This document shows, piece after piece, positions 1 through 64,000 of a stretch of 64,000 bases of DNA. Made by a program: the position numbers and the translations under genes. The notes beneath the pieces were generated by a model, which was not told the origin of the DNA, searched no databases, and saw nothing but the letters and a program-made list of their open reading frames with translations. Position 1 is the stretch's first letter, and the number at the start of each line of letters is the position of its first letter. This stretch comes from Candidatus Daviesbacteria bacterium RIFCSPHIGHO2_02_FULL_43_12 (GTDB lineage Bacteria > Patescibacteriota > Microgenomatia > Daviesbacterales > UBA10151): contig MFDD01000014.1 in assembly GCA_001776775.1 (NCBI GenBank), positions 126,053 to 190,052 on the forward strand, given 5' to 3'.

Positions 1-257
1 TTATCCAGATGGTCCAAAACCGGTAGCAGCTTAGTCAAAATCCCGGCACTAACCCAAGTCTTTAACTCCGAGCGACCCTCGGCTACCCTTTTCTCTAAAT
101 TCTGATAGTCAGCGACTGCTCTTTTTAGCTGAGAGTTTTGTAACTCAAACTGCTCTTTGAGCTCCGTTAACTCTTTACCTAACTGATCTAGCTGCGCGTT
201 TTCTGTTGTAGCCTGAGAAACTACATCATCTTGTTGTTTTTTATCATCCTTTTTCAT
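1..257 (-). CDS. grpE: GrpE nucleotide exchange factor, N-terminal part; the 3' end runs off the window edge
   Basis: Minus-strand frame from ATG at 257 reads MKKDDKKQQ...ADYQNLEKRVAEGRSELKTWVSAGILTKLLPVLDHLD, which matches the conserved GrpE core (F/YxNxxKR...LLPVxDxL). It lies directly downstream of hrcA, the classic hrcA-grpE order. Confidence 0.7.
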   Translation of the reverse strand, partial: MKKDDKKQQDDVVSQATTENAQLDQLGKELTELKEQFELQNSQLKRAVADYQNLEKRVAEGRSELKTWVSAGILTKLLPVLDHLD

Positions 258-287
258 CTTAATTCTTCATTCTGAACTCTGCATTCG

Positions 288-1016
288 CTACCAACTTCTG
301 CTTGCTTCCTCTATTAATCTACTGGTGTACTTAACATAGGGCATGACTACCGGAAAGTTCAAGCGAGCTGGTCCGATTACTCCCACTACCCCGCCGTGCT
401 CTCCTCTGCTTTTGAATCTACAAAAGACAAAGCTGGTAGGCCCCATATCTTCAAACCCTGTTTCTTCACCAAATAAAACATGTAAAAATTCTTCGCCTTT
501 GGCCTTACCAATGATCTCCTGCAGAGTTGGAAACTCATCAAACAGCGATAAGACAAATCTAGCGACATCAATATCCTCAAACTCAGGAAAGTCCAAAATA
601 TTGGCTGCTCCTGAATAATAGATATCTCCTTCATCGTCAACTGCTAGAGCCAAGACTCGAAGCTTGTTGGCTAAAGCTTTGACCGCCTCTTTGAGCAGAC
701 GCTGCTGATGATACCGCTGCTGCCACATTGACTCTTTCATCGAGACTTCCGCTGAGACGGGCATGTCCTTTTCTTTCATCAATTCGGCAATATACAGCCT
801 ATAGCCCATTGACGTTGGTGACCGACCAGCACTGGTATGCAGCTGCTTTAGATATCCCATCTCGGTTAGCCTGACCATCTCGTGACGAATGGTTGCCGGC
901 GAGACTCCTAGGTTATGTTCTTTTTCAACGTTCTCGGATCCGACAGGCTCTCCGCTTTTAACGTAGATCTCTACGACCGCTTTTAGTAATTGGCGTTGCC
1001 TTTCTGAAAGATCCAT
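288..1016 (-). CDS. hrcA: Heat-inducible transcription repressor HrcA
   Basis: N-terminus MDLSERQRQLLKAVVEIYVKSGEPVGS is the typical HrcA winged-helix start. The size is right (242 aa), a CIRCE element sits upstream and grpE follows. Confidence 0.85.
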   Translation of the reverse strand: MDLSERQRQLLKAVVEIYVKSGEPVGSENVEKEHNLGVSPATIRHEMVRLTEMGYLKQLHTSAGRSPTSMGYRLYIAELMKEKDMPVSAEVSMKESMWQQRYHQQRLLKEAVKALANKLRVLALAVDDEGDIYYSGAANILDFPEFEDIDVARFVLSLFDEFPTLQEIIGKAKGEEFLHVLFGEETGFEDMGPTSFVFCRFKSRGEHGGVVGVIGPARLNFPVVMPYVKYTSRLIEEASRSW

Positions 1017-1076
1017 TAATTTACAAACTGCTTGTGGTGAGCTTGTCGAACCGTTAGCAATAGAAACTCTCCATTG

Positions 1077-1103
1077 CTAGCACTAATTTACCACGAGTGC
1101 TAA
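1077..1103. promoter_or_regulatory. CIRCE operator (HrcA binding site) upstream of hrcA-grpE
   Basis: CTAGCACTA-ATTTACCAC-GAGTGCTAA fits the TTAGCACTC-N9-GAGTGCTAA inverted repeat (7/9 and 9/9 matches). It is about 60 bp upstream of the hrcA start on the minus strand. Confidence 0.65.
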
Positions 1104-1109
1104 CTACTG

Positions 1110-1781
1110 TCAAGAGGGATATTTATTTAAATAGTTAGGTAAGTCTGTCAAGCCATTGAGGATCTTCTTCTCACTTAGTCCTGCCTCTATAAACTGCTCC
1201 TTGGTAGCAAATCCTGAAAGTAATCCGACAAAATCAATTCCTCTGGCTTTGGCGGCTAGAAGATCACTCATTCCATCTCCGATAAACAAAACGTCATTTT
1301 CCTCAATCCCCTTCTTGTCCAGCTCGGAAAAGGCAGGGTCAAAAACTCTTGGGTCAGGTTTATGAAACTGACAGTCATCAGCCATGCAGATAAAAGTAAA
1401 GACTTCTGGAGCATCGGAAAAAAAGCGGCTGACAGTTTTATTAAAACCTCGACGAGGAGAGGAGCTAACCACTCCCATAACCTTATACTGCCGACTAATT
1501 TTCTTGAGAATTTCTATTGCATAAGGAAAGGGCTTAACTACAAAGTCGGCTTGATCGATAAATTTATAGTATTCCTCTTCTATCTTTTCTACTTGGTCTT
1601 CGGGATGAATATCTGCTAAAACTTTTCTTAAAGGATTACCCCAGAGTTGCCTTAACTGATCTTCAATATTCTCCTCTCTGCCTCTAGCTTTCAAGAATTG
1701 ATGGTGGAGAGCTAAGACATCTTTAAATGTCGCCACGATCGTATCATCCCAATCAAAAATCAAAGCCCTGGGTTTGGTCAT
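1110..1781 (-). CDS. HAD-superfamily hydrolase (phosphatase-like)
   Basis: N-terminal LIFDWDDTIV is HAD motif I (DxDxT). C-terminal FIGDGMSDLLAAKARG is HAD motif IV. Confidence 0.6.
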   Translation of the reverse strand: MTKPRALIFDWDDTIVATFKDVLALHHQFLKARGREENIEDQLRQLWGNPLRKVLADIHPEDQVEKIEEEYYKFIDQADFVVKPFPYAIEILKKISRQYKVMGVVSSSPRRGFNKTVSRFFSDAPEVFTFICMADDCQFHKPDPRVFDPAFSELDKKGIEENDVLFIGDGMSDLLAAKARGIDFVGLLSGFATKEQFIEAGLSEKKILNGLTDLPNYLNKYPS

Positions 1782-1897
1782 AAAAGTAGTATACCCTCCA
1801 GGAAATAATTATCAAAGAGTTAAACTAGAACCGGTAAAGGTGATGCCCTTGGGTCGAATAACAACTTGCTTTGGCCCTTTTTCGACATAGCCTGCTC

Positions 1898-2692
1898 TTA
1901 AGAGTGGATAACCTGGGTGCCTTCGGCAATTTCAGAGGCGGTCTGGGCATCCGATTCTGGCATAAAAAGCGCATAGCCAGCACCCATATTAAAAGTGCTA
2001 TACATCTCGAGAAGGGTTTCCGTTTGGGGATAATGCCTCTCAATAAAATCAAATACTGGCTGAGGCTGGGGAACTTGATCAATGATATACCTTAAATCAT
2101 TTCGCTGAGCCCGCATCAGCTTTCTCCAGCCATGTCCGGTAATATGAGCTAGGTAATGAATGTCTACCTTCCCGAGTAACTCTTGAACTAAGGGTGAGTA
2201 TTGCCTCGAAGCCACGAGTAACGCCTCACCATACATCATTCCGTCCGATAGTTTTGTGCGATAGCCTTGCGGTAAAGATCTAGCGATCTGGCGAGAAAGA
2301 GTTAATCCGTTATCATGAATGCCCGTTGAGGGAGCTAAGAGTATACAGTCTCCATCCTCTAACATATGACCATCTCCTGGATAATCATCCTTTGGATGAA
2401 TAATTCCAGTTGCGCTCCCAGCCAGAACAGCTGTTTTAGCATTCACTTGCCCAAATAATGTTTGGCTTTCTCCTCCGCCCCATCTGGCTCCTGTATCTAA
2501 ACAAGCATCAGCCCAACCCTTAGCCAGATCTCTTTGCTTTTCTTCGTCGGCAAACCAAGCAGAACGTCCACTCGCCCAAAAAGCATTAACCGTTAGAGGA
2601 CACGCAGTGGAAGTTGCCAGATCATTTAAAATTGTTGCTACCGTTGAGTAGCCCATGGCATCATAATAAGTTCTTCCAGTGACCCGCCTCAT
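1898..2692 (-). CDS. PurM-like AIR synthase family protein (C-terminal ~265 aa; the N-terminal part lies in another frame upstream, see findings)
   Basis: Segments GDCILLAPSTGIHDNGLTLSRQI, HITGHGWRKLM and FNMGAGYALF align with the PurM motifs [30 protein letters not shown] and FNCGVGM. The in-frame upstream extension carries TEGLGTRNQVA, matching SGTDGVGTKLKLA. Confidence 0.5.
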   Translation of the reverse strand: MRRVTGRTYYDAMGYSTVATILNDLATSTACPLTVNAFWASGRSAWFADEEKQRDLAKGWADACLDTGARWGGGESQTLFGQVNAKTAVLAGSATGIIHPKDDYPGDGHMLEDGDCILLAPSTGIHDNGLTLSRQIARSLPQGYRTKLSDGMMYGEALLVASRQYSPLVQELLGKVDIHYLAHITGHGWRKLMRAQRNDLRYIIDQVPQPQPVFDFIERHYPQTETLLEMYSTFNMGAGYALFMPESDAQTASEIAEGTQVIHS

Positions 2693-2959
2693 GGCATCGG
2701 CAACTTGATTGCGAGTTCCTAATCCTTCGGTTAATGTCGCCAGATAAAATGGTCCTACATCTATTACATATGCAGATTCGCCCCGACTCTCTGGTAGCTC
2801 TCGAAATCCACCGGGATGAGGCCTAGCAGCAGTGAGTCTCTGCTCAACGCTTGAGCATGCAGTTTGGCCGGATCCATTTGGCCATAGTCAACCCCCGATA
2901 GTGTATATGCATCTTTACGCCCACCGCTTGCCATGTGATCAGTATACAAGCTGATAGTA

Positions 2960-3529
2960 TTATTTCAAGAGAGTAATAGTTCGAATTGGACGGGCTGTTT
3001 GATTTGCTTGATCCTTTCCCCAAATAGCGACTTGAGTCACCGGAAAGCTCCAATTTATCCCTGCGCACATCTCTCTTAATTTTTGTTCATTTCTTCTAAA
3101 AGTCCTTTTTTGCTCCTGTCTCGGCATGAAAGCAAACCTGAGATGTGGATGATACTCTAAACGTTCGTCTCGGCAGAAGGTAGAGAGATCCGCTCTTGTA
3201 GCCGTTCGAAAATCTACTAACTGGGGAGGAACTCGAGCCTCCAGATAGGCCATAAAAGGATTGTCTGGTAGCAGATAGCCTAGCCCCGATACCATAATAG
3301 AAGCGCCTCTCAACATTTCCCTATGTCGTTCCAGAGTATTTTGCATTGGCTCCAAGGATCTTTCCCTTATATCTACTGAATTCCAAACTGTTATCCTGGG
3401 CGCGTCCTGAGAATAGCCCAGTCCCGGAACCGCCTGTCTAACTTTATTCTTAAATCTTTCGTAGGCTATAGCTACATCGTCGGGCACAAGCACGCCGATG
3501 AAACAATCGTAAATAATCTTTTCTGGCAT
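2960..3529 (-). CDS. Hypothetical protein (weak 2H-phosphoesterase-like H-x-T/S hints)
   Basis: Long ORF co-directional with its neighbours. It has two weak H-x-[TS]-like elements (PRITVW, HPHLRF). I cannot assign a family confidently. Confidence 0.25.
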   Translation of the reverse strand: MPEKIIYDCFIGVLVPDDVAIAYERFKNKVRQAVPGLGYSQDAPRITVWNSVDIRERSLEPMQNTLERHREMLRGASIMVSGLGYLLPDNPFMAYLEARVPPQLVDFRTATRADLSTFCRDERLEYHPHLRFAFMPRQEQKRTFRRNEQKLREMCAGINWSFPVTQVAIWGKDQANQTARPIRTITLLK

Positions 3530-3588
3530 AGGCCGATTATAATAACTACTAGGTCTAATTACTAGGGGTGAGCCGAGATGACTGAGGA

Positions 3589-6036
3589 TTATCTTTTGGT
3601 GGATTTTTCTGGAGTGGAATCTTGTTTAGCTGAACTTTCATCTTTTTCAAAGCTTTCTCGGACATTATTGATTGCCTCTTGAATAAATTCATCAGTAAAG
3701 ACTCTATCGGTAAAGATACCTTTATAGACTTGGTCCCCTTTACTGCAGTATTTATCGGAAATCTCGCCCGTTAAATTAGTATGCATAATTTTGCGAATGA
3801 ACTCTAACCGTTCTCGACCATCCATCTTTTTTTGCTGAGAAGCAATTCCGAGTGCAAAACATAATTTTTGATATGCACTCTCTTTAATCATATCCCCTAG
3901 AGCTATTCCTCCAGCTTTGATAAACTCTCCCCTCCTTTTATCTAAGGCGATCTCTGCTACTCCATTGTCGGTGGTAGCGATAATACAGATCGGTTTATGG
4001 TAGGAGTTGACTGCTGTGGCGATATAATATTTCATCTGCATCGGCATATTCGCCTCGTCGTAACCTCCAACTAAGATAGCGGAGATATCATCTGACTCGA
4101 CATAACTTTCAAATTGCTTAATATCCACGGCACTAATACATTCAAAATAAGCCACTTTTTGGTTGAAACCAGTAAACAAATTAAAGGGTCTCTTTTTAAC
4201 TCCATCCAAAATATCAATAATCTCCACATGATGGCTCAGGGTTCCCGCCAAGGGATGTTTTTCAATCGGAGCAAAGGCATTAATACCGTGTTCATCTTCT
4301 TTGACTACCGTCGTTCCGATCATCAGCTTATCCCCAAAAGCCACTTTGACCCCAGCCTTAGCACGGCTTTCTTTGGGCTGCTCTAATCTGGCAAAGATCG
4401 CTTTAATCGATTTAACAAAATTGCGATCAAAGTCGGAAGATCCAAATCCGGGTTTTTGAGCTCCAGTTAAAATGACATCTTTATCAATACCCACCAACAT
4501 GTAGGAGATCGCAGCGGCAGTATAGGCTAGAGTGTCAGTACCATGCAAAACAACTACTCCATCATATTTATCGATGTTTTTAGCTATCACTCTTGCTAGC
4601 TGAGCTCTATAGCGATGCTCCATATTCGAGCTATCAATATTAACTAGCTCTAGATAATCTAGGGAGGTTAGCCGATCAATTCCCTTAAGTTTGACGTCAA
4701 ACAGCTCTTGGAGAGTTTTCTTGGTAGGAGCGAGCACGCCTTCAAGGTTAGGTTCTTGGAAAAAAGTTCCCCCAAGCGAGATCGTTAAAATCTTATATTT
4801 ACTAGTCTTAGATTTACAATAAGTTTTTATATCATTACTAAACGCCTGGTCTTCTTGGGGTTTAAAGAAGCTATCTAAAGTCGGGGCCGTTTTAATAAAT
4901 TGATCCCTGGTGTTATTGACCATATGCCGAGAAAAGGTATCGGGGATCTCTTCAGCCACTGCTGTCAGTAAAAGACGGCTGGCGTCTTGGAGTTTTCTAA
5001 ACTTATCCTCCCCTTGAGCATTGCTTAGGGCATATCTCATTTTTTCGATAGCGGCTGGTTTAACCATTGGCCCCAAAGAGATTGCTCCAGCTTTAACAGC
5101 CACCGCCCCCACATCATAAAGCCCCATGTCCGAGGAACCCTTTTTACAATTAGTGATTACTCCGATTAGTTTGGCTTTTTCATAAACTGCTCTATAGATT
5201 AAAGGAATTAACTTAGCTGGACAGTTTCCAGCCCCAAAAGCTCCGATAATAATCCCTTGGATTGTGTCGTCCGTAACCAGCTGTTCAAAGCTGCCTAAAT
5301 GAGTTTCCGAGACCAGGTCAAAATAGGCGACATTTACGTTGGTGTTATAGGAGTAGTTGACCTGAGACGGTTTACGAGGTACTGCATGAGAGCTAATCTT
5401 GACGGTCCATCCAACATCCCCAATTTTTGGAACTCGAGGAGAGAGGATTGGATTATTGGAACGAGTTCCCCGGTTAGTTGCTACCGTCGCTCGAGTTAAA
5501 GAGTCATCGAAAAGGATCGCTACTTCTCCAACTGATGGAGCGTTGACATCTTTAGCGCCCATTAAAGAAACTTTGATGGCGTTAGGTAAGTTGAGCCGAA
5601 AGTCTGAGTCTGGATCCCGGGCACTTTGGGTTGCTCCGGTAAAAATAACCGGTGCCCCTAAACCTCGTAGAGCAAAGGCCGTCGCGCAAGTGTAATAGGC
5701 TGCCACATCCATCCCTCCGATAACTACAAAACCATCATAGTCATTTTGGTAATCTTTAATGGTTTTAGCGATATCGGCAATTTCAAAAGAGGTGAGATCT
5801 GCACTATCTTTTTGACTAAGAGCCAAACAGTCAATCCGACCCGCTTCGTCTTTGAGATACGGAACCAAATCTAAGGACTCTCGGAGATTAAAGTTAAGAT
5901 CTTCGGTCGGACGTTCTATCCCCAAGCCTCCCAGAGAAAGAACCAATACCTTGCCGTCTTTATGCGGATTCTCCGAATAAGTAAAAATTTTATTAGTCAT
6001 AACTGGGTTGTGAGTACTAAAATTAAAAAGTCCCAT
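3589..6036 (-). CDS. 815-aa protein with two tandem asparaginase/GatD-like domains (probably non-canonical)
   Basis: The C-terminal half carries VVLHGTDTLAYTAAAISYML (the asparaginase HGTDTM-type motif), VILTGAQKP (TGAMRP-like) and ILVGGYDEANMP (GxGxGN-P-like). The N-terminal half shows the same order in degenerate form (LSLGGLGI; VVIGGMDVAAYYTCATAF; VIFTGATQSARDPDSD; IIIGAFGAGNCP). The nucleophilic Thr of TGGTIAG is not conserved in either copy. Confidence 0.5.
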   Translation of the reverse strand: MGLFNFSTHNPVMTNKIFTYSENPHKDGKVLVLSLGGLGIERPTEDLNFNLRESLDLVPYLKDEAGRIDCLALSQKDSADLTSFEIADIAKTIKDYQNDYDGFVVIGGMDVAAYYTCATAFALRGLGAPVIFTGATQSARDPDSDFRLNLPNAIKVSLMGAKDVNAPSVGEVAILFDDSLTRATVATNRGTRSNNPILSPRVPKIGDVGWTVKISSHAVPRKPSQVNYSYNTNVNVAYFDLVSETHLGSFEQLVTDDTIQGIIIGAFGAGNCPAKLIPLIYRAVYEKAKLIGVITNCKKGSSDMGLYDVGAVAVKAGAISLGPMVKPAAIEKMRYALSNAQGEDKFRKLQDASRLLLTAVAEEIPDTFSRHMVNNTRDQFIKTAPTLDSFFKPQEDQAFSNDIKTYCKSKTSKYKILTISLGGTFFQEPNLEGVLAPTKKTLQELFDVKLKGIDRLTSLDYLELVNIDSSNMEHRYRAQLARVIAKNIDKYDGVVVLHGTDTLAYTAAAISYMLVGIDKDVILTGAQKPGFGSSDFDRNFVKSIKAIFARLEQPKESRAKAGVKVAFGDKLMIGTTVVKEDEHGINAFAPIEKHPLAGTLSHHVEIIDILDGVKKRPFNLFTGFNQKVAYFECISAVDIKQFESYVESDDISAILVGGYDEANMPMQMKYYIATAVNSYHKPICIIATTDNGVAEIALDKRRGEFIKAGGIALGDMIKESAYQKLCFALGIASQQKKMDGRERLEFIRKIMHTNLTGEISDKYCSKGDQVYKGIFTDRVFTDEFIQEAINNVRESFEKDESSAKQDSTPEKSTKR

Positions 6037-6086
6037 TAATTCTAGGTTATCCTAAAATACTGGAAATTTCTAGTTGTACTCTCCTT

Positions 6087-7661
6087 TCATTTATAAGACT
6101 CATCTAAGCCTAGATTTTCTTCTATAACTCGGTCAATTAAAGCTTCCCCAGGGGAGAAGAGGATTAACCTTCTTCTTTGGGACAGAGTTGTTTCGAAATA
6201 AGGTTCGGTAAATTTTTTAGCGATAAACTCTGGATCAGCTGAGGCTACTGGAGCCCAGAGAGACGGGGCTTTCGATCGATTCTTTTTCCACTCCTCAACC
6301 ATCTTAGCAAGTTCAGTTGCACCATTGACAACCACAACCGTAGGTTTTCTTAAAGCCTCTCTACCCTCTTCGGGCTCCCCCCAAACTAGATCGTCAAATT
6401 TATCTCGTAAATGGCGTCTTAATATCACCTCAACGAGCTGAAAGTAGCGAGCAATGTCTGGAAGGGTAGTTTTAGCGTCCTTAATTAGACCTTCCATGGT
6501 TTTTTGTGTTTCATTAGAAACAGGAACGGCTCTGTCTAAGATTCTCCCAGCAAAAGCCGATGTTTTAGGATCGTAATTGGAAGAAAGACCAAGCAAAACG
6601 ACCTGTGCAACCTTTATGTCGTAATCGGTTAGTCCTTTTAGAAACTTTTCTGTCGTCTCTCTTCTTCCTCTATAGTGAATGCCCTCAACCCCTCTTAAGG
6701 TGTCGCCTAATACTCCATCTCCAGCTGTAGAAGAGACAACCCAGGTTTCATTAGACCCTGCATGCTGGGCCGCCTTTTTAGCTATCTGCTGCTGCAGTAG
6801 TAAACCATATTCTCCAGTATCAATGGTTCTTGCCATAAATGGAATTGACTCTGAAATAACTGCTAAATCTGATCTATCTCCATAATATTCACCCACCTCT
6901 ATTAGCCTCTCCCGAGATCTATCTTTTAGTTTTAAGGCTAGTTCGTCTGGATCTTTGGCATTGTCTCCTCCTAAAATTCTAATCGCTGAACGCCGGTAAA
7001 TCCTTCTTTTCTCTGAACCAGGTTGACTGATTAGAAATGTAGGTGGTTGATCGACTCCGTAATAGCTTCTTAAATAGCTTCTGATATCAAACTCCACATA
7101 CATCCGCGGATCTCCTGAGCTGGTTAAGACAAAGTCGTCTCGAGGATAATCTGCACCTTGCACTAAGTCCATATCAAAAATATGATGGGGTTCAACTCTT
7201 ATAGAGGATCCTGCGGCGGTTACTTTCTCTACTTCAGCAATGAATGGATTAATAGTACCGTATTGAAGACTGAACTCTTCTAGGTTAGCTAAAGCTAAAC
7301 CTTCTGGGTCTATCCCAAGCTCCAGGGCAAGCTTTTTAACGTCTACTTTACGATCTTGTCTTAAGTGAGCAATGACCAGCTCCTCTTGTGGGGTTGTATA
7401 GGCAATAGATTTGATAGGACGCCAGGGTTCCACTCCCTCTTGTCTTAAGTAAACTGCCCGTTTTTGATTATCTTTACCGGAACTTGATTCACCTTGATAC
7501 TGACCAAAAAAATAATGGATCCGGTGTTGAAGTCTTAAAGCGAAAAAAGCTGCAGACACTTTGTGGAATTTGTCTACTATTTTATTATCGGGTGTTAAAC
7601 CGATTTTCTCCGGTCGAAAATTTCCGGTTGGTAAATATTGCTCAGTGATTTCCCTTTGCAT
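6087..7661 (-). CDS. 524-aa protein with an N-terminal YbaK/ProX-like aminoacyl-tRNA deacylase domain and a large unknown C-terminal region
   Basis: ELVIAHLRQDRKVDVKKLALELG...LQYGTINPFIA resembles the YbaK/ProRS-editing fold (LAVAV...LDLKKVAKALG...GGISPLG). The remainder has no family I can name. Confidence 0.4.
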   Translation of the reverse strand: MQREITEQYLPTGNFRPEKIGLTPDNKIVDKFHKVSAAFFALRLQHRIHYFFGQYQGESSSGKDNQKRAVYLRQEGVEPWRPIKSIAYTTPQEELVIAHLRQDRKVDVKKLALELGIDPEGLALANLEEFSLQYGTINPFIAEVEKVTAAGSSIRVEPHHIFDMDLVQGADYPRDDFVLTSSGDPRMYVEFDIRSYLRSYYGVDQPPTFLISQPGSEKRRIYRRSAIRILGGDNAKDPDELALKLKDRSRERLIEVGEYYGDRSDLAVISESIPFMARTIDTGEYGLLLQQQIAKKAAQHAGSNETWVVSSTAGDGVLGDTLRGVEGIHYRGRRETTEKFLKGLTDYDIKVAQVVLLGLSSNYDPKTSAFAGRILDRAVPVSNETQKTMEGLIKDAKTTLPDIARYFQLVEVILRRHLRDKFDDLVWGEPEEGREALRKPTVVVVNGATELAKMVEEWKKNRSKAPSLWAPVASADPEFIAKKFTEPYFETTLSQRRRLILFSPGEALIDRVIEENLGLDESYK

Positions 7662-7711
7662 AAAATTAAAAACAAGTCCTGACGACTTGTGGCAGAAATC
7701 TTATAGTTTTC

Positions 7712-7740
7712 TTGACTTAATGTAAAATTTATTGTATTAT
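7712..7740 (+). promoter_or_regulatory. Sigma-70-like promoter (TTGACT -17 bp- TATTAT) in an AT-rich divergent intergenic region
   Basis: TTGACT at 7712-7717 and TATTAT at 7735-7740, with a 17-bp spacer, about 100 bp upstream of the + strand gene at 7839. The region 7662-7838 is very AT-rich and lies between divergent genes. Confidence 0.35.
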
Positions 7741-7838
7741 CTTGCAGATTGTAATATTTACTTACGTTTATCCAAGTTAGCAATAGTTATATTTGGATTT
7801 AATGTAATAATATGCAACTAGATATATAAATCTAACAA

Positions 7839-8495
7839 ATGATTAAAGCGGCTGATGCGGTATTACAACTCCTTAAAAACGACGAGATCGCCCTGGAATC
7901 TTTTCGGGAAAGTATTCTTAACTTAAGTGCTTATGCAACTAAGATTCAGAAAAGTGTTGAGAAATTAACTTATAAACCGGTTAAAAAGGGAACTATTGTG
8001 GTAGCCTTATCCCGGCTTTCCAAATCAGACTTAAAGGCTTCCCAAAAACCCGAGATAAAAATTAATCATTTAAGCACCCGCTCGCCGGTCATCTCTTATA
8101 CTTACCAAAAAACTTTCGACACTCAAAGACGGGTTTCTACGCTTAACCCTTATCTCGTGACTCCAACGGACTTATTTGGAATTATCGAAGGAGAAAGTGA
8201 GATCATCATCATTGTGTCCGAGAAAGCGGTCGATTTAGTTAAAGACCATATCGGAGTTATCCCAAAAAGAGAAGTTGCCAATCTGGTTGGGCTAACAGTC
8301 CAGTTCTCCGATAAAATACCCAGCCAAAAGGTTTTACAATCGCTTTTAAGCTTACTCTCAACACATCAGGTTAATATTGAAAATATTCTACCAGGAATGA
8401 ACGAGATCTCCTTTATCATTGCTCAAAACAGCCTGGAGCAGGCAATCTCAGCTCTAAATTTATATACTATTAAAAAGGAGTCAGCTGGTGGTTAA
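7839..8495 (+). CDS. ACT-domain-like protein (resembles aspartokinase regulatory domains)
   Basis: ANLVGLTVQFSDKIP...VNIENILPGMNEISFIIAQN...AISAL follows the aspartokinase C-terminal ACT pattern (ISVVG.GM...INI.MIS.SE..ISFVV). It has no kinase domain. Confidence 0.35.
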   Translation: MIKAADAVLQLLKNDEIALESFRESILNLSAYATKIQKSVEKLTYKPVKKGTIVVALSRLSKSDLKASQKPEIKINHLSTRSPVISYTYQKTFDTQRRVSTLNPYLVTPTDLFGIIEGESEIIIIVSEKAVDLVKDHIGVIPKREVANLVGLTVQFSDKIPSQKVLQSLLSLLSTHQVNIENILPGMNEISFIIAQNSLEQAISALNLYTIKKESAGG

Positions 8496-8967
8496 TCCTA
8501 AGACGCCTGATTCAATATTAGTGATATTAACCGGAGGACGGATTGATTCTGTTTGGGACGGCGGGATTGATGAAATTGTGGTGGCCAAACATTCAGTGAT
8601 CCCGGAGTATTTTAAGGAACTAAAGACTGAGGGATTAGAGTTTAAAGAAGTTTGTATGAAAGATTCTAGAGCCCTAGTGCTGGAAGATCGTATAGCTATT
8701 TTGCAGGCAATTGAACAAAGTCATACTAATAAGATCCTGATTACTCATGGAACTCATACGCTACCAGACACTATTGAGTTTCTAAACAAACATCTCAAAG
8801 ATAAGTCAAAGACTATTGTCTTTACCGGATCATCAACACCATTAAAAGACTTTAAATCCTCTGATGCAGCTTTGAATCTAGGATATGCCCTAGCTAAAGT
8901 TGAAGATTTACCGGCTGGACTGTACTTTTGTGCAAATAACCAGACTACTCCTGCTGAAAGAATCTGA
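8488..8967 (+). CDS. Stand-alone asparaginase/GatD N-terminal-domain-like protein (159 aa), GTG start
   Basis: ILVILTGGRIDSV (TGGTIAG-like), ILITHGTHTLPDTIEFL (HGTDTM-like) and IVFTGSSTPL (TGAMRP-like). A GGAG RBS lies 8 nt upstream of the GTG. It overlaps the upstream gene by 8 bp. Confidence 0.45.
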   Translation: MVNPKTPDSILVILTGGRIDSVWDGGIDEIVVAKHSVIPEYFKELKTEGLEFKEVCMKDSRALVLEDRIAILQAIEQSHTNKILITHGTHTLPDTIEFLNKHLKDKSKTIVFTGSSTPLKDFKSSDAALNLGYALAKVEDLPAGLYFCANNQTTPAERI

Positions 8968-9003
8968 TTGCTAGATTAAATCTTTTGTCCTATAATCCTG
9001 AAC

Positions 9004-9483
9004 ATGGCGTATTCCGGAGAAAGCTTGGTTAAAACTTCAAAACAAGTTGTCGCTCAATTAAGATCTTTAGGGATATCCACACCGAGCTTGGAAGAACCAG
9101 TCGGACAGTTCCTCTGCTCTATTGCCGCTGATGCTGCCAACTCAACCCTGGCATTTTACTTTAGAGTCAACCAAGATGGTACAAGACCTAACTTTTTAGT
9201 AGCAATATCCGACCCACCTGTTGATATATCTAACTGGAGTCAGTGGATTAATAAGTATCGTAGGGACAGATCCCAGCTTCTACTCGCATCTCATGCCCAG
9301 CTGAGATATAGCTTGCAACCTCACCTACTCTGTAGCTTGGACACTCCTCGTGGAGGAGAGCTTGATAGTATCAGACAGGCTATGCAAAGAATACAACCTG
9401 GAGGAATCTATCGAGCTTGGCCATATACTAGATACGAGCTCCTTGCTTTCCTAGACCTTCACCCTTCTCAAAAGATTCACTGA
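9004..9483 (+). CDS. Hypothetical protein
   Basis: 159-aa ORF co-directional with and immediately downstream of the asparaginase-like gene. No recognisable motif. Confidence 0.3.
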   Translation: MAYSGESLVKTSKQVVAQLRSLGISTPSLEEPVGQFLCSIAADAANSTLAFYFRVNQDGTRPNFLVAISDPPVDISNWSQWINKYRRDRSQLLLASHAQLRYSLQPHLLCSLDTPRGGELDSIRQAMQRIQPGGIYRAWPYTRYELLAFLDLHPSQKIH

Positions 9484-9527
9484 AATCCTTGGTTGATTTT
9501 CATATCAAATCACTAGTAGAAGAGGGG

Positions 9528-11354
9528 TTAGCTTTTTAAAATACTTAAGAAAGCTTCTTGGGGGATCTCCACTCGACCGATCATTTTCATCTTTTTCTTA
9601 CCCTTTTTCTGCTTATCTAATAACTTGTCTTTTCTCGTTCTATCTCCGCCATACATTCCAGCAGTGACATCTTTTCTAAAGGGACTGACCGTTTCTCTGG
9701 CGATAATACTCCCCCCAATGGCAGCTTGAACAGCGATCGCAAAGTTTTGTCTGGGTAAAACCTCTTTTAGTTTCTCTACCATCCTTCTGCCGGTCGCTTC
9801 TGCCCGTTCTTTGACTAAAATCATCGAAAGCGCATCGACTTTTTCTCCGCCGACCATAATATCTACCCTGACTGCCTCAACATCTCTAAACTCTAAAAAG
9901 TCCCAGTCTAATGAGGCAAACCCGGAAGACACTGATTTGAGCTTGTCATAAAAGTCGGTGATCATTTCCGACAGAGGCATTTCATATAGCAGCTCAACCT
10001 GCATTCCGTAATGTTGCATATTCACAAATTTTCCTCTTTTGTCCTGAATCAATTCCATGATTGTCCCGATATATGGCTGAGGGGTAAAGACCGTCAGTTT
10101 AACCCAGGGCTCTTTAAGGTCTTTAATTCCACTGCTCACATCCAACTCTGAAGGGCTATGAATAGATACACCAGCTTGCATATATTCAACTGAGGGAGCG
10201 GTGGCCAATAGATCGACATTAAATTCTCCGGATAGCCTCTCCTGCACCACTTCAGCATGAAGCAGCCCCAAAAACCCACAGCGAAACCCAGACCCCAGCG
10301 CAGCTGATTGTTCGGCGACATAAGAAAAAGCTGGGTCATTGAGTTTAAACCTAGACAGAGCTTCTTTTAATTCAAAATATTCCGAAGAATCCAGCGGATA
10401 AAGCCCCACATAAACCATCGGCTTTACTTCTTTATACCCAGGCAAAGGTTCAACTTCGTTTATGGTTAATGGTTTATGGTTTATGGTTCCTGTTTCTGCC
10501 GATACACCATCTACCATATACGATAAACTAGTAATAGTGTCGCCTACCCTAACCAAATCAGAAGTCTTAATTCCGGTGGCGATATATCCGATATCACCGG
10601 CTTTTAACCCATCATTAGGGGTCAGTTTAGGCGAGAAAAACCCGGTTTCTAAGACCTGCCCTGTGGCTTTAGTTCCCAAAAAAGTGAGGGGGGTTTGATT
10701 GGGTGGCGTTTGGCCCTCGACAATTTTGACCTGGGCTACTACTCCTTTATAAGTATCAAAAAAAGAATCGAAGATCAAAGCCCTTAGAGGTTTGTCTACC
10801 TCCTGTTTGGGGGCTGGAACTCTTTCGATAATCGCCCGCAGAATCTCTGCTACCCCTAGACCGCTTTTGCCAGAGGCTAAAATAATCTCTGATTCCAGAA
10901 ATCCGAAAGTATCCACTAATTCTTTGGTACATTTTTCAACATTGGCATTAACCAAATCGACTTTGTTAATCACCGGAATAATCACTAAGTTTTGCTCCAG
11001 GGCAGCTAAACCATGCGACAGAGTCTGGGCCTGAATACCTTGGGTCGCATCAACCAGCATGATCGCTCCCTCTACGGCGGCCAGCGCCCGGGAGACTTCG
11101 TAGGAAAAATCGACATGGCCGGGAGTATCTATTAAGTTTAGAGTGTAGAGTTCGGAGTTCAGAGTGTACGATAATCTGACTGGGGCGAGCTTGATGGTAA
11201 TTCCTCGCTCTCTTTCAAGATCTAGCGAATCGAGCATCTGTTCCCCCATTTTATCTTTGTTGATAGCCCCTGTAATTTCGAGAAACCGATCAGCCAAGGT
11301 TGACTTACCGTGATCGACATGAGCAATGATCGAAAAATTTCGGATATTAGCCAT
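9528..11354 (-). CDS. lepA: Translation elongation factor 4 (LepA)
   Basis: MANIRNFSIIAHVDHGKSTLADR is the LepA/EF4 G1 region. DTPGH, NKVD and the C-terminal LepA-specific tail are present. I placed the start at the internal ATG (11354) because the ORF's 12-aa N-terminal extension is atypical. Confidence 0.9.
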   Translation of the reverse strand: MANIRNFSIIAHVDHGKSTLADRFLEITGAINKDKMGEQMLDSLDLERERGITIKLAPVRLSYTLNSELYTLNLIDTPGHVDFSYEVSRALAAVEGAIMLVDATQGIQAQTLSHGLAALEQNLVIIPVINKVDLVNANVEKCTKELVDTFGFLESEIILASGKSGLGVAEILRAIIERVPAPKQEVDKPLRALIFDSFFDTYKGVVAQVKIVEGQTPPNQTPLTFLGTKATGQVLETGFFSPKLTPNDGLKAGDIGYIATGIKTSDLVRVGDTITSLSYMVDGVSAETGTINHKPLTINEVEPLPGYKEVKPMVYVGLYPLDSSEYFELKEALSRFKLNDPAFSYVAEQSAALGSGFRCGFLGLLHAEVVQERLSGEFNVDLLATAPSVEYMQAGVSIHSPSELDVSSGIKDLKEPWVKLTVFTPQPYIGTIMELIQDKRGKFVNMQHYGMQVELLYEMPLSEMITDFYDKLKSVSSGFASLDWDFLEFRDVEAVRVDIMVGGEKVDALSMILVKERAEATGRRMVEKLKEVLPRQNFAIAVQAAIGGSIIARETVSPFRKDVTAGMYGGDRTRKDKLLDKQKKGKKKMKMIGRVEIPQEAFLSILKS

Positions 11355-11398
11355 GCGGGTATTGTAGCTTAAGTAAACGTGGTGAAGCAATTTAAAAG

Positions 11399-13039
11399 TC
11401 AGACAGAGGTTGTCTCTTTGGAAATCTCCTCAGTCTTCACCCGAACCCGGAGCTTAGTAAACTTATTAATCAGATCCCAAAAAGTATATAGTTCACGAAC
11501 TTTTAACCACCAAACGACCCATATATAGATTCCTAATCCAAAGATAGAAGCAACTCCGGTCAGGAAAATTAAATTAAGCGTATGGGTGGTATCGACTACT
11601 TGCTGATCCAAAGCCTTTACTGGCAAATAGAGGGCGATTGCCGCAATGACCGCAGCAAGAAGCATCTTGATCGCCGGATAAAAAAGTAACGGCATCGAAA
11701 AATGGTCGACTTTTTTATGTAATAAATGAAGCAGTAAAATCATAGACACGATACTGGTAATGGCATAGGATAAGCCTAGGCTCCAGACATCTAAATGGAA
11801 AAACAGCACAAAAGTACTACTCAGCGCAATATTCAGAATTACTGTCCCAACCGAGATAAACACCGGAGATTTGGTATCCTTTAGGGCATAAAACCCTCTC
11901 ACCAGCAGCAAAATGACCGACTGAGCGCTGAGTCCAAGCGCCAATAAGGCCACTGTTCGACCGGTTAACACGGTATCGTCCCAAGTAAATTGAGAAGCCC
12001 CAAAAACCAAGCGGACTAAGGGAATCCGGAGCACTACCAACATCGCGGTAGCTGGTAATGTCAAAAAAAGAATCTGATGAAAAGTGGTCAGGAGTGTTCG
12101 TTTAAAAGCTTCTTTGTCAGTTTCAGCCTGCTCCTTAGAAAGAACCGGTAAGGCAGCCTGGGCGATAGTTGCCCCAAAAAGCCCAATCGGTACTGTTTGT
12201 AAATGTTGGGCAAAAGTCAAAATAGTAATCGCCGAGCTGTTATTAATCACCAACGAGGCCAACGCCGTACCTACTACCTCATTAAGCTGCTCAACTGCCA
12301 AACCTATATTTCGAAAACTCATTAATCTAACTACTTCTCTAACCCCGGAATTAAAAAAATTAAAGGAGAATTTATAGCGATATCCAAGCGAGCTGACCAG
12401 GGGAATTTGGATTAAAACATGCAATAAGGCTCCTATGACCACTCCAAAAGCTGGTCCGGTGATCCCTAATACCGGCGAGAGTAAAATACCAATAATCATC
12501 CCTAAGTTATAAAAAAGTGGGGCAATTGACGGAACAATAAATCGCTGGTGAGACTGTGCGATGCCCACAAAAAATGCCCCAACTACTAAAATGATTTGCC
12601 CTAGCAAGATGATGCGGGTCAGGTCGTCCGTCAGGGCTTTTTGAGAACCACTAAATCCGGGAACAATCAAAGAATTGATGGGTCCAATAAAGATAAAGGC
12701 GAAAAGGGCAACCACCCCAAAGAGAGTTAGGGAAAGGTTTAGAATATTATTAGCAAAACACATGGCGTCTTTTTCACCGTTTTTGCTTAAATGCTCTGTG
12801 AAAACTGGAATAAAAGCTACCGATAAAGCTCCGAAGATCAAAAGCTGAAAAAGCAGATCAGGCAACCTAAAGGCTGCAAAAAAAAGCGATGCCTCGGCCG
12901 AAGAAAAATTGTGAACCAGGAGTCTATCCCTAATCAGGCCCAGAAATTTTGAGGCAAATACTGCCATCATCAAAATAGATGCTCCGGATAAAATACTGCT
13001 TTGTCGGGAAGAAAGTATCGCTAGAAGATTTTTGACCAT
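11399..13039 (-). CDS. murJ: Lipid II flippase MurJ (MviN)
   Basis: N-terminus ASKFLGLIRDRLLVHNFSSAEASLFFAAFRLPDLLFQL and 14-TM topology are typical of the MurJ/MviN MOP-family flippase. Length 546 aa. Confidence 0.85.
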   Translation of the reverse strand: MVKNLLAILSSRQSSILSGASILMMAVFASKFLGLIRDRLLVHNFSSAEASLFFAAFRLPDLLFQLLIFGALSVAFIPVFTEHLSKNGEKDAMCFANNILNLSLTLFGVVALFAFIFIGPINSLIVPGFSGSQKALTDDLTRIILLGQIILVVGAFFVGIAQSHQRFIVPSIAPLFYNLGMIIGILLSPVLGITGPAFGVVIGALLHVLIQIPLVSSLGYRYKFSFNFFNSGVREVVRLMSFRNIGLAVEQLNEVVGTALASLVINNSSAITILTFAQHLQTVPIGLFGATIAQAALPVLSKEQAETDKEAFKRTLLTTFHQILFLTLPATAMLVVLRIPLVRLVFGASQFTWDDTVLTGRTVALLALGLSAQSVILLLVRGFYALKDTKSPVFISVGTVILNIALSSTFVLFFHLDVWSLGLSYAITSIVSMILLLHLLHKKVDHFSMPLLFYPAIKMLLAAVIAAIALYLPVKALDQQVVDTTHTLNLIFLTGVASIFGLGIYIWVVWWLKVRELYTFWDLINKFTKLRVRVKTEEISKETTSV

Positions 13040-13143
13040 TTAATTGCTAATTATACGCGGCAAAGAGATTTACAACAATGTGTGAAAAAAGGATGGAAAT
13101 TTGTAGATTGCCTAAAGACGTCACTCATGGTAAACTTCTCCTC

Positions 13144-13389
13144 ATGCCTATCATCAAAAGTGCAAAAAAGAAAATGCGCAAAGACAAAAAGCGCACCTTA
13201 CTAAACGACCTGATCCAAAAAGATCTCAAGAGTCTGCTAAAAAATGCTCGTCGAGAGCCATCTGTCAAAACTTTTTCGGCAGTTTTTAGCAAACTTGATA
13301 AAGCAGTCAAAACCCACTTAGTCCACGCCAACACGGCTGCTCGTTTAAAAAGCCGTTTAGCTAAATCGGCGGCGACTAAGTCAGCTTAA
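13144..13389 (+). CDS. rpsT: 30S ribosomal protein S20
   Basis: MPIIKSAKKKMRKDKKRTLLN...HANTAARLKSRLAKS matches the S20 signature (MANxKSAxKR...). The start is at the internal ATG; the upstream in-frame extension of the ORF is unlikely to be real. Confidence 0.8.
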   Translation: MPIIKSAKKKMRKDKKRTLLNDLIQKDLKSLLKNARREPSVKTFSAVFSKLDKAVKTHLVHANTAARLKSRLAKSAATKSA

Positions 13390-13427
13390 AACTAGTACAG
13401 ACCTTTTAATTTTGCTATGCTTAGGGT

Positions 13428-13991
13428 ATGGCTGCCCCTAAAAAAGACAATCTGCACCGTCTTAAGGTTAACCTGCTTTATCCCCAGGGTTCACCAAGTA
13501 AAATTTACGTTAAATTTATTAAGTGGCTTCTCTCCTATGGACGGTTTATTGTGATGGGTGTAGAGCTGTTGGTAATTGGGGCTTTTGTACTTCGGTTTCA
13601 ACTGGATGCAAAGCTCTCGGATCTTAACACCCAAATTGGGAGACAAGTGCCCTTTATAGAAAACCTTCGAGAAGACGAGGCCTTAGTCCGCAGAGCCCAA
13701 TTCAAATTACAAACTATCAAAACTAACTTTGCCCAAACACCGCTGTGGAGTTCCCTGCTGGGCAAGATCTCAAGTCAGCTGCCTCCAAGTATTGTACTAG
13801 AAGGTTTTAACTTAGATTCCAAGGAAAAGATCTGGGAATTTAGAATCACTGGTAGTGCTGTCTCTAATAAAGATTTAGCACTCTTGCTATCCGGTTTACG
13901 AAATGACCCTTCGCTAGTTGGGGTTACATTAATATCTTTAAATTTTGATCGAGGGAATATCTCTTTTGTTATCACTGGGAGTTTTGAATGA
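13428..13991 (+). CDS. PilN-like type IV pilus/competence assembly protein (N-terminal TM + coiled coil)
   Basis: Single TM helix (LLVIGAFVLRF) followed by a coiled-coil and a periplasmic domain. It is the first of three short co-directional genes with PilN/PilO/PilP-like architecture. Confidence 0.35.
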   Translation: MAAPKKDNLHRLKVNLLYPQGSPSKIYVKFIKWLLSYGRFIVMGVELLVIGAFVLRFQLDAKLSDLNTQIGRQVPFIENLREDEALVRRAQFKLQTIKTNFAQTPLWSSLLGKISSQLPPSIVLEGFNLDSKEKIWEFRITGSAVSNKDLALLLSGLRNDPSLVGVTLISLNFDRGNISFVITGSFE

Positions 13992-14590
13992 ATCCATATT
14001 ATTCTCGTTACTATACTTTTGTAAAACCACTCTTGCGTAATAAATACGTTCAGAGTTATTCCTCAATTACCTTTAGTTTGGTGCTTATTATCGTTTTTGT
14101 TATCTTTGCTATCAAACCAACCCTGGTTACGATCATCGCCCTAGAGAGGAGTATTGATCAACAAACCCAAGTCCTGCAAGAGCTCAAAGATAAAGGAGTC
14201 AATTTATCTCGGGGCAAAGATAATTATTTAAGCCTAGACCGAGATCTACGAAATACCATGGAGAATCTAATTCCCAATACAACAGATGTTACAGGAATTA
14301 TCAGCTCTTTGAATAACTTGAGTCTCGCCGGTCAAGCCTCGGTTTCTGGAATACAGGTTCAGCCTACGGAATTAACCATCAAAGGAAAAGTTCTGAAAAA
14401 AAATAGTACTTTAGCAGAAGTGTTTTTTACTCTTAATATTTTAACGACTTACCAGCAAGCTGTCTCTTTCTTAGATGCATTGGTTACATCCCCTCGACTT
14501 TTTGCGATTGATTCCATCTCGATGGGTGCGCGCAAAGACACAGATGGATTGCTGGTTACAATTAATGGCAGGGCCTTTGTTCTACCTTAA
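13988..14590 (+). CDS. PilO-like type IV pilus assembly protein
   Basis: N-terminal TM (ITFSLVLIIVFVIFAIKPTL), a coiled-coil segment and a C-terminal beta-rich domain. 4-bp overlap with the upstream gene. Confidence 0.35.
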   Translation: MNPYYSRYYTFVKPLLRNKYVQSYSSITFSLVLIIVFVIFAIKPTLVTIIALERSIDQQTQVLQELKDKGVNLSRGKDNYLSLDRDLRNTMENLIPNTTDVTGIISSLNNLSLAGQASVSGIQVQPTELTIKGKVLKKNSTLAEVFFTLNILTTYQQAVSFLDALVTSPRLFAIDSISMGARKDTDGLLVTINGRAFVLP

Positions 14591-14593
14591 TTT

Positions 14594-14902
14594 ATGAATA
14601 AAAACCGTTTAATTATTTTAATCGTTACGACTATAGCTGTGGTGACATGGGTCGCTTCGCAAGTCATTTTTGCCAAACCAAGCACCCCGGTCCCTGCTAA
14701 CCTGCAGTCAGCTCTTGAACCAGTCTCTCCTGATTTTGACCAAGAAACTCTGGCTAAAATTGCCAAAACTATCAAGCCTCTACTGGTTCAACAAGTGCAA
14801 GTTATCCGCAGTAGTCCATCACCCACCCCATCAATCAAACCAGCCACTCCCAGCGCTAAACCGACCGCATCAAACGCGGCTTTGCCTGGAGGTGGGCAAT
14901 GA
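14594..14902 (+). CDS. Small secreted/membrane-anchored Pro-rich protein (PilP-like?)
   Basis: Signal/TM segment then a Pro/Ser/Thr-rich linker (PSPTPSIKPATPSAKPTAS). Position within the pilus-like cluster. Confidence 0.3.
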   Translation: MNKNRLIILIVTTIAVVTWVASQVIFAKPSTPVPANLQSALEPVSPDFDQETLAKIAKTIKPLLVQQVQVIRSSPSPTPSIKPATPSAKPTASNAALPGGGQ

Positions 14903-15825
14903 AACTCACTTCTCCTACTCGAATTCCCACTATTCTTGGATTAGGCTTACTCTTTACCGCCCTTTTCCTCGGAATATCTATCTATCTTTATAACCTTGAG
15001 CTGGCGAAACGCACTAATGTTGCTTTTCAGCCAAAAGATATCCAGGTTATAAACCTAACTGATAACTCTTCAACTATTATCTGGCAAACCGGTGCCGAGA
15101 CGACAGGAAGTTTACTTTGGGGACAAAATAATTTTGATTCGATGCAGGAAGATGATCGAGACGATAAGTTGCCTTCGCCTCATCAAATCCATATCGTCAC
15201 TCTCAAACATCTCTTGCCGGAAACAACTTATACTTACAAGATAAAGAGCAGTCAATCGATCTATCCGGGGAAATATAGTTTCAAAACTCTAGGCAAGATA
15301 AACCACCCAAGTGAAGATTCAATTAACAAACCCCTTACCGGCAAGATCCTGGGTGGCGATCTTGAACCCGTGACCGAGGCCCTGGTGTTGCTACAGCTGG
15401 AAAATTCCTCTCCTCTGGGGGTAGTTACTTCAACCGCCGGAAATTTTATTCTACCCTTAGCTGACCTTCGCACCCAAGATTATGCGCAGTTTATTGTTAT
15501 ACCTCCCACCACGGAGGCTACCCTCGCCATACTCAAAGGTAACACAGAAACAAAGGTCAAAGTCGTTCTTCCCAGAGAGAAAACTCTTCCGCCAATTATC
15601 CTAGGTCAGCTTAACGATTTTAGCCAGATAGCAACGAGCAGTGCCTTGATGGCCCCCAAAAACCCGTTTGATCTGAACAGTGATGGCAAAATAAATTCAG
15701 TCGATCTTTCAATCATTTTCACCAATTTCGGGAGGAAAAATTCTCCGGCCGATGTCAGTGGAGACGGTTTCGTTGACCAGAAAGATGTCGATTTAATTAA
15801 GAAATCTCTGGAGGATTTGCCCTAA
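14899..15825 (+). CDS. Membrane-anchored protein with FN3-like domain and C-terminal dockerin type I repeats
   Basis: N-terminal TM. The C-terminus DLNSDGKINSVD...DVSGDGFVDQKD gives two canonical Ca-binding dockerin repeats (DxNxDGxxNxxD). Confidence 0.45.
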   Translation: MKLTSPTRIPTILGLGLLFTALFLGISIYLYNLELAKRTNVAFQPKDIQVINLTDNSSTIIWQTGAETTGSLLWGQNNFDSMQEDDRDDKLPSPHQIHIVTLKHLLPETTYTYKIKSSQSIYPGKYSFKTLGKINHPSEDSINKPLTGKILGGDLEPVTEALVLLQLENSSPLGVVTSTAGNFILPLADLRTQDYAQFIVIPPTTEATLAILKGNTETKVKVVLPREKTLPPIILGQLNDFSQIATSSALMAPKNPFDLNSDGKINSVDLSIIFTNFGRKNSPADVSGDGFVDQKDVDLIKKSLEDLP

Positions 15826-16471
15826 GAAATTTCTCTATCAAAGAAACAAGTCCGATATCTTCCCGGACTCTTCCCTGTTTGATTTTGAAATCAGTCTCCA
15901 GGATCTCTTGATAGTAAAATGGCAACGCCGCTACAGGAAAAAGTTTCTTTTGAACAGCCAATTTTTGAAGCATAAAGTCGGACTGCTTACCGGATAAGAT
16001 CAGGCGGCGACAACCATAACCTATCATTGCTAACACATACTGGGCTCCAAACTGTTTTAACAATTTTTCGAGTTCTATATAAGCTTGCGGATTTTTCGTA
16101 AATAAAAAGTCCAGAAAGGGAAAGGCTGTCACAGTCTGGCGGGTAGATAAATTCAAAATTTGAGGTTTGAAAGGTTTCGAGGAGATAACTAAGGTTGACT
16201 CGGAGGAAAGCTCCTTCTCAGCAATAAAAACTAGATTTACTCCTTCAAAAACCAGACCGGTCAGATCTAGTTCTGCGGCAGGCTCCTTGACTATAATCAA
16301 TCTATCCAAACCAAATAGACCTTGCACCCCTAACGCCTCTTTTAATTCTTGAATCGTCAGACAAGATCCGTCCAGCTCCAGAATCTCCGCAGCAGGGTGT
16401 TCTTTCTTAAGTTGCATCAAGGCACCGGCAATTTTAGTCTCATCAGTTCCGTAAAGAAAGGTAAGTTTCAT
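15797..16471 (-). CDS. DNA polymerase III delta subunit (HolA)-like, short form
   Basis: MKLTFLYGTDETKI...ELDGS is the typical HolA N-terminal pattern (LYGxDxxL...). Short clamp-loader delta proteins of this size are common in reduced genomes. Confidence 0.4.
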   Translation of the reverse strand: MKLTFLYGTDETKIAGALMQLKKEHPAAEILELDGSCLTIQELKEALGVQGLFGLDRLIIVKEPAAELDLTGLVFEGVNLVFIAEKELSSESTLVISSKPFKPQILNLSTRQTVTAFPFLDFLFTKNPQAYIELEKLLKQFGAQYVLAMIGYGCRRLILSGKQSDFMLQKLAVQKKLFPVAALPFYYQEILETDFKIKQGRVREDIGLVSLIEKFLRANPPEIS

Positions 16472-17673
16472 AAAGAGGGCTTCGCCGATCGAGTTGCTTC
16501 CTGGTCTGCCTGAATTAGGGTTTGGTGGACAAAGTCGGCAATTTTAGAAAAATCCCTATCTTTTGGGATCAAAACCCAAGCTCCTCCATAATCTGCCGGA
16601 GAAGGATTAATAAATAATGAGCCACCATTTCCTAGATCGCCTAAGACCACACTGACAGTCTTCTTGTTGTTTTTGGCCAGGTTATAAAACTCAAGAAATT
16701 TGTCTCTGGGAATATCCGTCTCTACGCTTTTACTAAAGGTCGTATACAAATCAATCAGTTTAGATGGATTAATTAAAGTTGGCAGCGACAGAGCTTTTTT
16801 ACCAAATGCTTCAATTACCAATTGTTGACGTCGTGACCGGGCGAAATCTGACCCCTCACCGTTCGTGCCATGCCTCGACCTGACAAAAGTCAGGGCGATC
16901 GGACCATTTAAGTGATTGCTGCCTTTATCAAAATGAATATGCTCAAAACGGCAAGCAAAGTCCGCTGAAGTTGAGGCAATTTTTCCTTGATCATTAACCA
17001 GCACTTTGGCCTTACCTACCTCGCGATTCAAAGCTTTGGCTTGATCTTCGTTTAAATCCACTTCTTGTTCATGTAGTCCGCAGAGATTATCTTCCTCGCC
17101 GGTGATCGGATACTCATAATCGTCAAACGTAGTCGGCACCTCTATATCTATCCCATCTACCAAATCAATCGCCTTTCCGAATCCATCAAAATTAATTAAC
17201 ACTCCATAATGAATAGTCAGACCTAGGATATCGTCGATTTTATCTTCAGCAAAGCTTAAGCCTGAACCTGTTTTTTTACCAATTTCATATGTCGCATTAA
17301 TCCTTTGTTTTATATTATCCATCCATAGATCCCGCGGGATAGAAAACATCACTGTTTGCTTAGTTTTAAGATTTAAAGAGGCAACAATAATTGAATCAGT
17401 AAGATCGGGTCCTTCATGCGTGCCTCCTCCTATTCCAAAAAGCAAGATATTTACTCTTCCTTCAGTTGACTTAATTGGATCAGCGACCGGTAACCCAGGA
17501 AAAGAGATCCCTCCTGGCTTAAGAGGCGCAAAAATAGACCAAAACAAAGAGAGACCAATCAGTAGACCCACTATGCTTAAAACAAAGAAGATTCGTTTAA
17601 AATTTCTGACTTTTTTGGATTCTCTTTCGCTAACTGCATCAGATAGATCAATTTTTCTAATCTTCATAAACAA
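16468..17673 (-). CDS. LytR-CpsA-Psr (LCP) family cell-envelope phosphotransferase
   Basis: N-terminal TM, then LLFGIGGGTHEGPDLTDSIIVASLN...MFSIPRDLW, the LCP core motif. Confidence 0.75.
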   Translation of the reverse strand: MFMKIRKIDLSDAVSERESKKVRNFKRIFFVLSIVGLLIGLSLFWSIFAPLKPGGISFPGLPVADPIKSTEGRVNILLFGIGGGTHEGPDLTDSIIVASLNLKTKQTVMFSIPRDLWMDNIKQRINATYEIGKKTGSGLSFAEDKIDDILGLTIHYGVLINFDGFGKAIDLVDGIDIEVPTTFDDYEYPITGEEDNLCGLHEQEVDLNEDQAKALNREVGKAKVLVNDQGKIASTSADFACRFEHIHFDKGSNHLNGPIALTFVRSRHGTNGEGSDFARSRRQQLVIEAFGKKALSLPTLINPSKLIDLYTTFSKSVETDIPRDKFLEFYNLAKNNKKTVSVVLGDLGNGGSLFINPSPADYGGAWVLIPKDRDFSKIADFVHQTLIQADQEATRSAKPSL

Positions 17674-18328
17674 TCTTTACAATCTTGACGAACTCTCTGG
17701 CGTCTAAAGAAGCTCCTCCTATCAGCACACCCGAAATATCTGGTTGTTTAATAAAACTTCCCACGTTCCTACTCTCCACACTACCACCATAAAGTACGGT
17801 TAAATCTGGACCATACCTCTCCTTTAAGGAAGTTGCCACCTCCTCTGCATCCTTTGGGGTATCAGGCTGGCCTGAACCAATAGCCTCAATCGGCTCAAAG
17901 GCAACAAGCCTGCAACCATCAGGAACTGGTGTCTGCGTACTTTGGACACAAACTAGGGGAGTGATCCCCGCTTTATCAGCTTGTTTGACTTTTTGGGCGA
18001 TCATCTCATCGGTTTCGGCAAAATTTAAACGGCGTTCAGAGTGACCCAAGATCGCAAGCTGCACCAACCCCACCAGTTCTTGAGCTGATTCTTCTCCGGT
18101 ATATGCTCCGGGTGGAAAGGGTGAGAGGTCCTGAGAACCAACCATTATTGGAAAGTTTCCGGTCAGCACTGATTTATGCACCTCTTCTAGTTCAGTGAAG
18201 CCCGGACAGACAACAATTTGAATATCTTCTCTAGGCCTGAGATGAGGCCCTACTTCAGAAATCCACGTCAAGGCTTCTGTGATATTTTTATTTGACTTCC
18301 AATTAGCAATAATCCAAATTTTCTTCAT
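17657..18328 (-). CDS. tpiA: Triosephosphate isomerase
   Basis: IANWKSN, ILGHSERR, PLVCV, VAFEPIEAIGSG and VLYGGSV are the TIM catalytic and phosphate-binding motifs. Confidence 0.85.
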   Translation of the reverse strand: MKKIWIIANWKSNKNITEALTWISEVGPHLRPREDIQIVVCPGFTELEEVHKSVLTGNFPIMVGSQDLSPFPPGAYTGEESAQELVGLVQLAILGHSERRLNFAETDEMIAQKVKQADKAGITPLVCVQSTQTPVPDGCRLVAFEPIEAIGSGQPDTPKDAEEVATSLKERYGPDLTVLYGGSVESRNVGSFIKQPDISGVLIGGASLDAREFVKIVKIVYED

Positions 18329-18645
18329 TTTGACTCACCAAACCAACCGTATATCGTCAAGTCTACCATGAAGGCGGGACTGACCACTACACCTTCCTGC
18401 TCTAACAGGGCTTTTTGCAACTGCTTGGGGTGATCCATACAGTTAATCGAGAGATAGCCTTCTCGATTAATCACTCGATGCCAGGGTAGCGGAGTTTTTT
18501 CATTGGTGTAGTGTAAGATTCCACCTACCAACCGGGCTCCTCTAGGCACCCCAGACAAAGTTGCTAATGTTCCATAGGTTGTAACTTTGCCGTAGGGAAC
18601 TTTTTTGACTAAGTTTATGACACGCTCTTTAAAAGCTAACATCAC
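18325..18645 (-). CDS. atl: Alkyltransferase-like protein (ATL; MGMT-fold DNA-binding domain with Trp replacing the acceptor Cys)
   Basis: VPYGKVTTYGTLA...PWHRVIN is the MGMT helix-turn-helix with PWHRV instead of PCHRV, as in Atl1/YbaZ. Confidence 0.6.
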   Translation of the reverse strand: MMLAFKERVINLVKKVPYGKVTTYGTLATLSGVPRGARLVGGILHYTNEKTPLPWHRVINREGYLSINCMDHPKQLQKALLEQEGVVVSPAFMVDLTIYGWFGESK

Positions 18646-18661
18646 CTAAATAAATTGAAAA

Positions 18662-18928
18662 TTATTGCTGTAGCAATGCGAGTAGGTCTGCTTTTGAAGT
18701 TACTCCAATTTTTCGTCCGACTTCTTTACCATCTTTTTCGATGACAAAAGTGGGGATACTCATTACCCCATATTTTTGAGAAACCTCCCCTTCTTCATCG
18801 ACGTTAATTCTCTTAAACTCGACCTCAGGAGACGCTTTTTCGATTTCATCAAGAACTGGGTTCATCATTTTACAAGGTCCACACCAGGGAGCCCAAAAGT
18901 CTAAAAGAGTAACCTTTGCCATAGACAT
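18662..18928 (-). CDS. trxA: Thioredoxin
   Basis: WAPWCGPCK active site, thioredoxin fold length (88 aa). Confidence 0.85.
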   Translation of the reverse strand: MSMAKVTLLDFWAPWCGPCKMMNPVLDEIEKASPEVEFKRINVDEEGEVSQKYGVMSIPTFVIEKDGKEVGRKIGVTSKADLLALLQQ

Positions 18929-18964
18929 CTATTCTACCTTTAGATCTTTCAAAAGGCAATATTT

Positions 18965-20839
18965 ATGATACCATACATCCATTCCATGCCCCCGACTGAT
19001 TTCCTAAATGATCTAAATCCTATCCAACAACAAGCCTGTCAGGCGACCGATGGACCATCCTTAATTTTGGCCGGAGCTGGCTCAGGTAAAACTCGGGTTT
19101 TAACTTACCGAGTAGCTTATTTAATGTCTCAAAAAAATATTTTGCCCGAGAATATCTTGGTAGTAACCTTTACCAATAAGGCCGCTCAGGAGATGAAAGA
19201 TCGGATTAAGCTATTAATTGGGCGAGCGGAGCAGCCGATCATGGGTACCTTTCACTCGATTTGCGCCCGGTTACTCCGCAAGGAAGGGTATCAGGTTGGA
19301 CTTAAACCTGGGTTTTCTATCTATGACGAAAACGACGCCCTCGATGCGATCAAGGAAGCCATGGCCACTTTGGCGATTGATGTTAAGAAAACTTCACCCT
19401 CTTCTATTCGCTACACTATCTCTGGAGCTAAAAACGAAAATATTGCAGATACTGAATACCCTCAATTCGCCAGAGGGTATTTTCAGGAAACTGTGGCCAA
19501 AGTTTACTTGGAATATCAGAAGATTCTGCGGCGTAATCAGGCCTTAGATTTTGATGACCTGATTATGTACACCATCCGGCTTTTTCAATCTGTACCAGAG
19601 GTTTTGCATAAATACCAAACTCAGTTTAGATATATCTTGGTTGACGAATACCAGGATACTAACGCTACTCAGTACCTATTAATAAAACTGCTCGCCGCGC
19701 GCAATCGGAATGTTTGTGTCATCGGCGATGCAGCACAGAGTATTTATTCATTTAGAGGCGCTGACTTTCGAAATATCATCAACTTTCAGAAAGATTATAA
19801 AGAGGCTAAAGTCTTTAATCTAGAACAAAACTACCGCTCGACTCAAATCATCTTAGACGCTGCTCATGCTGTAGTTAGCACCAACAAGTCCCACCCAATC
19901 TTAAATCTCTGGACCAATAAAAAAGAAGGTGCAAAAATTACTGTCTATCAAGCACGGTCAGAAGTTGATGAAGCTAATTTCGTCATCGATGAAACAAAAA
20001 AATCCAAACTTCCCTATGCTCATTTTGCCATTCTTTATCGAACTAATGCTCAGTCCCGTTCATTGGAGGAGGCTTTCTTAAAAAACGCTATCCCCTACAC
20101 TTTGGTTGGAGGACTGAAGTTTTATGAACGCAAAGAGATTAAGGATGTGCTGTCGTATCTTCGACTAATTGCTAATCCAGAGGACAGCATTGCTCGTAAG
20201 AGGATCGAGAAAATTGGCTTAAAAAGAGCCTTGAAATTTGATCAGCTACTCACCGAGATCCTATCTACTATCACTCAGTTTTCCACCTTAGAGTTAATGG
20301 AGCTTCTGTTGCAAGCCACCGATTACTTAGCCACTATTGACGATGGCACCGAGCAGGGTATGGCCCGAGCAGAGAATGTTAAGGAGCTAAAGTCGGTGGC
20401 GGAAGAATTTCCAGACCTGTTGGCCTTTTTGGAAAATGTAGCTTTGGTTCAAGACAATACTATGCCCGACGGTAAACTCAGTGAAGACAAAAAAAATGCT
20501 GTAACGCTGATGACTATTCATGCTTCCAAGGGCTTGGAGTTTCCAGTAATATTTTTGGTAGGGATGGAGGAAGGACTGTTTCCTCATTCTCGGTCGATGC
20601 TTGACCCAGAAGCAATGGAGGAAGAACGGCGCTTGGCGTATGTGGGTATTACCAGAGCCAAAGAACGGCTGTATTTCATCTATACCCGCTCAAGGTTGTA
20701 TTTTGGAACCCGTTCCAATAACCTGGTCTCTCGTTTCCTAGCCTCTATCCCAGAATCTTTACTGGACGGAAGCAAAGGTTATAGTGATGCTGTTGACGAT
20801 GACATCTATCCTACGCAAGAAGATGAGTGGCTAAATTAG
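18965..20839 (+). CDS. pcrA: ATP-dependent DNA helicase PcrA/UvrD family
   Basis: LNPIQQQA...LILAGAGSGKTRVLTYRVAYL (motifs Q, I, Ia), VDEYQDTN (motif II), GDAAQSIYSFRGA (III), TIHASKGLEFPVIFL (VI-like). Confidence 0.85.
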   Translation: MIPYIHSMPPTDFLNDLNPIQQQACQATDGPSLILAGAGSGKTRVLTYRVAYLMSQKNILPENILVVTFTNKAAQEMKDRIKLLIGRAEQPIMGTFHSICARLLRKEGYQVGLKPGFSIYDENDALDAIKEAMATLAIDVKKTSPSSIRYTISGAKNENIADTEYPQFARGYFQETVAKVYLEYQKILRRNQALDFDDLIMYTIRLFQSVPEVLHKYQTQFRYILVDEYQDTNATQYLLIKLLAARNRNVCVIGDAAQSIYSFRGADFRNIINFQKDYKEAKVFNLEQNYRSTQIILDAAHAVVSTNKSHPILNLWTNKKEGAKITVYQARSEVDEANFVIDETKKSKLPYAHFAILYRTNAQSRSLEEAFLKNAIPYTLVGGLKFYERKEIKDVLSYLRLIANPEDSIARKRIEKIGLKRALKFDQLLTEILSTITQFSTLELMELLLQATDYLATIDDGTEQGMARAENVKELKSVAEEFPDLLAFLENVALVQDNTMPDGKLSEDKKNAVTLMTIHASKGLEFPVIFLVGMEEGLFPHSRSMLDPEAMEEERRLAYVGITRAKERLYFIYTRSRLYFGTRSNNLVSRFLASIPESLLDGSKGYSDAVDDDIYPTQEDEWLN

Positions 20840-20900
20840 TACATAGTTGTCAGTTCTCAGTTCACGGCCGAAGAAGTGGAATATCTGATATTATATCCAT

Positions 20901-21593
20901 GTGACCTCATTACTAGCTGGAATCTTACTTATTGGGCTAACCTTACTTTCCATTAATCAAACTCTTCCTGTTCCTAGAGTATCTGCTCAGGAAATTGCCC
21001 CGGTCGAAACTTTAACTCTTCCCCAGCCCATCGAAACTAAAACTGAGTTTAGTACCAAATTAATGACTGAGGTCATCTCTATTGACAAACCTATTCAAAC
21101 CCAGGACGACCCTGAAAAAGAAGTGGGTGAGGAAACTGTCCTAAATGATGGCGCTGATGGCAAGCTGACCAAGGTTATTAGAGTTACTTATCATTTGGAC
21201 CAAGAATACGAGAGGGAGTTAATCTCTTCCGAAACTATTGCTCCCAAGCCAAAGGTCATCTCTAAAGGTACAAAAATCGTTTGGAGAACTCTGGAAACTG
21301 TAGAGGGACCAATTCGCTACTGGAGAAAAATCCGGGTTTGGGCTACTCACTACGATTCACATTGCCTGGGATGCAATGACTGGACTGCTATTGGTATGCG
21401 TCAGGGCAAGGGTGTCATCGCTGTTGACCCAAAAGTAATTAAACTCCGCAGCCAGGTTTATATTCCTGGATATGGCAAGGCTGTAGCTGGGGATACAGGT
21501 GGCGCGATTAAAGGAAATATCATCGATCTGGGTTTTGAAGATGCTCGAACAGCTGGCTGGAGTGCAAGATTCGTGGATATCTATCTACTTTAG
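20901..21593 (+). CDS. Secreted G5/3D-domain protein (MltA-like 3D domain, cell-wall associated)
   Basis: Signal peptide. The C-terminal WATHYD...GKAVAGDTGGAIKGNIIDL is the 3D domain signature (DxGxAIxGxxID). Confidence 0.55.
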   Translation: MTSLLAGILLIGLTLLSINQTLPVPRVSAQEIAPVETLTLPQPIETKTEFSTKLMTEVISIDKPIQTQDDPEKEVGEETVLNDGADGKLTKVIRVTYHLDQEYERELISSETIAPKPKVISKGTKIVWRTLETVEGPIRYWRKIRVWATHYDSHCLGCNDWTAIGMRQGKGVIAVDPKVIKLRSQVYIPGYGKAVAGDTGGAIKGNIIDLGFEDARTAGWSARFVDIYLL

Positions 21594-22219
21594 GAGCCGC
21601 CGCCGAAGCTTAAAGAAGAGATCATCTGTTCAACCTGAGTGGAATAATCGTCTTTGCTAGTTGCTCTTGATCCAGTTGAAGAAACTCGATGAGTTACATC
21701 TAAACTGGCTGTTGCTCCGTTGACACACCAGCGGTAATTAATATCACCATTTGCCTTAGTGGTTTTACTGCGCAGAACTGCTAGGTTGCCGAGTTGAATA
21801 GTCTCTCCGGTACAAGACAATTGAATATTGCTAACCAGAAATGTAATTGGTTTAACTGCATAATCACACTTGACACCCAACTGTTCGGTTGGGTTGGTCG
21901 GATCAAATTCAAAATTCTGAGTATTGTTGCACTTAAGTAATCCCCAGGCTTCTGGATAATGCAGACTAAATCCTTCACCTGTGTAGGTTTTTGTACCGAC
22001 AACATTTTGAGGTGACTGTGTAGATGAATCTGTACCAGGCTCTGGAGAAGCAACTGGAACAGTTAATGATCCAGCCGAGGAAGGACTGGGGGTGGGTTTT
22101 CGAACTTGAGGTTTTTTGGCATTTTGGGAAGAGAAGTAAGCTACCCCAAAAACTATTGCCAGCAGTAAAATAATGATCCCACCAATTGCCATCAAGGCTC
22201 GCCTTTGGTCCATATCCAC
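21590..22219 (-). CDS. Membrane-anchored secreted hypothetical protein (Cys-containing)
   Basis: N-terminal TM (LMAIGGIIILLLAIVFGVAYF), a Pro/Ser-rich linker and several Cys in the ectodomain. No named family. Confidence 0.3.
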   Translation of the reverse strand: MDMDQRRALMAIGGIIILLLAIVFGVAYFSSQNAKKPQVRKPTPSPSSAGSLTVPVASPEPGTDSSTQSPQNVVGTKTYTGEGFSLHYPEAWGLLKCNNTQNFEFDPTNPTEQLGVKCDYAVKPITFLVSNIQLSCTGETIQLGNLAVLRSKTTKANGDINYRWCVNGATASLDVTHRVSSTGSRATSKDDYSTQVEQMISSLSFGGGS

Positions 22220-22309
22220 AATTTACCATAAACAGCCCATAATATCAAGTGAGGGGATGCCCTTTTATCTTGGGGGTCGGAAGTTCTCCGAAAAGGTTAT
22301 AATACAGTC

Positions 22310-23338
22310 ATGGATTTGCGACTTCTGGAGGAAAAAGACCAAACTACCTACGATAAACTGGTGACACATGTGATCCAATCTTGGCAGTGGGGAGAGTTCC
22401 GTAAAAGCCTAGGTTTACCCCTACTCCGTTTTGGCATCTTCGAAGAAGGTAAGATGGTGACCGCTTTTCAAATGACTCTGCATAAAATCCCTTTGACTAA
22501 CTCTTTTGTAGGATACCTCCCCAAGGGTCCTCGTCCAGATAAAGAACTTTCCAAAGCCCTGCAACAAATAGCTCAGGATTATCACTGCGCGTTTATTAAA
22601 ATTGAACCAAACATTATTGATGACGGAGAGCCATTCCGGGTCTATCCTACTTTCCTACCTTCCCCTAAACCGCTTTTTACCAAATTTAACTTTGTGCTAG
22701 ATCTTAGTCCTTCGGAAGACCAATTAATGGCTAATCTTCATCAAAAAACCCGCTATAACATTAGGTTAGCTCAGAAAAAAGGAGTCATTGTCGAAGAACG
22801 AACTGATGATCAAGCCTTAGAGATCTATTTAAAGCTATATTTTGAAACCACGACCAGGCAGGGCTATCATGGGCACAGTCCTGATTACCACCGCAAGGTC
22901 TGGCAGACTATGAAAGCCGCCGGCATGGCTCGGTTTTTGATTGCATTTTACAGCGAACCGGGAACTGATAACAGGCAACCTCTTACAGCCTGGATGCTTT
23001 TAAACTTTAAAGATACTTTGTATTATCCCTATGGAGGATCACTTCCTATTTATAGAGAGCTGATGCATTCTAATTTGGTTGCCTGGAAAGCGATTGAACT
23101 AGGGAAAAAACTCAAACTAAAACAGTTTGATATGTGGGGAGCCTTGGGACCTAACCCTAACCCCAAAAATCCTTGGTATGGATTTCATCGATTTAAGCAA
23201 GGATACGGCGGTAAACTAGTTGAATATATCGGAACTTATGACTTGGTTGTTGACCGATCGCTCTATTTTGCTTTTAATATTATTGATCGGCTAACCACGG
23301 TGAAAATATTTCTACTCAAACTTCTTAAAAAAGCCTAA
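22310..23338 (+). CDS. FemAB-family aminoacyl-tRNA-dependent peptidoglycan aminoacyltransferase
   Basis: 342 aa. The N-terminus QSWQWGEFRKSLG is typical of Fem/MurM family proteins, with a two-GNAT-like organisation. Confidence 0.55.
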   Translation: MDLRLLEEKDQTTYDKLVTHVIQSWQWGEFRKSLGLPLLRFGIFEEGKMVTAFQMTLHKIPLTNSFVGYLPKGPRPDKELSKALQQIAQDYHCAFIKIEPNIIDDGEPFRVYPTFLPSPKPLFTKFNFVLDLSPSEDQLMANLHQKTRYNIRLAQKKGVIVEERTDDQALEIYLKLYFETTTRQGYHGHSPDYHRKVWQTMKAAGMARFLIAFYSEPGTDNRQPLTAWMLLNFKDTLYYPYGGSLPIYRELMHSNLVAWKAIELGKKLKLKQFDMWGALGPNPNPKNPWYGFHRFKQGYGGKLVEYIGTYDLVVDRSLYFAFNIIDRLTTVKIFLLKLLKKA

Positions 23339-23341
23339 TTC

Positions 23342-23839
23342 ATGGAATTCACTATACTCACCTTTTTAATAGTGCTTTGTTTACTGGGCTTGTCCTGGTT
23401 TGCCGGCTCGGGTGCTCCTTATATACCCACTAAATATCCCAAACTAAAAGAACTCTTTAAACTAGCCGGCTTAAAACCTGATGATGACTTTTATGAACTG
23501 GGGTCGGGAGATGGTCGGGTGGTTTTGGTCGCCGCTCAAATGGGCGCGGAGAGTTTTGGTATCGAAGAATCTTGGCTACGGGTGTGGTGGTCTCGCTGGA
23601 AGGCCTATCAATTAAAATTATCTAACGCCCATTTTTTCCATGGCAGCATTTTTACCAGGCATTATTTCAGCGCAGAGGTAGTTTACATTTATATGCTTCC
23701 GGTTACAGTGGATCGATTAGAGCCGATTTTAAAAGAAGAGCTTAAGCCAGGAGCCAAAGTTATTACCCAAAAGTATCATTTCAAAAACTGGAAACCCACC
23801 AAAACTATCGATGACTTTTATATATACACTAAAACTTAA
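23342..23839 (+). CDS. Small SAM-dependent methyltransferase-like protein
   Basis: N-terminal TM, then YELGSGDGRVVLVAAQMGAESFGIE resembling methyltransferase motif I (ExGxGxG). Confidence 0.4.
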   Translation: MEFTILTFLIVLCLLGLSWFAGSGAPYIPTKYPKLKELFKLAGLKPDDDFYELGSGDGRVVLVAAQMGAESFGIEESWLRVWWSRWKAYQLKLSNAHFFHGSIFTRHYFSAEVVYIYMLPVTVDRLEPILKEELKPGAKVITQKYHFKNWKPTKTIDDFYIYTKT

Positions 23840-23927
23840 AGATCAATGATGTACCGGCTTACGTTACTTACAACATCCTTACTTCTTTATCACACTAACC
23901 CATAAGCAAAACAAGTAATATACGCTT

Positions 23928-24287
23928 GTGTCAACTTTAGTAACGCTTGTATTATTTGGAATACTTAGTGCTCTATTTGCCAATCAAAATACGGGCACAG
24001 CCACGTTACATTTAGGGTATATTACTCTCGCTAATATTCCTCTGTATTTAATAATTCTTGGGTCAATGTTATTTGGACTGCTGATGGCTTGGGTAATTAA
24101 TATTATTGAATCGGTACTAGTTTCTTTTCAAATTATGGGTAAAAATAGAGCGATCAAAGCTACCCAACAAGAGGTCGATGAGCTTTCGAAAAAGTTGCAA
24201 GAAGTGGAGATTGAAAATGCCCGGCTCAAAGGCGAGGATACAATGATCGTTAAAAAAACTATCGAAGATCAAACAGCCTTAAGCTAA
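23928..24287 (+). CDS. LapA/DUF1049-like small membrane protein
   Basis: Two TM helices followed by a coiled-coil tail (ATQQEVDELSKKLQEVEIENARLK), the LapA-domain architecture. Confidence 0.4.
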   Translation: MSTLVTLVLFGILSALFANQNTGTATLHLGYITLANIPLYLIILGSMLFGLLMAWVINIIESVLVSFQIMGKNRAIKATQQEVDELSKKLQEVEIENARLKGEDTMIVKKTIEDQTALS

Positions 24288-24294
24288 ACCGCCT

Positions 24295-27200
24295 TCAGAT
24301 CATCAATCCTCGTAGCTCACAATATTCGCAGGTCGGTTCTTGACACCGACGATCCCAGAAATCGAGATTAATAATTTCTTTAGCTACTTGCAAAATCATG
24401 GTTTCTAAAGTTGCGACCTGCTCGGAGGTTATCTCAAAACTTTCACTACGAATTTTACCCTTGACATCCGACTCGACAAAATCTATTACCCCTTCTTTCA
24501 TCTCCATTTTCCCTTGATAGTATTTATCAATTAGTAATTTATAAAAAACCAGCTGTCTTAAATAGTCTCCATTACTATCTCCAGTTTTTCCCTCTATCTC
24601 TCCTCTTGACCGAGGCTTACCTGTTTTAAAATCAAAGACTCTGACATGTCCTTTGGAATCTATTTTTTCAATCATATCGACAACTCCATTAATTATGACG
24701 TCGTCAGTTAGTCTAACTCCTTTAATTACCACTTCACTTTGCACTCCTTTATTCCAACGGGTAATTCTTTGGTCAAAGTAATTTTGTAATACTTTTTGAC
24801 CCTTCTTAAGCAGATCTTCAAAATCTTTTTCAGCTAGAGGCTCCCTTGCTAGGGCGTCGATAAATCCTTGAATGAGCAAGGTGTTGGAAGCGTCACCCTG
24901 GTTGAGATGATTAATATAGTTTTGCAGGGCTTTATGAATGGCTGTACCGAACATTCTGCTACGATCTTTAATCTCTGGTAAGAGCAGCAGGTTTCGATAA
25001 AAAAATCTCCATGGGCATTTTAAATAATTATTTAATCCACTAACTGACAAGCCTCTTTCCAGAAAAATCTCCTTAAAGAACTCCATATCCTTGACTCTTG
25101 ACTCTTGACTCTTGACTCTTGGTCTGAAAATTTGCTCTTTCCGAGAAGAAAAATCTTCTTGAAACGAAGTTGTATCCTCTATTCTCTTATACTTATCCTC
25201 TATTTCTCCTATAAACTGTGCGGGTAGCTGCTCTTTTCCCTCTAGGGATTTCGAGGAATAGGAGATAGTTACTCCCTTTTTGGCTCGAGTTAAGGCCACA
25301 TAAAACAACCGTCTCTCATCTTCATTTTGTTCAATGTCTATTCCTAATTTAAGCTTGACTCCAAAATATTCCCAGGGAATAGCAATACCCGAAGACCTTC
25401 TTCTCATGTTTCCCCAGTGACCATTAAAGCAATTAATAATATATACATATTCAAACTCCAAGCCTTTGGATTTATGAGCAGTCATCAGTCTGACGTAATC
25501 TTGTCGAGGGGTTTGGGTGGGACATTTAATTAAGATATCGTGTTCTTTGAGCAAATTTAAGTAAGCCAAAAAGTCTGTTAAATTAAACTGAGGATTTCTC
25601 ATCACTTGTAACTTAATCTCTTCAAAAAGAATAGTTAGCTTTTCGATAATCTCTATGGAACTAGGTTGAGTTAAAATGTAATCAAGAAGTTTTGAATCAT
25701 TGAGCACCGATACAAATAGAGTTTCGAGGTTATCGTTTTTACTTTGAATCTGCCAATTTTCCAGCAACTTATAAAACGTGGTTATTCCTTCTTTTTCTAT
25801 CCCAACCAAATTCAAAATCTCGGATTTAGTAACTATTTCAAAAACAGATAGCTTACTCGCTCTGGCATACTTCATTAATTTATACAGATCTAGGGGTTTA
25901 ATTCCTAAAAAATCAAGATGCAGCGCTGGTATAAGATAGGCATCTTCGCCGTAAAAAGCCACTGCTTCAAGAAGCATTAAAAACTTTCTAACAGATGCGT
26001 CAGCAAAAATATTTTGGTCGGCTTCAACACTATACTTGACTCCTGCCTGCTCTAAGACACTGGCTAAAATAATTAAATCCCGGTTATTTCGGGCTAGTAC
26101 TGCGATCTCTTTTGGAGCAATTCCAGCAGTTATTTTTTCTCCAATATCTTTGGCATAAAAGTAATACTCGCTGTAATAGTCGGTAAACTCTATAAGTCTG
26201 ATTGGCTCTTCCGGGTACTTGCTACTTGACTGCAAGGCAACTCTTTCCGGCATTAAATCTGAGATAATATTTATTTTTATAACCGATCCCGCAGCATCCA
26301 GAATAGTCTGAGTAGAACGATAATTAAAGTTTAGATTAATTAAGATTGCTTTAGGATAGAGCTTTTTGAAATATAAAAAATTCTCTAGGGATGCTCCTTG
26401 AAATCTGTAGATCGCTTGTTTTTCATCTCCCACTACAAAGAGATTAGGATTTTCATAAAAGTTGCACAGTAGCTCAACCAATTTATTTTGAGCAGTGTTG
26501 GTATCTTGATGTTCGTCGACTAAAATATATTGATATCTCTCCTGCAGACGAAGCAGCAATTCTTTGTTAGTAGATAGAGCTTTAACTACTTCCAGTAACA
26601 TATCATTAAAGTCGTAGAGTTTTTTTGTTTGCAGTGCTTGTTGATATGCTGTATATATAATAAGTAGCTCTTTTTGTTTATTTATATCTCGCAAAGTCTC
26701 TGAGTACTTGCCTTTCATCTGCCCTTTGTAGGCCCCCTTTTCGTGATACAGATCTTTGATAATTGCGAAATCTTTTTCTTGAGCGATAATCCCCTCAGCA
26801 AAATCCGTCACCGAGACTCCTTCTTTTTTTAAATCATTAATCGCCGATAAACTATATTTTAGATAATAGAGAGGATCTCCGAAGGGTTTAAGTAGCTCTA
26901 GCGAAGATTGATTGATGATCTCTTCTAGTAGTTGGATCTGTTCGATCTCCGTCATACTAGTAGCGGAAATCAGGTGCGGGAAATCTTCAGGATTATGTTT
27001 GATTACCTCACTTCCAAAAGAATGAAAGGTGGTAATCTCCACTTTGTAGGCCAAAGTACCAATAATTTCGGCTAAACGCTTGCGCATGGCTAGCACCGCT
27101 GAATCAGTAAAGGTTAGAGCTAAAATATTATCTGGATTAACCTGAGTTTGCAGTAATATATTGGCAATCCGCAGCGTCAGGATCTGAGTTTTGCCAGTCC

Positions 27201-27321
27201 CCGGACCAGCTATCACCATTACTGGACCTTCGATAGAGTCAACTGCCTGTTTCTGTTGTGGGTTCAAGTTCCTGTAAGCTTTTCTGAATTCAAAGGTTTC
27301 CATCTGTTTGGGGGTCTTCAA
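24295..27321 (-). CDS. UvrD-like helicase fused to a C-terminal PD-(D/E)XK (Cas4/AddB-like, FeS) nuclease domain
   Basis: N-terminal VMVIAGPGTGKTQILTLRIANIL and VDEHQDTN are helicase motifs. The C-terminal GVVDMIEKID...VFDFKTGK and YLRQLVFYKLL (QxxxY) are nuclease motifs. Cys ligands CPWRF...CQEPTCEYC fit a 4Fe-4S cluster. Confidence 0.65.
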   Translation of the reverse strand: MKTPKQMETFEFRKAYRNLNPQQKQAVDSIEGPVMVIAGPGTGKTQILTLRIANILLQTQVNPDNILALTFTDSAVLAMRKRLAEIIGTLAYKVEITTFHSFGSEVIKHNPEDFPHLISATSMTEIEQIQLLEEIINQSSLELLKPFGDPLYYLKYSLSAINDLKKEGVSVTDFAEGIIAQEKDFAIIKDLYHEKGAYKGQMKGKYSETLRDINKQKELLIIYTAYQQALQTKKLYDFNDMLLEVVKALSTNKELLLRLQERYQYILVDEHQDTNTAQNKLVELLCNFYENPNLFVVGDEKQAIYRFQGASLENFLYFKKLYPKAILINLNFNYRSTQTILDAAGSVIKINIISDLMPERVALQSSSKYPEEPIRLIEFTDYYSEYYFYAKDIGEKITAGIAPKEIAVLARNNRDLIILASVLEQAGVKYSVEADQNIFADASVRKFLMLLEAVAFYGEDAYLIPALHLDFLGIKPLDLYKLMKYARASKLSVFEIVTKSEILNLVGIEKEGITTFYKLLENWQIQSKNDNLETLFVSVLNDSKLLDYILTQPSSIEIIEKLTILFEEIKLQVMRNPQFNLTDFLAYLNLLKEHDILIKCPTQTPRQDYVRLMTAHKSKGLEFEYVYIINCFNGHWGNMRRRSSGIAIPWEYFGVKLKLGIDIEQNEDERRLFYVALTRAKKGVTISYSSKSLEGKEQLPAQFIGEIEDKYKRIEDTTSFQEDFSSRKEQIFRPRVKSQESRVKDMEFFKEIFLERGLSVSGLNNYLKCPWRFFYRNLLLLPEIKDRSRMFGTAIHKALQNYINHLNQGDASNTLLIQGFIDALAREPLAEKDFEDLLKKGQKVLQNYFDQRITRWNKGVQSEVVIKGVRLTDDVIINGVVDMIEKIDSKGHVRVFDFKTGKPRSRGEIEGKTGDSNGDYLRQLVFYKLLIDKYYQGKMEMKEGVIDFVESDVKGKIRSESFEITSEQVATLETMILQVAKEIINLDFWDRRCQEPTCEYCELRGLMI

Positions 27322-28438
27322 TCACTAATTCAATTTCTTCAAACTCTAAACTTTTTATATCTGCCATTGGTTCATCAATAAGTCCTGACAAAGATCCGTG
27401 CATTGAAAGAGTATTATTTTTTAACCTTTCAATTTCTTTGTCTCTTTGGGCCCAAATTTTCTGCATGACCATTTTTTCTTTATCTAAGGTCTGCTGCATT
27501 TTAGAATAGGTTTCCAGCATTGAGTCTATTCTTTGAGCAAATTCAGAACTGGTTATATATCTATAAAGAGATTCTATTTTTTCATTTTTTCCTACAGACA
27601 GAGCTTTTGTTTGTGCTATATCCAGTAAACTTTTGCGTAAGATGAACGCAACCTGTAGCACACAATCGAAACTTGTTATATACACGCCATCTTTTTGAGT
27701 AAAGAACTTAGCACCAGAGGGCAAAATTGTTGAGACAATTACCGATACATCTGCTTTTGCCTCTCTCATATCTTCTTTTAATTTAACAATCCATTCCTCC
27801 GTAAATGCCTTTGTCCTTTTGCTCTCCCAGATAATCTTGCCCGCATCTCTTCCGATCTGATCTTTTACAAGTTGCACTAAATCCGCGCCTCTTACACCTT
27901 TCCCAACTTCGCTTAATTCATCAATAGGGAATTCGCGTTTTAATATTTCCATAAGCTCCAGCTCCATTACCTCACCTTGAAGCTGTTGAGAACCAACTGA
28001 GGCTTTTCTTTGAGCCTCATCCAAGGATTTTTTTAGAGATTCTATCAGCTGATCTTTTTCTTTCTCCTTTAAATGAAACTTTTCAGTGACCTCCGTTTCT
28101 GTTTTCTCCTGGATTTTTTTTCTTTCTTCATCGATTTGCCTTTGCATTTCCAGCTCCAAATTTTTTTCTTTTTCTTCTAATTCCTGAGCTTTCTTTCTTA
28201 AAATTAACTCGTTTTCTCTAAACGTCTCAATCTCTTTCTTGTTTTTTGATAATTGCTCCTGAAGTTCTAATTTTTCTTTTTGGGATTGCTCCGATAGTTG
28301 TAGTTTTAGAGATATGTATTTTTGATTATATTCATCCCGCAGGTCTCCTTTGACCGATTCCTCAATCTGATGACGTAGCACCTCGTCAACTGAGATTTGA
28401 GTATGGCACTTTGGGCACTGAATAGATGAAACGCTCAT
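27290..28438 (-). CDS. Zn-ribbon / long coiled-coil / C-terminal PD-(D/E)XK-like (DUF2130-like) protein
   Basis: N-terminal CPKCHTQ zinc ribbon. About 130 aa of E/K/Q-rich coiled coil. The C-terminal GADLVQLV...GKIIWESKRTK shows a D...ExK motif. It overlaps the helicase-nuclease gene by 32 bp. Confidence 0.45.
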   Translation of the reverse strand: MSVSSIQCPKCHTQISVDEVLRHQIEESVKGDLRDEYNQKYISLKLQLSEQSQKEKLELQEQLSKNKKEIETFRENELILRKKAQELEEKEKNLELEMQRQIDEERKKIQEKTETEVTEKFHLKEKEKDQLIESLKKSLDEAQRKASVGSQQLQGEVMELELMEILKREFPIDELSEVGKGVRGADLVQLVKDQIGRDAGKIIWESKRTKAFTEEWIVKLKEDMREAKADVSVIVSTILPSGAKFFTQKDGVYITSFDCVLQVAFILRKSLLDIAQTKALSVGKNEKIESLYRYITSSEFAQRIDSMLETYSKMQQTLDKEKMVMQKIWAQRDKEIERLKNNTLSMHGSLSGLIDEPMADIKSLEFEEIELVIEDPQTDGNL

Positions 28439-28519
28439 GGGAAATAGTACCCCATTCTAAGCTTTACGCCCGCTTAAAACAACCATCCAAATCTTCCTTT
28501 AATTAGGTACAATTAAGCT

Positions 28520-28894
28520 ATGCGGGTACTGAAGAATTTTCTGTTAGTCGTGATCTCTTTGATCTCATTTCTGCTGGTAATCTGGAGAGTGCCAGCCCCT
28601 AACTCTTGGACTGAGGCTAGCATCTGGCAAATTGTAATCTTTATGATTCCTTTGCTGGCCTTAATCTTTTCGTTAATATATTTGATTCTTAAAAAATTCA
28701 CTGTTTGTTTCTTGATTAGTTTGGGGGTGCTGCTGACTTTGGTTTTAAAAATTATTGATCAGTTAAGCTGGCTTACCGGAATCCTCACTTGGATGATCTT
28801 TACCCTGCTACTTGTCTATTTTTTCAAACAACGTTTGACATCTGATAAAAGAATTCCTAAACTATCTACATCAGAAGGGAGCCGCCGTGAATAA
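28520..28894 (+). CDS. Small integral membrane protein (hypothetical)
   Basis: Four predicted hydrophobic helices. It sits immediately upstream of and overlapping the metG start. Confidence 0.3.
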   Translation: MRVLKNFLLVVISLISFLLVIWRVPAPNSWTEASIWQIVIFMIPLLALIFSLIYLILKKFTVCFLISLGVLLTLVLKIIDQLSWLTGILTWMIFTLLLVYFFKQRLTSDKRIPKLSTSEGSRRE

Positions 28895-30302
28895 ATTTTA
28901 TATAACATCAACACTTCCATACGTCAATTCAGATCCCCATCTCGGATTTGCTTTGGAAATTATTCTTGCAGATTTTATTGCACGATACCATCGACTTCTT
29001 GGGGAAGAAGTAGTATTTAATACCGGCACCGATGAACACGGGATTAAGATCTATCGGGCCGCACAGGCTCAAGGAAAGGAGCCACAAGCCTATGTGGATG
29101 AATACGCAGCCAAATTTAGTCAACTTAAGGAAGCTTTAAACTTAAGCTATACAAACTTCATTAGAACATCCAGTATAAACCATAAAAAGGCCGCGCAAGA
29201 GTTCTGGAAAAGATGTAAAGAGAGTGGAGATATTTATAAACAAGCTTATAAGATAAAGTACTGCGTGGGGTGCGAGCTAGAGAAAACAGCTTCAGAATTA
29301 GACAATGAAAGATGTCCAATTCACCCAAACTTAGAAGTAGAAACGATTGAGGAGGAGAATTATTTCTTTAAATGGTCCAAATATCAACAGCCACTTTTAG
29401 ATTTTTACGAAAAGAATCCCGATTTTGTTGTACCAGATTTCCGTTTTGATGAAATTAAGAAATTTGTTAAAGAGGGTCTTCATGATTTCAGCATCTCAAG
29501 ATTAAAAGAGAAGATGCCCTGGGGGGTGCCTGTTCCTCATGATCCTGACCATGTAATGTTTGTCTGGTTTGACGCCCTCGTTAGTTATATATCTACACTG
29601 GAATGGCCCGATGATGAGAAAAATTTCAACGATTTCTGGCCTGGAATGCAAATAGCAGGAAAGGATAATTTAAGACAACAATCCGCAATGTGGCAAGCAA
29701 TGCTCCTGTCTGCTGAATTACCTAATTCAACACAAATAGTTATTCATGGTTTTATTACCAGCAATGGTCAGAAGATGAGTAAGAGTCTCGGAAATGTAGT
29801 TAATCCCTATGAGGTTGTGGAAAAATATGGGACTGATGCCCTGAGATATTGGGTTGCAGCACAAGCAAATCCTTTTGAAGATAGTGACTTTACCTGGGAA
29901 AAATTTCGGGAAGATTATAACGCAAACCTTGCTAATGGGTTAGGCAACTTAGTGTCGAGAGTCGCCAAGCTCTGTGAGAAAAATAGTGTCAGCGCTCCAC
30001 CACCACCAACTCAGTTTGATCCCCAATTAGAAGCACCCTTAAAAGAGTTTAAATTTAATGAGTGTTTGGCACATCTTTGGGGAGAAATTAGTGAGGCAGA
30101 TAAAAGAGTCAACGAAACCAAACCCTGGGAGCTATCTGCTAAAGAGTCTCAACCGGTTCTTAAAGAATTAGTGGAGAAAATCCAACATATTGCTTTTAAT
30201 TTGCAGCCATTCTTACCAGAAACTGCTGAGAAAATCCTCAAACAATTTTCCGGAGAGATTAAATCGAGTGCTCCACTTTTTCCGCGAGTAGAGAATGTTT
30301 AA
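28887..30302 (+). CDS. metG: Methionyl-tRNA synthetase (short form)
   Basis: LPYVNSDPHLGFALE is HIGH-like (class I aaRS). The Zn knuckle CVGCELE...CPIHP and the KMSKS loop (QKMSKSLGNVV) are present. Size 471 aa. Confidence 0.85.
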   Translation: MNKFYITSTLPYVNSDPHLGFALEIILADFIARYHRLLGEEVVFNTGTDEHGIKIYRAAQAQGKEPQAYVDEYAAKFSQLKEALNLSYTNFIRTSSINHKKAAQEFWKRCKESGDIYKQAYKIKYCVGCELEKTASELDNERCPIHPNLEVETIEEENYFFKWSKYQQPLLDFYEKNPDFVVPDFRFDEIKKFVKEGLHDFSISRLKEKMPWGVPVPHDPDHVMFVWFDALVSYISTLEWPDDEKNFNDFWPGMQIAGKDNLRQQSAMWQAMLLSAELPNSTQIVIHGFITSNGQKMSKSLGNVVNPYEVVEKYGTDALRYWVAAQANPFEDSDFTWEKFREDYNANLANGLGNLVSRVAKLCEKNSVSAPPPPTQFDPQLEAPLKEFKFNECLAHLWGEISEADKRVNETKPWELSAKESQPVLKELVEKIQHIAFNLQPFLPETAEKILKQFSGEIKSSAPLFPRVENV

Positions 30303-30765
30303 AAACCTACAACAAGACGAGAACGAGATTTTTTACATTGGGGTCAAGGCTCTCATTAAAAACTCATTGGGTCAAATTCTGGTAGTCCACGATACACCTC
30401 GTATAAAAGTTGATGGTCGGTCGGAAACCTACTGGGATATTCCGGGAGGACGAGTACAACTTGACGAAAGAGCTTTAGTGAACACTCTCAAAAGAGAGAT
30501 CGAAGAAGAGCTCGGTATTACAAATTTAAAAGTCGGCAAACTTTTTGATTGCACTATCTCTAATCACTACTCCGAGTTTGATGAGAAGAGACGGGTGGCT
30601 CTTTGTTTAGTAGTCTATCTTTGTCAGATTCCCGATTACACAAAGATCATTTTAAGCACGGAGCACGACGACTTCGAATGGGTCTCTACCCCGGATGCTG
30701 CCATCAGACTCGAGAATAAATACTCAAAAGAATTTACCAAAAAAGTGGCTTCTCTACATGAATAG
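30295..30765 (+). CDS. NUDIX hydrolase
   Basis: GGRVQLDERALVNTLKREIEEELGI matches the Nudix box GX5EX7REUXEEXGU. Confidence 0.7.
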   Translation: MFKNLQQDENEIFYIGVKALIKNSLGQILVVHDTPRIKVDGRSETYWDIPGGRVQLDERALVNTLKREIEEELGITNLKVGKLFDCTISNHYSEFDEKRRVALCLVVYLCQIPDYTKIILSTEHDDFEWVSTPDAAIRLENKYSKEFTKKVASLHE

Positions 30766-31633
30766 TTATACTGTACATAAACTAACTGACTCACACGCCC
30801 ATTTATACTTTGATAAACTCAGAGATCAACTAGATTTGGTCTTAGAAAATGCTGTGGCAAATGGCTTGGGAATAATCATTAATGTTGGGGTTGATGTTGA
30901 GACATCGAAGGAAGCAGTTAGACAAACAATAGATTTCCGCCTTCGCGGGAATGACAAGGAAAGCGGGAATAACAGTTTAAAAATTTATTCAACAATCGGG
31001 ATTCATCCCCATGAAGGAGTTAACTACCCGACAAAAGAATCGGAGATCCAAAATGATCTTGAAGCATTAAAGGATCTTTACTTGAATAACCAGTCACTAG
31101 TTGTAGGAATTGGAGAATGTGGTTTAGACTTTTTCTTTGAACATAATGCAGGTTTTGTTGAGTCTGGGTTGATAGTTGAAGAAAAGAAAAAATCTCAGAT
31201 GAGGCTTTTTGAAGCTCAAATTGTCTTGGTTAACGAACTTCAGCTGCCTTTAATAGTCCATTGTCGTGATGCTTGGACAGAGATGCTACCTTATTTAAAT
31301 CAATTTAATGGAGTTTTGCATTGCTATAGCGGGAATACCAAAATTACCAAACAAGTTTTAGAGACTAACCTGTATATCTCTTTTGCTGGAAATATAACTT
31401 ATCCTAAAAATGACTGGTTAAGAGAGTCTTTAAAAATGATTCCCCTAGAGCGCGTACTGATTGAAACTGATTCTCCCTTTTTGGCTCCTCAATCAAAAAG
31501 AGGTCAGCCTAATGAACCGGCTAATATTAGAGAAGTAGCCGAACGTGTTGCCCAAGTTAAAGGAATTTCTGTTGAGGAAGTGGCTAGACAAACTACTCAG
31601 AATGTAATAAAGGTTTTCAACTTGAATGCGTAA
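30758..31633 (+). CDS. tatD: TatD-family metal-dependent hydrolase
   Basis: LTDSHAHL at the N-terminus, GIHPHE, IGECGLDF and IETDSPFLAP are the TatD motifs. I placed the start at the internal ATG 30758, giving an 8-bp overlap with the Nudix gene. Confidence 0.8.
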   Translation: MNSYTVHKLTDSHAHLYFDKLRDQLDLVLENAVANGLGIIINVGVDVETSKEAVRQTIDFRLRGNDKESGNNSLKIYSTIGIHPHEGVNYPTKESEIQNDLEALKDLYLNNQSLVVGIGECGLDFFFEHNAGFVESGLIVEEKKKSQMRLFEAQIVLVNELQLPLIVHCRDAWTEMLPYLNQFNGVLHCYSGNTKITKQVLETNLYISFAGNITYPKNDWLRESLKMIPLERVLIETDSPFLAPQSKRGQPNEPANIREVAERVAQVKGISVEEVARQTTQNVIKVFNLNA

Positions 31634-32264
31634 AAACTATATTCCTGCCTTTAATTTTGACTTTTTAACACCATTCTATGATTTACTCTTAGAGTTAATC
31701 GGTTACGGATACACTCAACGAATAAAGGTAGTTAAATTACTAAAGCTAAGAGGTGGCGAGAAGTTACTAGATGTTGGATGTGGTACTGGCACACTTCTTC
31801 AAGTTGCTAAACAGTTACACCCTGAAGTTAACATGTTTGGAGTTGACATAGATAATAATGTTTTAAGTTTGGCTAGAAAAAAGGTAAACAAAAATAAACT
31901 CCAAATAGCGTTTACTCAAGCCAGCGCTAATAATCTTCCCTTTAAAGACCGGACCTTTGATATTGTAGTTAGTACCTTAATTTTTCATCATTTACCCACA
32001 CAAGTTAAGATTCAAGCAATCTCTGAAATTTATAGAGTTCTTAAACCAAAAGGGAGATTTCTACTGGCCGATTTCGGGAGAAATAATAGTTTTAGCATAA
32101 AGCTTTGGAGCGCCCTAGCTCATTTAATCAAGTTACCTGAGGCAATTACCATAGAAGATAATCTTTCAGGATTTATACCTAATTATTTAGAGAAGGCTGG
32201 ATTCAAGATCATGGAAGTAGCACCAGTTTATAAAGGAATTCAGTTTTTACTGTGTACTAAGTAA
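31626..32264 (+). CDS. Class I SAM-dependent methyltransferase (UbiE/COQ5-like)
   Basis: LLDVGCGTGTLL is motif I. VVSTLIFHHL and GRFLLADF are the post-I/II motifs. Confidence 0.7.
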   Translation: MRKNYIPAFNFDFLTPFYDLLLELIGYGYTQRIKVVKLLKLRGGEKLLDVGCGTGTLLQVAKQLHPEVNMFGVDIDNNVLSLARKKVNKNKLQIAFTQASANNLPFKDRTFDIVVSTLIFHHLPTQVKIQAISEIYRVLKPKGRFLLADFGRNNSFSIKLWSALAHLIKLPEAITIEDNLSGFIPNYLEKAGFKIMEVAPVYKGIQFLLCTK

Positions 32265-32734
32265 CTAAGTCTTTTTTTTAGACGCTGTTTAGCTGTATCG
32301 GTCTGGCCGGTTACCTTAGTTAATTTGAAAGCTTTACCCAAACCTAGTGTTGGAGTATTAATATAAATTGATTCTACGTCTTTTGGATCAATAAGATAAG
32401 TTTCATGCCAAATTCCTACATCCTGACTATTTCTGGCATAGTAATTTCTTCTGGATTTGACATGTTCATCCTTGGGGTTGTTAGCAAACTTGTGCAACTC
32501 ATCAAAGGAACGCCAATACTGAATAACTCCAAATCCCCCCAGGTAGATAAAGACTTCGTAGTGAAGTAGCCCTTTTTCTCTGTGGATGCTCAAATTTCTA
32601 ATCATCGAGGCCATTGCTAAAAATATGACTGGCCAGAACCATATTTTCCAGAACGCGTTAATACGCATCCCGATAATAAATAGTACGAATGGTTTATCAA
32701 TGACGGATGTGTACCTACCTGTATTGATTTTCAT
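32240..32734 (-). CDS. Hypothetical membrane-associated protein
   Basis: 164-aa ORF with a hydrophobic N-terminal segment. No confident family. Confidence 0.3.
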   Translation of the reverse strand: MKINTGRYTSVIDKPFVLFIIGMRINAFWKIWFWPVIFLAMASMIRNLSIHREKGLLHYEVFIYLGGFGVIQYWRSFDELHKFANNPKDEHVKSRRNYYARNSQDVGIWHETYLIDPKDVESIYINTPTLGLGKAFKLTKVTGQTDTAKQRLKKRLSYLVHSKN

Positions 32735-32795
32735 TTATAAAATGAGTATACCAGAGATATCTCAATTTGATTTCTGAGCTCAGTTTGAGCTACAC

Positions 32796-34583
32796 TTGAG
32801 GGTACTTATGAGGATTCTTCTGGTCTTTGTGTTTGGTCTGTTGGGTTTTTTTTACCTGGGTGAGATATTAAGTCGCTTACTTAAAAAGCCCCTCCATAGT
32901 ATCCCTGGGTTATTTATGATTTTAATTGGGCTAGTGATTGGCCTGTCGGGACACTTTTGGATGCCTGCTGCGATCAGTATTATGGTTTCCTCATTTCTGA
33001 TGGGTTCCGGAATTGGTCTAACAGCTCACCATCTGCTGTCTCGTCGCTTTATTGTTAGTGAGCGGATCGAACAAGAATTTATTTCTCGCCATCAAACTTT
33101 TTTCGAAAGACTGATTGAGATCATGCCCGGAGCTTTGACCTGGATTGCTCTCACCTCACCTTTCTGGCTCTCTTTTACCCTACCTTTTGCCGTGGCTTAT
33201 ATTATTATTTTTGCTGATGTTTATTGGCTTTTAAACTCAATGAAGATCGCTGTGTTGATTTATCTTGGATATCACAAGATGCAGTGGGCTAAAAAACAAG
33301 ACTGGGCCGAACTTTTAAAGAGTGATTTTCCGAATGCTTGGCAGGATTACTACCACCTGATTATGCTCCCCACCTATAAAGAGCCGCTATACGTTTTAAA
33401 AACGTCTTTTGAAGGAATTTTGAAATCTAACTACCCTAAGGAAAAAATAATCTTGGTGGTGGGTTTCGAAAGTCGGGATAACGAAGAGAAGATCGCCGAA
33501 ACAAAAAGGTACCTTAAGTCCATCGAGAAACAGCTCGGCGGAATTTATATTACGACTCATCCCTTTGGCCTGTCGGGAGAAGTTCCCGGACAAGGATCCA
33601 ATAAAAACTGGATGATTAATCAGACGGTGGCTGCTCTTACGAAACGCGGCTTGGATTTCAGTAAAATCTTTGTCACTACATTAGATGCAGATTTTATTAT
33701 TCATCCCAATTTTTTAGCCGGAGCGCTACATAAATACCTCTCCACGCCAGAACCAGAGAGGGATAGGCGAAGCTATACCGGCGTCTTTTTATATCACAAT
33801 AATTATTGGCAAGCCCCCACCCCAATGCGCCTAATCGCTTCTGGGACAGCTTTTTGGCAAATGGCCGAGATGGTCGGATCGGATAAATATATCAACTATT
33901 CCTCTTTGTCGATTACCTTAAAGTCTCTGATAGAGATTGGTCTGTGGATTCCTAATAAGGTAAACGATGATTCAGGATTTTTCTGGAAAGCATATTTTCA
34001 TTACCGAGGCAACTATAAGGTTATCCCACATTTTTTACCGATTAGCGCCGATGCTGTTTTAGATGTATCGCTTTTTAAAACTTTTCAAAACCAGTATTTA
34101 CAACTGAAGCGTTGGGCATACGGAGTAGAACACCTGCCCTATATTGTGCGGGAATATTTCAAGCGCACTGATATTGATTTTTGGGATAAAACAGATAAAT
34201 TAATTTTTGTTATTTGGGCAAATTTGAAATGGGGGACACTGGCTCTGTTTATCACTTTCGGCGGAATCTTAATCCCGTATATCAACCCCGACTACCGAGA
34301 ATCGGTACTATCAATTAATCTGCCTATCATCTCTTCGTGGATTTTGACGGCAGCCTTTTTTGGACTTTTTGCGACGATCTATGTCCACGAAAAAACTGCT
34401 CCTCCCAGACCTAAAAACTGGGGAGTAATCACCCGAGCTTGGTCGTACATCCAGTGGCTTTTGGTCCCAGTAGTCTTGGTTACTATCTCTACCTTACCCG
34501 CCATCGATGCTCAGACTTCTTTAATGTTTGGTAGGTACTTGGAGTTTCGAGTAACGAACAAGGCAAGGGTAACTGAAACTTAA
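32796..34583 (+). CDS. Membrane-embedded family 2 glycosyltransferase (processive, cellulose/hyaluronan-synthase-like)
   Basis: Multiple TM helices flank a cytoplasmic domain with TTLDADFI (DxD) and YLQLKRWAYG (QxxRW), diagnostic of processive GT2 enzymes. Confidence 0.6.
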   Translation: MRVLMRILLVFVFGLLGFFYLGEILSRLLKKPLHSIPGLFMILIGLVIGLSGHFWMPAAISIMVSSFLMGSGIGLTAHHLLSRRFIVSERIEQEFISRHQTFFERLIEIMPGALTWIALTSPFWLSFTLPFAVAYIIIFADVYWLLNSMKIAVLIYLGYHKMQWAKKQDWAELLKSDFPNAWQDYYHLIMLPTYKEPLYVLKTSFEGILKSNYPKEKIILVVGFESRDNEEKIAETKRYLKSIEKQLGGIYITTHPFGLSGEVPGQGSNKNWMINQTVAALTKRGLDFSKIFVTTLDADFIIHPNFLAGALHKYLSTPEPERDRRSYTGVFLYHNNYWQAPTPMRLIASGTAFWQMAEMVGSDKYINYSSLSITLKSLIEIGLWIPNKVNDDSGFFWKAYFHYRGNYKVIPHFLPISADAVLDVSLFKTFQNQYLQLKRWAYGVEHLPYIVREYFKRTDIDFWDKTDKLIFVIWANLKWGTLALFITFGGILIPYINPDYRESVLSINLPIISSWILTAAFFGLFATIYVHEKTAPPRPKNWGVITRAWSYIQWLLVPVVLVTISTLPAIDAQTSLMFGRYLEFRVTNKARVTET

Positions 34584-34584
34584 T

Positions 34585-34959
34585 ATGTCTTTTTTATCTA
34601 TTTTCCAAAAGTTCCTAAAATTTTACGAGATCTCGGATAAGATAGTCTTTTACGCTATTTCGACCAGCCTCATACTTGTCCTATTCCAAGGAATTTTTAT
34701 CGCTATTCAGTTTAGTAAATTACCCCTATCCGTACCACTTTTTTTCTCCATTCCGTGGGGAGACGCACAGCTAGCAGCGACTTCTCAAATTCTAGTTCTA
34801 CCTGCCCTCAGCTTGTTATTTACTCTGACTAATATTATTTTCGCCTGGTATTTACATGATTCCCAAAAGAATCTAAAACGGATGCTTGCTGTTACTAATA
34901 TTGTGATTGTTTTTATGTTTCTGATTACTGCCGTCGGTATAATTTCAATTTTTACATAA
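34585..34959 (+). CDS. Small membrane protein (hypothetical)
   Basis: 124 aa, three or four hydrophobic helices. Translationally coupled between the GT2 and GT4 genes. Confidence 0.3.
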   Translation: MSFLSIFQKFLKFYEISDKIVFYAISTSLILVLFQGIFIAIQFSKLPLSVPLFFSIPWGDAQLAATSQILVLPALSLLFTLTNIIFAWYLHDSQKNLKRMLAVTNIVIVFMFLITAVGIISIFT

Positions 34960-34964
34960 AGGAT

Positions 34965-36092
34965 ATGGATATTTTATTTGTGTTCGCACTTGCCTGCCTT
35001 TTAACTGCAGCTTTCGTTCCCGTAACCATTAAGATCGCCGAACGTTTTGGTTTGATTGATAACCCTAGTATTAGACCCCATCCTGCTCATGTTCACACCA
35101 AGATAACACCTCGAGCCGGCGGCTTAGCCATTTATGTAGGCATTGTTGTCACCTCTTTGCTGCTACTCCCGTTAACTAAGTACCTGGTTGGAATTGTGAT
35201 TGGCTCAACTATCCTGCTGATTCTGGGACTAATTGATGACCGAGTCAGAACTTTTAACCCTTATCTTCGCTTGTGTTTGCTTTTTTTAGCCGCTGGTGCA
35301 GCTGTCATTTCGGGAATTGGCATTACTTATGTGAATAATCCTCTGATTGGCTTTCTTCAACTAGGTCCTCCCTTTAATGAACAGATCCTCCGTTTGGATC
35401 AAATAATTATCCCTATCAATATTTTTGGGTCTCATAATATCGTACTCTTTGCCGATATCTTTGCCTTTTTATGGATTGTTACCCTGACTCAAGTCATTAA
35501 CTGGTCAAAAGGCGTTGATGGACAGATGCCAAGTATTACTCTCACCTCGGCTGTGATACTGGGTCTTTTGTCCCTTAAACTATTTTTGGCGGGAGACCCG
35601 AACCAACTCAATGTTGGCAAATTAGCCTTTATAGTGGCTGGTAGTTCTCTGGGATTTTTATTTTTTAATTGGTACCCGGCCAAAATACAACCAGGCTTTT
35701 CTGCTTCAACTATCCTGGCCTTTCTTTTGGCTATCCTATCTATACTTTCGGGGGCCAAACTAGCTACGGCTTTACTGGTCATGGCCATTCCGATCATTGA
35801 TTTTCTATATACTTTTTTTCGGCGGATTATGCAGGGACGCTCCCCTGTTTGGGGAGACCGTGGACATCTGCATCATAAGTTACTGGCTCTAGGGTGGAGT
35901 CCTCAGAGGATTAGTTTGTTTTATATGGCAACATCTTTTATCTTGGGTGGCATTTCTTTGTTTGCAAATGCGGAGGGTAAGTTTTTTGCTCTTTTATCTG
36001 TTACTATAGTGGTGCTACTATTCATTGTATGGATAAACTCGTTTGGGGACTTATCAAAGAGGCCAGGCCTAGACAATGGATCAAAAACTTAA
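34965..36092 (+). CDS. MraY/WecA-family (GT4) polyprenyl-phosphate N-acetylhexosamine-1-phosphate transferase
   Basis: FGLIDNPSIRPHPAHVHTKITPRAGGLAIY is the typical WecA/TagO/MraY N-terminal region. About 10 TM helices; 375 aa. Confidence 0.7.
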   Translation: MDILFVFALACLLTAAFVPVTIKIAERFGLIDNPSIRPHPAHVHTKITPRAGGLAIYVGIVVTSLLLLPLTKYLVGIVIGSTILLILGLIDDRVRTFNPYLRLCLLFLAAGAAVISGIGITYVNNPLIGFLQLGPPFNEQILRLDQIIIPINIFGSHNIVLFADIFAFLWIVTLTQVINWSKGVDGQMPSITLTSAVILGLLSLKLFLAGDPNQLNVGKLAFIVAGSSLGFLFFNWYPAKIQPGFSASTILAFLLAILSILSGAKLATALLVMAIPIIDFLYTFFRRIMQGRSPVWGDRGHLHHKLLALGWSPQRISLFYMATSFILGGISLFANAEGKFFALLSVTIVVLLFIVWINSFGDLSKRPGLDNGSKT

Positions 36093-36961
36093 GCCTTTTT
36101 GCCGGGTTAATTTTTTCAGGATATTTAGATAACCCCCTATATTTATTTACTGTAATTCAAGCTTTTCTAATTTTTTGCGCGGCTGCCTCTAGTGTCTATT
36201 TATTAAATGACATCTTTGATATCGAAAGAGACAAGCTCCACCCGTTCAAGAAACTCCGTCCAATAGCCTCCGGTGTCGTTCCGATTCCTCTCGCCTTAGG
36301 TTTGAGTTTACTAATAATGGTGGTGGTGATTCCTCTGGCTTATCAAATTAGTACCACTTTTTTTATCGCAATACTAGCTTATCTTTTTTTGCAGTTTGCT
36401 TATTCGGCCTATCTTAAATCGGTAATTTTGCTTGATGTCATGACCATTGCTGCCGGGTTTGTTCTACGAATCTATGCCGGAGTTTGGGCTATTGATGCAC
36501 ATTTAAATGTTTGGTTTTTGCTGACCGTGACATCTTTTGCGCTTTTCTTGGCGATAGGCAAACGTCGCTCAGAACTAACTCTCCTCGAAGGCCAGGCCGC
36601 CAAACATCGAGAAACTCTACTTCACTATCCCGAAAGCTTACTGGACATTCTAACTTCGATGTTTGCTAATTCGACATGGCTAGCTTATGCTATTTTTACT
36701 TTTTTCCAACCAACTATCGCTGCCAAATCGAAATTTGCCGGAATACTGAATAACTTTACCCTGTCTGTCGGACAAGCAAAATACTTAATGATTACTGTTC
36801 CCATCGTGATTTATGGGGTAATGAGGTATCTATATATTATTTATGAGAAAAAACAGGGAGAATCCCCGGAGAGAGTCCTCCTGACTGATCGACCGCTATT
36901 AATCAGTGTCCTGCTCTGGCTAACTATGGTCATTGGGCTGATTTATTATCTCGGTGTATAA
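36029..36961 (+). CDS. UbiA-family prenyl-phosphate transferase (decaprenyl-phosphate phosphoribosyltransferase-like)
   Basis: ARPRQWIKN...YLLNDIFDIERDKLHP is the UbiA NDxxDxxxD motif. The TM-rich architecture resembles DPPR-synthase-type UbiA members. The long overlap with the upstream gene suggests the true start may lie downstream. Confidence 0.6.
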   Translation: MDKLVWGLIKEARPRQWIKNLSLFAGLIFSGYLDNPLYLFTVIQAFLIFCAAASSVYLLNDIFDIERDKLHPFKKLRPIASGVVPIPLALGLSLLIMVVVIPLAYQISTTFFIAILAYLFLQFAYSAYLKSVILLDVMTIAAGFVLRIYAGVWAIDAHLNVWFLLTVTSFALFLAIGKRRSELTLLEGQAAKHRETLLHYPESLLDILTSMFANSTWLAYAIFTFFQPTIAAKSKFAGILNNFTLSVGQAKYLMITVPIVIYGVMRYLYIIYEKKQGESPERVLLTDRPLLISVLLWLTMVIGLIYYLGV

Positions 36962-37583
36962 TCGCTTCATGCGAAAGAACAACCCTCCTCCCTTTAGAGC
37001 CTTTAAGAAGTTCCGCTTAAAACAGGCCTTACAATTTAGTAGTTTTATCTACCAACTAGGAGAGTCTTCGCTGCTCCGGCAAAAATCGACTCCAGTTAAT
37101 TTAATAGCCCTGAAGACTGTCTCCCAGCAAAAAAAGATTGAGCATCTAAAAAACTATCTGCTGCGCTACCGAGAAATTACCGGGCAAGGCCGGGGAATTA
37201 CTGGTGTCCAGGTAGGAATACTGGAGAGGATTTCGGTAGTCTTTACTCCGGAAAACGAACTGCTGGTGATCATAAATCCCGTGATTACTAAGACTGCAAA
37301 TAAAAAATATAAATATCCGGAGATGTGTATGAGCGCTTGGCCAATTATCGCCCCGGTTATTCGCCCGGCTTGGATTGAGTTTGAATATTTCGATGAGAAC
37401 GGTCAGCAAAAAATCTGGAATGAAAAATCGGATACTGAGCGAGGTCGGATGTTAAATAGAGTTTTTCAACACGAATTTGATCACCTGGAGGGAGTTTTAA
37501 ATATTGATTACTGCAAAGGCGAGGATCTGATCCTTGAATCCGATCCTGACTTTTATAAAACAGCTACTTTTCAGGAGGTTTAG
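36954..37583 (+). CDS. def: Peptide deformylase (with N-terminal extension)
   Basis: GRGITGVQVG (GxGxAAxQ-like), EMCMSA (EGCLS-like) and HEFDHLEG (HExxH metal site) are the three PDF motifs. Confidence 0.65.
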   Translation: MYNRFMRKNNPPPFRAFKKFRLKQALQFSSFIYQLGESSLLRQKSTPVNLIALKTVSQQKKIEHLKNYLLRYREITGQGRGITGVQVGILERISVVFTPENELLVIINPVITKTANKKYKYPEMCMSAWPIIAPVIRPAWIEFEYFDENGQQKIWNEKSDTERGRMLNRVFQHEFDHLEGVLNIDYCKGEDLILESDPDFYKTATFQEV

Positions 37584-38398
37584 GGGAGTTTTTCAACATA
37601 TTGGGCAGATACATACCCTTCTTTTCCATCAGATAACTTAACCTTTTTCCAATTCGGAACCTCATCTAGTAAAGTCAGAACATCTCCGGGGGCAACCCTG
37701 CTGATTTCTACACTTGACTGATTAGCTTTACTACGGACCCGCAAGAATCCAGTAGGAGTATCCAGTACCTTAACTGAAGAGTTACTGCTGATCGGGTCAG
37801 TTGGAATCTGGGTAAGGTCAATCTCGGACACAGCCAAGTCCACTGCTAAGTTAAGTCTAAACCCGGCCGTGACCACTGATCGAATACTCCGAGTTAAAAA
37901 ATTGCCTTTGGTAAGCACAAATTGGTGTTCACCAGGAGTAATGTCTACTAGAGTGGGCGTTTTACCCTTTATTATTCCGTCAATGCTAACCTCGGCCCCA
38001 GATGGAGAGGAAATAATACTCACTCCTTCGCCTTTTTCCAAGGTAATTATCTCACCAGATGCTTCGGTTGAGCTTTTAGACAACTCTCGATTGACGACAG
38101 TCAGAGTACCCGGATTAAGCTTGACATAGCCTTGCCAGGAAAGAGCAGAGTCTCCTTTGATCTCCACCAGATGATCTCCTTTTTTAAGATCTTCTTTTTG
38201 GTAAGGAGTCTTACCCCCAGCCTGAGAATCAATAAAAACTTCACCAGCTGGATTACTTTCTACTCTGATTCCGGCCCGAGAAGAGCTCTCTAGAAAATCG
38301 CTGATATGTTTGCTGCTTAACCTAATCACAATAAAGAGGGCGCTTAAGGCCACAAAAAAAATAAAGACAGTTTTACGCATATCTATTATTATAACCAA
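37580..38398 (-). CDS. Secreted PEGA-like / SH3b-domain protein
   Basis: N-terminal signal/TM, beta-rich repeats and a C-terminal SH3b-like segment (PGDVLTLLDEVPNWKKVKLSDGKEGYVSAQYV). Confidence 0.4.
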   Translation of the reverse strand: MVIIIDMRKTVFIFFVALSALFIVIRLSSKHISDFLESSSRAGIRVESNPAGEVFIDSQAGGKTPYQKEDLKKGDHLVEIKGDSALSWQGYVKLNPGTLTVVNRELSKSSTEASGEIITLEKGEGVSIISSPSGAEVSIDGIIKGKTPTLVDITPGEHQFVLTKGNFLTRSIRSVVTAGFRLNLAVDLAVSEIDLTQIPTDPISSNSSVKVLDTPTGFLRVRSKANQSSVEISRVAPGDVLTLLDEVPNWKKVKLSDGKEGYVSAQYVEKLP

Positions 38399-38448
38399 AG
38401 GTTGCGCCTAAAGTCTAAGCCAAATAGATCATTAAACGAAGCTCTTAG

Positions 38449-38478
38449 TTTGACTTCCAGATAGATTTTTGCTATGAT
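38449..38478 (+). promoter_or_regulatory. Sigma-70-like promoter (TTGACT -18 bp- TATGAT) upstream of the M23 peptidase gene
   Basis: TTGACT at 38449-38454 and TATGAT at 38473-38478, about 40 bp before the start at 38519. Confidence 0.4.
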
Positions 38479-38518
38479 GCTTCCTTGTTCAGCTTAAAGC
38501 TTGCTTTAGCCGAGCGAT

Positions 38519-39172
38519 ATGTTTACAGCTAGACCATCATTCGGCCTGCCCAAGCTAACAAACTTCGCTAGAATTCCTGCTCGAATTGCGTTAGGGGTTT
38601 TCCTATTGGTTTTTTTCCTGGGGTATCAACCATACTTTGGCTATCCACCTCTTAAACATTCTGTAGTTTACGCTGAAGCTACTCAAGAACAAACTATTAG
38701 TTCACAAGCCTTACCTTTTGCTTTTCAATTACCTCATCTTGGCTATGTCAGTACCCATTTTTCTGTATATCACCCAGCGATCGACATTGCTGCCGGATTA
38801 GGCATGCCTATCCATCCCATCACCGGGGGAACTGTAGTCGATACTGGCTATAATCTCTGGGGGCTAGGGCTGGTAGTCACCCTTGACCATGGTCAAGGGT
38901 ACCATTCACTTTATGCCCATTTGGGCAAAATTTATGTTAAAACAGGTCAAAAAGTGAGTATGACCGATACCTTAGGTGAAGTCGGACTAACTGGAAATAC
39001 TTCCGGTCCCCATACTCATCTTGAACTAAGCAAAGCTGGAGTCAATATTAATCCCCTGCCTTTTCTGCCTCCCCTGCAAGATCTGGCCAGTGTCTATCCT
39101 CAACCGACCACTACTCCTTTAACCTCTCCCGCACCTTTGGATTTGAAAAAAGCTATAAAAGCTAGCTTGTAG
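38519..39172 (+). CDS. M23-family peptidase (LytM-like)
   Basis: HPAIDIAAGLGMPIHPITGGTVV...HGQGYHSLYAHL...GNTSGPHTHLE contains the HxxxD and HxH zinc-ligand motifs of M23 metallopeptidases. Confidence 0.8.
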   Translation: MFTARPSFGLPKLTNFARIPARIALGVFLLVFFLGYQPYFGYPPLKHSVVYAEATQEQTISSQALPFAFQLPHLGYVSTHFSVYHPAIDIAAGLGMPIHPITGGTVVDTGYNLWGLGLVVTLDHGQGYHSLYAHLGKIYVKTGQKVSMTDTLGEVGLTGNTSGPHTHLELSKAGVNINPLPFLPPLQDLASVYPQPTTTPLTSPAPLDLKKAIKASL

Positions 39173-39210
39173 CTCGTAATGTCCACCCGGGCGGGCTCTT
39201 CGTATATCGT

Positions 39211-39810
39211 TTATCGATCGACCAGCTCCCCTTCTATTTCTTCTAGCACCTCGGGGTTACGGCGAAAGTATTCTCTCTCCTGATGAATCAGCCTTTCGAG
39301 CACATTCTTAAACTCCAAGGGGTATTCAACATACTTAAGTATTAGCTCATCTTTATTCGCTCCGGCAGTATTTACGATAATGGTGCCATGGTGGAGGAGG
39401 AAGCGATCAATCAAGCCCTGGTCAACCTCAATATGGGTGATTTTGTCGTACAGGGCTGACGAGAGCCTGACTCTAAAAAAACCATGTTTAACCATCACGC
39501 GCCTGGTGGTCAGTAAATATCTATTTGATTGATAGATAATCCAAGTTTGCAAAGTGGAAGAAGCTACGGCCAAAATTATTCCTCCAATAAAACCATAGAG
39601 CAGATCAAATTTTTGGAAGTAAGCCAAGAGAATTCCAGCAAGCATATAAACTGCCCCCGGTAGCATGATCTGAATCATAAATTTCTGTCTCAAGTAAGTA
39701 TGTCCGTAGCCTGTAGCCACGATTAGCTCTTCGTCCTCAGACAAGTATTTAGCAAACTTTTGGGTCTCAGACTCAGGAATTTCTTTAGCGTAGTGAGGTT
39801 TTTGGGACAT
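39211..39810 (-). CDS. Membrane-flanked bacterial PH-domain (YdbT/DUF304-like) protein
   Basis: Two TM helices following an N-terminal segment, and a C-terminal PH-like beta region (TTRRVMVKHGFFRV...HIEVDQGLIDRFL). Confidence 0.45.
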   Translation of the reverse strand: MSQKPHYAKEIPESETQKFAKYLSEDEELIVATGYGHTYLRQKFMIQIMLPGAVYMLAGILLAYFQKFDLLYGFIGGIILAVASSTLQTWIIYQSNRYLLTTRRVMVKHGFFRVRLSSALYDKITHIEVDQGLIDRFLLHHGTIIVNTAGANKDELILKYVEYPLEFKNVLERLIHQEREYFRRNPEVLEEIEGELVDR

Positions 39811-39857
39811 CTATATTCATTCTACGAGTGTTGCAGCACTTGTGCAAATGAGGAAGT

Positions 39858-41474
39858 TTACATATCCATACCCGGCATACCCCCAGGCTGGGGTTTCTCT
39901 TTTTCCGGAGCGTCCGTAATAAGCACGTTAGTTGTCATCACCATGATCGCCACCGAGGCCGCATTTTGCAAAGCAGTTCTGGTTACCTTTACCGGATCAA
40001 TAACTCCGGCCTTTACTAAATCTTTAATCAAACCATCGCTAACATCTAAACCCATATTACCGCTAACTTCCAGAATCTTAGAGAGCATTAGCCCGGCATC
40101 GAATCCGGCGTTTTCTACTAGTCTTCTAAACGGTTGTTCAATTGCTCTTTTTACAATCTCTACACCAACTTTTTCTTCGCCTTCTAGTTTCAGGCTTGTT
40201 AAAGATTTTGCTACTCGTAATAATGCGACTTCTCCTCCTGGAACTATACCTTCTTCAATCGCCGCCTTGGTAGCTGCGACCGCATCGATTACTCTTTCTT
40301 TCTTCTCTTTCATCTCCACTTCTGTGGCTGCTCCCACATTAATTACTGCTACCCCGCCAGTAAGCTTTGCTAAACGCTCCTGAAGCTTCTCTTTATCAAA
40401 CTCAGACTCGGTATTTTCCATTTCACGACGAATTTGGGTAATTCGGGCGGCAATCCGTTTTGGCTCACCCTTTCCATCAACGATCAAAGTCGAGTCTTTG
40501 GTAGATCTAATTCTAGCAGCCCTACCCAAATCCGAAACCTCTACCGATTCAATCTTCGTTCCCATATCCGCCGAGATTACTTTACCGCCAGTTAAAATAG
40601 CAATATCCTCGAGCATGGCTTTACGTCTGTCTCCAAATCCGGGAGCTGACAAGGCTAATACCTGGAATGTGCCTCGTAATTTATTCACTATTAATGTCGC
40701 TAAAGCATCACCTTCAACTTCATCAGCAATAATTACTAAAGTTTTAGATACGGCAACAAATTTCTCTAAGAAGGGTAGTAGATCTTGCTGCATTGAGGAG
40801 ATCTTTTTGTCGGTAATCAATATATACGGATCCTCTAGGCTGGCTTCCATATGTTCCGTATCAGTCACAAAGTATGGTGAAGCATAACCTTTTTCAAACT
40901 CCATCCCTTCTTTATAGTCGATAGACATAGCCGTCGCTCTACCCTCTTCCACTGTAATCACTCCGTCTTTACCAATTTTGGTAATTGCTTCAGAGATGAG
41001 CGCCCCTATCTCTTCATTTTGAGCAGAGATAGTCGCAACCTGAGTAGTTTCTCCTGGGGTAGTGATTTTTTTAGCCATTTTACTCAGAGCCTGAACCAAT
41101 ACAGTCACCGCCTGGTCAATGCCTTTACGCAAGATCATTGGATTAGATCCTGCCTGGATATTTTTCAGTCCTTCAGACACAATTGCCTGCGCTAAAATAG
41201 TCGCTGTAGTTGTACCATCTCCCGCGATATCGTTGGTTCTGGAAGCAGCTTCTTTGATAAGTTGAGCACCCATATTCTCGAAAGGATCTGCCAGTTCAAT
41301 CTCTTTGGCAACAGTTACTCCATCATGGACCACTGCCGGAGCTCCCCATTTTTTGTCGATCGCTACGTTACGCCCTTTTGGACCTAGGGTGGAAGCCACT
41401 GCCTCGCTAAGGAGATTAATCCCTTTCAATAATTTCTCTCTAGCCTCTGTGTCGAATTTTAAAATTTTTGGCAT
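39858..41474 (-). CDS. groEL: Chaperonin GroEL
   Basis: [48 protein letters not shown] and the C-terminal GGMPGMDM tail are diagnostic. Confidence 0.9.
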
Positions 41475-41497
41475 AATTTTTATCTCGTTTTAAATAA

Positions 41498-41809
41498 CTA
41501 CGGCTCGAAAACAGCCATGACATCATCAAATCTGACTAGCTTGTAATCTACTCCACCAACCTTGATCTCATCTCCACCCCATTTTTTGTAAATAATTTTA
41601 TCCCCAAGAGCGACCGGCGGCATAATTTCTCGACCTAAATCGTACAGAGGTCCGCCTACTGCTATAACTGTCCCTTGAGCAGGTTTTTCCTGAACCGTTT
41701 CGGGTAGCACAATCCCTGATGCTGTTTTTGTCTCAGCTTGGCTCGGTTCAACTAAAAGATACCCTGATAACGGACGGAGTCCTATTTTTTTTATATTTGT
41801 ATTGACCAT
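41498..41809 (-). CDS. groES: Co-chaperonin GroES
   Basis: LRPLSGYLLVEP...SGIVLPE...GTVIAVG and YKKWGGDEIKV fit the GroES family; 103 aa. Confidence 0.9.
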   Translation of the reverse strand: MVNTNIKKIGLRPLSGYLLVEPSQAETKTASGIVLPETVQEKPAQGTVIAVGGPLYDLGREIMPPVALGDKIIYKKWGGDEIKVGGVDYKLVRFDDVMAVFEP

Positions 41810-41873
41810 AAATTAAAAAGTCGCTTCTCGAATGGGCAGAAGATTTTAGAGTCGTCTAAATATATACCTTAAA

Positions 41874-41900
41874 TTAGCACTGTTTGTCAAGAGGTGCTAA
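41874..41900. promoter_or_regulatory. CIRCE operator upstream of groES-groEL
   Basis: TTAGCACTG-TTTGTCAAG-AGGTGCTAA fits TTAGCACTC-N9-GAGTGCTAA (8/9 and 7/9). It lies about 65 bp upstream of the groES start. Confidence 0.6.
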
Positions 41901-41907
41901 TAAACAA

Positions 41908-42699
41908 TTACCCAACTTCTGTTTGGAGCCAAAAGTTAAGGTGTCGTCTTTGAATATGTAGGCGGCTCTCCAGAGAGCAGTTCATTGATGTTTCCAGGGT
42001 TGTAACTCTCTTGCTGATACCCTTTAGTACTAAGCATCCTCCCAAAGAACCTAGCTTACCGATTTGAGGATCCGTTTTGGCACCAGGCGAACGAGGAATT
42101 ATCCCTGCTTTACTTCTCATCCCACATATTTTAGGATTTTTATTGACCTTTATCCCTTGAAGACTGATCCAGTCTAAAAATTTATAGCATAGCTCAAAGA
42201 TCTGTGGATCGGCTGACCCGTCTCCTGTTTCGTAGATATAAGCTCCTAGGTTTTGTTGATCAATATCTTCATGCATATCCAGATGATGGTTAAAAAGACA
42301 ATTTTTAAGATACCTTAAGACTATTTCGTTCTCCGGAAAACAGTCAACTTTACCAAAATACCGATTTAAATCCTTATTTCCCGATCCTCTTCTGGTCTTT
42401 TTTTCGAAGCCGGTTGGGTTGATAATTGGAATAATTGTAAAGGTATACTCTTTAAGATAATGCTTTAAATCATGCTTTAGAAACTCTGCTAAGGCTAGCG
42501 GTGCCGCTTGTTCCTCACCATGTGTTCCGGCCGTTATTAGAATTTGTCTGGGACCATTACCAGCTTTAGCTGCATATAGGGGAACCTTTGTCGTATCCGA
42601 ATAAAAACTACCAATTTGAGTGAGGGTAGATTTTAGATCTTCAAAGACTGGCTGGAGTGTTTTTATTAAAGCAAAATAACCAGGAAGAGTGTTAAGCAT
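41908..42699 (-). CDS. M14-like zinc carboxypeptidase / AstE-AspA family hydrolase
   Basis: ILITAGTHGEEQA (HxxE zinc motif) and IIPIINPTGF are typical of the succinylglutamate desuccinylase/aspartoacylase and M14 fold. Confidence 0.5.
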   Translation of the reverse strand: MLNTLPGYFALIKTLQPVFEDLKSTLTQIGSFYSDTTKVPLYAAKAGNGPRQILITAGTHGEEQAAPLALAEFLKHDLKHYLKEYTFTIIPIINPTGFEKKTRRGSGNKDLNRYFGKVDCFPENEIVLRYLKNCLFNHHLDMHEDIDQQNLGAYIYETGDGSADPQIFELCYKFLDWISLQGIKVNKNPKICGMRSKAGIIPRSPGAKTDPQIGKLGSLGGCLVLKGISKRVTTLETSMNCSLESRLHIQRRHLNFWLQTEVG

Positions 42700-42798
42700 T
42701 TGGGGAAGGATATAGAATCCATGCCCTTAAATTTTAAAGATTGATAGAAGAGCTGTCAATGCTTTTGCGCTTGAAAAATGAAAAGTACCTTACTTCTT

Positions 42799-43056
42799 TT
42801 AAATGTCTCGACTCTGAAACAACCTGCCGATAAATAAAAGCAAGAGCGACCCACCTACCGCAATTAAAAATGAGGTTAAGTTAAAGCCACTTATAGTCAG
42901 GCCAAGTAAGACATTTGCCAGAAAGCCTCCTACTAAAGCACCTATGATTCCTAAGACAATCGAGCCGAGAACTCCACCTCGAGAAGGTTCTGGATCAAGT
43001 AAATTAGCAATACTTCCGGCAATAAGACCGAAGAGTACCCAAGTTAAAATATTCAT
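42799..43056 (-). CDS. GlsB/YeaQ/YmgE-family stress membrane protein
   Basis: MNILTWVLFGLIAGSIANLL...GIIGALVGGFLANVL is the signature of this small transglycosylase-associated family. Confidence 0.65.
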   Translation of the reverse strand: MNILTWVLFGLIAGSIANLLDPEPSRGGVLGSIVLGIIGALVGGFLANVLLGLTISGFNLTSFLIAVGGSLLLLFIGRLFQSRDI

Positions 43057-43089
43057 CCGCTATTTTCTCACCCCCTTTTATTAAATACA

Positions 43090-43326
43090 TTAGTACCAAC
43101 CTTTTGCTTGACCCCCCTTACGGCCAGCTTCTCTGGCTCTTTGGGGATCATTTTTAAAGTTTCCGGGACTCATTCGCCCACCCTTTCGACCAATCGTGCT
43201 ATAGAATCTTTCTCCATGAGTTTTGGCAGTCGCCTGACCTCCCTTACGGCCAGCACGGGCATGTCCGATGGAATCTCCCCTCCAACCTCGACCGCTATCC
43301 GTTTTAGTTTTAGACATCCTAAGCAT
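43090..43326 (-). CDS. KGG-repeat stress-induced protein
   Basis: Repeated GRKGGQA, GRKGGRM and GRKGGQAKG (KGG motifs) in a 78-aa basic protein. Confidence 0.55.
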   Translation of the reverse strand: MLRMSKTKTDSGRGWRGDSIGHARAGRKGGQATAKTHGERFYSTIGRKGGRMSPGNFKNDPQRAREAGRKGGQAKGWY

Positions 43327-43366
43327 TTGAGTTTACCTCACCTCCTACTTGTTATAATAGCTTTCT

Positions 43367-44743
43367 TTGGTAAGACCCCCCTGTGAGGCCTGTAAGAGCT
43401 TGGAAAGACTTAGATTTGCTTCTGAGGACTTAAATGTTACAATCATAGAAATCGTGACGAGATCTAGTATTATAGAAGCACAGTATCCAAATAACTTCAG
43501 GGAGAAGGATGCTTTAGCTCTGTCTTCAAATCTGGCGTCTGATCAGTCCTTGGTGCTGATTGGCATAAAAAGGGTGGGGATTAGTAACTTCCTGCGCTTT
43601 TATTTAAATCACCCGCATATCATTTCTCAGCTAGAAAGAGGTGGTAGAAAATACCTCTTTATCAAAGTAGATCTCAATGACTTGGTAGAAAAAGAGATTT
43701 ATCCTTTTTGGGTACTCACCTTTAAGCGGATTGTTGACGCAACAGAAGAATCATCCCTGGACACCGAAACTCAAAAAAAGATCGCGGAACTCTTTTTGGA
43801 TAGTATTCAATCTAAGCACTTGGTTTTACTGCTTGATGGAATTCGAAAAAGTTTACAGCTGCTGGTTGAGGAGAGGATAACTCCAACAATTTTTTTTGTA
43901 CGGTTTGATCGTATGCGCGAATCTGTAACCCCAGATTTTTTTGCTAATTTACAAAGCTTAAAGGATGTCGCACATCGGTTACTGACTCTCATTTTTACTA
44001 GTTTTCGTAGCTTAGATCAGCTTGCTCCTTTGGTCTTCTCTAAAGCGTCCCTTTCTATGTTTGCTAAAAACATGTACCTAAAACCAGTACACGAGGAGGA
44101 CTTAGAGATTATTTATAATGTTTATCAAAAAAACTATGATTTAAGTTTCAGTTTAGAAATTAAAAAAAAGCTTTTTGAAAGTGTTGGAGGATATATCCAA
44201 TTCTTGCAGTTAGCACTAATTTTACTTCACGAAAATCGATTGGTAGTTACTCCTGATCAACTGTTTGATGCTCTTTGTAAAGATGAGCGAATTATTTTGC
44301 AGTGTGAAGAACTATGGGAAAGTTTAACTCCTGATGAAAAACAGATCTTGCTTAAGATTCACCATAAACAACCTTTGCGTCCAGAAGACAAGGAGAAGGG
44401 AGCTTATCTCTGGGATACTGGTATGGTCCATAGTAAAGGCAAACTCTTCTCTCCTCTTTTTAGTTATTTTCTCGAATCTAATATGAAACACAAAAGCCAT
44501 ACATCGGTAGATTTTACAAAAAAGGAGCTACTATTTTTTCATTACCTAGAGAATAATAAGTTAGGGATTTGCGATAGAGAAAGTATTATCACCGCTGTTT
44601 GGCCAGAAGAAGAAGATTTAGGAGTGTCTGACTGGGCGATTGATAGGTTGGTTTCCAGAGTCCGCAGTAAACTTAAAAAGCAAAAAAGCCGTTACCAAAT
44701 AGTCACCATTAAAACCCGCGGCTTTAGATTGGTAGAAAGTTAA
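43367..44743 (+). CDS. Transcriptional regulator with C-terminal OmpR/PhoB-type winged helix and a large N-terminal NTPase/STAND-like domain
   Basis: The C-terminus LLFFHYLENNKLGICDRESIITAVWPEE...AIDRLVSRVRSKLKK...IKTRGFRL is a trans_reg_C domain. There is no receiver domain. The roughly 370-aa N-terminal region is alpha/beta and otherwise unassigned. Confidence 0.45.
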   Translation: MVRPPCEACKSLERLRFASEDLNVTIIEIVTRSSIIEAQYPNNFREKDALALSSNLASDQSLVLIGIKRVGISNFLRFYLNHPHIISQLERGGRKYLFIKVDLNDLVEKEIYPFWVLTFKRIVDATEESSLDTETQKKIAELFLDSIQSKHLVLLLDGIRKSLQLLVEERITPTIFFVRFDRMRESVTPDFFANLQSLKDVAHRLLTLIFTSFRSLDQLAPLVFSKASLSMFAKNMYLKPVHEEDLEIIYNVYQKNYDLSFSLEIKKKLFESVGGYIQFLQLALILLHENRLVVTPDQLFDALCKDERIILQCEELWESLTPDEKQILLKIHHKQPLRPEDKEKGAYLWDTGMVHSKGKLFSPLFSYFLESNMKHKSHTSVDFTKKELLFFHYLENNKLGICDRESIITAVWPEEEDLGVSDWAIDRLVSRVRSKLKKQKSRYQIVTIKTRGFRLVES

Positions 44744-44758
44744 CCAAAGGTAAAAGCG

Positions 44759-44798
44759 TAGAGTTTGGGCTACGAAGAATCAAACTCTAGTTTTGTTG
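44759..44798. terminator. Rho-independent terminator-like hairpin between convergent genes
   Basis: TAGAGTTTG / CAAACTCTA 9-bp stem with a 13-nt loop, followed by GTTTTGTTG. It lies 16 bp after the stop of the + strand regulator gene. Confidence 0.4.
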
Positions 44799-44857
44799 AA
44801 GTATTGCTTGAAAATCTTCCAGAAACTTTACTGACTAATCCCATCATATCAAAAAAA

Positions 44858-45355
44858 CTAGAGATTAAAGCTTGTGACTTCTGTGACCTGATTACCAAGT
44901 TGCTGATAAACTTTCTTCAGATCCTCTCCTCTAGCTTGGATTGTTTGAGTAGGATAGAGCGGACTAAAGAGTAGCCATTCTTGTTCATAGATTTGTGGAT
45001 CAATATAAATTGGATATTGTTCATTAAAACCAAAGGGATAAGCACAACCCGGTTCAGCTCCAAAATTGTCCATTAACTCCTCCTGAGTAGCCAGTCTTAC
45101 TTTAGTAGCATTTAAGACTTCCTTCATATTTTCAAAATTTACTTTTTGTCCTTGGATGGTAATATAGACCAGAAAGTTATCATCAGCTTTTAGAACTAGA
45201 CATTTCCCCTCTGTTCCAATGAACCCTGTTTCTTTTTGGACTGCTGCTAAATCTTCATACGTCAAAGCTGCGCGATGCTTAAGTAGTTTATATTCCACTA
45301 CTGAGTCGTTCATTAGTTGAATAATTCTTTGATAGATTGCCTGTTGATCAACCAT
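44858..45355 (-). CDS. YbaK/EbsC-family aminoacyl-tRNA deacylase
   Basis: GKCLVLKADDNFLVYITIQGQKVNFENMKEVLNATKVRLATQEE...PGCAYPFGF follows the YbaK/ProX pattern, including the GxxPFG loop. Confidence 0.6.
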   Translation of the reverse strand: MVDQQAIYQRIIQLMNDSVVEYKLLKHRAALTYEDLAAVQKETGFIGTEGKCLVLKADDNFLVYITIQGQKVNFENMKEVLNATKVRLATQEELMDNFGAEPGCAYPFGFNEQYPIYIDPQIYEQEWLLFSPLYPTQTIQARGEDLKKVYQQLGNQVTEVTSFNL

Positions 45356-45773
45356 TTTTCTTTAACCTTTTGAGATTAAGTTTAGTAATTATGGATAAAG
45401 GTTGGGGTAAGTTATCTAAGCCAAACCATCCAATGGCGTCGCATTTATGTGGTTCCATAATTTTGGGGGCTTGCCCTGATTTTAGTTTAGCAAGATAAGT
45501 CACGGCAATCCAGTGCTGCTTTTCTTCCGGGATAACATGATCCTCTGCAGAAAGTTGTTTGATTATCTCGATTTCAATGCCGTATTCTTCGAGCATCTCC
45601 CTTCTAACAGTTTCCTCCATTGTTTCATCAAAATGCATTGATCCTCCCGGAACTTCCCAGCATCCCCTTTCGTTACTGGCGTTTTCGGAACGCTTAGCCA
45701 AAAATAAGTCTCCTTGGTCATTGAAGGTAGCCGCTCCAATACCAACTCCGATATAATCTAGGCCTTGTTTCAT
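45348..45773 (-). CDS. NUDIX hydrolase
   Basis: GGSMHFDETMEETVRREMLEEYGIE is a Nudix box. 8-bp overlap with the downstream YbaK gene. Confidence 0.7.
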   Translation of the reverse strand: MKQGLDYIGVGIGAATFNDQGDLFLAKRSENASNERGCWEVPGGSMHFDETMEETVRREMLEEYGIEIEIIKQLSAEDHVIPEEKQHWIAVTYLAKLKSGQAPKIMEPHKCDAIGWFGLDNLPQPLSIITKLNLKRLKKNG

Positions 45774-46363
45774 AAAATATTTTTTTCGACTACCTTTTCA
45801 AAGTTTTTGAAGTCAGTATAAAGATGCGCTTTCCATCCAACATTTTTTGCTCCCTGCACATTCTCTAGACCATCATCAAAAAACAAAATTTCTTCGGGCT
45901 TTAATTTTATCTCTTGACGAATGGTATTAAAAAATTCTGGAGATGGCTTTTTTTGACCGAGGTGTGCAGAGATAAAAACTTTATCCACCGCCAGACCAAG
46001 CCCTAAAACTTCTGTTAAATACTCTCCACGATACTTTTCTTGATTACTGGCTACAAAGATTTTTACTCCTTTCAGTTTTAAATCGTTTATAACGGCCATT
46101 ACTTTGGGGTCTAAGGTAGTATCCGATTCAAACCAGTAGCCAAGCAGCTCGTCGACAGATTTATCCCAGCCCCATTTTTTTAGATGATTTTTTAAAACCT
46201 CTTTTAGGTCGGCTCTGCCTAAGATACACTGTTCAAAGTCGGAATGGAAAAAATAAGCAAGATGATCACTGGCTAGACCATGCTCTTTGGTATACCTATT
46301 ACTAAAACGGAACAACTCGGGAAGGAGTACTCCATCTATATCAAAAACAATTGCTTTAATCAT
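45770..46363 (-). CDS. HAD-superfamily hydrolase
   Basis: MIKAIVFDIDGVLL is motif I (DxDGxL). FFDDGLENVQGAK is motif IV. Confidence 0.65.
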   Translation of the reverse strand: MIKAIVFDIDGVLLPELFRFSNRYTKEHGLASDHLAYFFHSDFEQCILGRADLKEVLKNHLKKWGWDKSVDELLGYWFESDTTLDPKVMAVINDLKLKGVKIFVASNQEKYRGEYLTEVLGLGLAVDKVFISAHLGQKKPSPEFFNTIRQEIKLKPEEILFFDDGLENVQGAKNVGWKAHLYTDFKNFEKVVEKNIL

Positions 46364-46409
46364 CTTGTCTATTATATCAGCTGTTGTTACAATCTCTTTT
46401 ACACTCTTG

Positions 46410-47033
46410 ATGAACCTTGACTCCTTTAACTCTGGTATGCTCCTAATCCTAACTGGTGTGACCAGCGCAGCTGGTAAAGATACAGTGATGCGCAGGCTAC
46501 TGGAGATCTTTCCGCAGATGGAACGGATCGTAACGGTAAATACTCGGCCGATGAGACAGGGAGAGATTGAGGGAGTTGATCACTACTTTCGTTCCAAAGA
46601 GCACTTTGCAGATATGTTACAAGCTAACGAATTTTTTGAATGGAAAGAATTCGCTGGAAATTTTTATGGCACTCCCAAATCGGAGATAGAAAAAGTTTTG
46701 TCTGGCAGAGTGGTTATTTGGCGAATCGATCCAATCATGGCGTTAAAAATGCAGGTAGCATTAACCGATTTCTTTGGCGAGGATAAAGGCAAGGAGATAT
46801 GGAACCATACTCTAACTATTTTTCTCGATGCCCCAAATAAACAAACTCTTTTACAACGGATGCTCAGACGCGGAGCCAACGAACAAGAGATCTCGGCGCG
46901 TCTGGAAGATGTCTGGAATGAGCGGAACAAGGTCGTTGGAAAATTTAAAAATGTAATTGTAAATACAGATGGTAGATTAGAAGAAGCGGTTGAAAGGGTA
47001 ACGAAGTTAATGTCGGAATTCCGACCAAGTTAG
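46410..47033 (+). CDS. gmk: Guanylate kinase
   Basis: LLILTGVTSAAGKDT (P-loop-like), VNTRPMRQGEIEGVDHYF (matches TTRxxRxGExDGxDYxF) and EFAGNFYGT (Gmk YGT). I chose the start at the internal ATG to avoid overlapping the opposite-strand HAD gene; 46437 is an alternative. Confidence 0.6.
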   Translation: MNLDSFNSGMLLILTGVTSAAGKDTVMRRLLEIFPQMERIVTVNTRPMRQGEIEGVDHYFRSKEHFADMLQANEFFEWKEFAGNFYGTPKSEIEKVLSGRVVIWRIDPIMALKMQVALTDFFGEDKGKEIWNHTLTIFLDAPNKQTLLQRMLRRGANEQEISARLEDVWNERNKVVGKFKNVIVNTDGRLEEAVERVTKLMSEFRPS

Positions 47034-47063
47034 AACATATCTATACGACTATTACTTAAAAAT

Positions 47064-47498
47064 TTAAGCTTTTTGTCTTAATATACTTACCACAGCTATT
47101 GCCTGAATAGCCAACATTATTAGGTTGACGCTTTCGGTTGAGGGGGACGTCCAGCCGGCGGCCAAGAAAAATATTAGATTTAAAATTACCCCAACCAACA
47201 GCCCTAGAACCAAAATTATACGAGCAAAGTCAGGCGTTTTTACTTTTAGCAAAAGACTCAAGCTGACCAAAGTTAAAGCAAGCGCTGCAAAAGCTTCTCC
47301 CCATAAAACCAGCGTCCCCAAAAAAGATGCATTGGGTAAAGCGACTTGATTTAAAAAGCTCTTCTCCCAAGGGTAGGGATTTTTACTGGCAAATTTTTCC
47401 AGCGTACCCCCAAGATTTTGGACAAAATTACCCGAAGCAAATTTTCCATAGCTGCTTTTCAGCCAAATCAGGCCAGTAGCCAACAGTATTGCAAGCAA
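47064..47498 (-). CDS. Integral membrane protein (DoxX-like?)
   Basis: 144 aa with four hydrophobic helices. No catalytic motif. Confidence 0.3.
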   Translation of the reverse strand: MLAILLATGLIWLKSSYGKFASGNFVQNLGGTLEKFASKNPYPWEKSFLNQVALPNASFLGTLVLWGEAFAALALTLVSLSLLLKVKTPDFARIILVLGLLVGVILNLIFFLAAGWTSPSTESVNLIMLAIQAIAVVSILRQKA

Positions 47499-47588
47499 GG
47501 TGTTATCGATTTTTTTAATTCTAATCTCACCCCCTTCCTCTATTCATTCTGGCAGGGGTATCGAAAAAAGACAAGACTTCAGAATCTA

Positions 47589-48197
47589 TTAGTAGCCGAG
47601 GTTTTCTTTGACAAAGATTAAAGTAATCCGGGAAGGGTTGATTTCTTTGTTGATGATTAATAATTTATTAATAGCACTTCCCTCTACTCCGTAAGCTTTA
47701 CGAGCCCTTTCGCTCTCTAAAGGCAGAGTATACTCTTCTAATCTCTTCATCGCAGCATTTACGTCTTTGACAATCTTTTGAGTTCCCACAACCCAAACGA
47801 CATGAGGCGAGCCATAAGCATAAGCCGGGAGTTGACTACCGGTATTTGAGGCAACTAGGACCCTTCCGTCTTCTGTCACCGCATGCACACTACCTAAGCA
47901 AAAGTCGGGAGCAGCACCCAATTTTTGTTTTTCCGATGTATCTACTTCCGGGTCCATTAGTTTAGTTCTGGCCAGGCTATATTTGTCCGAGTGGTTAATT
48001 TCATTGGTTATTCCAATGGTCTCCAGAGTAACTGAGGTCATGGTCATCACTTCTGCACCTTTGGGAACAAGGGAAAAAACTTTTTCTTTGGCTTCTGCAG
48101 CATTTTCGACAACTACTGTGGTAATCCCATGATCCTTTAGGGCAGCGATAGTTTTATCCAGAGATTCCTGAGTGGCGAGGGTCTTCCAGTTAGACAT
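47589..48197 (-). CDS. LUD-domain (LutC/DUF162-like) protein
   Basis: An alpha/beta protein of about 200 aa. The pattern KGAEVMTMTSVTLETIGI ... GSVHAVTEDGRVLVAS ... PHVVWVVGTQKIV is typical of lactate-utilisation LUD domains. Confidence 0.45.
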   Translation of the reverse strand: MSNWKTLATQESLDKTIAALKDHGITTVVVENAAEAKEKVFSLVPKGAEVMTMTSVTLETIGITNEINHSDKYSLARTKLMDPEVDTSEKQKLGAAPDFCLGSVHAVTEDGRVLVASNTGSQLPAYAYGSPHVVWVVGTQKIVKDVNAAMKRLEEYTLPLESERARKAYGVEGSAINKLLIINKEINPSRITLIFVKENLGY

Positions 48198-48255
48198 GAC
48201 TTATATTGTATACACTAATCTAACTTTGTAAAGTAAGTATTGTGCGTGAGAAGCC

Positions 48256-48744
48256 CTAAGGAGAGTCGGTTGAGCTTATTTTTTCTAGGATTGCACTTGT
48301 GGAGTATTCCTCTGCTAGTTCCATAACTTCTACAACCTGCGCAGCAACTAAATCGGCAATCCTGGTTTTATGGTGAATTTGGCTGTCTCCTTTGGTGGTC
48401 GCTATCACCTGAGGAGAGATCTGAAAAATTATTTTCTCGTAATCTGAGTCCCTCATCACAGAGGGGAGACAGATTACAAAATCAACTGAACGCAGAGCGT
48501 TTAAAACTAAGGCCCTATCGGATTGAAGATGAAGCGGCCGGTGTGCTCCCTTTAGCTCTTTGATCCTCAGGTCACTTTCTAATAAAACTACCAGGACTTC
48601 TCCTTGTTCCTTAGCTTTTTCTAAAAACAAGATATGGCCCTTATGCAAAACATCAAAACACCCCCCGACTAAAACGATTTTCTTATTCTCTAACTGATAC
48701 TGCTGACGGAAGTTGGGTAACTCTAAGTTAGTGAGAATAGGCAT
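48256..48744 (-). CDS. Cytidylyl/adenylyltransferase-family protein (HxGH nucleotidyltransferase)
   Basis: IVLVGGCFDVLHKGHILFLEKAK is the (T/H)xGH nucleotidyltransferase motif of the RfaE-II/TagD/FMN-adenylyltransferase superfamily. Confidence 0.6.
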   Translation of the reverse strand: MPILTNLELPNFRQQYQLENKKIVLVGGCFDVLHKGHILFLEKAKEQGEVLVVLLESDLRIKELKGAHRPLHLQSDRALVLNALRSVDFVICLPSVMRDSDYEKIIFQISPQVIATTKGDSQIHHKTRIADLVAAQVVEVMELAEEYSTSAILEKISSTDSP

Positions 48745-48745
48745 T

Positions 48746-49531
48746 TTAATAAACCTTAACTAATCCCTTCTTTAAAACCTGATTAAAACTAGTCCTTAAA
48801 AAGGCTAGTGATAACCCTAAATAAACAATATTTAAAAGTAGCGAGAGCAGGAGGGGAAAAATATCAAATTGGCCATTGTTAACAATCGCCCTGGCCCCTT
48901 CAAAAATATAGGTCGTGGGGATAAACCAGGCTACAAACTGAGCCCACTGGGGTAAAACCGAGACCGGATAATAAATTGCCGAAAAAGGGGAGATCACTGC
49001 CACAAAAGCCCAAGCTAGTGTTTGAATCTTGGTACCAAAGCGCAAGATTAGCCCCCCGACCAAAAAGCCAATCCACCAACCAGTCAGGATTAGTGAAATA
49101 ATATAGGGAATCAGGTAGAATCCATAAATAAAAATACTGATTTTATAAAGCAAAAAAGCTATTAAAGAGGCGAAGCTAACGCTTAAAGCGGCCTTAATAA
49201 CACCAATAATAATAAAAGAGGTTACCCACTCCCAAAAACTTAGAGGGGAGACAAAAATATTGACCAGATTTTTATTCCATAAATCCTCTAAGATATTCAC
49301 CGTAATCTCGTATTGACCCCGCCAAACAATTAGCCAAAAGAGGATTCCGGTGACAATAATAACCATAAAATTAGTGTCTCCCGGGTTGCGGGCTTGGAAA
49401 TAGGCACTCATTAGCCCCCAAACCAGCAGATCAATTGTTGGCCAATAAAAAGCATCAGTTAACCTGTCGTAACTGCGCCGGAATAAAAATAGATAGCGCA
49501 GGACTATCGCTTTAACTCGATGGGCTCTCAT
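48746..49531 (-). CDS. ABC-2 type transporter permease
   Basis: Six TM helices, 261 aa. Translationally coupled (4-bp overlap) to the upstream ABC ATPase. Confidence 0.6.
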   Translation of the reverse strand: MRAHRVKAIVLRYLFLFRRSYDRLTDAFYWPTIDLLVWGLMSAYFQARNPGDTNFMVIIVTGILFWLIVWRGQYEITVNILEDLWNKNLVNIFVSPLSFWEWVTSFIIIGVIKAALSVSFASLIAFLLYKISIFIYGFYLIPYIISLILTGWWIGFLVGGLILRFGTKIQTLAWAFVAVISPFSAIYYPVSVLPQWAQFVAWFIPTTYIFEGARAIVNNGQFDIFPLLLSLLLNIVYLGLSLAFLRTSFNQVLKKGLVKVY

Positions 49532-50442
49532 TTGATCTCCTTGGCGGTCACTTGTAAAAAGAAATCCTCCAGGGTTGGTTTATCAATACTAATTTCTTTA
49601 TAAAAAATCTTTTCCTCCATCAGCAGTTGTAAGAATTTGGGGATTTCCCGCTCTTTAACACTGATCTTTAGTCTCTTGCCCTGTTTGGCAAAAGAGATTG
49701 ATTGGCTATTTAAGTAGGAGAGGGCCGTTTCAAGACTACTCTCAATTAACAGCTCTACATGAACCAATTCAATGGTCTTGGCTAAATTATCAGGAGTATC
49801 ATCGGCGATGGTTTTGCCGCTACTAATAATTATCACCCGGTCACAAAGCTCTTCCACCTCAGCCATATTATGGGAGGTGATGATGATTGACAGATCAAAA
49901 TCCGCTCTTTGCTCAAGTAAGTATTTGCGAATCGTCATCGCCACATCTGGGTCAAGTGAGGCAGTTGGCTCATCCAGCAGCAGCACTTTTGGGCTATTGA
50001 TAAAAGCTTTGGCTAAATTAACCCGAGTTAGCTGTCCGGCCGACAGGTCCTGCATTCGTTCATTCAAAAGCTGTTTTAAATTAAAGATTTCGCTAAGCTC
50101 GGAGAGTTTAGCCCCCCTGTCAGACAAATCATAAAGATAAGAGATAAAAGTTAAGTTTTCTTTAACAGTCAGGCTCCAAGGCAAATTGGTATAGGTTGAG
50201 GAAAAATTAACCTTTTCCATAATTTCCTGACGATGAGTAGCTAGATCTTTGCCAAAATAGCTGACCTGGCCTGAGGTGGCAGTCAGCACCCCTAAAAGCA
50301 TTTGGATGGTAGTGGTTTTACCCGCTCCATTTGGACCAAGTAACCCCAAGATTTCCCGCTCTTGCAGAGCAAAGGAAATATCATCAACAGCCCTAAAATC
50401 ACCAAATTTTTTTGTTAAGTTTTTAGCTTCCAAAACGATCAT
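49528..50442 (-). CDS. ABC transporter ATP-binding protein
   Basis: GLLGPNGAGKTT (Walker A), LSAGQLTRVNLAKA (signature), LLLDEPTASLD (Walker B) and the H-loop ITSH. Confidence 0.85.
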   Translation of the reverse strand: MIVLEAKNLTKKFGDFRAVDDISFALQEREILGLLGPNGAGKTTTIQMLLGVLTATSGQVSYFGKDLATHRQEIMEKVNFSSTYTNLPWSLTVKENLTFISYLYDLSDRGAKLSELSEIFNLKQLLNERMQDLSAGQLTRVNLAKAFINSPKVLLLDEPTASLDPDVAMTIRKYLLEQRADFDLSIIITSHNMAEVEELCDRVIIISSGKTIADDTPDNLAKTIELVHVELLIESSLETALSYLNSQSISFAKQGKRLKISVKEREIPKFLQLLMEEKIFYKEISIDKPTLEDFFLQVTAKEIK

Positions 50443-50495
50443 GAGAAGATTTTATCACTAAAGAGTCTTCAGCACGACCTGTTAAAATAACTTAA

Positions 50496-51038
50496 GTGGA
50501 AAATAAAGATATAGCAACTTTTGCCGGGGGATGTTTTTGGTGTACCGAGGCGATCTTTAAAAGATTAAAAGGCGTTGAAGCTGTTACTCCTGGATATACC
50601 GGAGGAACTATAGAAAGCCCAACTTATTGGGATGTGGCAAGCCGACAAAGCGGACACGCTGAAGCAATCCAGTTAACTTTCAACCCTCGGGTGATTTCTT
50701 ATGAGCAATTACTCGATGTGTTTTGGCATATGCATAATCCAACCACTCTTAATCAACAAGGCGTAGATAGAGGAACAGAGTACCGGTCAGAGATCTTTTA
50801 TCACTCAGATGAACAACAAAGGTTAGCCGAAAAATCTAAGCAAGATATTGAAGATTCGGGAATGTATAAAGAAGGCGTTGTGACTAAAATCTCGCCTGCC
50901 GTAACTTTTTACCCAGCTGAGGAAGATCATAAAGATTTCTATGAAAAGAATCGATACTCCCCGTACTGTATGATCGTGATCGACCCTAAAATCCAGAAGT
51001 TGTATAAAGATTACAAACCACTACTTAAGAAATCTTAA
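50496..51038 (+). CDS. msrA: Peptide methionine sulfoxide reductase MsrA
   Basis: IATFAGGCFWCTEAIF is the MsrA active site GCFWC/G. Length 180 aa. Confidence 0.85.
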   Translation: MENKDIATFAGGCFWCTEAIFKRLKGVEAVTPGYTGGTIESPTYWDVASRQSGHAEAIQLTFNPRVISYEQLLDVFWHMHNPTTLNQQGVDRGTEYRSEIFYHSDEQQRLAEKSKQDIEDSGMYKEGVVTKISPAVTFYPAEEDHKDFYEKNRYSPYCMIVIDPKIQKLYKDYKPLLKKS

Positions 51039-51577
51039 TCTTTTAAAACTTCAGCGAGAGCTAATCGGGTACTTTCGAAAAGACTCAAAGCCTCGGCTTC
51101 TTCTCGGGTAAACCAGTCGATGTTATGTGACTCATCATTGATAGTTAAGGACTGCTCTGGTACCTCGACTCGGTAGATTACATCCAGGTGATAATGTTCT
51201 GGTTCGTCCCCTCTTTCCGGAATGAGAAACTCTCTCATCGAATACGGTAAGGGAAGCTCTGTGCCTGTTTCTGTTACATTACTAATTGGACGGGCTGGAA
51301 TATCTATGACTAAACCAGTTTCTTCTTTTACTTCACGGATGGCGGCCTGAGCTGGGTTTTCATGCCTTTCTATATGTCCGCCCGGAGGCAGCCAAAAGTT
51401 ATATTTTTTATGATGGAGTAGTAAAACTTTTTTAGGAGAATCGTTGGTTACTATCCAGACCGTAGCGGTAAAATGTTTATCTCCCTGTTGTATAGACATA
51501 TACCTTAAGAGAAAAACCCGAGGAAATAAAGATTGGCCAGGCCAGCTAATAATCCTATGGCTATAATTACCCACCAA
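51035..51577 (-). CDS. NUDIX hydrolase
   Basis: PGGHIERHENPAQAAIREVKEETGL is a Nudix box. It converges on msrA with overlapping stop codons. Confidence 0.7.
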   Translation of the reverse strand: MVGNYSHRIISWPGQSLFPRVFLLRYMSIQQGDKHFTATVWIVTNDSPKKVLLLHHKKYNFWLPPGGHIERHENPAQAAIREVKEETGLVIDIPARPISNVTETGTELPLPYSMREFLIPERGDEPEHYHLDVIYRVEVPEQSLTINDESHNIDWFTREEAEALSLFESTRLALAEVLKD

Positions 51578-51846
51578 CGTGGGGTAACAAGCTGAAACCC
51601 CTTGAGGTTACTCAGGTCTTCTCCTTTGGCCAGGCGTTCTTCTCGATACGTGGGAAAAAGAATCATTGCTATTCCGAGTACTACGGCGGCTGGGCCTACT
51701 CCCGCAGCCTGAACTAAGTAACGTCCAGTATCCTGGGCCGATGACCAGATCATCCGGGTAATAAATATTCCCCCGATCATAATTAGCAGTCCAACTAGTT
51801 GATGTTTGATTTTAGTACTCATGGGGTTTTTTATGCCTAGGAACAA
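51505..51846 (-). CDS. Small integral membrane protein
   Basis: 113 aa, three or four TM helices. It overlaps its neighbours in an operon-like way. Confidence 0.3.
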   Translation of the reverse strand: MFLGIKNPMSTKIKHQLVGLLIMIGGIFITRMIWSSAQDTGRYLVQAAGVGPAAVVLGIAMILFPTYREERLAKGEDLSNLKGFQLVTPRWWVIIAIGLLAGLANLYFLGFFS

Positions 51847-52372
51847 AAACTAAGGTTGTGGCTAAGGTAGCTAAGATAGCTGCCACCCAAGCTAAAGAGA
51901 TTTGAGCCAGCAGCTGCTCTTCGCGCTTTTCGACTTCCCGAAGAGACCTACCGGCTAAGACATAGCCTGAACTTTTACCGACAAATCTAGTAACGACTGT
52001 CGCACTTCTGACTCCGGTTTTGGGCTGCCAAGTTAATCGCTCCTGGCCATGAGTTTTAACAAAGTCCAATACCCCGGAAGGCAAGGTGGGTGTTGCCCCA
52101 TCCAGCTTTGCAGTCGAAGCAACTATTTGACCCGAGTCATCGTAAACAATCATAAAAGTGGCCAGACTGGTGGAGAGATCGACAGTTTCTGTTGGCACTA
52201 GTTTTGCTATATCTTCTCCTGTAGAGAGCGCTCGACTTAAGTCCTCGGAGACTTGAATCTGCGGGTCATTGGCGGATTGTCGGTAGTCTTGTTGAACGGC
52301 TAGATAGACCAGTCCGCAAAGGACGGTAGTAGCTACTACCAGAGGAATCCAAGTTCTTAGTTTACTCAGCAC
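51812..52372 (-). CDS. Membrane-anchored hypothetical protein
   Basis: N-terminal TM followed by a periplasmic domain and a C-terminal TM. No named family. Confidence 0.3.
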   Translation of the reverse strand: MLSKLRTWIPLVVATTVLCGLVYLAVQQDYRQSANDPQIQVSEDLSRALSTGEDIAKLVPTETVDLSTSLATFMIVYDDSGQIVASTAKLDGATPTLPSGVLDFVKTHGQERLTWQPKTGVRSATVVTRFVGKSSGYVLAGRSLREVEKREEQLLAQISLAWVAAILATLATTLVFVPRHKKPHEY

Positions 52373-52408
52373 AAGATCTATTATACACCTTAGGTAGTGA
52401 CGAGTCGT

Positions 52409-52966
52409 CTACTTACTCAACATCTTTTCTAATAATAGGGGGAATCTAGTATAACCGGATTCGGCGTTAAGATGACCGGCGTCGGGAATAAAGTTAAATT
52501 CTCCTCCTAAGTGTCTCGCCAGTTCTTCCCCATTCTCAAGTGAGATATATGGATCATTGTCTGAATGAAAAACTTTAAAGTGAGCAGCATTAGATTTGAT
52601 CTTACGCCAGTCAAAGCTAAATCCCGGACTGAAGGCGTCATCTCCGGCGTAGTTTTGAATCGGGAGGATTCCGACCGGTGCTGCCACAAAAAAGGCGGTT
52701 TTAATCGGAGAATCTAATCTTTCTAACACCCGGAGCAAAAACAAACCACCCAAACTATGACCAATTATAACTGTATCTTGATTGATATATTTCTGATATT
52801 TTTTAAGGACTTTGAGCCAGGACTCCAAGGACTGATTCTCGGGAGTAGGAAGCTGAGGGACTTCTACTTTGTATCCCTCGTCTTCTAGTTTTTCCTTAAG
52901 CCAGGGAAACCAGTTTTCTTTAGGATGTCCGCCTGTTCCATGAAAGATTAGGACATGACGCTGCAT
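52409..52966 (-). CDS. Alpha/beta serine hydrolase (RBBP9/YdeN-like)
   Basis: MQRHVLIFHGTGGHPKENWFPWL ... VIIGHSLGG (GxSxG nucleophile elbow), with a distal D and H (HSDNDPY, DAGHL). Confidence 0.5.
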   Translation of the reverse strand: MQRHVLIFHGTGGHPKENWFPWLKEKLEDEGYKVEVPQLPTPENQSLESWLKVLKKYQKYINQDTVIIGHSLGGLFLLRVLERLDSPIKTAFFVAAPVGILPIQNYAGDDAFSPGFSFDWRKIKSNAAHFKVFHSDNDPYISLENGEELARHLGGEFNFIPDAGHLNAESGYTRFPLLLEKMLSK

Positions 52967-52991
52967 AATAATATTGTATCAGAAGAAATGG

Positions 52992-53549
52992 TTATTCGGT
53001 TTTGCCGGTGAGGAGAGCATCGATAATATCATGTGGCAGGGCGGCAGCATTCAGCAAAGCTTTGCGGACAACTCCAGCTGCTTCACTCCCCAATTCATCT
53101 GCTGCACTGATTGCCCCCAAGGCGGCATCTTTAGCTAGTTCCCCAGAATCCTCCCCAATATTGCGAGCTGCTGAGATTGCTCCTTCCACTGCTGAAACGG
53201 CTGCTTCTCCGACATCTCCACCAACATCCTGTGCACCCTTAACAGCTCCTTTAGCGGCTTCTGTGGCTGTAGCGCCCACATCACCACCGACTACTTTGAC
53301 TCCTTTAATCGACCCTGTCACTAGTCCAGTGACAGCTTGGGCCGTAGAAGCACCAGTAGACGAGGCAGCTCTGACTCCTTCAGAAACAAGTGACCCGACT
53401 ACAGCTACACCAGTTGCAGCCACTTCTCCACCAGCTTGGAGAGTTTTAACAATTGTATCTTTGGTAACATTTTCCGTTGTGGAAACAACGTCACCAACAC
53501 CAGACACTACAGCAGAGAGAGCGTTTTTGAGATCATCAGTAATGGACAT
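52992..53549 (-). CDS. Low-complexity Ala/Gly/Val-rich repeat protein
   Basis: Internal imperfect repeats (GGDVGATATEAAKGAVKGA / GGDVGEAAVSAVEGAISAA). The strand is consistent with the flanking genes. The opposite-strand 191-aa ORF is probably a compositional artefact. Confidence 0.35.
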   Translation of the reverse strand: MSITDDLKNALSAVVSGVGDVVSTTENVTKDTIVKTLQAGGEVAATGVAVVGSLVSEGVRAASSTGASTAQAVTGLVTGSIKGVKVVGGDVGATATEAAKGAVKGAQDVGGDVGEAAVSAVEGAISAARNIGEDSGELAKDAALGAISAADELGSEAAGVVRKALLNAAALPHDIIDALLTGKTE

Positions 53550-53591
53550 CTATTTTAACGTATCATTTTTATTTTAGACTGTCAAGTGGGG

Positions 53592-54386
53592 TTACTTCGA
53601 GAGCGCTGCATCGATGACAGTTTGGATAGAAGCATAAGGCTGTGCTCCAACAATCCTGGTCGCGGTAATAGTGCCGCTTGAGTCAGATTTACCGATGAAG
53701 AATGTCGGAGTCCCGTTGGCTCCAACTGTCGATGCATAAGCCAGATCTTTATCTACATAATCTTTATATTTACCAGAATCAAGGCAGGATTGGACTTTAG
53801 CACCATCCACACCCACTTCACTAGCAATTTTAGCCAATTGATCCAATGCTAAACCGGTTCCATTTGAGGTTGTTTTAGTAAACATCGCATCGTGATATTT
53901 GTAGTAAACACTATCTCCGCCCTGGTCACGCACACAGAGAGCAGCTTGGGCTTCTTTGTGAGCGTTTTGATGAAAGCTTAAAGGTAGATTTCTAAAAACC
54001 ACCTTGACCTTTCCCTTATCGACATAATTTTCCTTAATCTGGGGATAAGTACTGGTAAAGTAACTCTTACAGAAAGGACATTCATAGTCGGAAAACTCAA
54101 TCATTGTGACTGGAGCATTTTTATCTCCCAAAACAGGAGCATCGGCCAGTGCAACTTGCACCGGTGTAGTGTCCTCAGGAGGAGCAGCAGAGGGGGCGGT
54201 AGGTTGGGTCGGAACGACAGCTGATGGAGTACCAAGTCCTCCTGATGAATTCAATCCTTTGATTTTGATAATCCCTCCACTGAGTAAAATTGAAACAGAA
54301 ATGATAATTGACCCGACAATAATTGCCCCTGACTGACTACCGAATAATGAATCAAAAAAGGATTTACCGCTCTCTCTAAGTGCCAT
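53592..54386 (-). CDS. DsbA/BdbD-family thiol-disulfide oxidoreductase (membrane-anchored)
   Basis: N-terminal TM, a Pro-rich linker, then the thioredoxin fold with CPFCKSY (CxxC) and a C-terminal cis-Pro region. Confidence 0.7.
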   Translation of the reverse strand: MALRESGKSFFDSLFGSQSGAIIVGSIIISVSILLSGGIIKIKGLNSSGGLGTPSAVVPTQPTAPSAAPPEDTTPVQVALADAPVLGDKNAPVTMIEFSDYECPFCKSYFTSTYPQIKENYVDKGKVKVVFRNLPLSFHQNAHKEAQAALCVRDQGGDSVYYKYHDAMFTKTTSNGTGLALDQLAKIASEVGVDGAKVQSCLDSGKYKDYVDKDLAYASTVGANGTPTFFIGKSDSSGTITATRIVGAQPYASIQTVIDAALSK

Positions 54387-54444
54387 ATATCTTTTCTAGT
54401 CTAATATGAAATATTCAAATAGTCAAACCCTATTTTAAGAAAGT

Positions 54445-54480
54445 TCACTGAAAAAGAGAGAATTTACCGGTAAATTCTCG
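54445..54480 (-). terminator. Rho-independent terminator downstream of the metal ABC operon
   Basis: Perfect 22-bp palindrome GAGAATTTACC|GGTAAATTCTC (54458-54479), followed on the minus strand by TCTTTTTC. Confidence 0.45.
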
Positions 54481-54559
54481 AATCTCCATAGTCGAACCAA
54501 ACAAACATATTCCGTAATATTCTAGCTTTAGTTCTGATGTATCCTTAGTTCTTGCTTGC

Positions 54560-55360
54560 TTACTTATGAGATTTGAAGAGTAAGGTTAAAACAAAAATAG
54601 TTAGAACTACCAGTACTGTGGAACCTCCAGTCGGCAGATTCAGATAAAAAGCCGCAAAGATACCCGCTACCACCGATACTACAGAGATAACTTCAGCCCA
54701 AATAATCGTGGTCAAAAAACTCTTTTGCAGCTGCAAGGCAGTTACTGCCGGAATCACCACCAAAGCAGAGATCAAAAGGATGCCCACTACTGGAATAGAC
54801 ATGGTAATGGCGATCGCCGTAATAATAATAAACAGCGTATTAATAAACCCAACCGGCAAACCAGACACTCTGGCTGCTTCCTCGTCAAAAGCAATGAAAA
54901 ATAACTCTTTGAAAAAAAGTGAGATAACCGCAAATACCACAAGGCCGAGTAGAGCGATTAAATAGATCTCCGTCTGCTTCACCGTGACCAGACTACCAAA
55001 CAGATAATTAAAAAGGTTAACGTTAAAACCCCGACCTACGCTAATCAGTAAGATAGCCAGAGCCAGACTTCCTGAGAGAAAGATGGATAACGCACTTTCT
55101 CCATAAACTTTTTTGGCAAGCCTCAATCGGTCGATAATCAAAGAAGATAAAACGGTGGTGATCAGCGCGGTAATCAATGGATCGATCTTGGTGATTAACC
55201 CAATAGCAATCCCTGTCAGTGAAACATGAGAGAGCGTGTCGGCAATTAGCGAATAACGTCTTAGGACCAAAAACAGACCGATTAAAGGACAAATCAGAGC
55301 AACAATCATACCTGCTTCTAATCCTCTGACGATAAAGCTGTAATTAAAAAGCTGTAACAT
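54560..55360 (-). CDS. znuB: Metal (Zn/Mn) ABC transporter permease
   Basis: Eight TM helices with the ZnuB/MntB-like conserved region. It overlaps znuC by 1 bp. Confidence 0.7.
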   Translation of the reverse strand: MLQLFNYSFIVRGLEAGMIVALICPLIGLFLVLRRYSLIADTLSHVSLTGIAIGLITKIDPLITALITTVLSSLIIDRLRLAKKVYGESALSIFLSGSLALAILLISVGRGFNVNLFNYLFGSLVTVKQTEIYLIALLGLVVFAVISLFFKELFFIAFDEEAARVSGLPVGFINTLFIIITAIAITMSIPVVGILLISALVVIPAVTALQLQKSFLTTIIWAEVISVVSVVAGIFAAFYLNLPTGGSTVLVVLTIFVLTLLFKSHK

Positions 55361-56121
55361 TAGTGTTGGTGAGCCAGGTGGCTGATCCCCTCCCCATAAA
55401 AAATATCTAGCAGATGTTTTTTGCGCAGCTCCTGGAGCTGACCATAATAGATTAATTTTTTATTGATACAAGCGACTTCCGTTACTTCACTGGCGATAAC
55501 CCCAATATCATGGGAGACCAGCACTAAAGTTAATCCTAAATCTTTATTCAGTTTTTTTAACAGAGCGTAGAACTCCTCTTGAGTTTGAAAATCTATTCCA
55601 GCCGTCGGCTCATCAAGAAAAAGAATCTGCGGTTCTCCTGCCAAAGCCCGGGCGATAAAAACCCGTTGCTGTTGTCCACCAGAGAGGTCCGAAATCAAAC
55701 GATCCTGGTACTCAGTCATGTTCACAGCTGCCAGCGCCCGTTTAATATGCCTCGAATCTTCAGAATTTAAAGCTTTAAATAGACCCCTCTTGCCAAATCT
55801 GCCCATAGAAACAACTTCTTTAACTGTCGCCGGAAACTTGACTTGAAAGTCCACATGTTTTTGGGGAACATAACCGATTTTCGACCAGTCTTTAAAGTTT
55901 TTGATATCCTGACCAAAAAGTCTGATCTGACCACACTGGGGTTTAATTAAGCCAAGTACAATCCGCAGAAGAGTCGTTTTGCCGCCACCATTGGGACCAA
56001 TAATGCCCAGATAGTCTCCTCGGTGAATATTAAAGCTAATATCATGCAAGACTTCTTCTTTGCCGTAATTAAAACAGACATTATCGATCTCTAATATATT
56101 GGCAGTGTGATCTACAGACAT
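55360..56121 (-). CDS. znuC: Metal ABC transporter ATP-binding protein
   Basis: GIIGPNGGGKTT, LSGGQQQRVFIARAL, LFLDEPTAGID and a short C-terminal His-rich tail (HLAHQH). Confidence 0.8.
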   Translation of the reverse strand: MSVDHTANILEIDNVCFNYGKEEVLHDISFNIHRGDYLGIIGPNGGGKTTLLRIVLGLIKPQCGQIRLFGQDIKNFKDWSKIGYVPQKHVDFQVKFPATVKEVVSMGRFGKRGLFKALNSEDSRHIKRALAAVNMTEYQDRLISDLSGGQQQRVFIARALAGEPQILFLDEPTAGIDFQTQEEFYALLKKLNKDLGLTLVLVSHDIGVIASEVTEVACINKKLIYYGQLQELRKKHLLDIFYGEGISHLAHQH

Positions 56122-57059
56122 TCTAAGGCCACCTTTAAATTAGCTAGATTATCTTTCATGACAGTCAGGTAGTTTTTCCCACTGGCCAGATCTTCTGGGG
56201 TCAGACCTTCCAGCGGATTTAGGACCAGGGTTTTAGTACCAGTTTCGGAGGCAATAGTTTCGGCCAGTTTCGGACTAACTAAACTTTCAAAGAAGATATA
56301 TTTAATCTGACGAACTTTAACAAACTGCGCCACTTCGGCAAGCTTAGCGGGGGAGGGTTCTTCGTCCGGAGACAGTCCGGCGATAGCGATCTGATTTAAG
56401 CCATAAGCTTCGGCCAGATAGCCAAATGCCACATGGGCGGTCACAATATCTCTCCTCTGACAACTACTTAAACCCTGTTTATACATCATATCTAGCTCAT
56501 CTAGTTTAAGTTTAAGTTGGCTGGAGCGATCTGTATAGTAAGCCATATTTTGAGGATCTATTTTTTGCATAATCTGGGTAATTTTATCTGCTTCTATCTT
56601 CGCTAGAGGCGGACTAAGCCAAATATGAGGATCTAGAAAGACGACTTCACCATCCTCGGTCAGCTGTCTTGTTAACAGCCCTTCCGCCGCTTCCAGGACT
56701 ACTATTGGCTTGTCTTTGAGAGTATCTTTAATTTTATCCCCCCAGGGTTCTACTCCTCCATTTAAAACCAGCAGCTGACTATCTTCGATACGAGCTAAAT
56801 CTTGGGTGGTTGGCTCGTAGTCATGGGGCTCTGCTCCAGCCGGAGTAATATTGGTCACACTTCCCTTATCTGCTACAACCTCTGAGGTAAAAAAGTAGAG
56901 TGGATAAAAAGAGGTAGTGATATTAACTTTTCCGACAGCAGATTGCTTAAAAGAAGAAGTTTTATCAACATTACTTTTAATAAAGTAGCCTAAAATTACA
57001 GCGACAATTATGATGATAAAGACGATAAAAATTAGTCTGTTATTCATACTTGCTGGCAA
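56112..57059 (-). CDS. znuA: Metal ABC transporter substrate-binding protein (ZnuA/TroA family)
   Basis: Signal/TM, then the cluster-9 SBP pattern with conserved His/Asp/Glu (EPHDYEPT, DPHIWLSP). Confidence 0.7.
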   Translation of the reverse strand: MPASMNNRLIFIVFIIIIVAVILGYFIKSNVDKTSSFKQSAVGKVNITTSFYPLYFFTSEVVADKGSVTNITPAGAEPHDYEPTTQDLARIEDSQLLVLNGGVEPWGDKIKDTLKDKPIVVLEAAEGLLTRQLTEDGEVVFLDPHIWLSPPLAKIEADKITQIMQKIDPQNMAYYTDRSSQLKLKLDELDMMYKQGLSSCQRRDIVTAHVAFGYLAEAYGLNQIAIAGLSPDEEPSPAKLAEVAQFVKVRQIKYIFFESLVSPKLAETIASETGTKTLVLNPLEGLTPEDLASGKNYLTVMKDNLANLKVALECL

Positions 57060-57508
57060 GTTTTACACAACCCAAAAAATTCCAGTGAATGATTTAAAAC
57101 TTTAAAGTGGGTATTTTTGGTAATTTTTTGCTCTTCTTCGTCTAATTCTCTTTCTAGTTCATAATCTAGGATATCTTCGCATTTGATACAGACTAAATGG
57201 TGATGATGAGTCTCTCCTTCTATCTCAAACCGCTTCTTATCTTCCCCTAGCTGAATCTCCTTGATAATTCCTTGCTCTTTAAGAAAGGTTATTTCTCTAT
57301 AGAGGGTGGATTTGTTGGCTTTGAGTCCTTGATTAGAAAGATTTAGCTCTAGCTCTGGTACAGATAGAGGAGTCCTGGTTTGCAGGAGGGACTTAAGTAA
57401 GGCGCTTCGTACTTTAGTCTGTTTAAAGCCAGCTTGTTTAATCTTGGCAACTATCTCGGATAATTTATTCACTTTCAGAGCATAATGCAACTTAGTTGCA
57501 TTTGTCAA
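57044..57508 (-). CDS. zur: Fur-family metalloregulator (Zur-like)
   Basis: DNA-binding helix VRSALLKSLL, the metal sites HHHLVCIKCEDI and a C-terminal CKTC. It sits directly upstream of znuACB. The start is a probable TTG. Confidence 0.75.
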   Translation of the reverse strand: MTNATKLHYALKVNKLSEIVAKIKQAGFKQTKVRSALLKSLLQTRTPLSVPELELNLSNQGLKANKSTLYREITFLKEQGIIKEIQLGEDKKRFEIEGETHHHHLVCIKCEDILDYELERELDEEEQKITKNTHFKVLNHSLEFFGLCKTCQQV

Positions 57509-57575
57509 GATAAGATTTTAGAACCCAGCCCAGATTTGCACAGCCTATAAAAATGAAGTATACTTCATTTTTACT

Positions 57576-58532
57576 ATGCTTCAAGAAACTACTATTGTTA
57601 CTATTGGACATATTACCAATGACCTGGGCCAAGACGAGGTCCCTGATCATCTCGGAGGCGGTGCTGCTTATTCGGCTGTAGCTGCCAAGAATCTGGGGCT
57701 TGATGTACATATTGTCACTAAATGTCCGCCGGATCACCCCTATGTCGAAGAGCTTCGTCATAGGGGCATCCATGTACACGTTCTACCCTCTCCACTGGAT
57801 CGAATTACCACTTTCCGCAATAATTATAACCAATGGGGACATAGACAACAGAAATCTCCAGAACAGCAAGAGCCGATATCTATAGCTGACTGGGAAGCTT
57901 TTCCGCATCAGGCCATGGGAGGTGCAAGTATCCTAGTTGCTCCGGTGGTGGGAGAAGTCGATCCCCAACTTTTTCCCATGCTCGCGAGCATGGGTTCTTT
58001 AAGTGTTACTCCTCAGGGATATTTTAGAAAGATTAATGAAGAAGGCGCAGTTTCACAACAGCCCTGGGCAGAATCTTCTGCTCTTGGGACTGTCGGGCTT
58101 ACAATCTTAAGTGATGAGGACTTAGGTAATGCAGGTAGGATTGATTTAGCTCAGCTTAGAACAATTCGAGCCACTAAAACGACAGTAGTTTTGACCCAAG
58201 GCTCAAGTGGAGCGACCATCTATGAACCTGGCCACCAACCGATCTCAACGGACTGTTTCCGCCTTCAGCCAGAAGAGGGTCGAAATTTTACCGGAGCCGG
58301 AGATATCTTTGCCGCTGCAATGTTGGTTTGTCGAGCGAGAGGATCAATCGTCAGGAAGGCCGTCACTAATGCACATCTTTTTGCAGCCCTCAAGATTGCT
58401 GGGCCGGGCGGTGACGGGATCGAGTCAATACCCACCAGGCAACACTTTGACGACTTTATGGCTGACCAGGCACCAAGAGTAAGAACGTTTATGACTAGAT
58501 CAGGCGTGCGTAGACTTAATTTGTTTAAGTAG
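57576..58532 (+). CDS. PfkB-family carbohydrate/nucleoside kinase
   Basis: N-terminal GGGAAYSAVAAKNLG and C-terminal GAGDIFAAAML (the anion-hole GAGD motif) are diagnostic of ribokinase/PfkB kinases. Confidence 0.6.
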   Translation: MLQETTIVTIGHITNDLGQDEVPDHLGGGAAYSAVAAKNLGLDVHIVTKCPPDHPYVEELRHRGIHVHVLPSPLDRITTFRNNYNQWGHRQQKSPEQQEPISIADWEAFPHQAMGGASILVAPVVGEVDPQLFPMLASMGSLSVTPQGYFRKINEEGAVSQQPWAESSALGTVGLTILSDEDLGNAGRIDLAQLRTIRATKTTVVLTQGSSGATIYEPGHQPISTDCFRLQPEEGRNFTGAGDIFAAAMLVCRARGSIVRKAVTNAHLFAALKIAGPGGDGIESIPTRQHFDDFMADQAPRVRTFMTRSGVRRLNLFK

Positions 58533-59127
58533 AGTTGAGTCTTGTTGGGTTTTTGAAGATTTTGCCATGGCCGGGAATGATTGGGTCAGCCTTTTCTAAA
58601 ACAAGATCTCGAGATTTCATCAAAGCTTTTTCATCGGTAGCATATGGATCCTTGAAGCTTAATAAATCCTCTTTCGTTTCTGACTTTTGTTGACCATCTT
58701 CCCACCAGAAGACATCACCAGCGATACAAATTACTCCTTCTTTGGTACTTACCAACAGTGAGGAATGATCAGAAGTATGTCCGGGGGTGGGTAAAATAGC
58801 GATATCTGTCCCAGGAATAAAATCCGAATGAAAGTATTCTTTGTCTTTTCGCCACTTAATAGTCCCCTCATAGATGTCTAAATTGGGAAAGAGGTTGATA
58901 TTTAAGAAATGATCCGGGTGGTAGTGGCTAATGTAGATCAAGCTGATCTCCTCTGGTTTGATATTCAGTTTAGCTAAGCCTGCCAGAAGCAACTCCTTAT
59001 TAGCCCCTGGGTCGACTAGGATCTTTTTATCCGATGTCTCGATGAGCGAGGTAGTTGAACTGGCTAAGAATGAGTCGTTCGGTCCAGGACGAGCATAACC
59101 TTCTACTAAAACTGTCACCTTATTCAT
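58525..59127 (-). CDS. MBL-fold metallo-hydrolase
   Basis: ISHYHPDH (HxHxDH), later HTSDH and a terminal GHG are the metallo-beta-lactamase-fold zinc ligands. Confidence 0.7.
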   Translation of the reverse strand: MNKVTVLVEGYARPGPNDSFLASSTTSLIETSDKKILVDPGANKELLLAGLAKLNIKPEEISLIYISHYHPDHFLNINLFPNLDIYEGTIKWRKDKEYFHSDFIPGTDIAILPTPGHTSDHSSLLVSTKEGVICIAGDVFWWEDGQQKSETKEDLLSFKDPYATDEKALMKSRDLVLEKADPIIPGHGKIFKNPTRLNST

Positions 59128-59391
59128 TAGAAGGATTATACCAGAAGATATTTTAGCTACTTTTTAAAACTTTGTCAGATGAATTGGATCCTCACCCAAA
59201 AAGCATATCAGGTGAAGCTATAAGCTCCCCTTTTTTTCGAGATGAGAGAAAACGGAGTTTGCGGCGAGCCAATAGATAAAGCAGCCGAGACCTGACCGAG
59301 CGGTTTTTATTAAGATATAGCGAAAGATATGTTTTCATAATTAATTAAACAAAGATACAAGAAGGTTTTTCCATCTAGGGTGGCCCTTTGT

Positions 59392-59724
59392 TCATTTTGA
59401 GCACTCCTGGCATTTGGCGGCGGTGGCAATAATCCGCAGCCTCTGGGCGTCAATCTGCTGACCACACTTTTCGCACCGCCCATAGCTGCCTTGTTCTAAC
59501 CTTTGCAAAGAGTGCTGAATCTCTTTGAGCAGATTGCCAGAGTGAGCTTTGACTTCCATACGAAGAGGTGCTACCTCTGTTAACCACATTTGATGTTCAG
59601 CCGAAGAGACTTCAGAAACTGAATCTCTTAAGAATAGGTCTTCTGTTGCGAAGGAATCTAACCTCTGGAGAAGCTGTTTTTTCTGCTCTTCTAAGGACTG
59701 TTTTATTTGGTTTAAATTGCTCAT
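59392..59724 (-). CDS. DksA/TraR-family C4 zinc-finger protein
   Basis: N-terminal coiled coil, then CEKCGQQI...AAKCQEC (C4 finger); 110 aa. Confidence 0.6.
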   Translation of the reverse strand: MSNLNQIKQSLEEQKKQLLQRLDSFATEDLFLRDSVSEVSSAEHQMWLTEVAPLRMEVKAHSGNLLKEIQHSLQRLEQGSYGRCEKCGQQIDAQRLRIIATAAKCQECSK

Positions 59725-59806
59725 ATTAAATGAGTTTATGTTAAAGACATAGAGTCACACAGTAATAGTGCTCACAATTAGCCTGTGAGAATTCTTACAA
59801 GATGGA

Positions 59807-60487
59807 TTGTTTAAATCTCTGGCTTGGGGTAAAATTGATCTGATGCAAGAAGGTGCCTTGATGGAGACATTTTATGGTGGTTTCAAATTAATCCACTACA
59901 AAAAAGGGGAGGTTATTTTGCATGCCGGAGATATCCCTAGAGGAGTGTTTTCTTTGGTTAAAGGCTACGTTCGCCAATATTCTATTTCTCCGGAAGGTGA
60001 GGAATTTACTTCCATTATTTTTATGCCGGGAGATTTTTTTCCGAGTATCTGGGCTGTGCATGGCAGCGAATTTCTTTATTATCTGGAAACTCTAACTCCC
60101 GTTGAGCTAAGATGTGTCCCCCGTGATGAGTTTTTGTCATCTATAAAGTCTCACCATGAGATGTGTTTTAACTTATCCAGCAAGATTCTGGTTAGAATGG
60201 GTGGCTTGATGACCCGGATGGAACATCTGGTGTTCGGTAACGCGGCAGACAAGGTAACCTCTATCTTGATTCTTTGTGCAGAAAGATTTGGACAAAAAAG
60301 CGGTCAGGGAGTCGAGCTGCCGATGGTCTTATCTCATAAACAGATTGCTAGTTTAGTAGGGGTTAGCCGGGAGACGGCCAGTGTCGAAATTAAAAACCTA
60401 GAAAGAGAGGGATTTGTGGGGTATAAGAAGCGGCGAATTGTGATAAAAAACATTGAGGAACTAAAATCACACTCACTGCTAAGATAG
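59807..60487 (+). CDS. Crp/Fnr-family transcriptional regulator
   Basis: cNMP-binding beta-roll (GEVILHAGDIPRGVFSLVKGYV) and a C-terminal HTH (HKQIASLVGVSRETASVEIKNLEREGFV). Confidence 0.7.
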   Translation: MFKSLAWGKIDLMQEGALMETFYGGFKLIHYKKGEVILHAGDIPRGVFSLVKGYVRQYSISPEGEEFTSIIFMPGDFFPSIWAVHGSEFLYYLETLTPVELRCVPRDEFLSSIKSHHEMCFNLSSKILVRMGGLMTRMEHLVFGNAADKVTSILILCAERFGQKSGQGVELPMVLSHKQIASLVGVSRETASVEIKNLEREGFVGYKKRRIVIKNIEELKSHSLLR

Positions 60488-61066
60488 TCTTCCTAATTTA
60501 CGAGTAGTTAATTTGTGTTTAAGAATTACCAGCGCGATCGTTAAATTTACAAAAAACAAGGCTGTGGGAAAAAGAAAAGTGGCCAGGTTTAACCTTTCCA
60601 AAGCCAGAATAGATAATCCATGACGGAAGATATTTAGAAAATAGGTCATAAATGTTTCACTACGGGGAGATTTGATAGTCTTGCGCAGAGTTGGGACAGC
60701 GGCTGAGACGTCGATTAAGGTAATAATTATTACCGAGAGCGTGGGGTCTTTAGTGAGTATCCAGGGGATAATCGCCAGCAAGGCCCCTCCAAAAAAGAAC
60801 TTATCTGATCTGGTGATATCTTTGCTGCCTTTTTTGAAGGCGAGTATGGCAATAAGGATGGTCATTAGACCGGTGGCGGCAGTGGTCCAGGAACCGGCTC
60901 CCCCACCTTTTTGCCATTGACCTAAAAAGGCGATTATCGTCATTACTGCCCAAATGATCCAGGAAAAGACATGTGGCTTGGTTTTGTTTTTGAGGATATC
61001 TAAGATGTAGAAGCCGTGGCCGATAATAGTTAAGATAACGGCGATAATTCCGATAAGCTCTTTCAT
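60479..61066 (-). CDS. Integral membrane protein (hypothetical)
   Basis: 195 aa with six hydrophobic helices. Confidence 0.3.
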   Translation of the reverse strand: MKELIGIIAVILTIIGHGFYILDILKNKTKPHVFSWIIWAVMTIIAFLGQWQKGGGAGSWTTAATGLMTILIAILAFKKGSKDITRSDKFFFGGALLAIIPWILTKDPTLSVIIITLIDVSAAVPTLRKTIKSPRSETFMTYFLNIFRHGLSILALERLNLATFLFPTALFFVNLTIALVILKHKLTTRKLGRLS

Positions 61067-61119
61067 GAGTCTGCAGAGATTATACTCGTGAAATTAGAAT
61101 AATTAAAGGACATCAAGGG

Positions 61120-62184
61120 ATGGCATCCAGATTTGCATATTGCTATAAGACATGTTATGATCTGGTGGTATTTACAACTATGGCCTCAGAAACAGATGGA
61201 CCAACTATTATTCATCGAGCCAAAGAACAAGGACCACCCGGATGGCCAGTTCGTTTGGTAGCTATGGCGGTGAGACACGGCGAAAAACAGGGCGAGGGGT
61301 TAACCTTAAGAGGAGAATTGGCTGCTGCCACTAAAGGTGTCCTCCTCAGAAACTCTGGTGACTTCGCAGGGCTAACCACTAAACCCTACGTAAGCCCAAA
61401 GGATAGGACTGTCCACACCATTACCCGGATTATGAGACAGGTAGACCCAATGTTTGATGAAACACAACCAATGCGAGCAAAGGGCTTACTGCTTGGATTT
61501 GGCTCAGCTGGAGAAAGAAACCCGGAAGATAATTTTTGGGGTGTAGAAGGACAGAGAACGGATGCTGTAGTTACCAGAGATCAAGAGATTCGAGATCCTG
61601 CTTTACTTGGCAGATCTCGTGATGAGCTTGAAGAAGAAGTTATTAAAGAATGGCTGAGGGGTGAGGACAGGGAGTTGGTCGGACTTCATAACCCAGTGGA
61701 TGCTGCAGCCGATACTTCAGTTGCCGTGGCGAGAGCGATTGGCTCACTTAGTCTAGTTACATCTTCCCTATTCCCCCAAGTAAACAATTTGAGACTTGCA
61801 GGTTATGATACTGATACTTTGCCGGTGACAGATATCGTAGGTGAGCTATGGGCAAGCAGACCCTTAGTTAGAGAGAACGCTGGTCTGATCGGCGGAACGC
61901 ATCGAGGGGTTTGGGAACCATGGATGACTTCGGGAGTTTTACTTCATGAAAGCGGCAAACCGGTTACCGATATCGAAGCGGTCGGAGGGGTATTAGGCTT
62001 TTTGGATAGTGTCAGATTGGAAGCTCAACGAGATGCGGAAGGTCTTATTACGGCTAGTTTTAGAGTAGACAAGCTATCTGGAGAAGAAGGAGACTCCTTC
62101 GATGTTGATTTTAACAAACTCAATGAACTCTATACGCTTGGAGTCTGGCGAATACGTCAAAGAAGGGCTGGCAAAATCTCCTAA
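61120..62184 (+). CDS. Hypothetical protein, first gene of a three-gene unit with the PEP-utilizing swivel domain
   Basis: 354-aa ORF, noticeably more GC-rich than its surroundings. No motif I can assign. Confidence 0.3.
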   Translation: MASRFAYCYKTCYDLVVFTTMASETDGPTIIHRAKEQGPPGWPVRLVAMAVRHGEKQGEGLTLRGELAAATKGVLLRNSGDFAGLTTKPYVSPKDRTVHTITRIMRQVDPMFDETQPMRAKGLLLGFGSAGERNPEDNFWGVEGQRTDAVVTRDQEIRDPALLGRSRDELEEEVIKEWLRGEDRELVGLHNPVDAAADTSVAVARAIGSLSLVTSSLFPQVNNLRLAGYDTDTLPVTDIVGELWASRPLVRENAGLIGGTHRGVWEPWMTSGVLLHESGKPVTDIEAVGGVLGFLDSVRLEAQRDAEGLITASFRVDKLSGEEGDSFDVDFNKLNELYTLGVWRIRQRRAGKIS

Positions 62185-62211
62185 CTACAACTTTACTGAT
62201 ATAATTTCTCC

Positions 62212-62541
62212 ATGAAAGAATTAGTCCTTGAAGGTACTCCAGCTAGTCAGGGTTCCGCTACAGGCCCAGCCAAAATACTATTTCCCCGGCAAGACATCTC
62301 AGGATTTAAGGAAGGCGACATTTTAGTCACGAATATGACTGATCCCTCTATGGTCCTGGTGATGAGTATGGCCTCGGCGATTGTGACTGATATTGGTGGA
62401 GTGACGGCTCATGCTGCTATATTGAGCCGGGAATTAGGTATTCCCTGTGTAGTCGCGACAAAGCTTGGAACCAAGACTTTAAAAAATGGCGATCAAGTAT
62501 ATGTCGATGGCACCCAGGGTAAGGTTTATAAATTAAAATGA
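62212..62541 (+). CDS. Stand-alone PEP-utilizing-enzyme mobile (phosphohistidine swivel) domain protein
   Basis: GDILVTNMTDPSMVLVMSMASAIVTDIGGVTAHAAILSRELGIPCVV matches the swivel domain of PEP synthase / PPDK / rifampicin phosphotransferase (T-D-x-GG-x-T/S-H-A-A-I-x-x-R-E-x-G-I-P), with the catalytic His present. Confidence 0.6.
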   Translation: MKELVLEGTPASQGSATGPAKILFPRQDISGFKEGDILVTNMTDPSMVLVMSMASAIVTDIGGVTAHAAILSRELGIPCVVATKLGTKTLKNGDQVYVDGTQGKVYKLK

Positions 62542-63602
62542 AGAAAAACGGACAGCTATTTGAAGAGTTTATCACTGGGATATCAGCCAACGCTTTAGGT
62601 ACCTCAGCCGAGGCCGAAAAACCGTTTCCGATGACTGACTCTTTGCCCCTGTGGTATGACCTGTTTGTGATTAAAGTCGCGGAGGCTTTACAAAAAAATA
62701 AGCTTCAACCAGAACTACTCCCCACTGTTTCTAACCTGCGCTTTATTTTGTATAAAATTATGCGCTCGTATGTGGGACTGTCTGAGGAGAGAAAACGGCA
62801 GGTTCAAAAGCCTTACCAGAAAGTTTTTAATCTCTTGCTAGAAACCATTCGCAAGCTTGTGCCGATTGATTCGTTTTGTGTGCACTCTAACCTGTACTGG
62901 AGTCAGGAAGAGGTAGAAGACAGACTCAGTCAGTTAGAATTAAGCCCAGTTCAAGATCGAGAGGAATCTAGGTTGATTGCCAAGCTCAACTTAGGGCTAA
63001 CGAGCTTGGTCCACGGATTGTATAACGATATCGTCACCGATTTTGGGATCGATGTTTACGGACCGTACCAGGTAGCTATCGATGGTCAGGAGTATGCGCT
63101 GCTGGTGAAAAACTTTCCTGATCTAAACCCCCTAGCTCTTAGCTGGCCCCAGCAGTTTTTACCCAAGATCAAGCAGGTTTATATGTACTTATTATATGCA
63201 GGAACCAAATGGGAGATTAAAGGTGTCGGGTGTCACACTAACTTACTCTCCGGAAACCCAATTGATGATTTAAGAAAAGTAGCCGTGGTGGCTGATGGAG
63301 AGATATTAGATCAAAAAGAGATAGAGGCCCTAACTAAAGAAACTCTCCTTAAATCTCAAGACCTCTACATTCATATTATTGACTCTGGATTTGAGGAACA
63401 AAAGAAACAAGCCCTTTTCCAAGAGTGTTTTCAGTTTAAAAAGCTATTTGATAAAGCTGGGATAGATTGGAAACCCAGCCAGGAGATGATAGCAAGAGTG
63501 GCTGGAAAAGAGATTATCCCCACTCCGGGAGTAATCCAGGATATGACCGAATACCGCCAAAAACTTGGAGTAGATAGGTTTAAAGAAGAGGTCGTTTTAT
63601 AG
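62538..63602 (+). CDS. Hypothetical protein, third gene of the unit (4-bp overlap with the swivel-domain gene)
   Basis: 354-aa ORF translationally coupled to the PEP-utilizer domain gene. No assignable motif. Confidence 0.3.
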   Translation: MKKNGQLFEEFITGISANALGTSAEAEKPFPMTDSLPLWYDLFVIKVAEALQKNKLQPELLPTVSNLRFILYKIMRSYVGLSEERKRQVQKPYQKVFNLLLETIRKLVPIDSFCVHSNLYWSQEEVEDRLSQLELSPVQDREESRLIAKLNLGLTSLVHGLYNDIVTDFGIDVYGPYQVAIDGQEYALLVKNFPDLNPLALSWPQQFLPKIKQVYMYLLYAGTKWEIKGVGCHTNLLSGNPIDDLRKVAVVADGEILDQKEIEALTKETLLKSQDLYIHIIDSGFEEQKKQALFQECFQFKKLFDKAGIDWKPSQEMIARVAGKEIIPTPGVIQDMTEYRQKLGVDRFKEEVVL

Positions 63603-63610
63603 ACTCTGGA

Positions 63611-63829
63611 TTATGCTTTTGAATTAGCTTTGACTACAAAATAATAGATTAAAGCTCCCGCAAAATGGGTAAAGACAATCACCAGTACCCAGACTAAACG
63701 CTCTGATTGATCCTTGAACTTTCTCTGGATCGCATCTACTAACATCCAAATCCAAAAGACAGTGGCAGCTAGGCCAAATAGCCCCATGAAAGTTCCAATC
63801 GCGAGTGGGATGCCCAACCACCAAAACAT
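63611..63829 (-). CDS. PLDc_N-like small membrane protein
   Basis: Two TM helices with the WIWMLVDAIQRKFKD pattern typical of cardiolipin-synthase N-terminal-domain (PLDc_N) proteins. Confidence 0.45.
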   Translation of the reverse strand: MFWWLGIPLAIGTFMGLFGLAATVFWIWMLVDAIQRKFKDQSERLVWVLVIVFTHFAGALIYYFVVKANSKA

Positions 63830-64000
63830 AAGATAAATTATAGCAGCTTAAATAATTACTTGATTGTTTCGGATATGAGTATATAATATCTATAGATGTT
63901 GAATTTTACTGAAAGAGCCGGACGGTCATTAATAAATATAGTCGAGGTGGCTAAGACAACGATTCAAAAAGCGCCAACTTATGCAATGCAACTTCGAGAG

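What the first reader, a model, noticed from the sequence alone, without database searches (positions are those of the whole stretch)
61120..63602. Three-gene unit built around a stand-alone PEP-utilizing phosphohistidine swivel domain
A 109-aa protein consists solely of the PEP-utilizers mobile domain, with the GGxTAHAAIxxRExGIP His motif intact. It is flanked, with translational coupling, by two unrelated 354-aa proteins of unknown function. In PEP synthase, PPDK and rifampicin phosphotransferase this swivel domain shuttles phosphate between an ATP-grasp-like domain and a substrate-binding domain within a single polypeptide. A split three-protein version would be a distinct phosphotransfer system with an unknown substrate. 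The unit is also compositionally more GC-rich than its surroundings, which hints at horizontal acquisition.
Basis: partly seen in the sequence, partly recalled or inferred. Interest (0 to 1): 0.6.

Follow-up and report, generated by a model that had tools for sequence, protein, structure and literature searches.

The report
Split phosphotransfer module with free swivel domain
A small free-standing phosphate-carrying protein, normally an internal domain of PEP synthase, is always paired in a few ultra-small (CPR) bacteria with a protein of unrecognised fold. It is often joined by a phosphoglycerate-mutase-like enzyme, which points to an undescribed split phosphotransfer enzyme with an unknown substrate.

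Summary
The three ORFs are real and under purifying selection. B (62212-62541) is a complete stand-alone PEP-synthase-type swivel domain with His67 and Thr65 intact.

- **A** (probably 61180-62184, 334 aa) is not an ATP-grasp. It is a divergent histidine-phosphatase (PGAM-fold) protein with the R-H...R...H catalytic core.
- **C** (62538-63602) is neither an ATP-grasp nor a TIM barrel. A confident model (pLDDT 91) matches nothing in PDB or BFVD.
- **B-C pairing.** B lies immediately upstream of C in 25 of 27 CPR loci with upstream DNA. A intervenes in one and the two are fused in another; a diverged paralogue is also fused.
- **A linkage.** A is adjacent in 15 of 27 loci. Every A-family member with known context sits beside a swivel gene.
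- **ATP-grasp.** A stand-alone PPDK_N follows C directly in one relative (L009). None is in this window or the next 10 kb.

Best reading: B and C are the carrier and acceptor modules of a split dikinase-like enzyme. It would be charged in trans by an ATP-grasp subunit, with A as a phosphatase or relay accessory. The substrate is unknown. The GC hint of horizontal transfer is weak. This is a new variant of a known kind.

The parts
61180..62184 (+). Gene A: divergent histidine-phosphatase-superfamily (PGAM-fold) protein, 334 aa. An alternative start at 61120 would give 354 aa. Catalytic core is R32-H33 (H33 codon 61276-61278), R76 and H241.
   Evidence: The family profile hits only histidine-phosphatase chains in PDB, 27 in all, best E 0.0057. 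The AF2 model (pLDDT 74.9) gives 52 Foldseek hits at E<=1e-3; all 50 listed are histidine phosphatases. Family members pass Pfam PF00300 gathering. The core residues are conserved in 24-26 of 26 sequences. dN/dS is 0.20.
62212..62541 (+). Gene B: stand-alone PEP-synthase-type phosphohistidine swivel domain, 109 aa. His67 is at codon 62410-62412; Thr65 is at His-2.
   Evidence: PF00391 E 7.7e-27. It matches PEPS NF005057 positions 355-462 at E 1e-37 and PDB 8a8e at E 3e-30. His is conserved in 29 of 29 C-linked B proteins and Thr in 28 of 29.
62538..63602 (+). Gene C: 354-aa alpha+beta protein of unrecognised fold and the obligate partner of B. It is the proposed acceptor or substrate module. 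Residues conserved across the family: R68, D111, H159, Y162, D164, H233, E286, K289, Q295, W311.
   Evidence: It overlaps the B stop by 4 nt. B lies immediately upstream of C in 25 of 27 loci, with A intervening in L031 and fusion in L010; the L015 paralogue is also fused. The AF2 model has pLDDT 90.9 and pTM 0.89. There is no match in PDB, BFVD, PDB sequences, Pfam or NCBIfam. Conserved residues were computed over 46 sequences.
61132..61161 (+). Promoter-like site (TTTGCA-18-TATGAT with an upstream TG) ahead of the 61180 start of A.
   Evidence: Consensus scan only. The number of sites in the region is no higher than in shuffles. It is used only as weak support for the 61180 start.

Best explanation
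B and C together form the carrier and acceptor halves of a split, PEP-synthase-derived dikinase-type phosphotransfer enzyme.

Proposed mechanism:
1. B-His67 is (pyro)phosphorylated by an ATP-grasp PPDK_N subunit encoded elsewhere in this genome. In relative L009 that subunit is encoded directly after C.
2. B then docks on C.
3. C's conserved polar pocket (R68, D111, H159, Y162, D164, H233, E286, K289) binds an unknown acceptor, which receives the phosphoryl group.
4. A is a catalytically intact PGAM-fold histidine phosphatase and acts as an accessory. It most likely removes phosphate from B-His~P (a SixA-like reset) or takes it over from B. Less likely, it dephosphorylates the product.

Shown: domain identities, intact catalytic residues, obligate B-C linkage with fusions, the A-swivel linkage, and the L009 four-gene operon.

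Inferred: the direction of phosphoryl flow, ATP as donor, the role of A, and a possibly carbohydrate-type substrate.
For: 1. B is a complete PEPS-type swivel with His and Thr conserved in all relatives.
2. B is immediately upstream of C in 25 of 27 distinct loci with upstream DNA (A intervenes in L031). B and C are one polypeptide in L010 (470 aa) and in the paralogue L015 (472 aa), with a second B'-C' pair in L023.
3. The fusion order swivel-then-C mirrors the order swivel-then-acceptor domain in PEPS.
4. In L009 the operon is A-B-C followed 2 nt later by a 312-aa stand-alone PPDK_N (PF01326, E 2e-99). L010 has a PPDK_N plus its own swivel 2 kb away.
5. Relatives of that stand-alone PPDK_N are split-dikinase subunits. 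Of 23 with at least 2.5 kb of context, 19 sit beside separate swivel-bearing proteins. This is the layout of the characterised two-component dikinases HpeHI, CreHI and PpsAB (PMC12167813).
6. A has the histidine-phosphatase fold and the R-H...R...H core.
7. A-family proteins are rare: 8 hits among 1.84e9 representatives. Yet every one with known context lies beside a swivel gene. That covers 15 of 27 B-C loci, 7 stand-alone-N loci at E<=1e-5, and P0030 and P0027 when starting from A itself.
8. A occurs with different acceptor modules, which suggests it acts on the shared element, the swivel.
9. Precedents: SixA, of the same superfamily, dephosphorylates pHis on NPr and Ndk (PMC7948535, PMC6282199, PMC12934123). 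Phenylphosphate synthase has a third, stimulatory subunit of unknown role (PMC6114531).
10. All three genes are under purifying selection.
Against: - No PPDK_N is encoded in the 64-kb window or the next 10 kb. Only 2 of 27 loci have one nearby, so the ATP donor is inferred for this genome.
- C has no recognisable substrate-binding or catalytic fold, so its role as acceptor rather than donor is assigned by position and analogy only.
- A is absent from 12 of 27 loci, so it is not essential to B-C.
- No biochemical data exist for any member.
- The carbohydrate hints are weak and inconsistent. They are TrmB-type regulators in 7 loci and glycosyltransferase, flippase or PGI neighbours in L019 and L022.
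Confidence: 0.55

Rival explanations
1. The unit is a self-contained three-protein relay. C is a new kind of phosphoryl-donor-binding domain (nucleotide, PEP, polyphosphate or acyl phosphate) that charges B-His67. B then passes the phosphate to the nucleophilic His33 of A, which transfers it to a metabolite or to water. No ATP-grasp is needed.
For: - The A-B-C triad recurs without a PPDK_N in 14 of the 15 loci that have A.
- A is a far more frequent neighbour than PPDK_N.
- A keeps the phospho-His-forming core.
- His-to-His relays are established chemistry in the PTS (established knowledge).
Against: - C has no P-loop, ATP-grasp, TIM-barrel or other known donor-binding signature.
- A is missing from 12 of 27 B-C loci.
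- The L009 operon adds a PPDK_N directly after C.
- All characterised swivel systems are charged by an ATP-grasp or a PEP-binding barrel (PMC12167813).
Confidence: 0.2
2. B is a regulatory phospho-switch rather than a catalytic carrier, as proposed for the PEPut domain appended to some pyruvate kinases. C is an enzyme or effector whose activity depends on the phosphorylation state of B at His67 or Thr65, and A sets that state as a protein phosphatase.
For: - B matches the C-terminal extra domain of pyruvate kinases (2e28, 3t05).
- B keeps the Thr at His-2, which is the regulatory phosphorylation site in PEPS and PPDK (PMC12167813).
- Members of A's superfamily act as protein pHis phosphatases (PMC7948535, PMC12934123).
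Against: - The strict conservation of the whole catalytic motif and the PEPS-like fusion order fit catalysis at least as well.
- C carries a conserved polar constellation typical of an active site, but that does not discriminate between the two readings.
- No kinase for Thr65 (DUF299/PSRP) was seen in any locus.
Confidence: 0.12
3. The 109-aa ORF is a remnant of a degraded PEP synthase or PPDK gene, and the unit is a chance juxtaposition.
For: B's closest relatives are the central domains of full-length PEP synthases.
Against: - B is conserved as a 108-134 aa stand-alone ORF beside C across Microgenomates, Parcubacteria-type lineages, Gracilibacteria-labelled and Saccharibacteria MAGs.
- The full motif is intact.
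- Selection is purifying: pN 0.09 against pS 0.76.
- The flanking ORFs show no PPDK_N or PEP-utilizers_C remnants.
Confidence: 0.01

Closest known systems
Two-component small-molecule dikinases HpeHI, CreHI and PpsAB(C) (phenylphosphate synthase), and their single-chain relative rifampin phosphotransferase RPH
   Same: These are split dikinases in which a phospho-His swivel domain shuttles between an ATP-grasp on one polypeptide and a non-TIM-barrel acceptor domain on another (PMC12167813). PpsABC also has a third accessory subunit of unknown role (PMC6114531). Relatives of the L009 stand-alone PPDK_N show exactly this layout in the metagenomic loci retrieved with it.
   Different: - Here the swivel is a free 109-aa protein, or is fused N-terminally to its partner. 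In the known systems it is fused to the C-terminus of the substrate domain.
- The partner C shows no similarity to the RIF-binding or HpeH substrate domain. PDB holds RPH structures and Foldseek found nothing.
- The swivel is PEPS-type, with Thr rather than Met at His-2.
- The accessory is a PGAM-fold protein rather than a CBS-domain protein.
- The ATP-grasp is not in the operon in this genome.
PEP synthase / pyruvate phosphate dikinase (PPDK_N + PEP-utilizers + PEP-utilizers_C)
   Same: B is about 59% identical to the PEPS central domain and has the same GGxT(S/A)H motif. The PPDK_N in L009 matches PF01326 at E 2e-99. The order swivel-then-acceptor is kept in the B-C fusions.
   Different: There is no TIM-barrel PEP/pyruvate domain. 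The three functions lie on separate polypeptides, and the acceptor domain is replaced by an unrelated fold.
SixA and other histidine-phosphatase-superfamily phosphohistidine phosphatases (e.g. PGAM5)
   Same: A shares the fold and the R-H...R...H catalytic core. SixA acts on phospho-His carriers of a PEP-dependent relay (NPr) and on Ndk (PMC7948535, PMC6282199, PMC12934123).
   Different: A is twice the size of SixA and has a large helical insertion, including a poorly predicted 193-226 region. It has an RH[GAST][EQ]K motif and is operon-linked to swivel-domain genes. Its substrate is untested.
PTS Enzyme I / HPr phosphocarrier logic
   Same: A small diffusible His-phosphocarrier protein passes phosphate between separate proteins. 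The EI N-terminal domain contains the same swivel fold.
   Different: No HPr, EIIA or EI C-terminal PEP-binding domain is present, and B is closer to PEPS than to EI.

Membership tests
PEP-utilising enzyme mobile (swivel) domain, PF00391 | Full-length match to the family profile above the curated cut-off | tested here: met
   93.2 bits against a cut-off of 23.1, profile positions 1-72 of 72.
PEP-utilising enzyme mobile (swivel) domain, PF00391 | Catalytic His in the T/S-x-x-G-G-x-x-x-H loop | tested here: met
   The motif TDIGGVTAH67 is present. His is conserved in 29 of 29 C-linked homologues.
PEP-utilising enzyme mobile (swivel) domain, PF00391 | His is actually phosphorylated | not testable with these tools
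   This needs 32P-labelling or mass spectrometry.
PEP synthase / PPDK three-domain dikinase | ATP-grasp nucleotide-binding domain (PF01326) in the enzyme | tested here: not met
   A and C have no PF01326 match. No PPDK_N homologue is in the 64-kb window or 10 kb downstream. It is present only in the relatives L009 and L010.
PEP synthase / PPDK three-domain dikinase | C-terminal PEP/pyruvate-binding TIM barrel (PF02896) | tested here: not met
   None of the 22 C members gives a Pfam hit to it, even at E<=1. The C model is all-alpha plus a 6-stranded sheet and matches no PPDK, PEPS or EI structure.
Two-component RPH-like small-molecule dikinases (HpeHI/CreHI/PpsAB) | Separate ATP-grasp subunit encoded with the swivel-bearing subunit | tested here: inconclusive
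   Met in L009 and nearby in L010. Not met in the window or in 25 of 27 loci. The rest of the genome is not visible.
Two-component RPH-like small-molecule dikinases (HpeHI/CreHI/PpsAB) | Substrate domain homologous to the RIF-binding domain, with the swivel at its C-terminus | tested here: not met
   C shows no Foldseek match to any PDB chain, RPH entries included. The swivel is free or N-terminal to C.
Two-component RPH-like small-molecule dikinases (HpeHI/CreHI/PpsAB) | Met, not Thr, at His-2 (per PMC12167813) | tested here: not met
   B has Thr65. Thr is present in 28 of 29 homologues.
Histidine phosphatase superfamily (PF00300, PGAM-like) | N-terminal RHG-type motif with the nucleophilic His | tested here: met
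   The motif is VRH33GEK. R32 and H33 are conserved in 24 of 26 sequences; the other two are N-terminally truncated.
Histidine phosphatase superfamily (PF00300, PGAM-like) | Second Arg and second His completing the phosphate pocket | tested here: met
   R76 is conserved in 25 of 26 and H241 in 26 of 26. R76 aligns with the S..R..T motif of PGAMs.
Histidine phosphatase superfamily (PF00300, PGAM-like) | Alpha/beta fold of the superfamily | tested here: met
   52 Foldseek hits at E<=1e-3; all 50 listed are superfamily members, at probability about 1.0. TM-scores are only 0.3-0.5, because of a large insertion and a moderate-confidence model.
Histidine phosphatase superfamily (PF00300, PGAM-like) | Profile match above the Pfam gathering score | tested here: inconclusive
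   The window's A gives no Pfam hit. Its homologues do: L031 35.3, L091 34.1, L072 33.5, L051 24.6, L002 23.0 and P0030 22.1 bits against a cut-off of 21.7. A matches the family HMM at E 5e-96.
SixA-type phosphohistidine phosphatase | Dephosphorylates a phospho-His carrier protein | not testable with these tools
   Inferred only from the exclusive genomic linkage to swivel genes.
Known anti-phage defence systems (PADLOC) | Match to any defence-system protein model | tested here: not met
   There are no hits for A, B, C, N, X or c2. No relatives are found in viral contigs.

The most novel reading that the evidence does not exclude
The free swivel protein is a diffusible His-phosphocarrier, used HPr-like, in a previously undescribed ATP-driven relay of CPR bacteria. 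A stand-alone ATP-grasp charges it. It delivers phosphate to a catalytic domain of a new fold (C) acting on an unknown, possibly glycan or sugar, substrate. A dedicated PGAM-fold enzyme (A) exchanges phosphate with the carrier by direct His-to-His transfer or hydrolysis. This would be a new regulatory or relay role for the histidine phosphatase superfamily inside dikinase systems generally.
Probability: 0.25. Interest if true: 0.8.

Novelty: new variant of a known kind. Interest (0 to 1): 0.6.

Why it matters
- **Extends a new subfamily.** Multi-component dikinases were recognised as a subfamily only recently (HpeHI, 2025). This unit adds a fully separated swivel carrier, an acceptor module with no recognisable fold, and a recurrent PGAM-fold accessory protein. 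None of the three has been described.
- **CPR biology.** The unit is confined to CPR/Patescibacteria, whose metabolism is poorly understood. The related loci show that these organisms carry arrays of swivel-bearing modules around a single ATP-grasp subunit, which suggests a modular phosphorylation toolkit with unknown substrates.
- **Testable partners.** The work provides concrete recombinant targets: the L009 four-gene operon, His67 of B, His33 of A and the conserved pocket of C.
- **Scope.** The family is small (about 22 protein clusters and 24 species-level genomes), so the immediate impact is specialist.

Tried and rejected
- **Sequence searches for C.** Pfam, NCBIfam, and PDB by single sequence and by profile all found nothing.
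- **Structure searches for C.** Foldseek against PDB and BFVD gave no hit better than E 0.01 or TM 0.22.
- **C against other swivel partners.** C is not related to the N-terminal region of the swivel-fused protein in L002, nor to the X family P0032. It gave no hits in the 72 stand-alone-PPDK_N loci.
- **Word-indexed searches for A.** These retrieved almost nothing even with a profile. The exhaustive phmmer found only 8. The family was assembled mainly from neighbourhoods.
- **ATP-grasp reading of A.** Rejected by the fold and the motifs.
- **Decayed-gene reading of B.** Rejected.
- **Defence-system and phage origin.** Rejected.
- **Horizontal transfer from GC.** Not supported beyond a mild excess in A that is absent at third codon positions.
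- **Code-25 read-through fusing C to PPDK_N in the Gracilibacteria-labelled L009.** Rejected. C ends in TAA, N is in another frame, and there are no internal TGAs.
- **Literature.** Searches found no description of this unit.
Full report
**Observation.** The window encodes three co-oriented ORFs at 61120-62184, 62212-62541 and 62538-63602.

- The middle 109-aa protein (B) is a full-length PF00391 swivel domain (E 7.7e-27). Its best matches are the central domain of PEP synthase: NF005057 positions 355-462 at E 1e-37 and PDB 8a8e residues 378-482 at E 3e-30, about 59% identity by my count.
- B carries TDIGGVTAH67AAILSRELGIP, including the Thr at His-2 that marks PEPS, PPDK and EI rather than RPH-type swivels (PMC12167813).
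- B and C overlap by ATGA. A and B are separated by 27 nt.
- A most likely starts at 61180 (334 aa). NCBI's own model and the homologues start there, and a promoter-like site lies inside the longer version.
- The source organism is a Candidatus Daviesbacteria MAG, a member of the CPR.
- Compared with a 77-84% identical relative (L108), all three genes are under purifying selection.

**What A is.** A gives no direct Pfam, NCBIfam or PDB sequence hit. It looked almost orphan in the word-indexed searches and in the exhaustive search, which found 8 hits among 1.84e9 representatives. The proteins encoded upstream of B in related loci align with it, however, and share RH[GAST][EQ]K ... R-T-x-x-T ... 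[GT]H motifs.

- Several of these relatives pass the Pfam His_Phos_1 gathering score.
- A family profile hits only histidine-phosphatase chains in PDB: 27 hits, aligned over the RH and S..R..T motifs.
- The AlphaFold model (pLDDT 74.9) returns 52 Foldseek hits at E<=1e-3. All 50 listed are from the histidine phosphatase superfamily, including phytase, glucose-1-phosphatase, TIGAR, dPGM, RosC and PGAM5.
- Across 26 family members, R32-H33, R76 and H241 are essentially invariant.
- A is therefore a catalytically intact PGAM-fold enzyme, not an ATP-grasp.

**What C is.** C has 22 homologous clusters among 5.8e9, all about 355 aa with no Pfam domain, and 24 loci among 185,579 species genomes.

- These genomes are labelled Gracilibacteria, Doudnabacteria, Uhrbacteria, Magasanikbacteria, Saccharibacteria and Patescibacteria group. 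Five MAGs are labelled Gammaproteobacteria; I did not check those labels.
- The AlphaFold model is confident (pLDDT 90.9, pTM 0.89). It has an N-terminal helical region, a six-stranded sheet and C-terminal helices.
- Foldseek finds nothing in PDB (best E 0.15, TM<=0.15) or BFVD. The family profile finds nothing among PDB sequences. No member shows a consistent Pfam match.
- C is therefore neither an ATP-grasp nor a PEP/pyruvate TIM barrel.
- Over 46 C and C' sequences, a polar set is conserved that looks like an active site: R68, D111, H159, Y162, D164, H233, E286 and K289.

**Neighbourhood conservation.** In the 27 distinct loci with upstream DNA, B lies immediately upstream of C in 25.

- A lies between B and C in L031. 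B and C are a single 470-aa polypeptide in L010. A diverged paralogue is also fused (L015, 472 aa), and L023 carries a second B'-C' pair.
- The catalytic His of B is kept in 29 of 29 and the Thr in 28 of 29.
- A is adjacent in 15 of 27 loci. Its position varies: upstream of B, between B and C in L031, and downstream of C in L022.
- Eight loci, mostly Saccharibacteria-type, carry another small family (c2, with an RRHA motif) that weakly resembles dPGMs (E 0.04).
- In L009 the operon is A-B-C followed 2 nt later by a 312-aa stand-alone PPDK_N ATP-grasp (PF01326, E 2e-99). L010 has a PPDK_N plus a further swivel 2 kb away.
- No PPDK_N is present in the 64-kb window or in the next 10 kb of the same genome.

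**Wider context.** I used the L009 PPDK_N as a probe on metagenome contigs, which returned 72 loci.

- Of 23 stand-alone N genes with at least 2.5 kb of context, 19 sit next to one to four separate proteins of 350-525 aa that carry a C-terminal swivel. This is the layout of the characterised two-component dikinases HpeHI, CreHI and PpsAB (PMC12167813).
- A-family proteins occur in 7 of the 72 loci at E<=1e-5. In the loci where all three are present (L041, L042, L051) they lie between the swivel protein and N.
- Starting from A-family members themselves gives the same picture. P0030 is flanked by three PF00391 proteins, and P0027 is followed by B and C.
- The rare A family is therefore tied to swivel and dikinase genes irrespective of the acceptor module. 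That favours a role on the shared swivel phospho-His over a role on a particular product.
- Precedents exist. SixA, of the same superfamily, dephosphorylates the pHis of NPr and Ndk (PMC7948535, PMC6282199, PMC12934123). Phenylphosphate synthase has a third stimulatory subunit of unknown function (PMC6114531).

**Mechanism proposed.**

1. An ATP-grasp subunit, encoded elsewhere in this genome, (pyro)phosphorylates B-His67.
2. B docks on C.
3. C transfers the phosphoryl group to an unknown acceptor.
4. A resets B~P or relays from it.

The domain identities, catalytic residues, linkage and fusions are shown. The donor, the direction of flow, the role of A and the substrate are inferred. Weak hints point to carbohydrate chemistry: TrmB-type regulators lie divergently upstream in 7 loci, and glycosyltransferase, flippase or PGI genes abut the unit in L019 and L022.

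**Rivals.**

- A self-contained relay with C as donor-binding domain and A as terminal phosphotransferase (confidence 0.2).
- A regulatory phospho-switch reading of B (confidence 0.12).
- A decayed PEPS fragment, which is rejected.

**Composition.** The unit's GC is 0.449 against a window mean of 0.416 (z 1.5). Only A is high (0.479), and its GC3 is 0.37, so the excess reflects amino-acid composition rather than foreign codon usage. The unit is not on viral contigs and matches no known defence system.

**Verdict.** Its specific domain assignment for the two flanking proteins is refuted by its own criterion. The unit is a new variant of the multi-component dikinase theme. It has a free swivel carrier, an acceptor module of unrecognised fold and a PGAM-fold accessory, and it is restricted to CPR bacteria. 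No publication describing it was found.

Noticed in passing
L002 126-1992 (identical in L003; L014 holds only part of the 349-aa gene at its edge): A second, different unit lies upstream of A-B-C in an Uhrbacteria MAG. It comprises a 269-aa protein with RHADKG and GHSG motifs (possibly another histidine phosphatase), a 349-aa protein with a C-terminal swivel, and then a Fic-domain protein.
   Followed up: partly
L004 2225-6077: In this locus A is replaced by an unrelated 325-aa family (P0032-P0034, no Pfam) flanked by two stand-alone swivel genes (101 and 111 aa). A Metallophos phosphoesterase lies just upstream.
   Followed up: partly
L045 109-5051; L091 3-5630; L050; L053: A single stand-alone PPDK_N gene lies next to tandem arrays of three or four different swivel-bearing proteins. 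This suggests one ATP-grasp subunit serves several acceptor modules.
   Followed up: partly
L054 4992-10073; L063 1297-6537; L098 1-4998; L081 5697-10934: Giant ORFs of 1,300-1,750 aa combine PPDK_N and swivel matches. Their other domains were not examined.
   Followed up: no
L011, L018, L020, L023, L025, L027, L029, L030 (e.g. L020 2806-3507): A roughly 233-aa family (c2, with RRHA, LRN and LFDLNFEQ motifs) lies immediately upstream of B in mostly Saccharibacteria-type loci. It has no Pfam match, and four of its nine weak PDB hits, including the best, are dPGMs (E 0.04-0.06).
   Followed up: partly
L015 807-2225; L023 5378-6403: A diverged C' paralogue keeps H159, Y162, D164, H233, E286 and K289. 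It has lost C232 of the GCHT motif and the DFG-like segment after D164.
   Followed up: partly
window 60479-61066 (-) and 59807-60487 (+): A 195-aa multi-pass membrane protein with no Pfam match is transcribed divergently from A. Next to it lies a Crp/FNR-type regulator (cNMP_binding + HTH_Crp_2). Neither recurs in the other loci.
   Followed up: no
window 58525-59127 (-): This metallo-beta-lactamase-fold protein carries a weak precomputed hit to the Anti-Pycsar Apyc1 family in the public annotation (L033, L034).
   Followed up: no
window 61180-62184 vs L108 375-1376: Synonymous divergence of A (pS 0.47) is clearly lower than that of B and C (pS 0.75) in the same genome pair, and A has unusually low GC3 (0.37) for its GC (0.479). 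This is unexplained.
   Followed up: no
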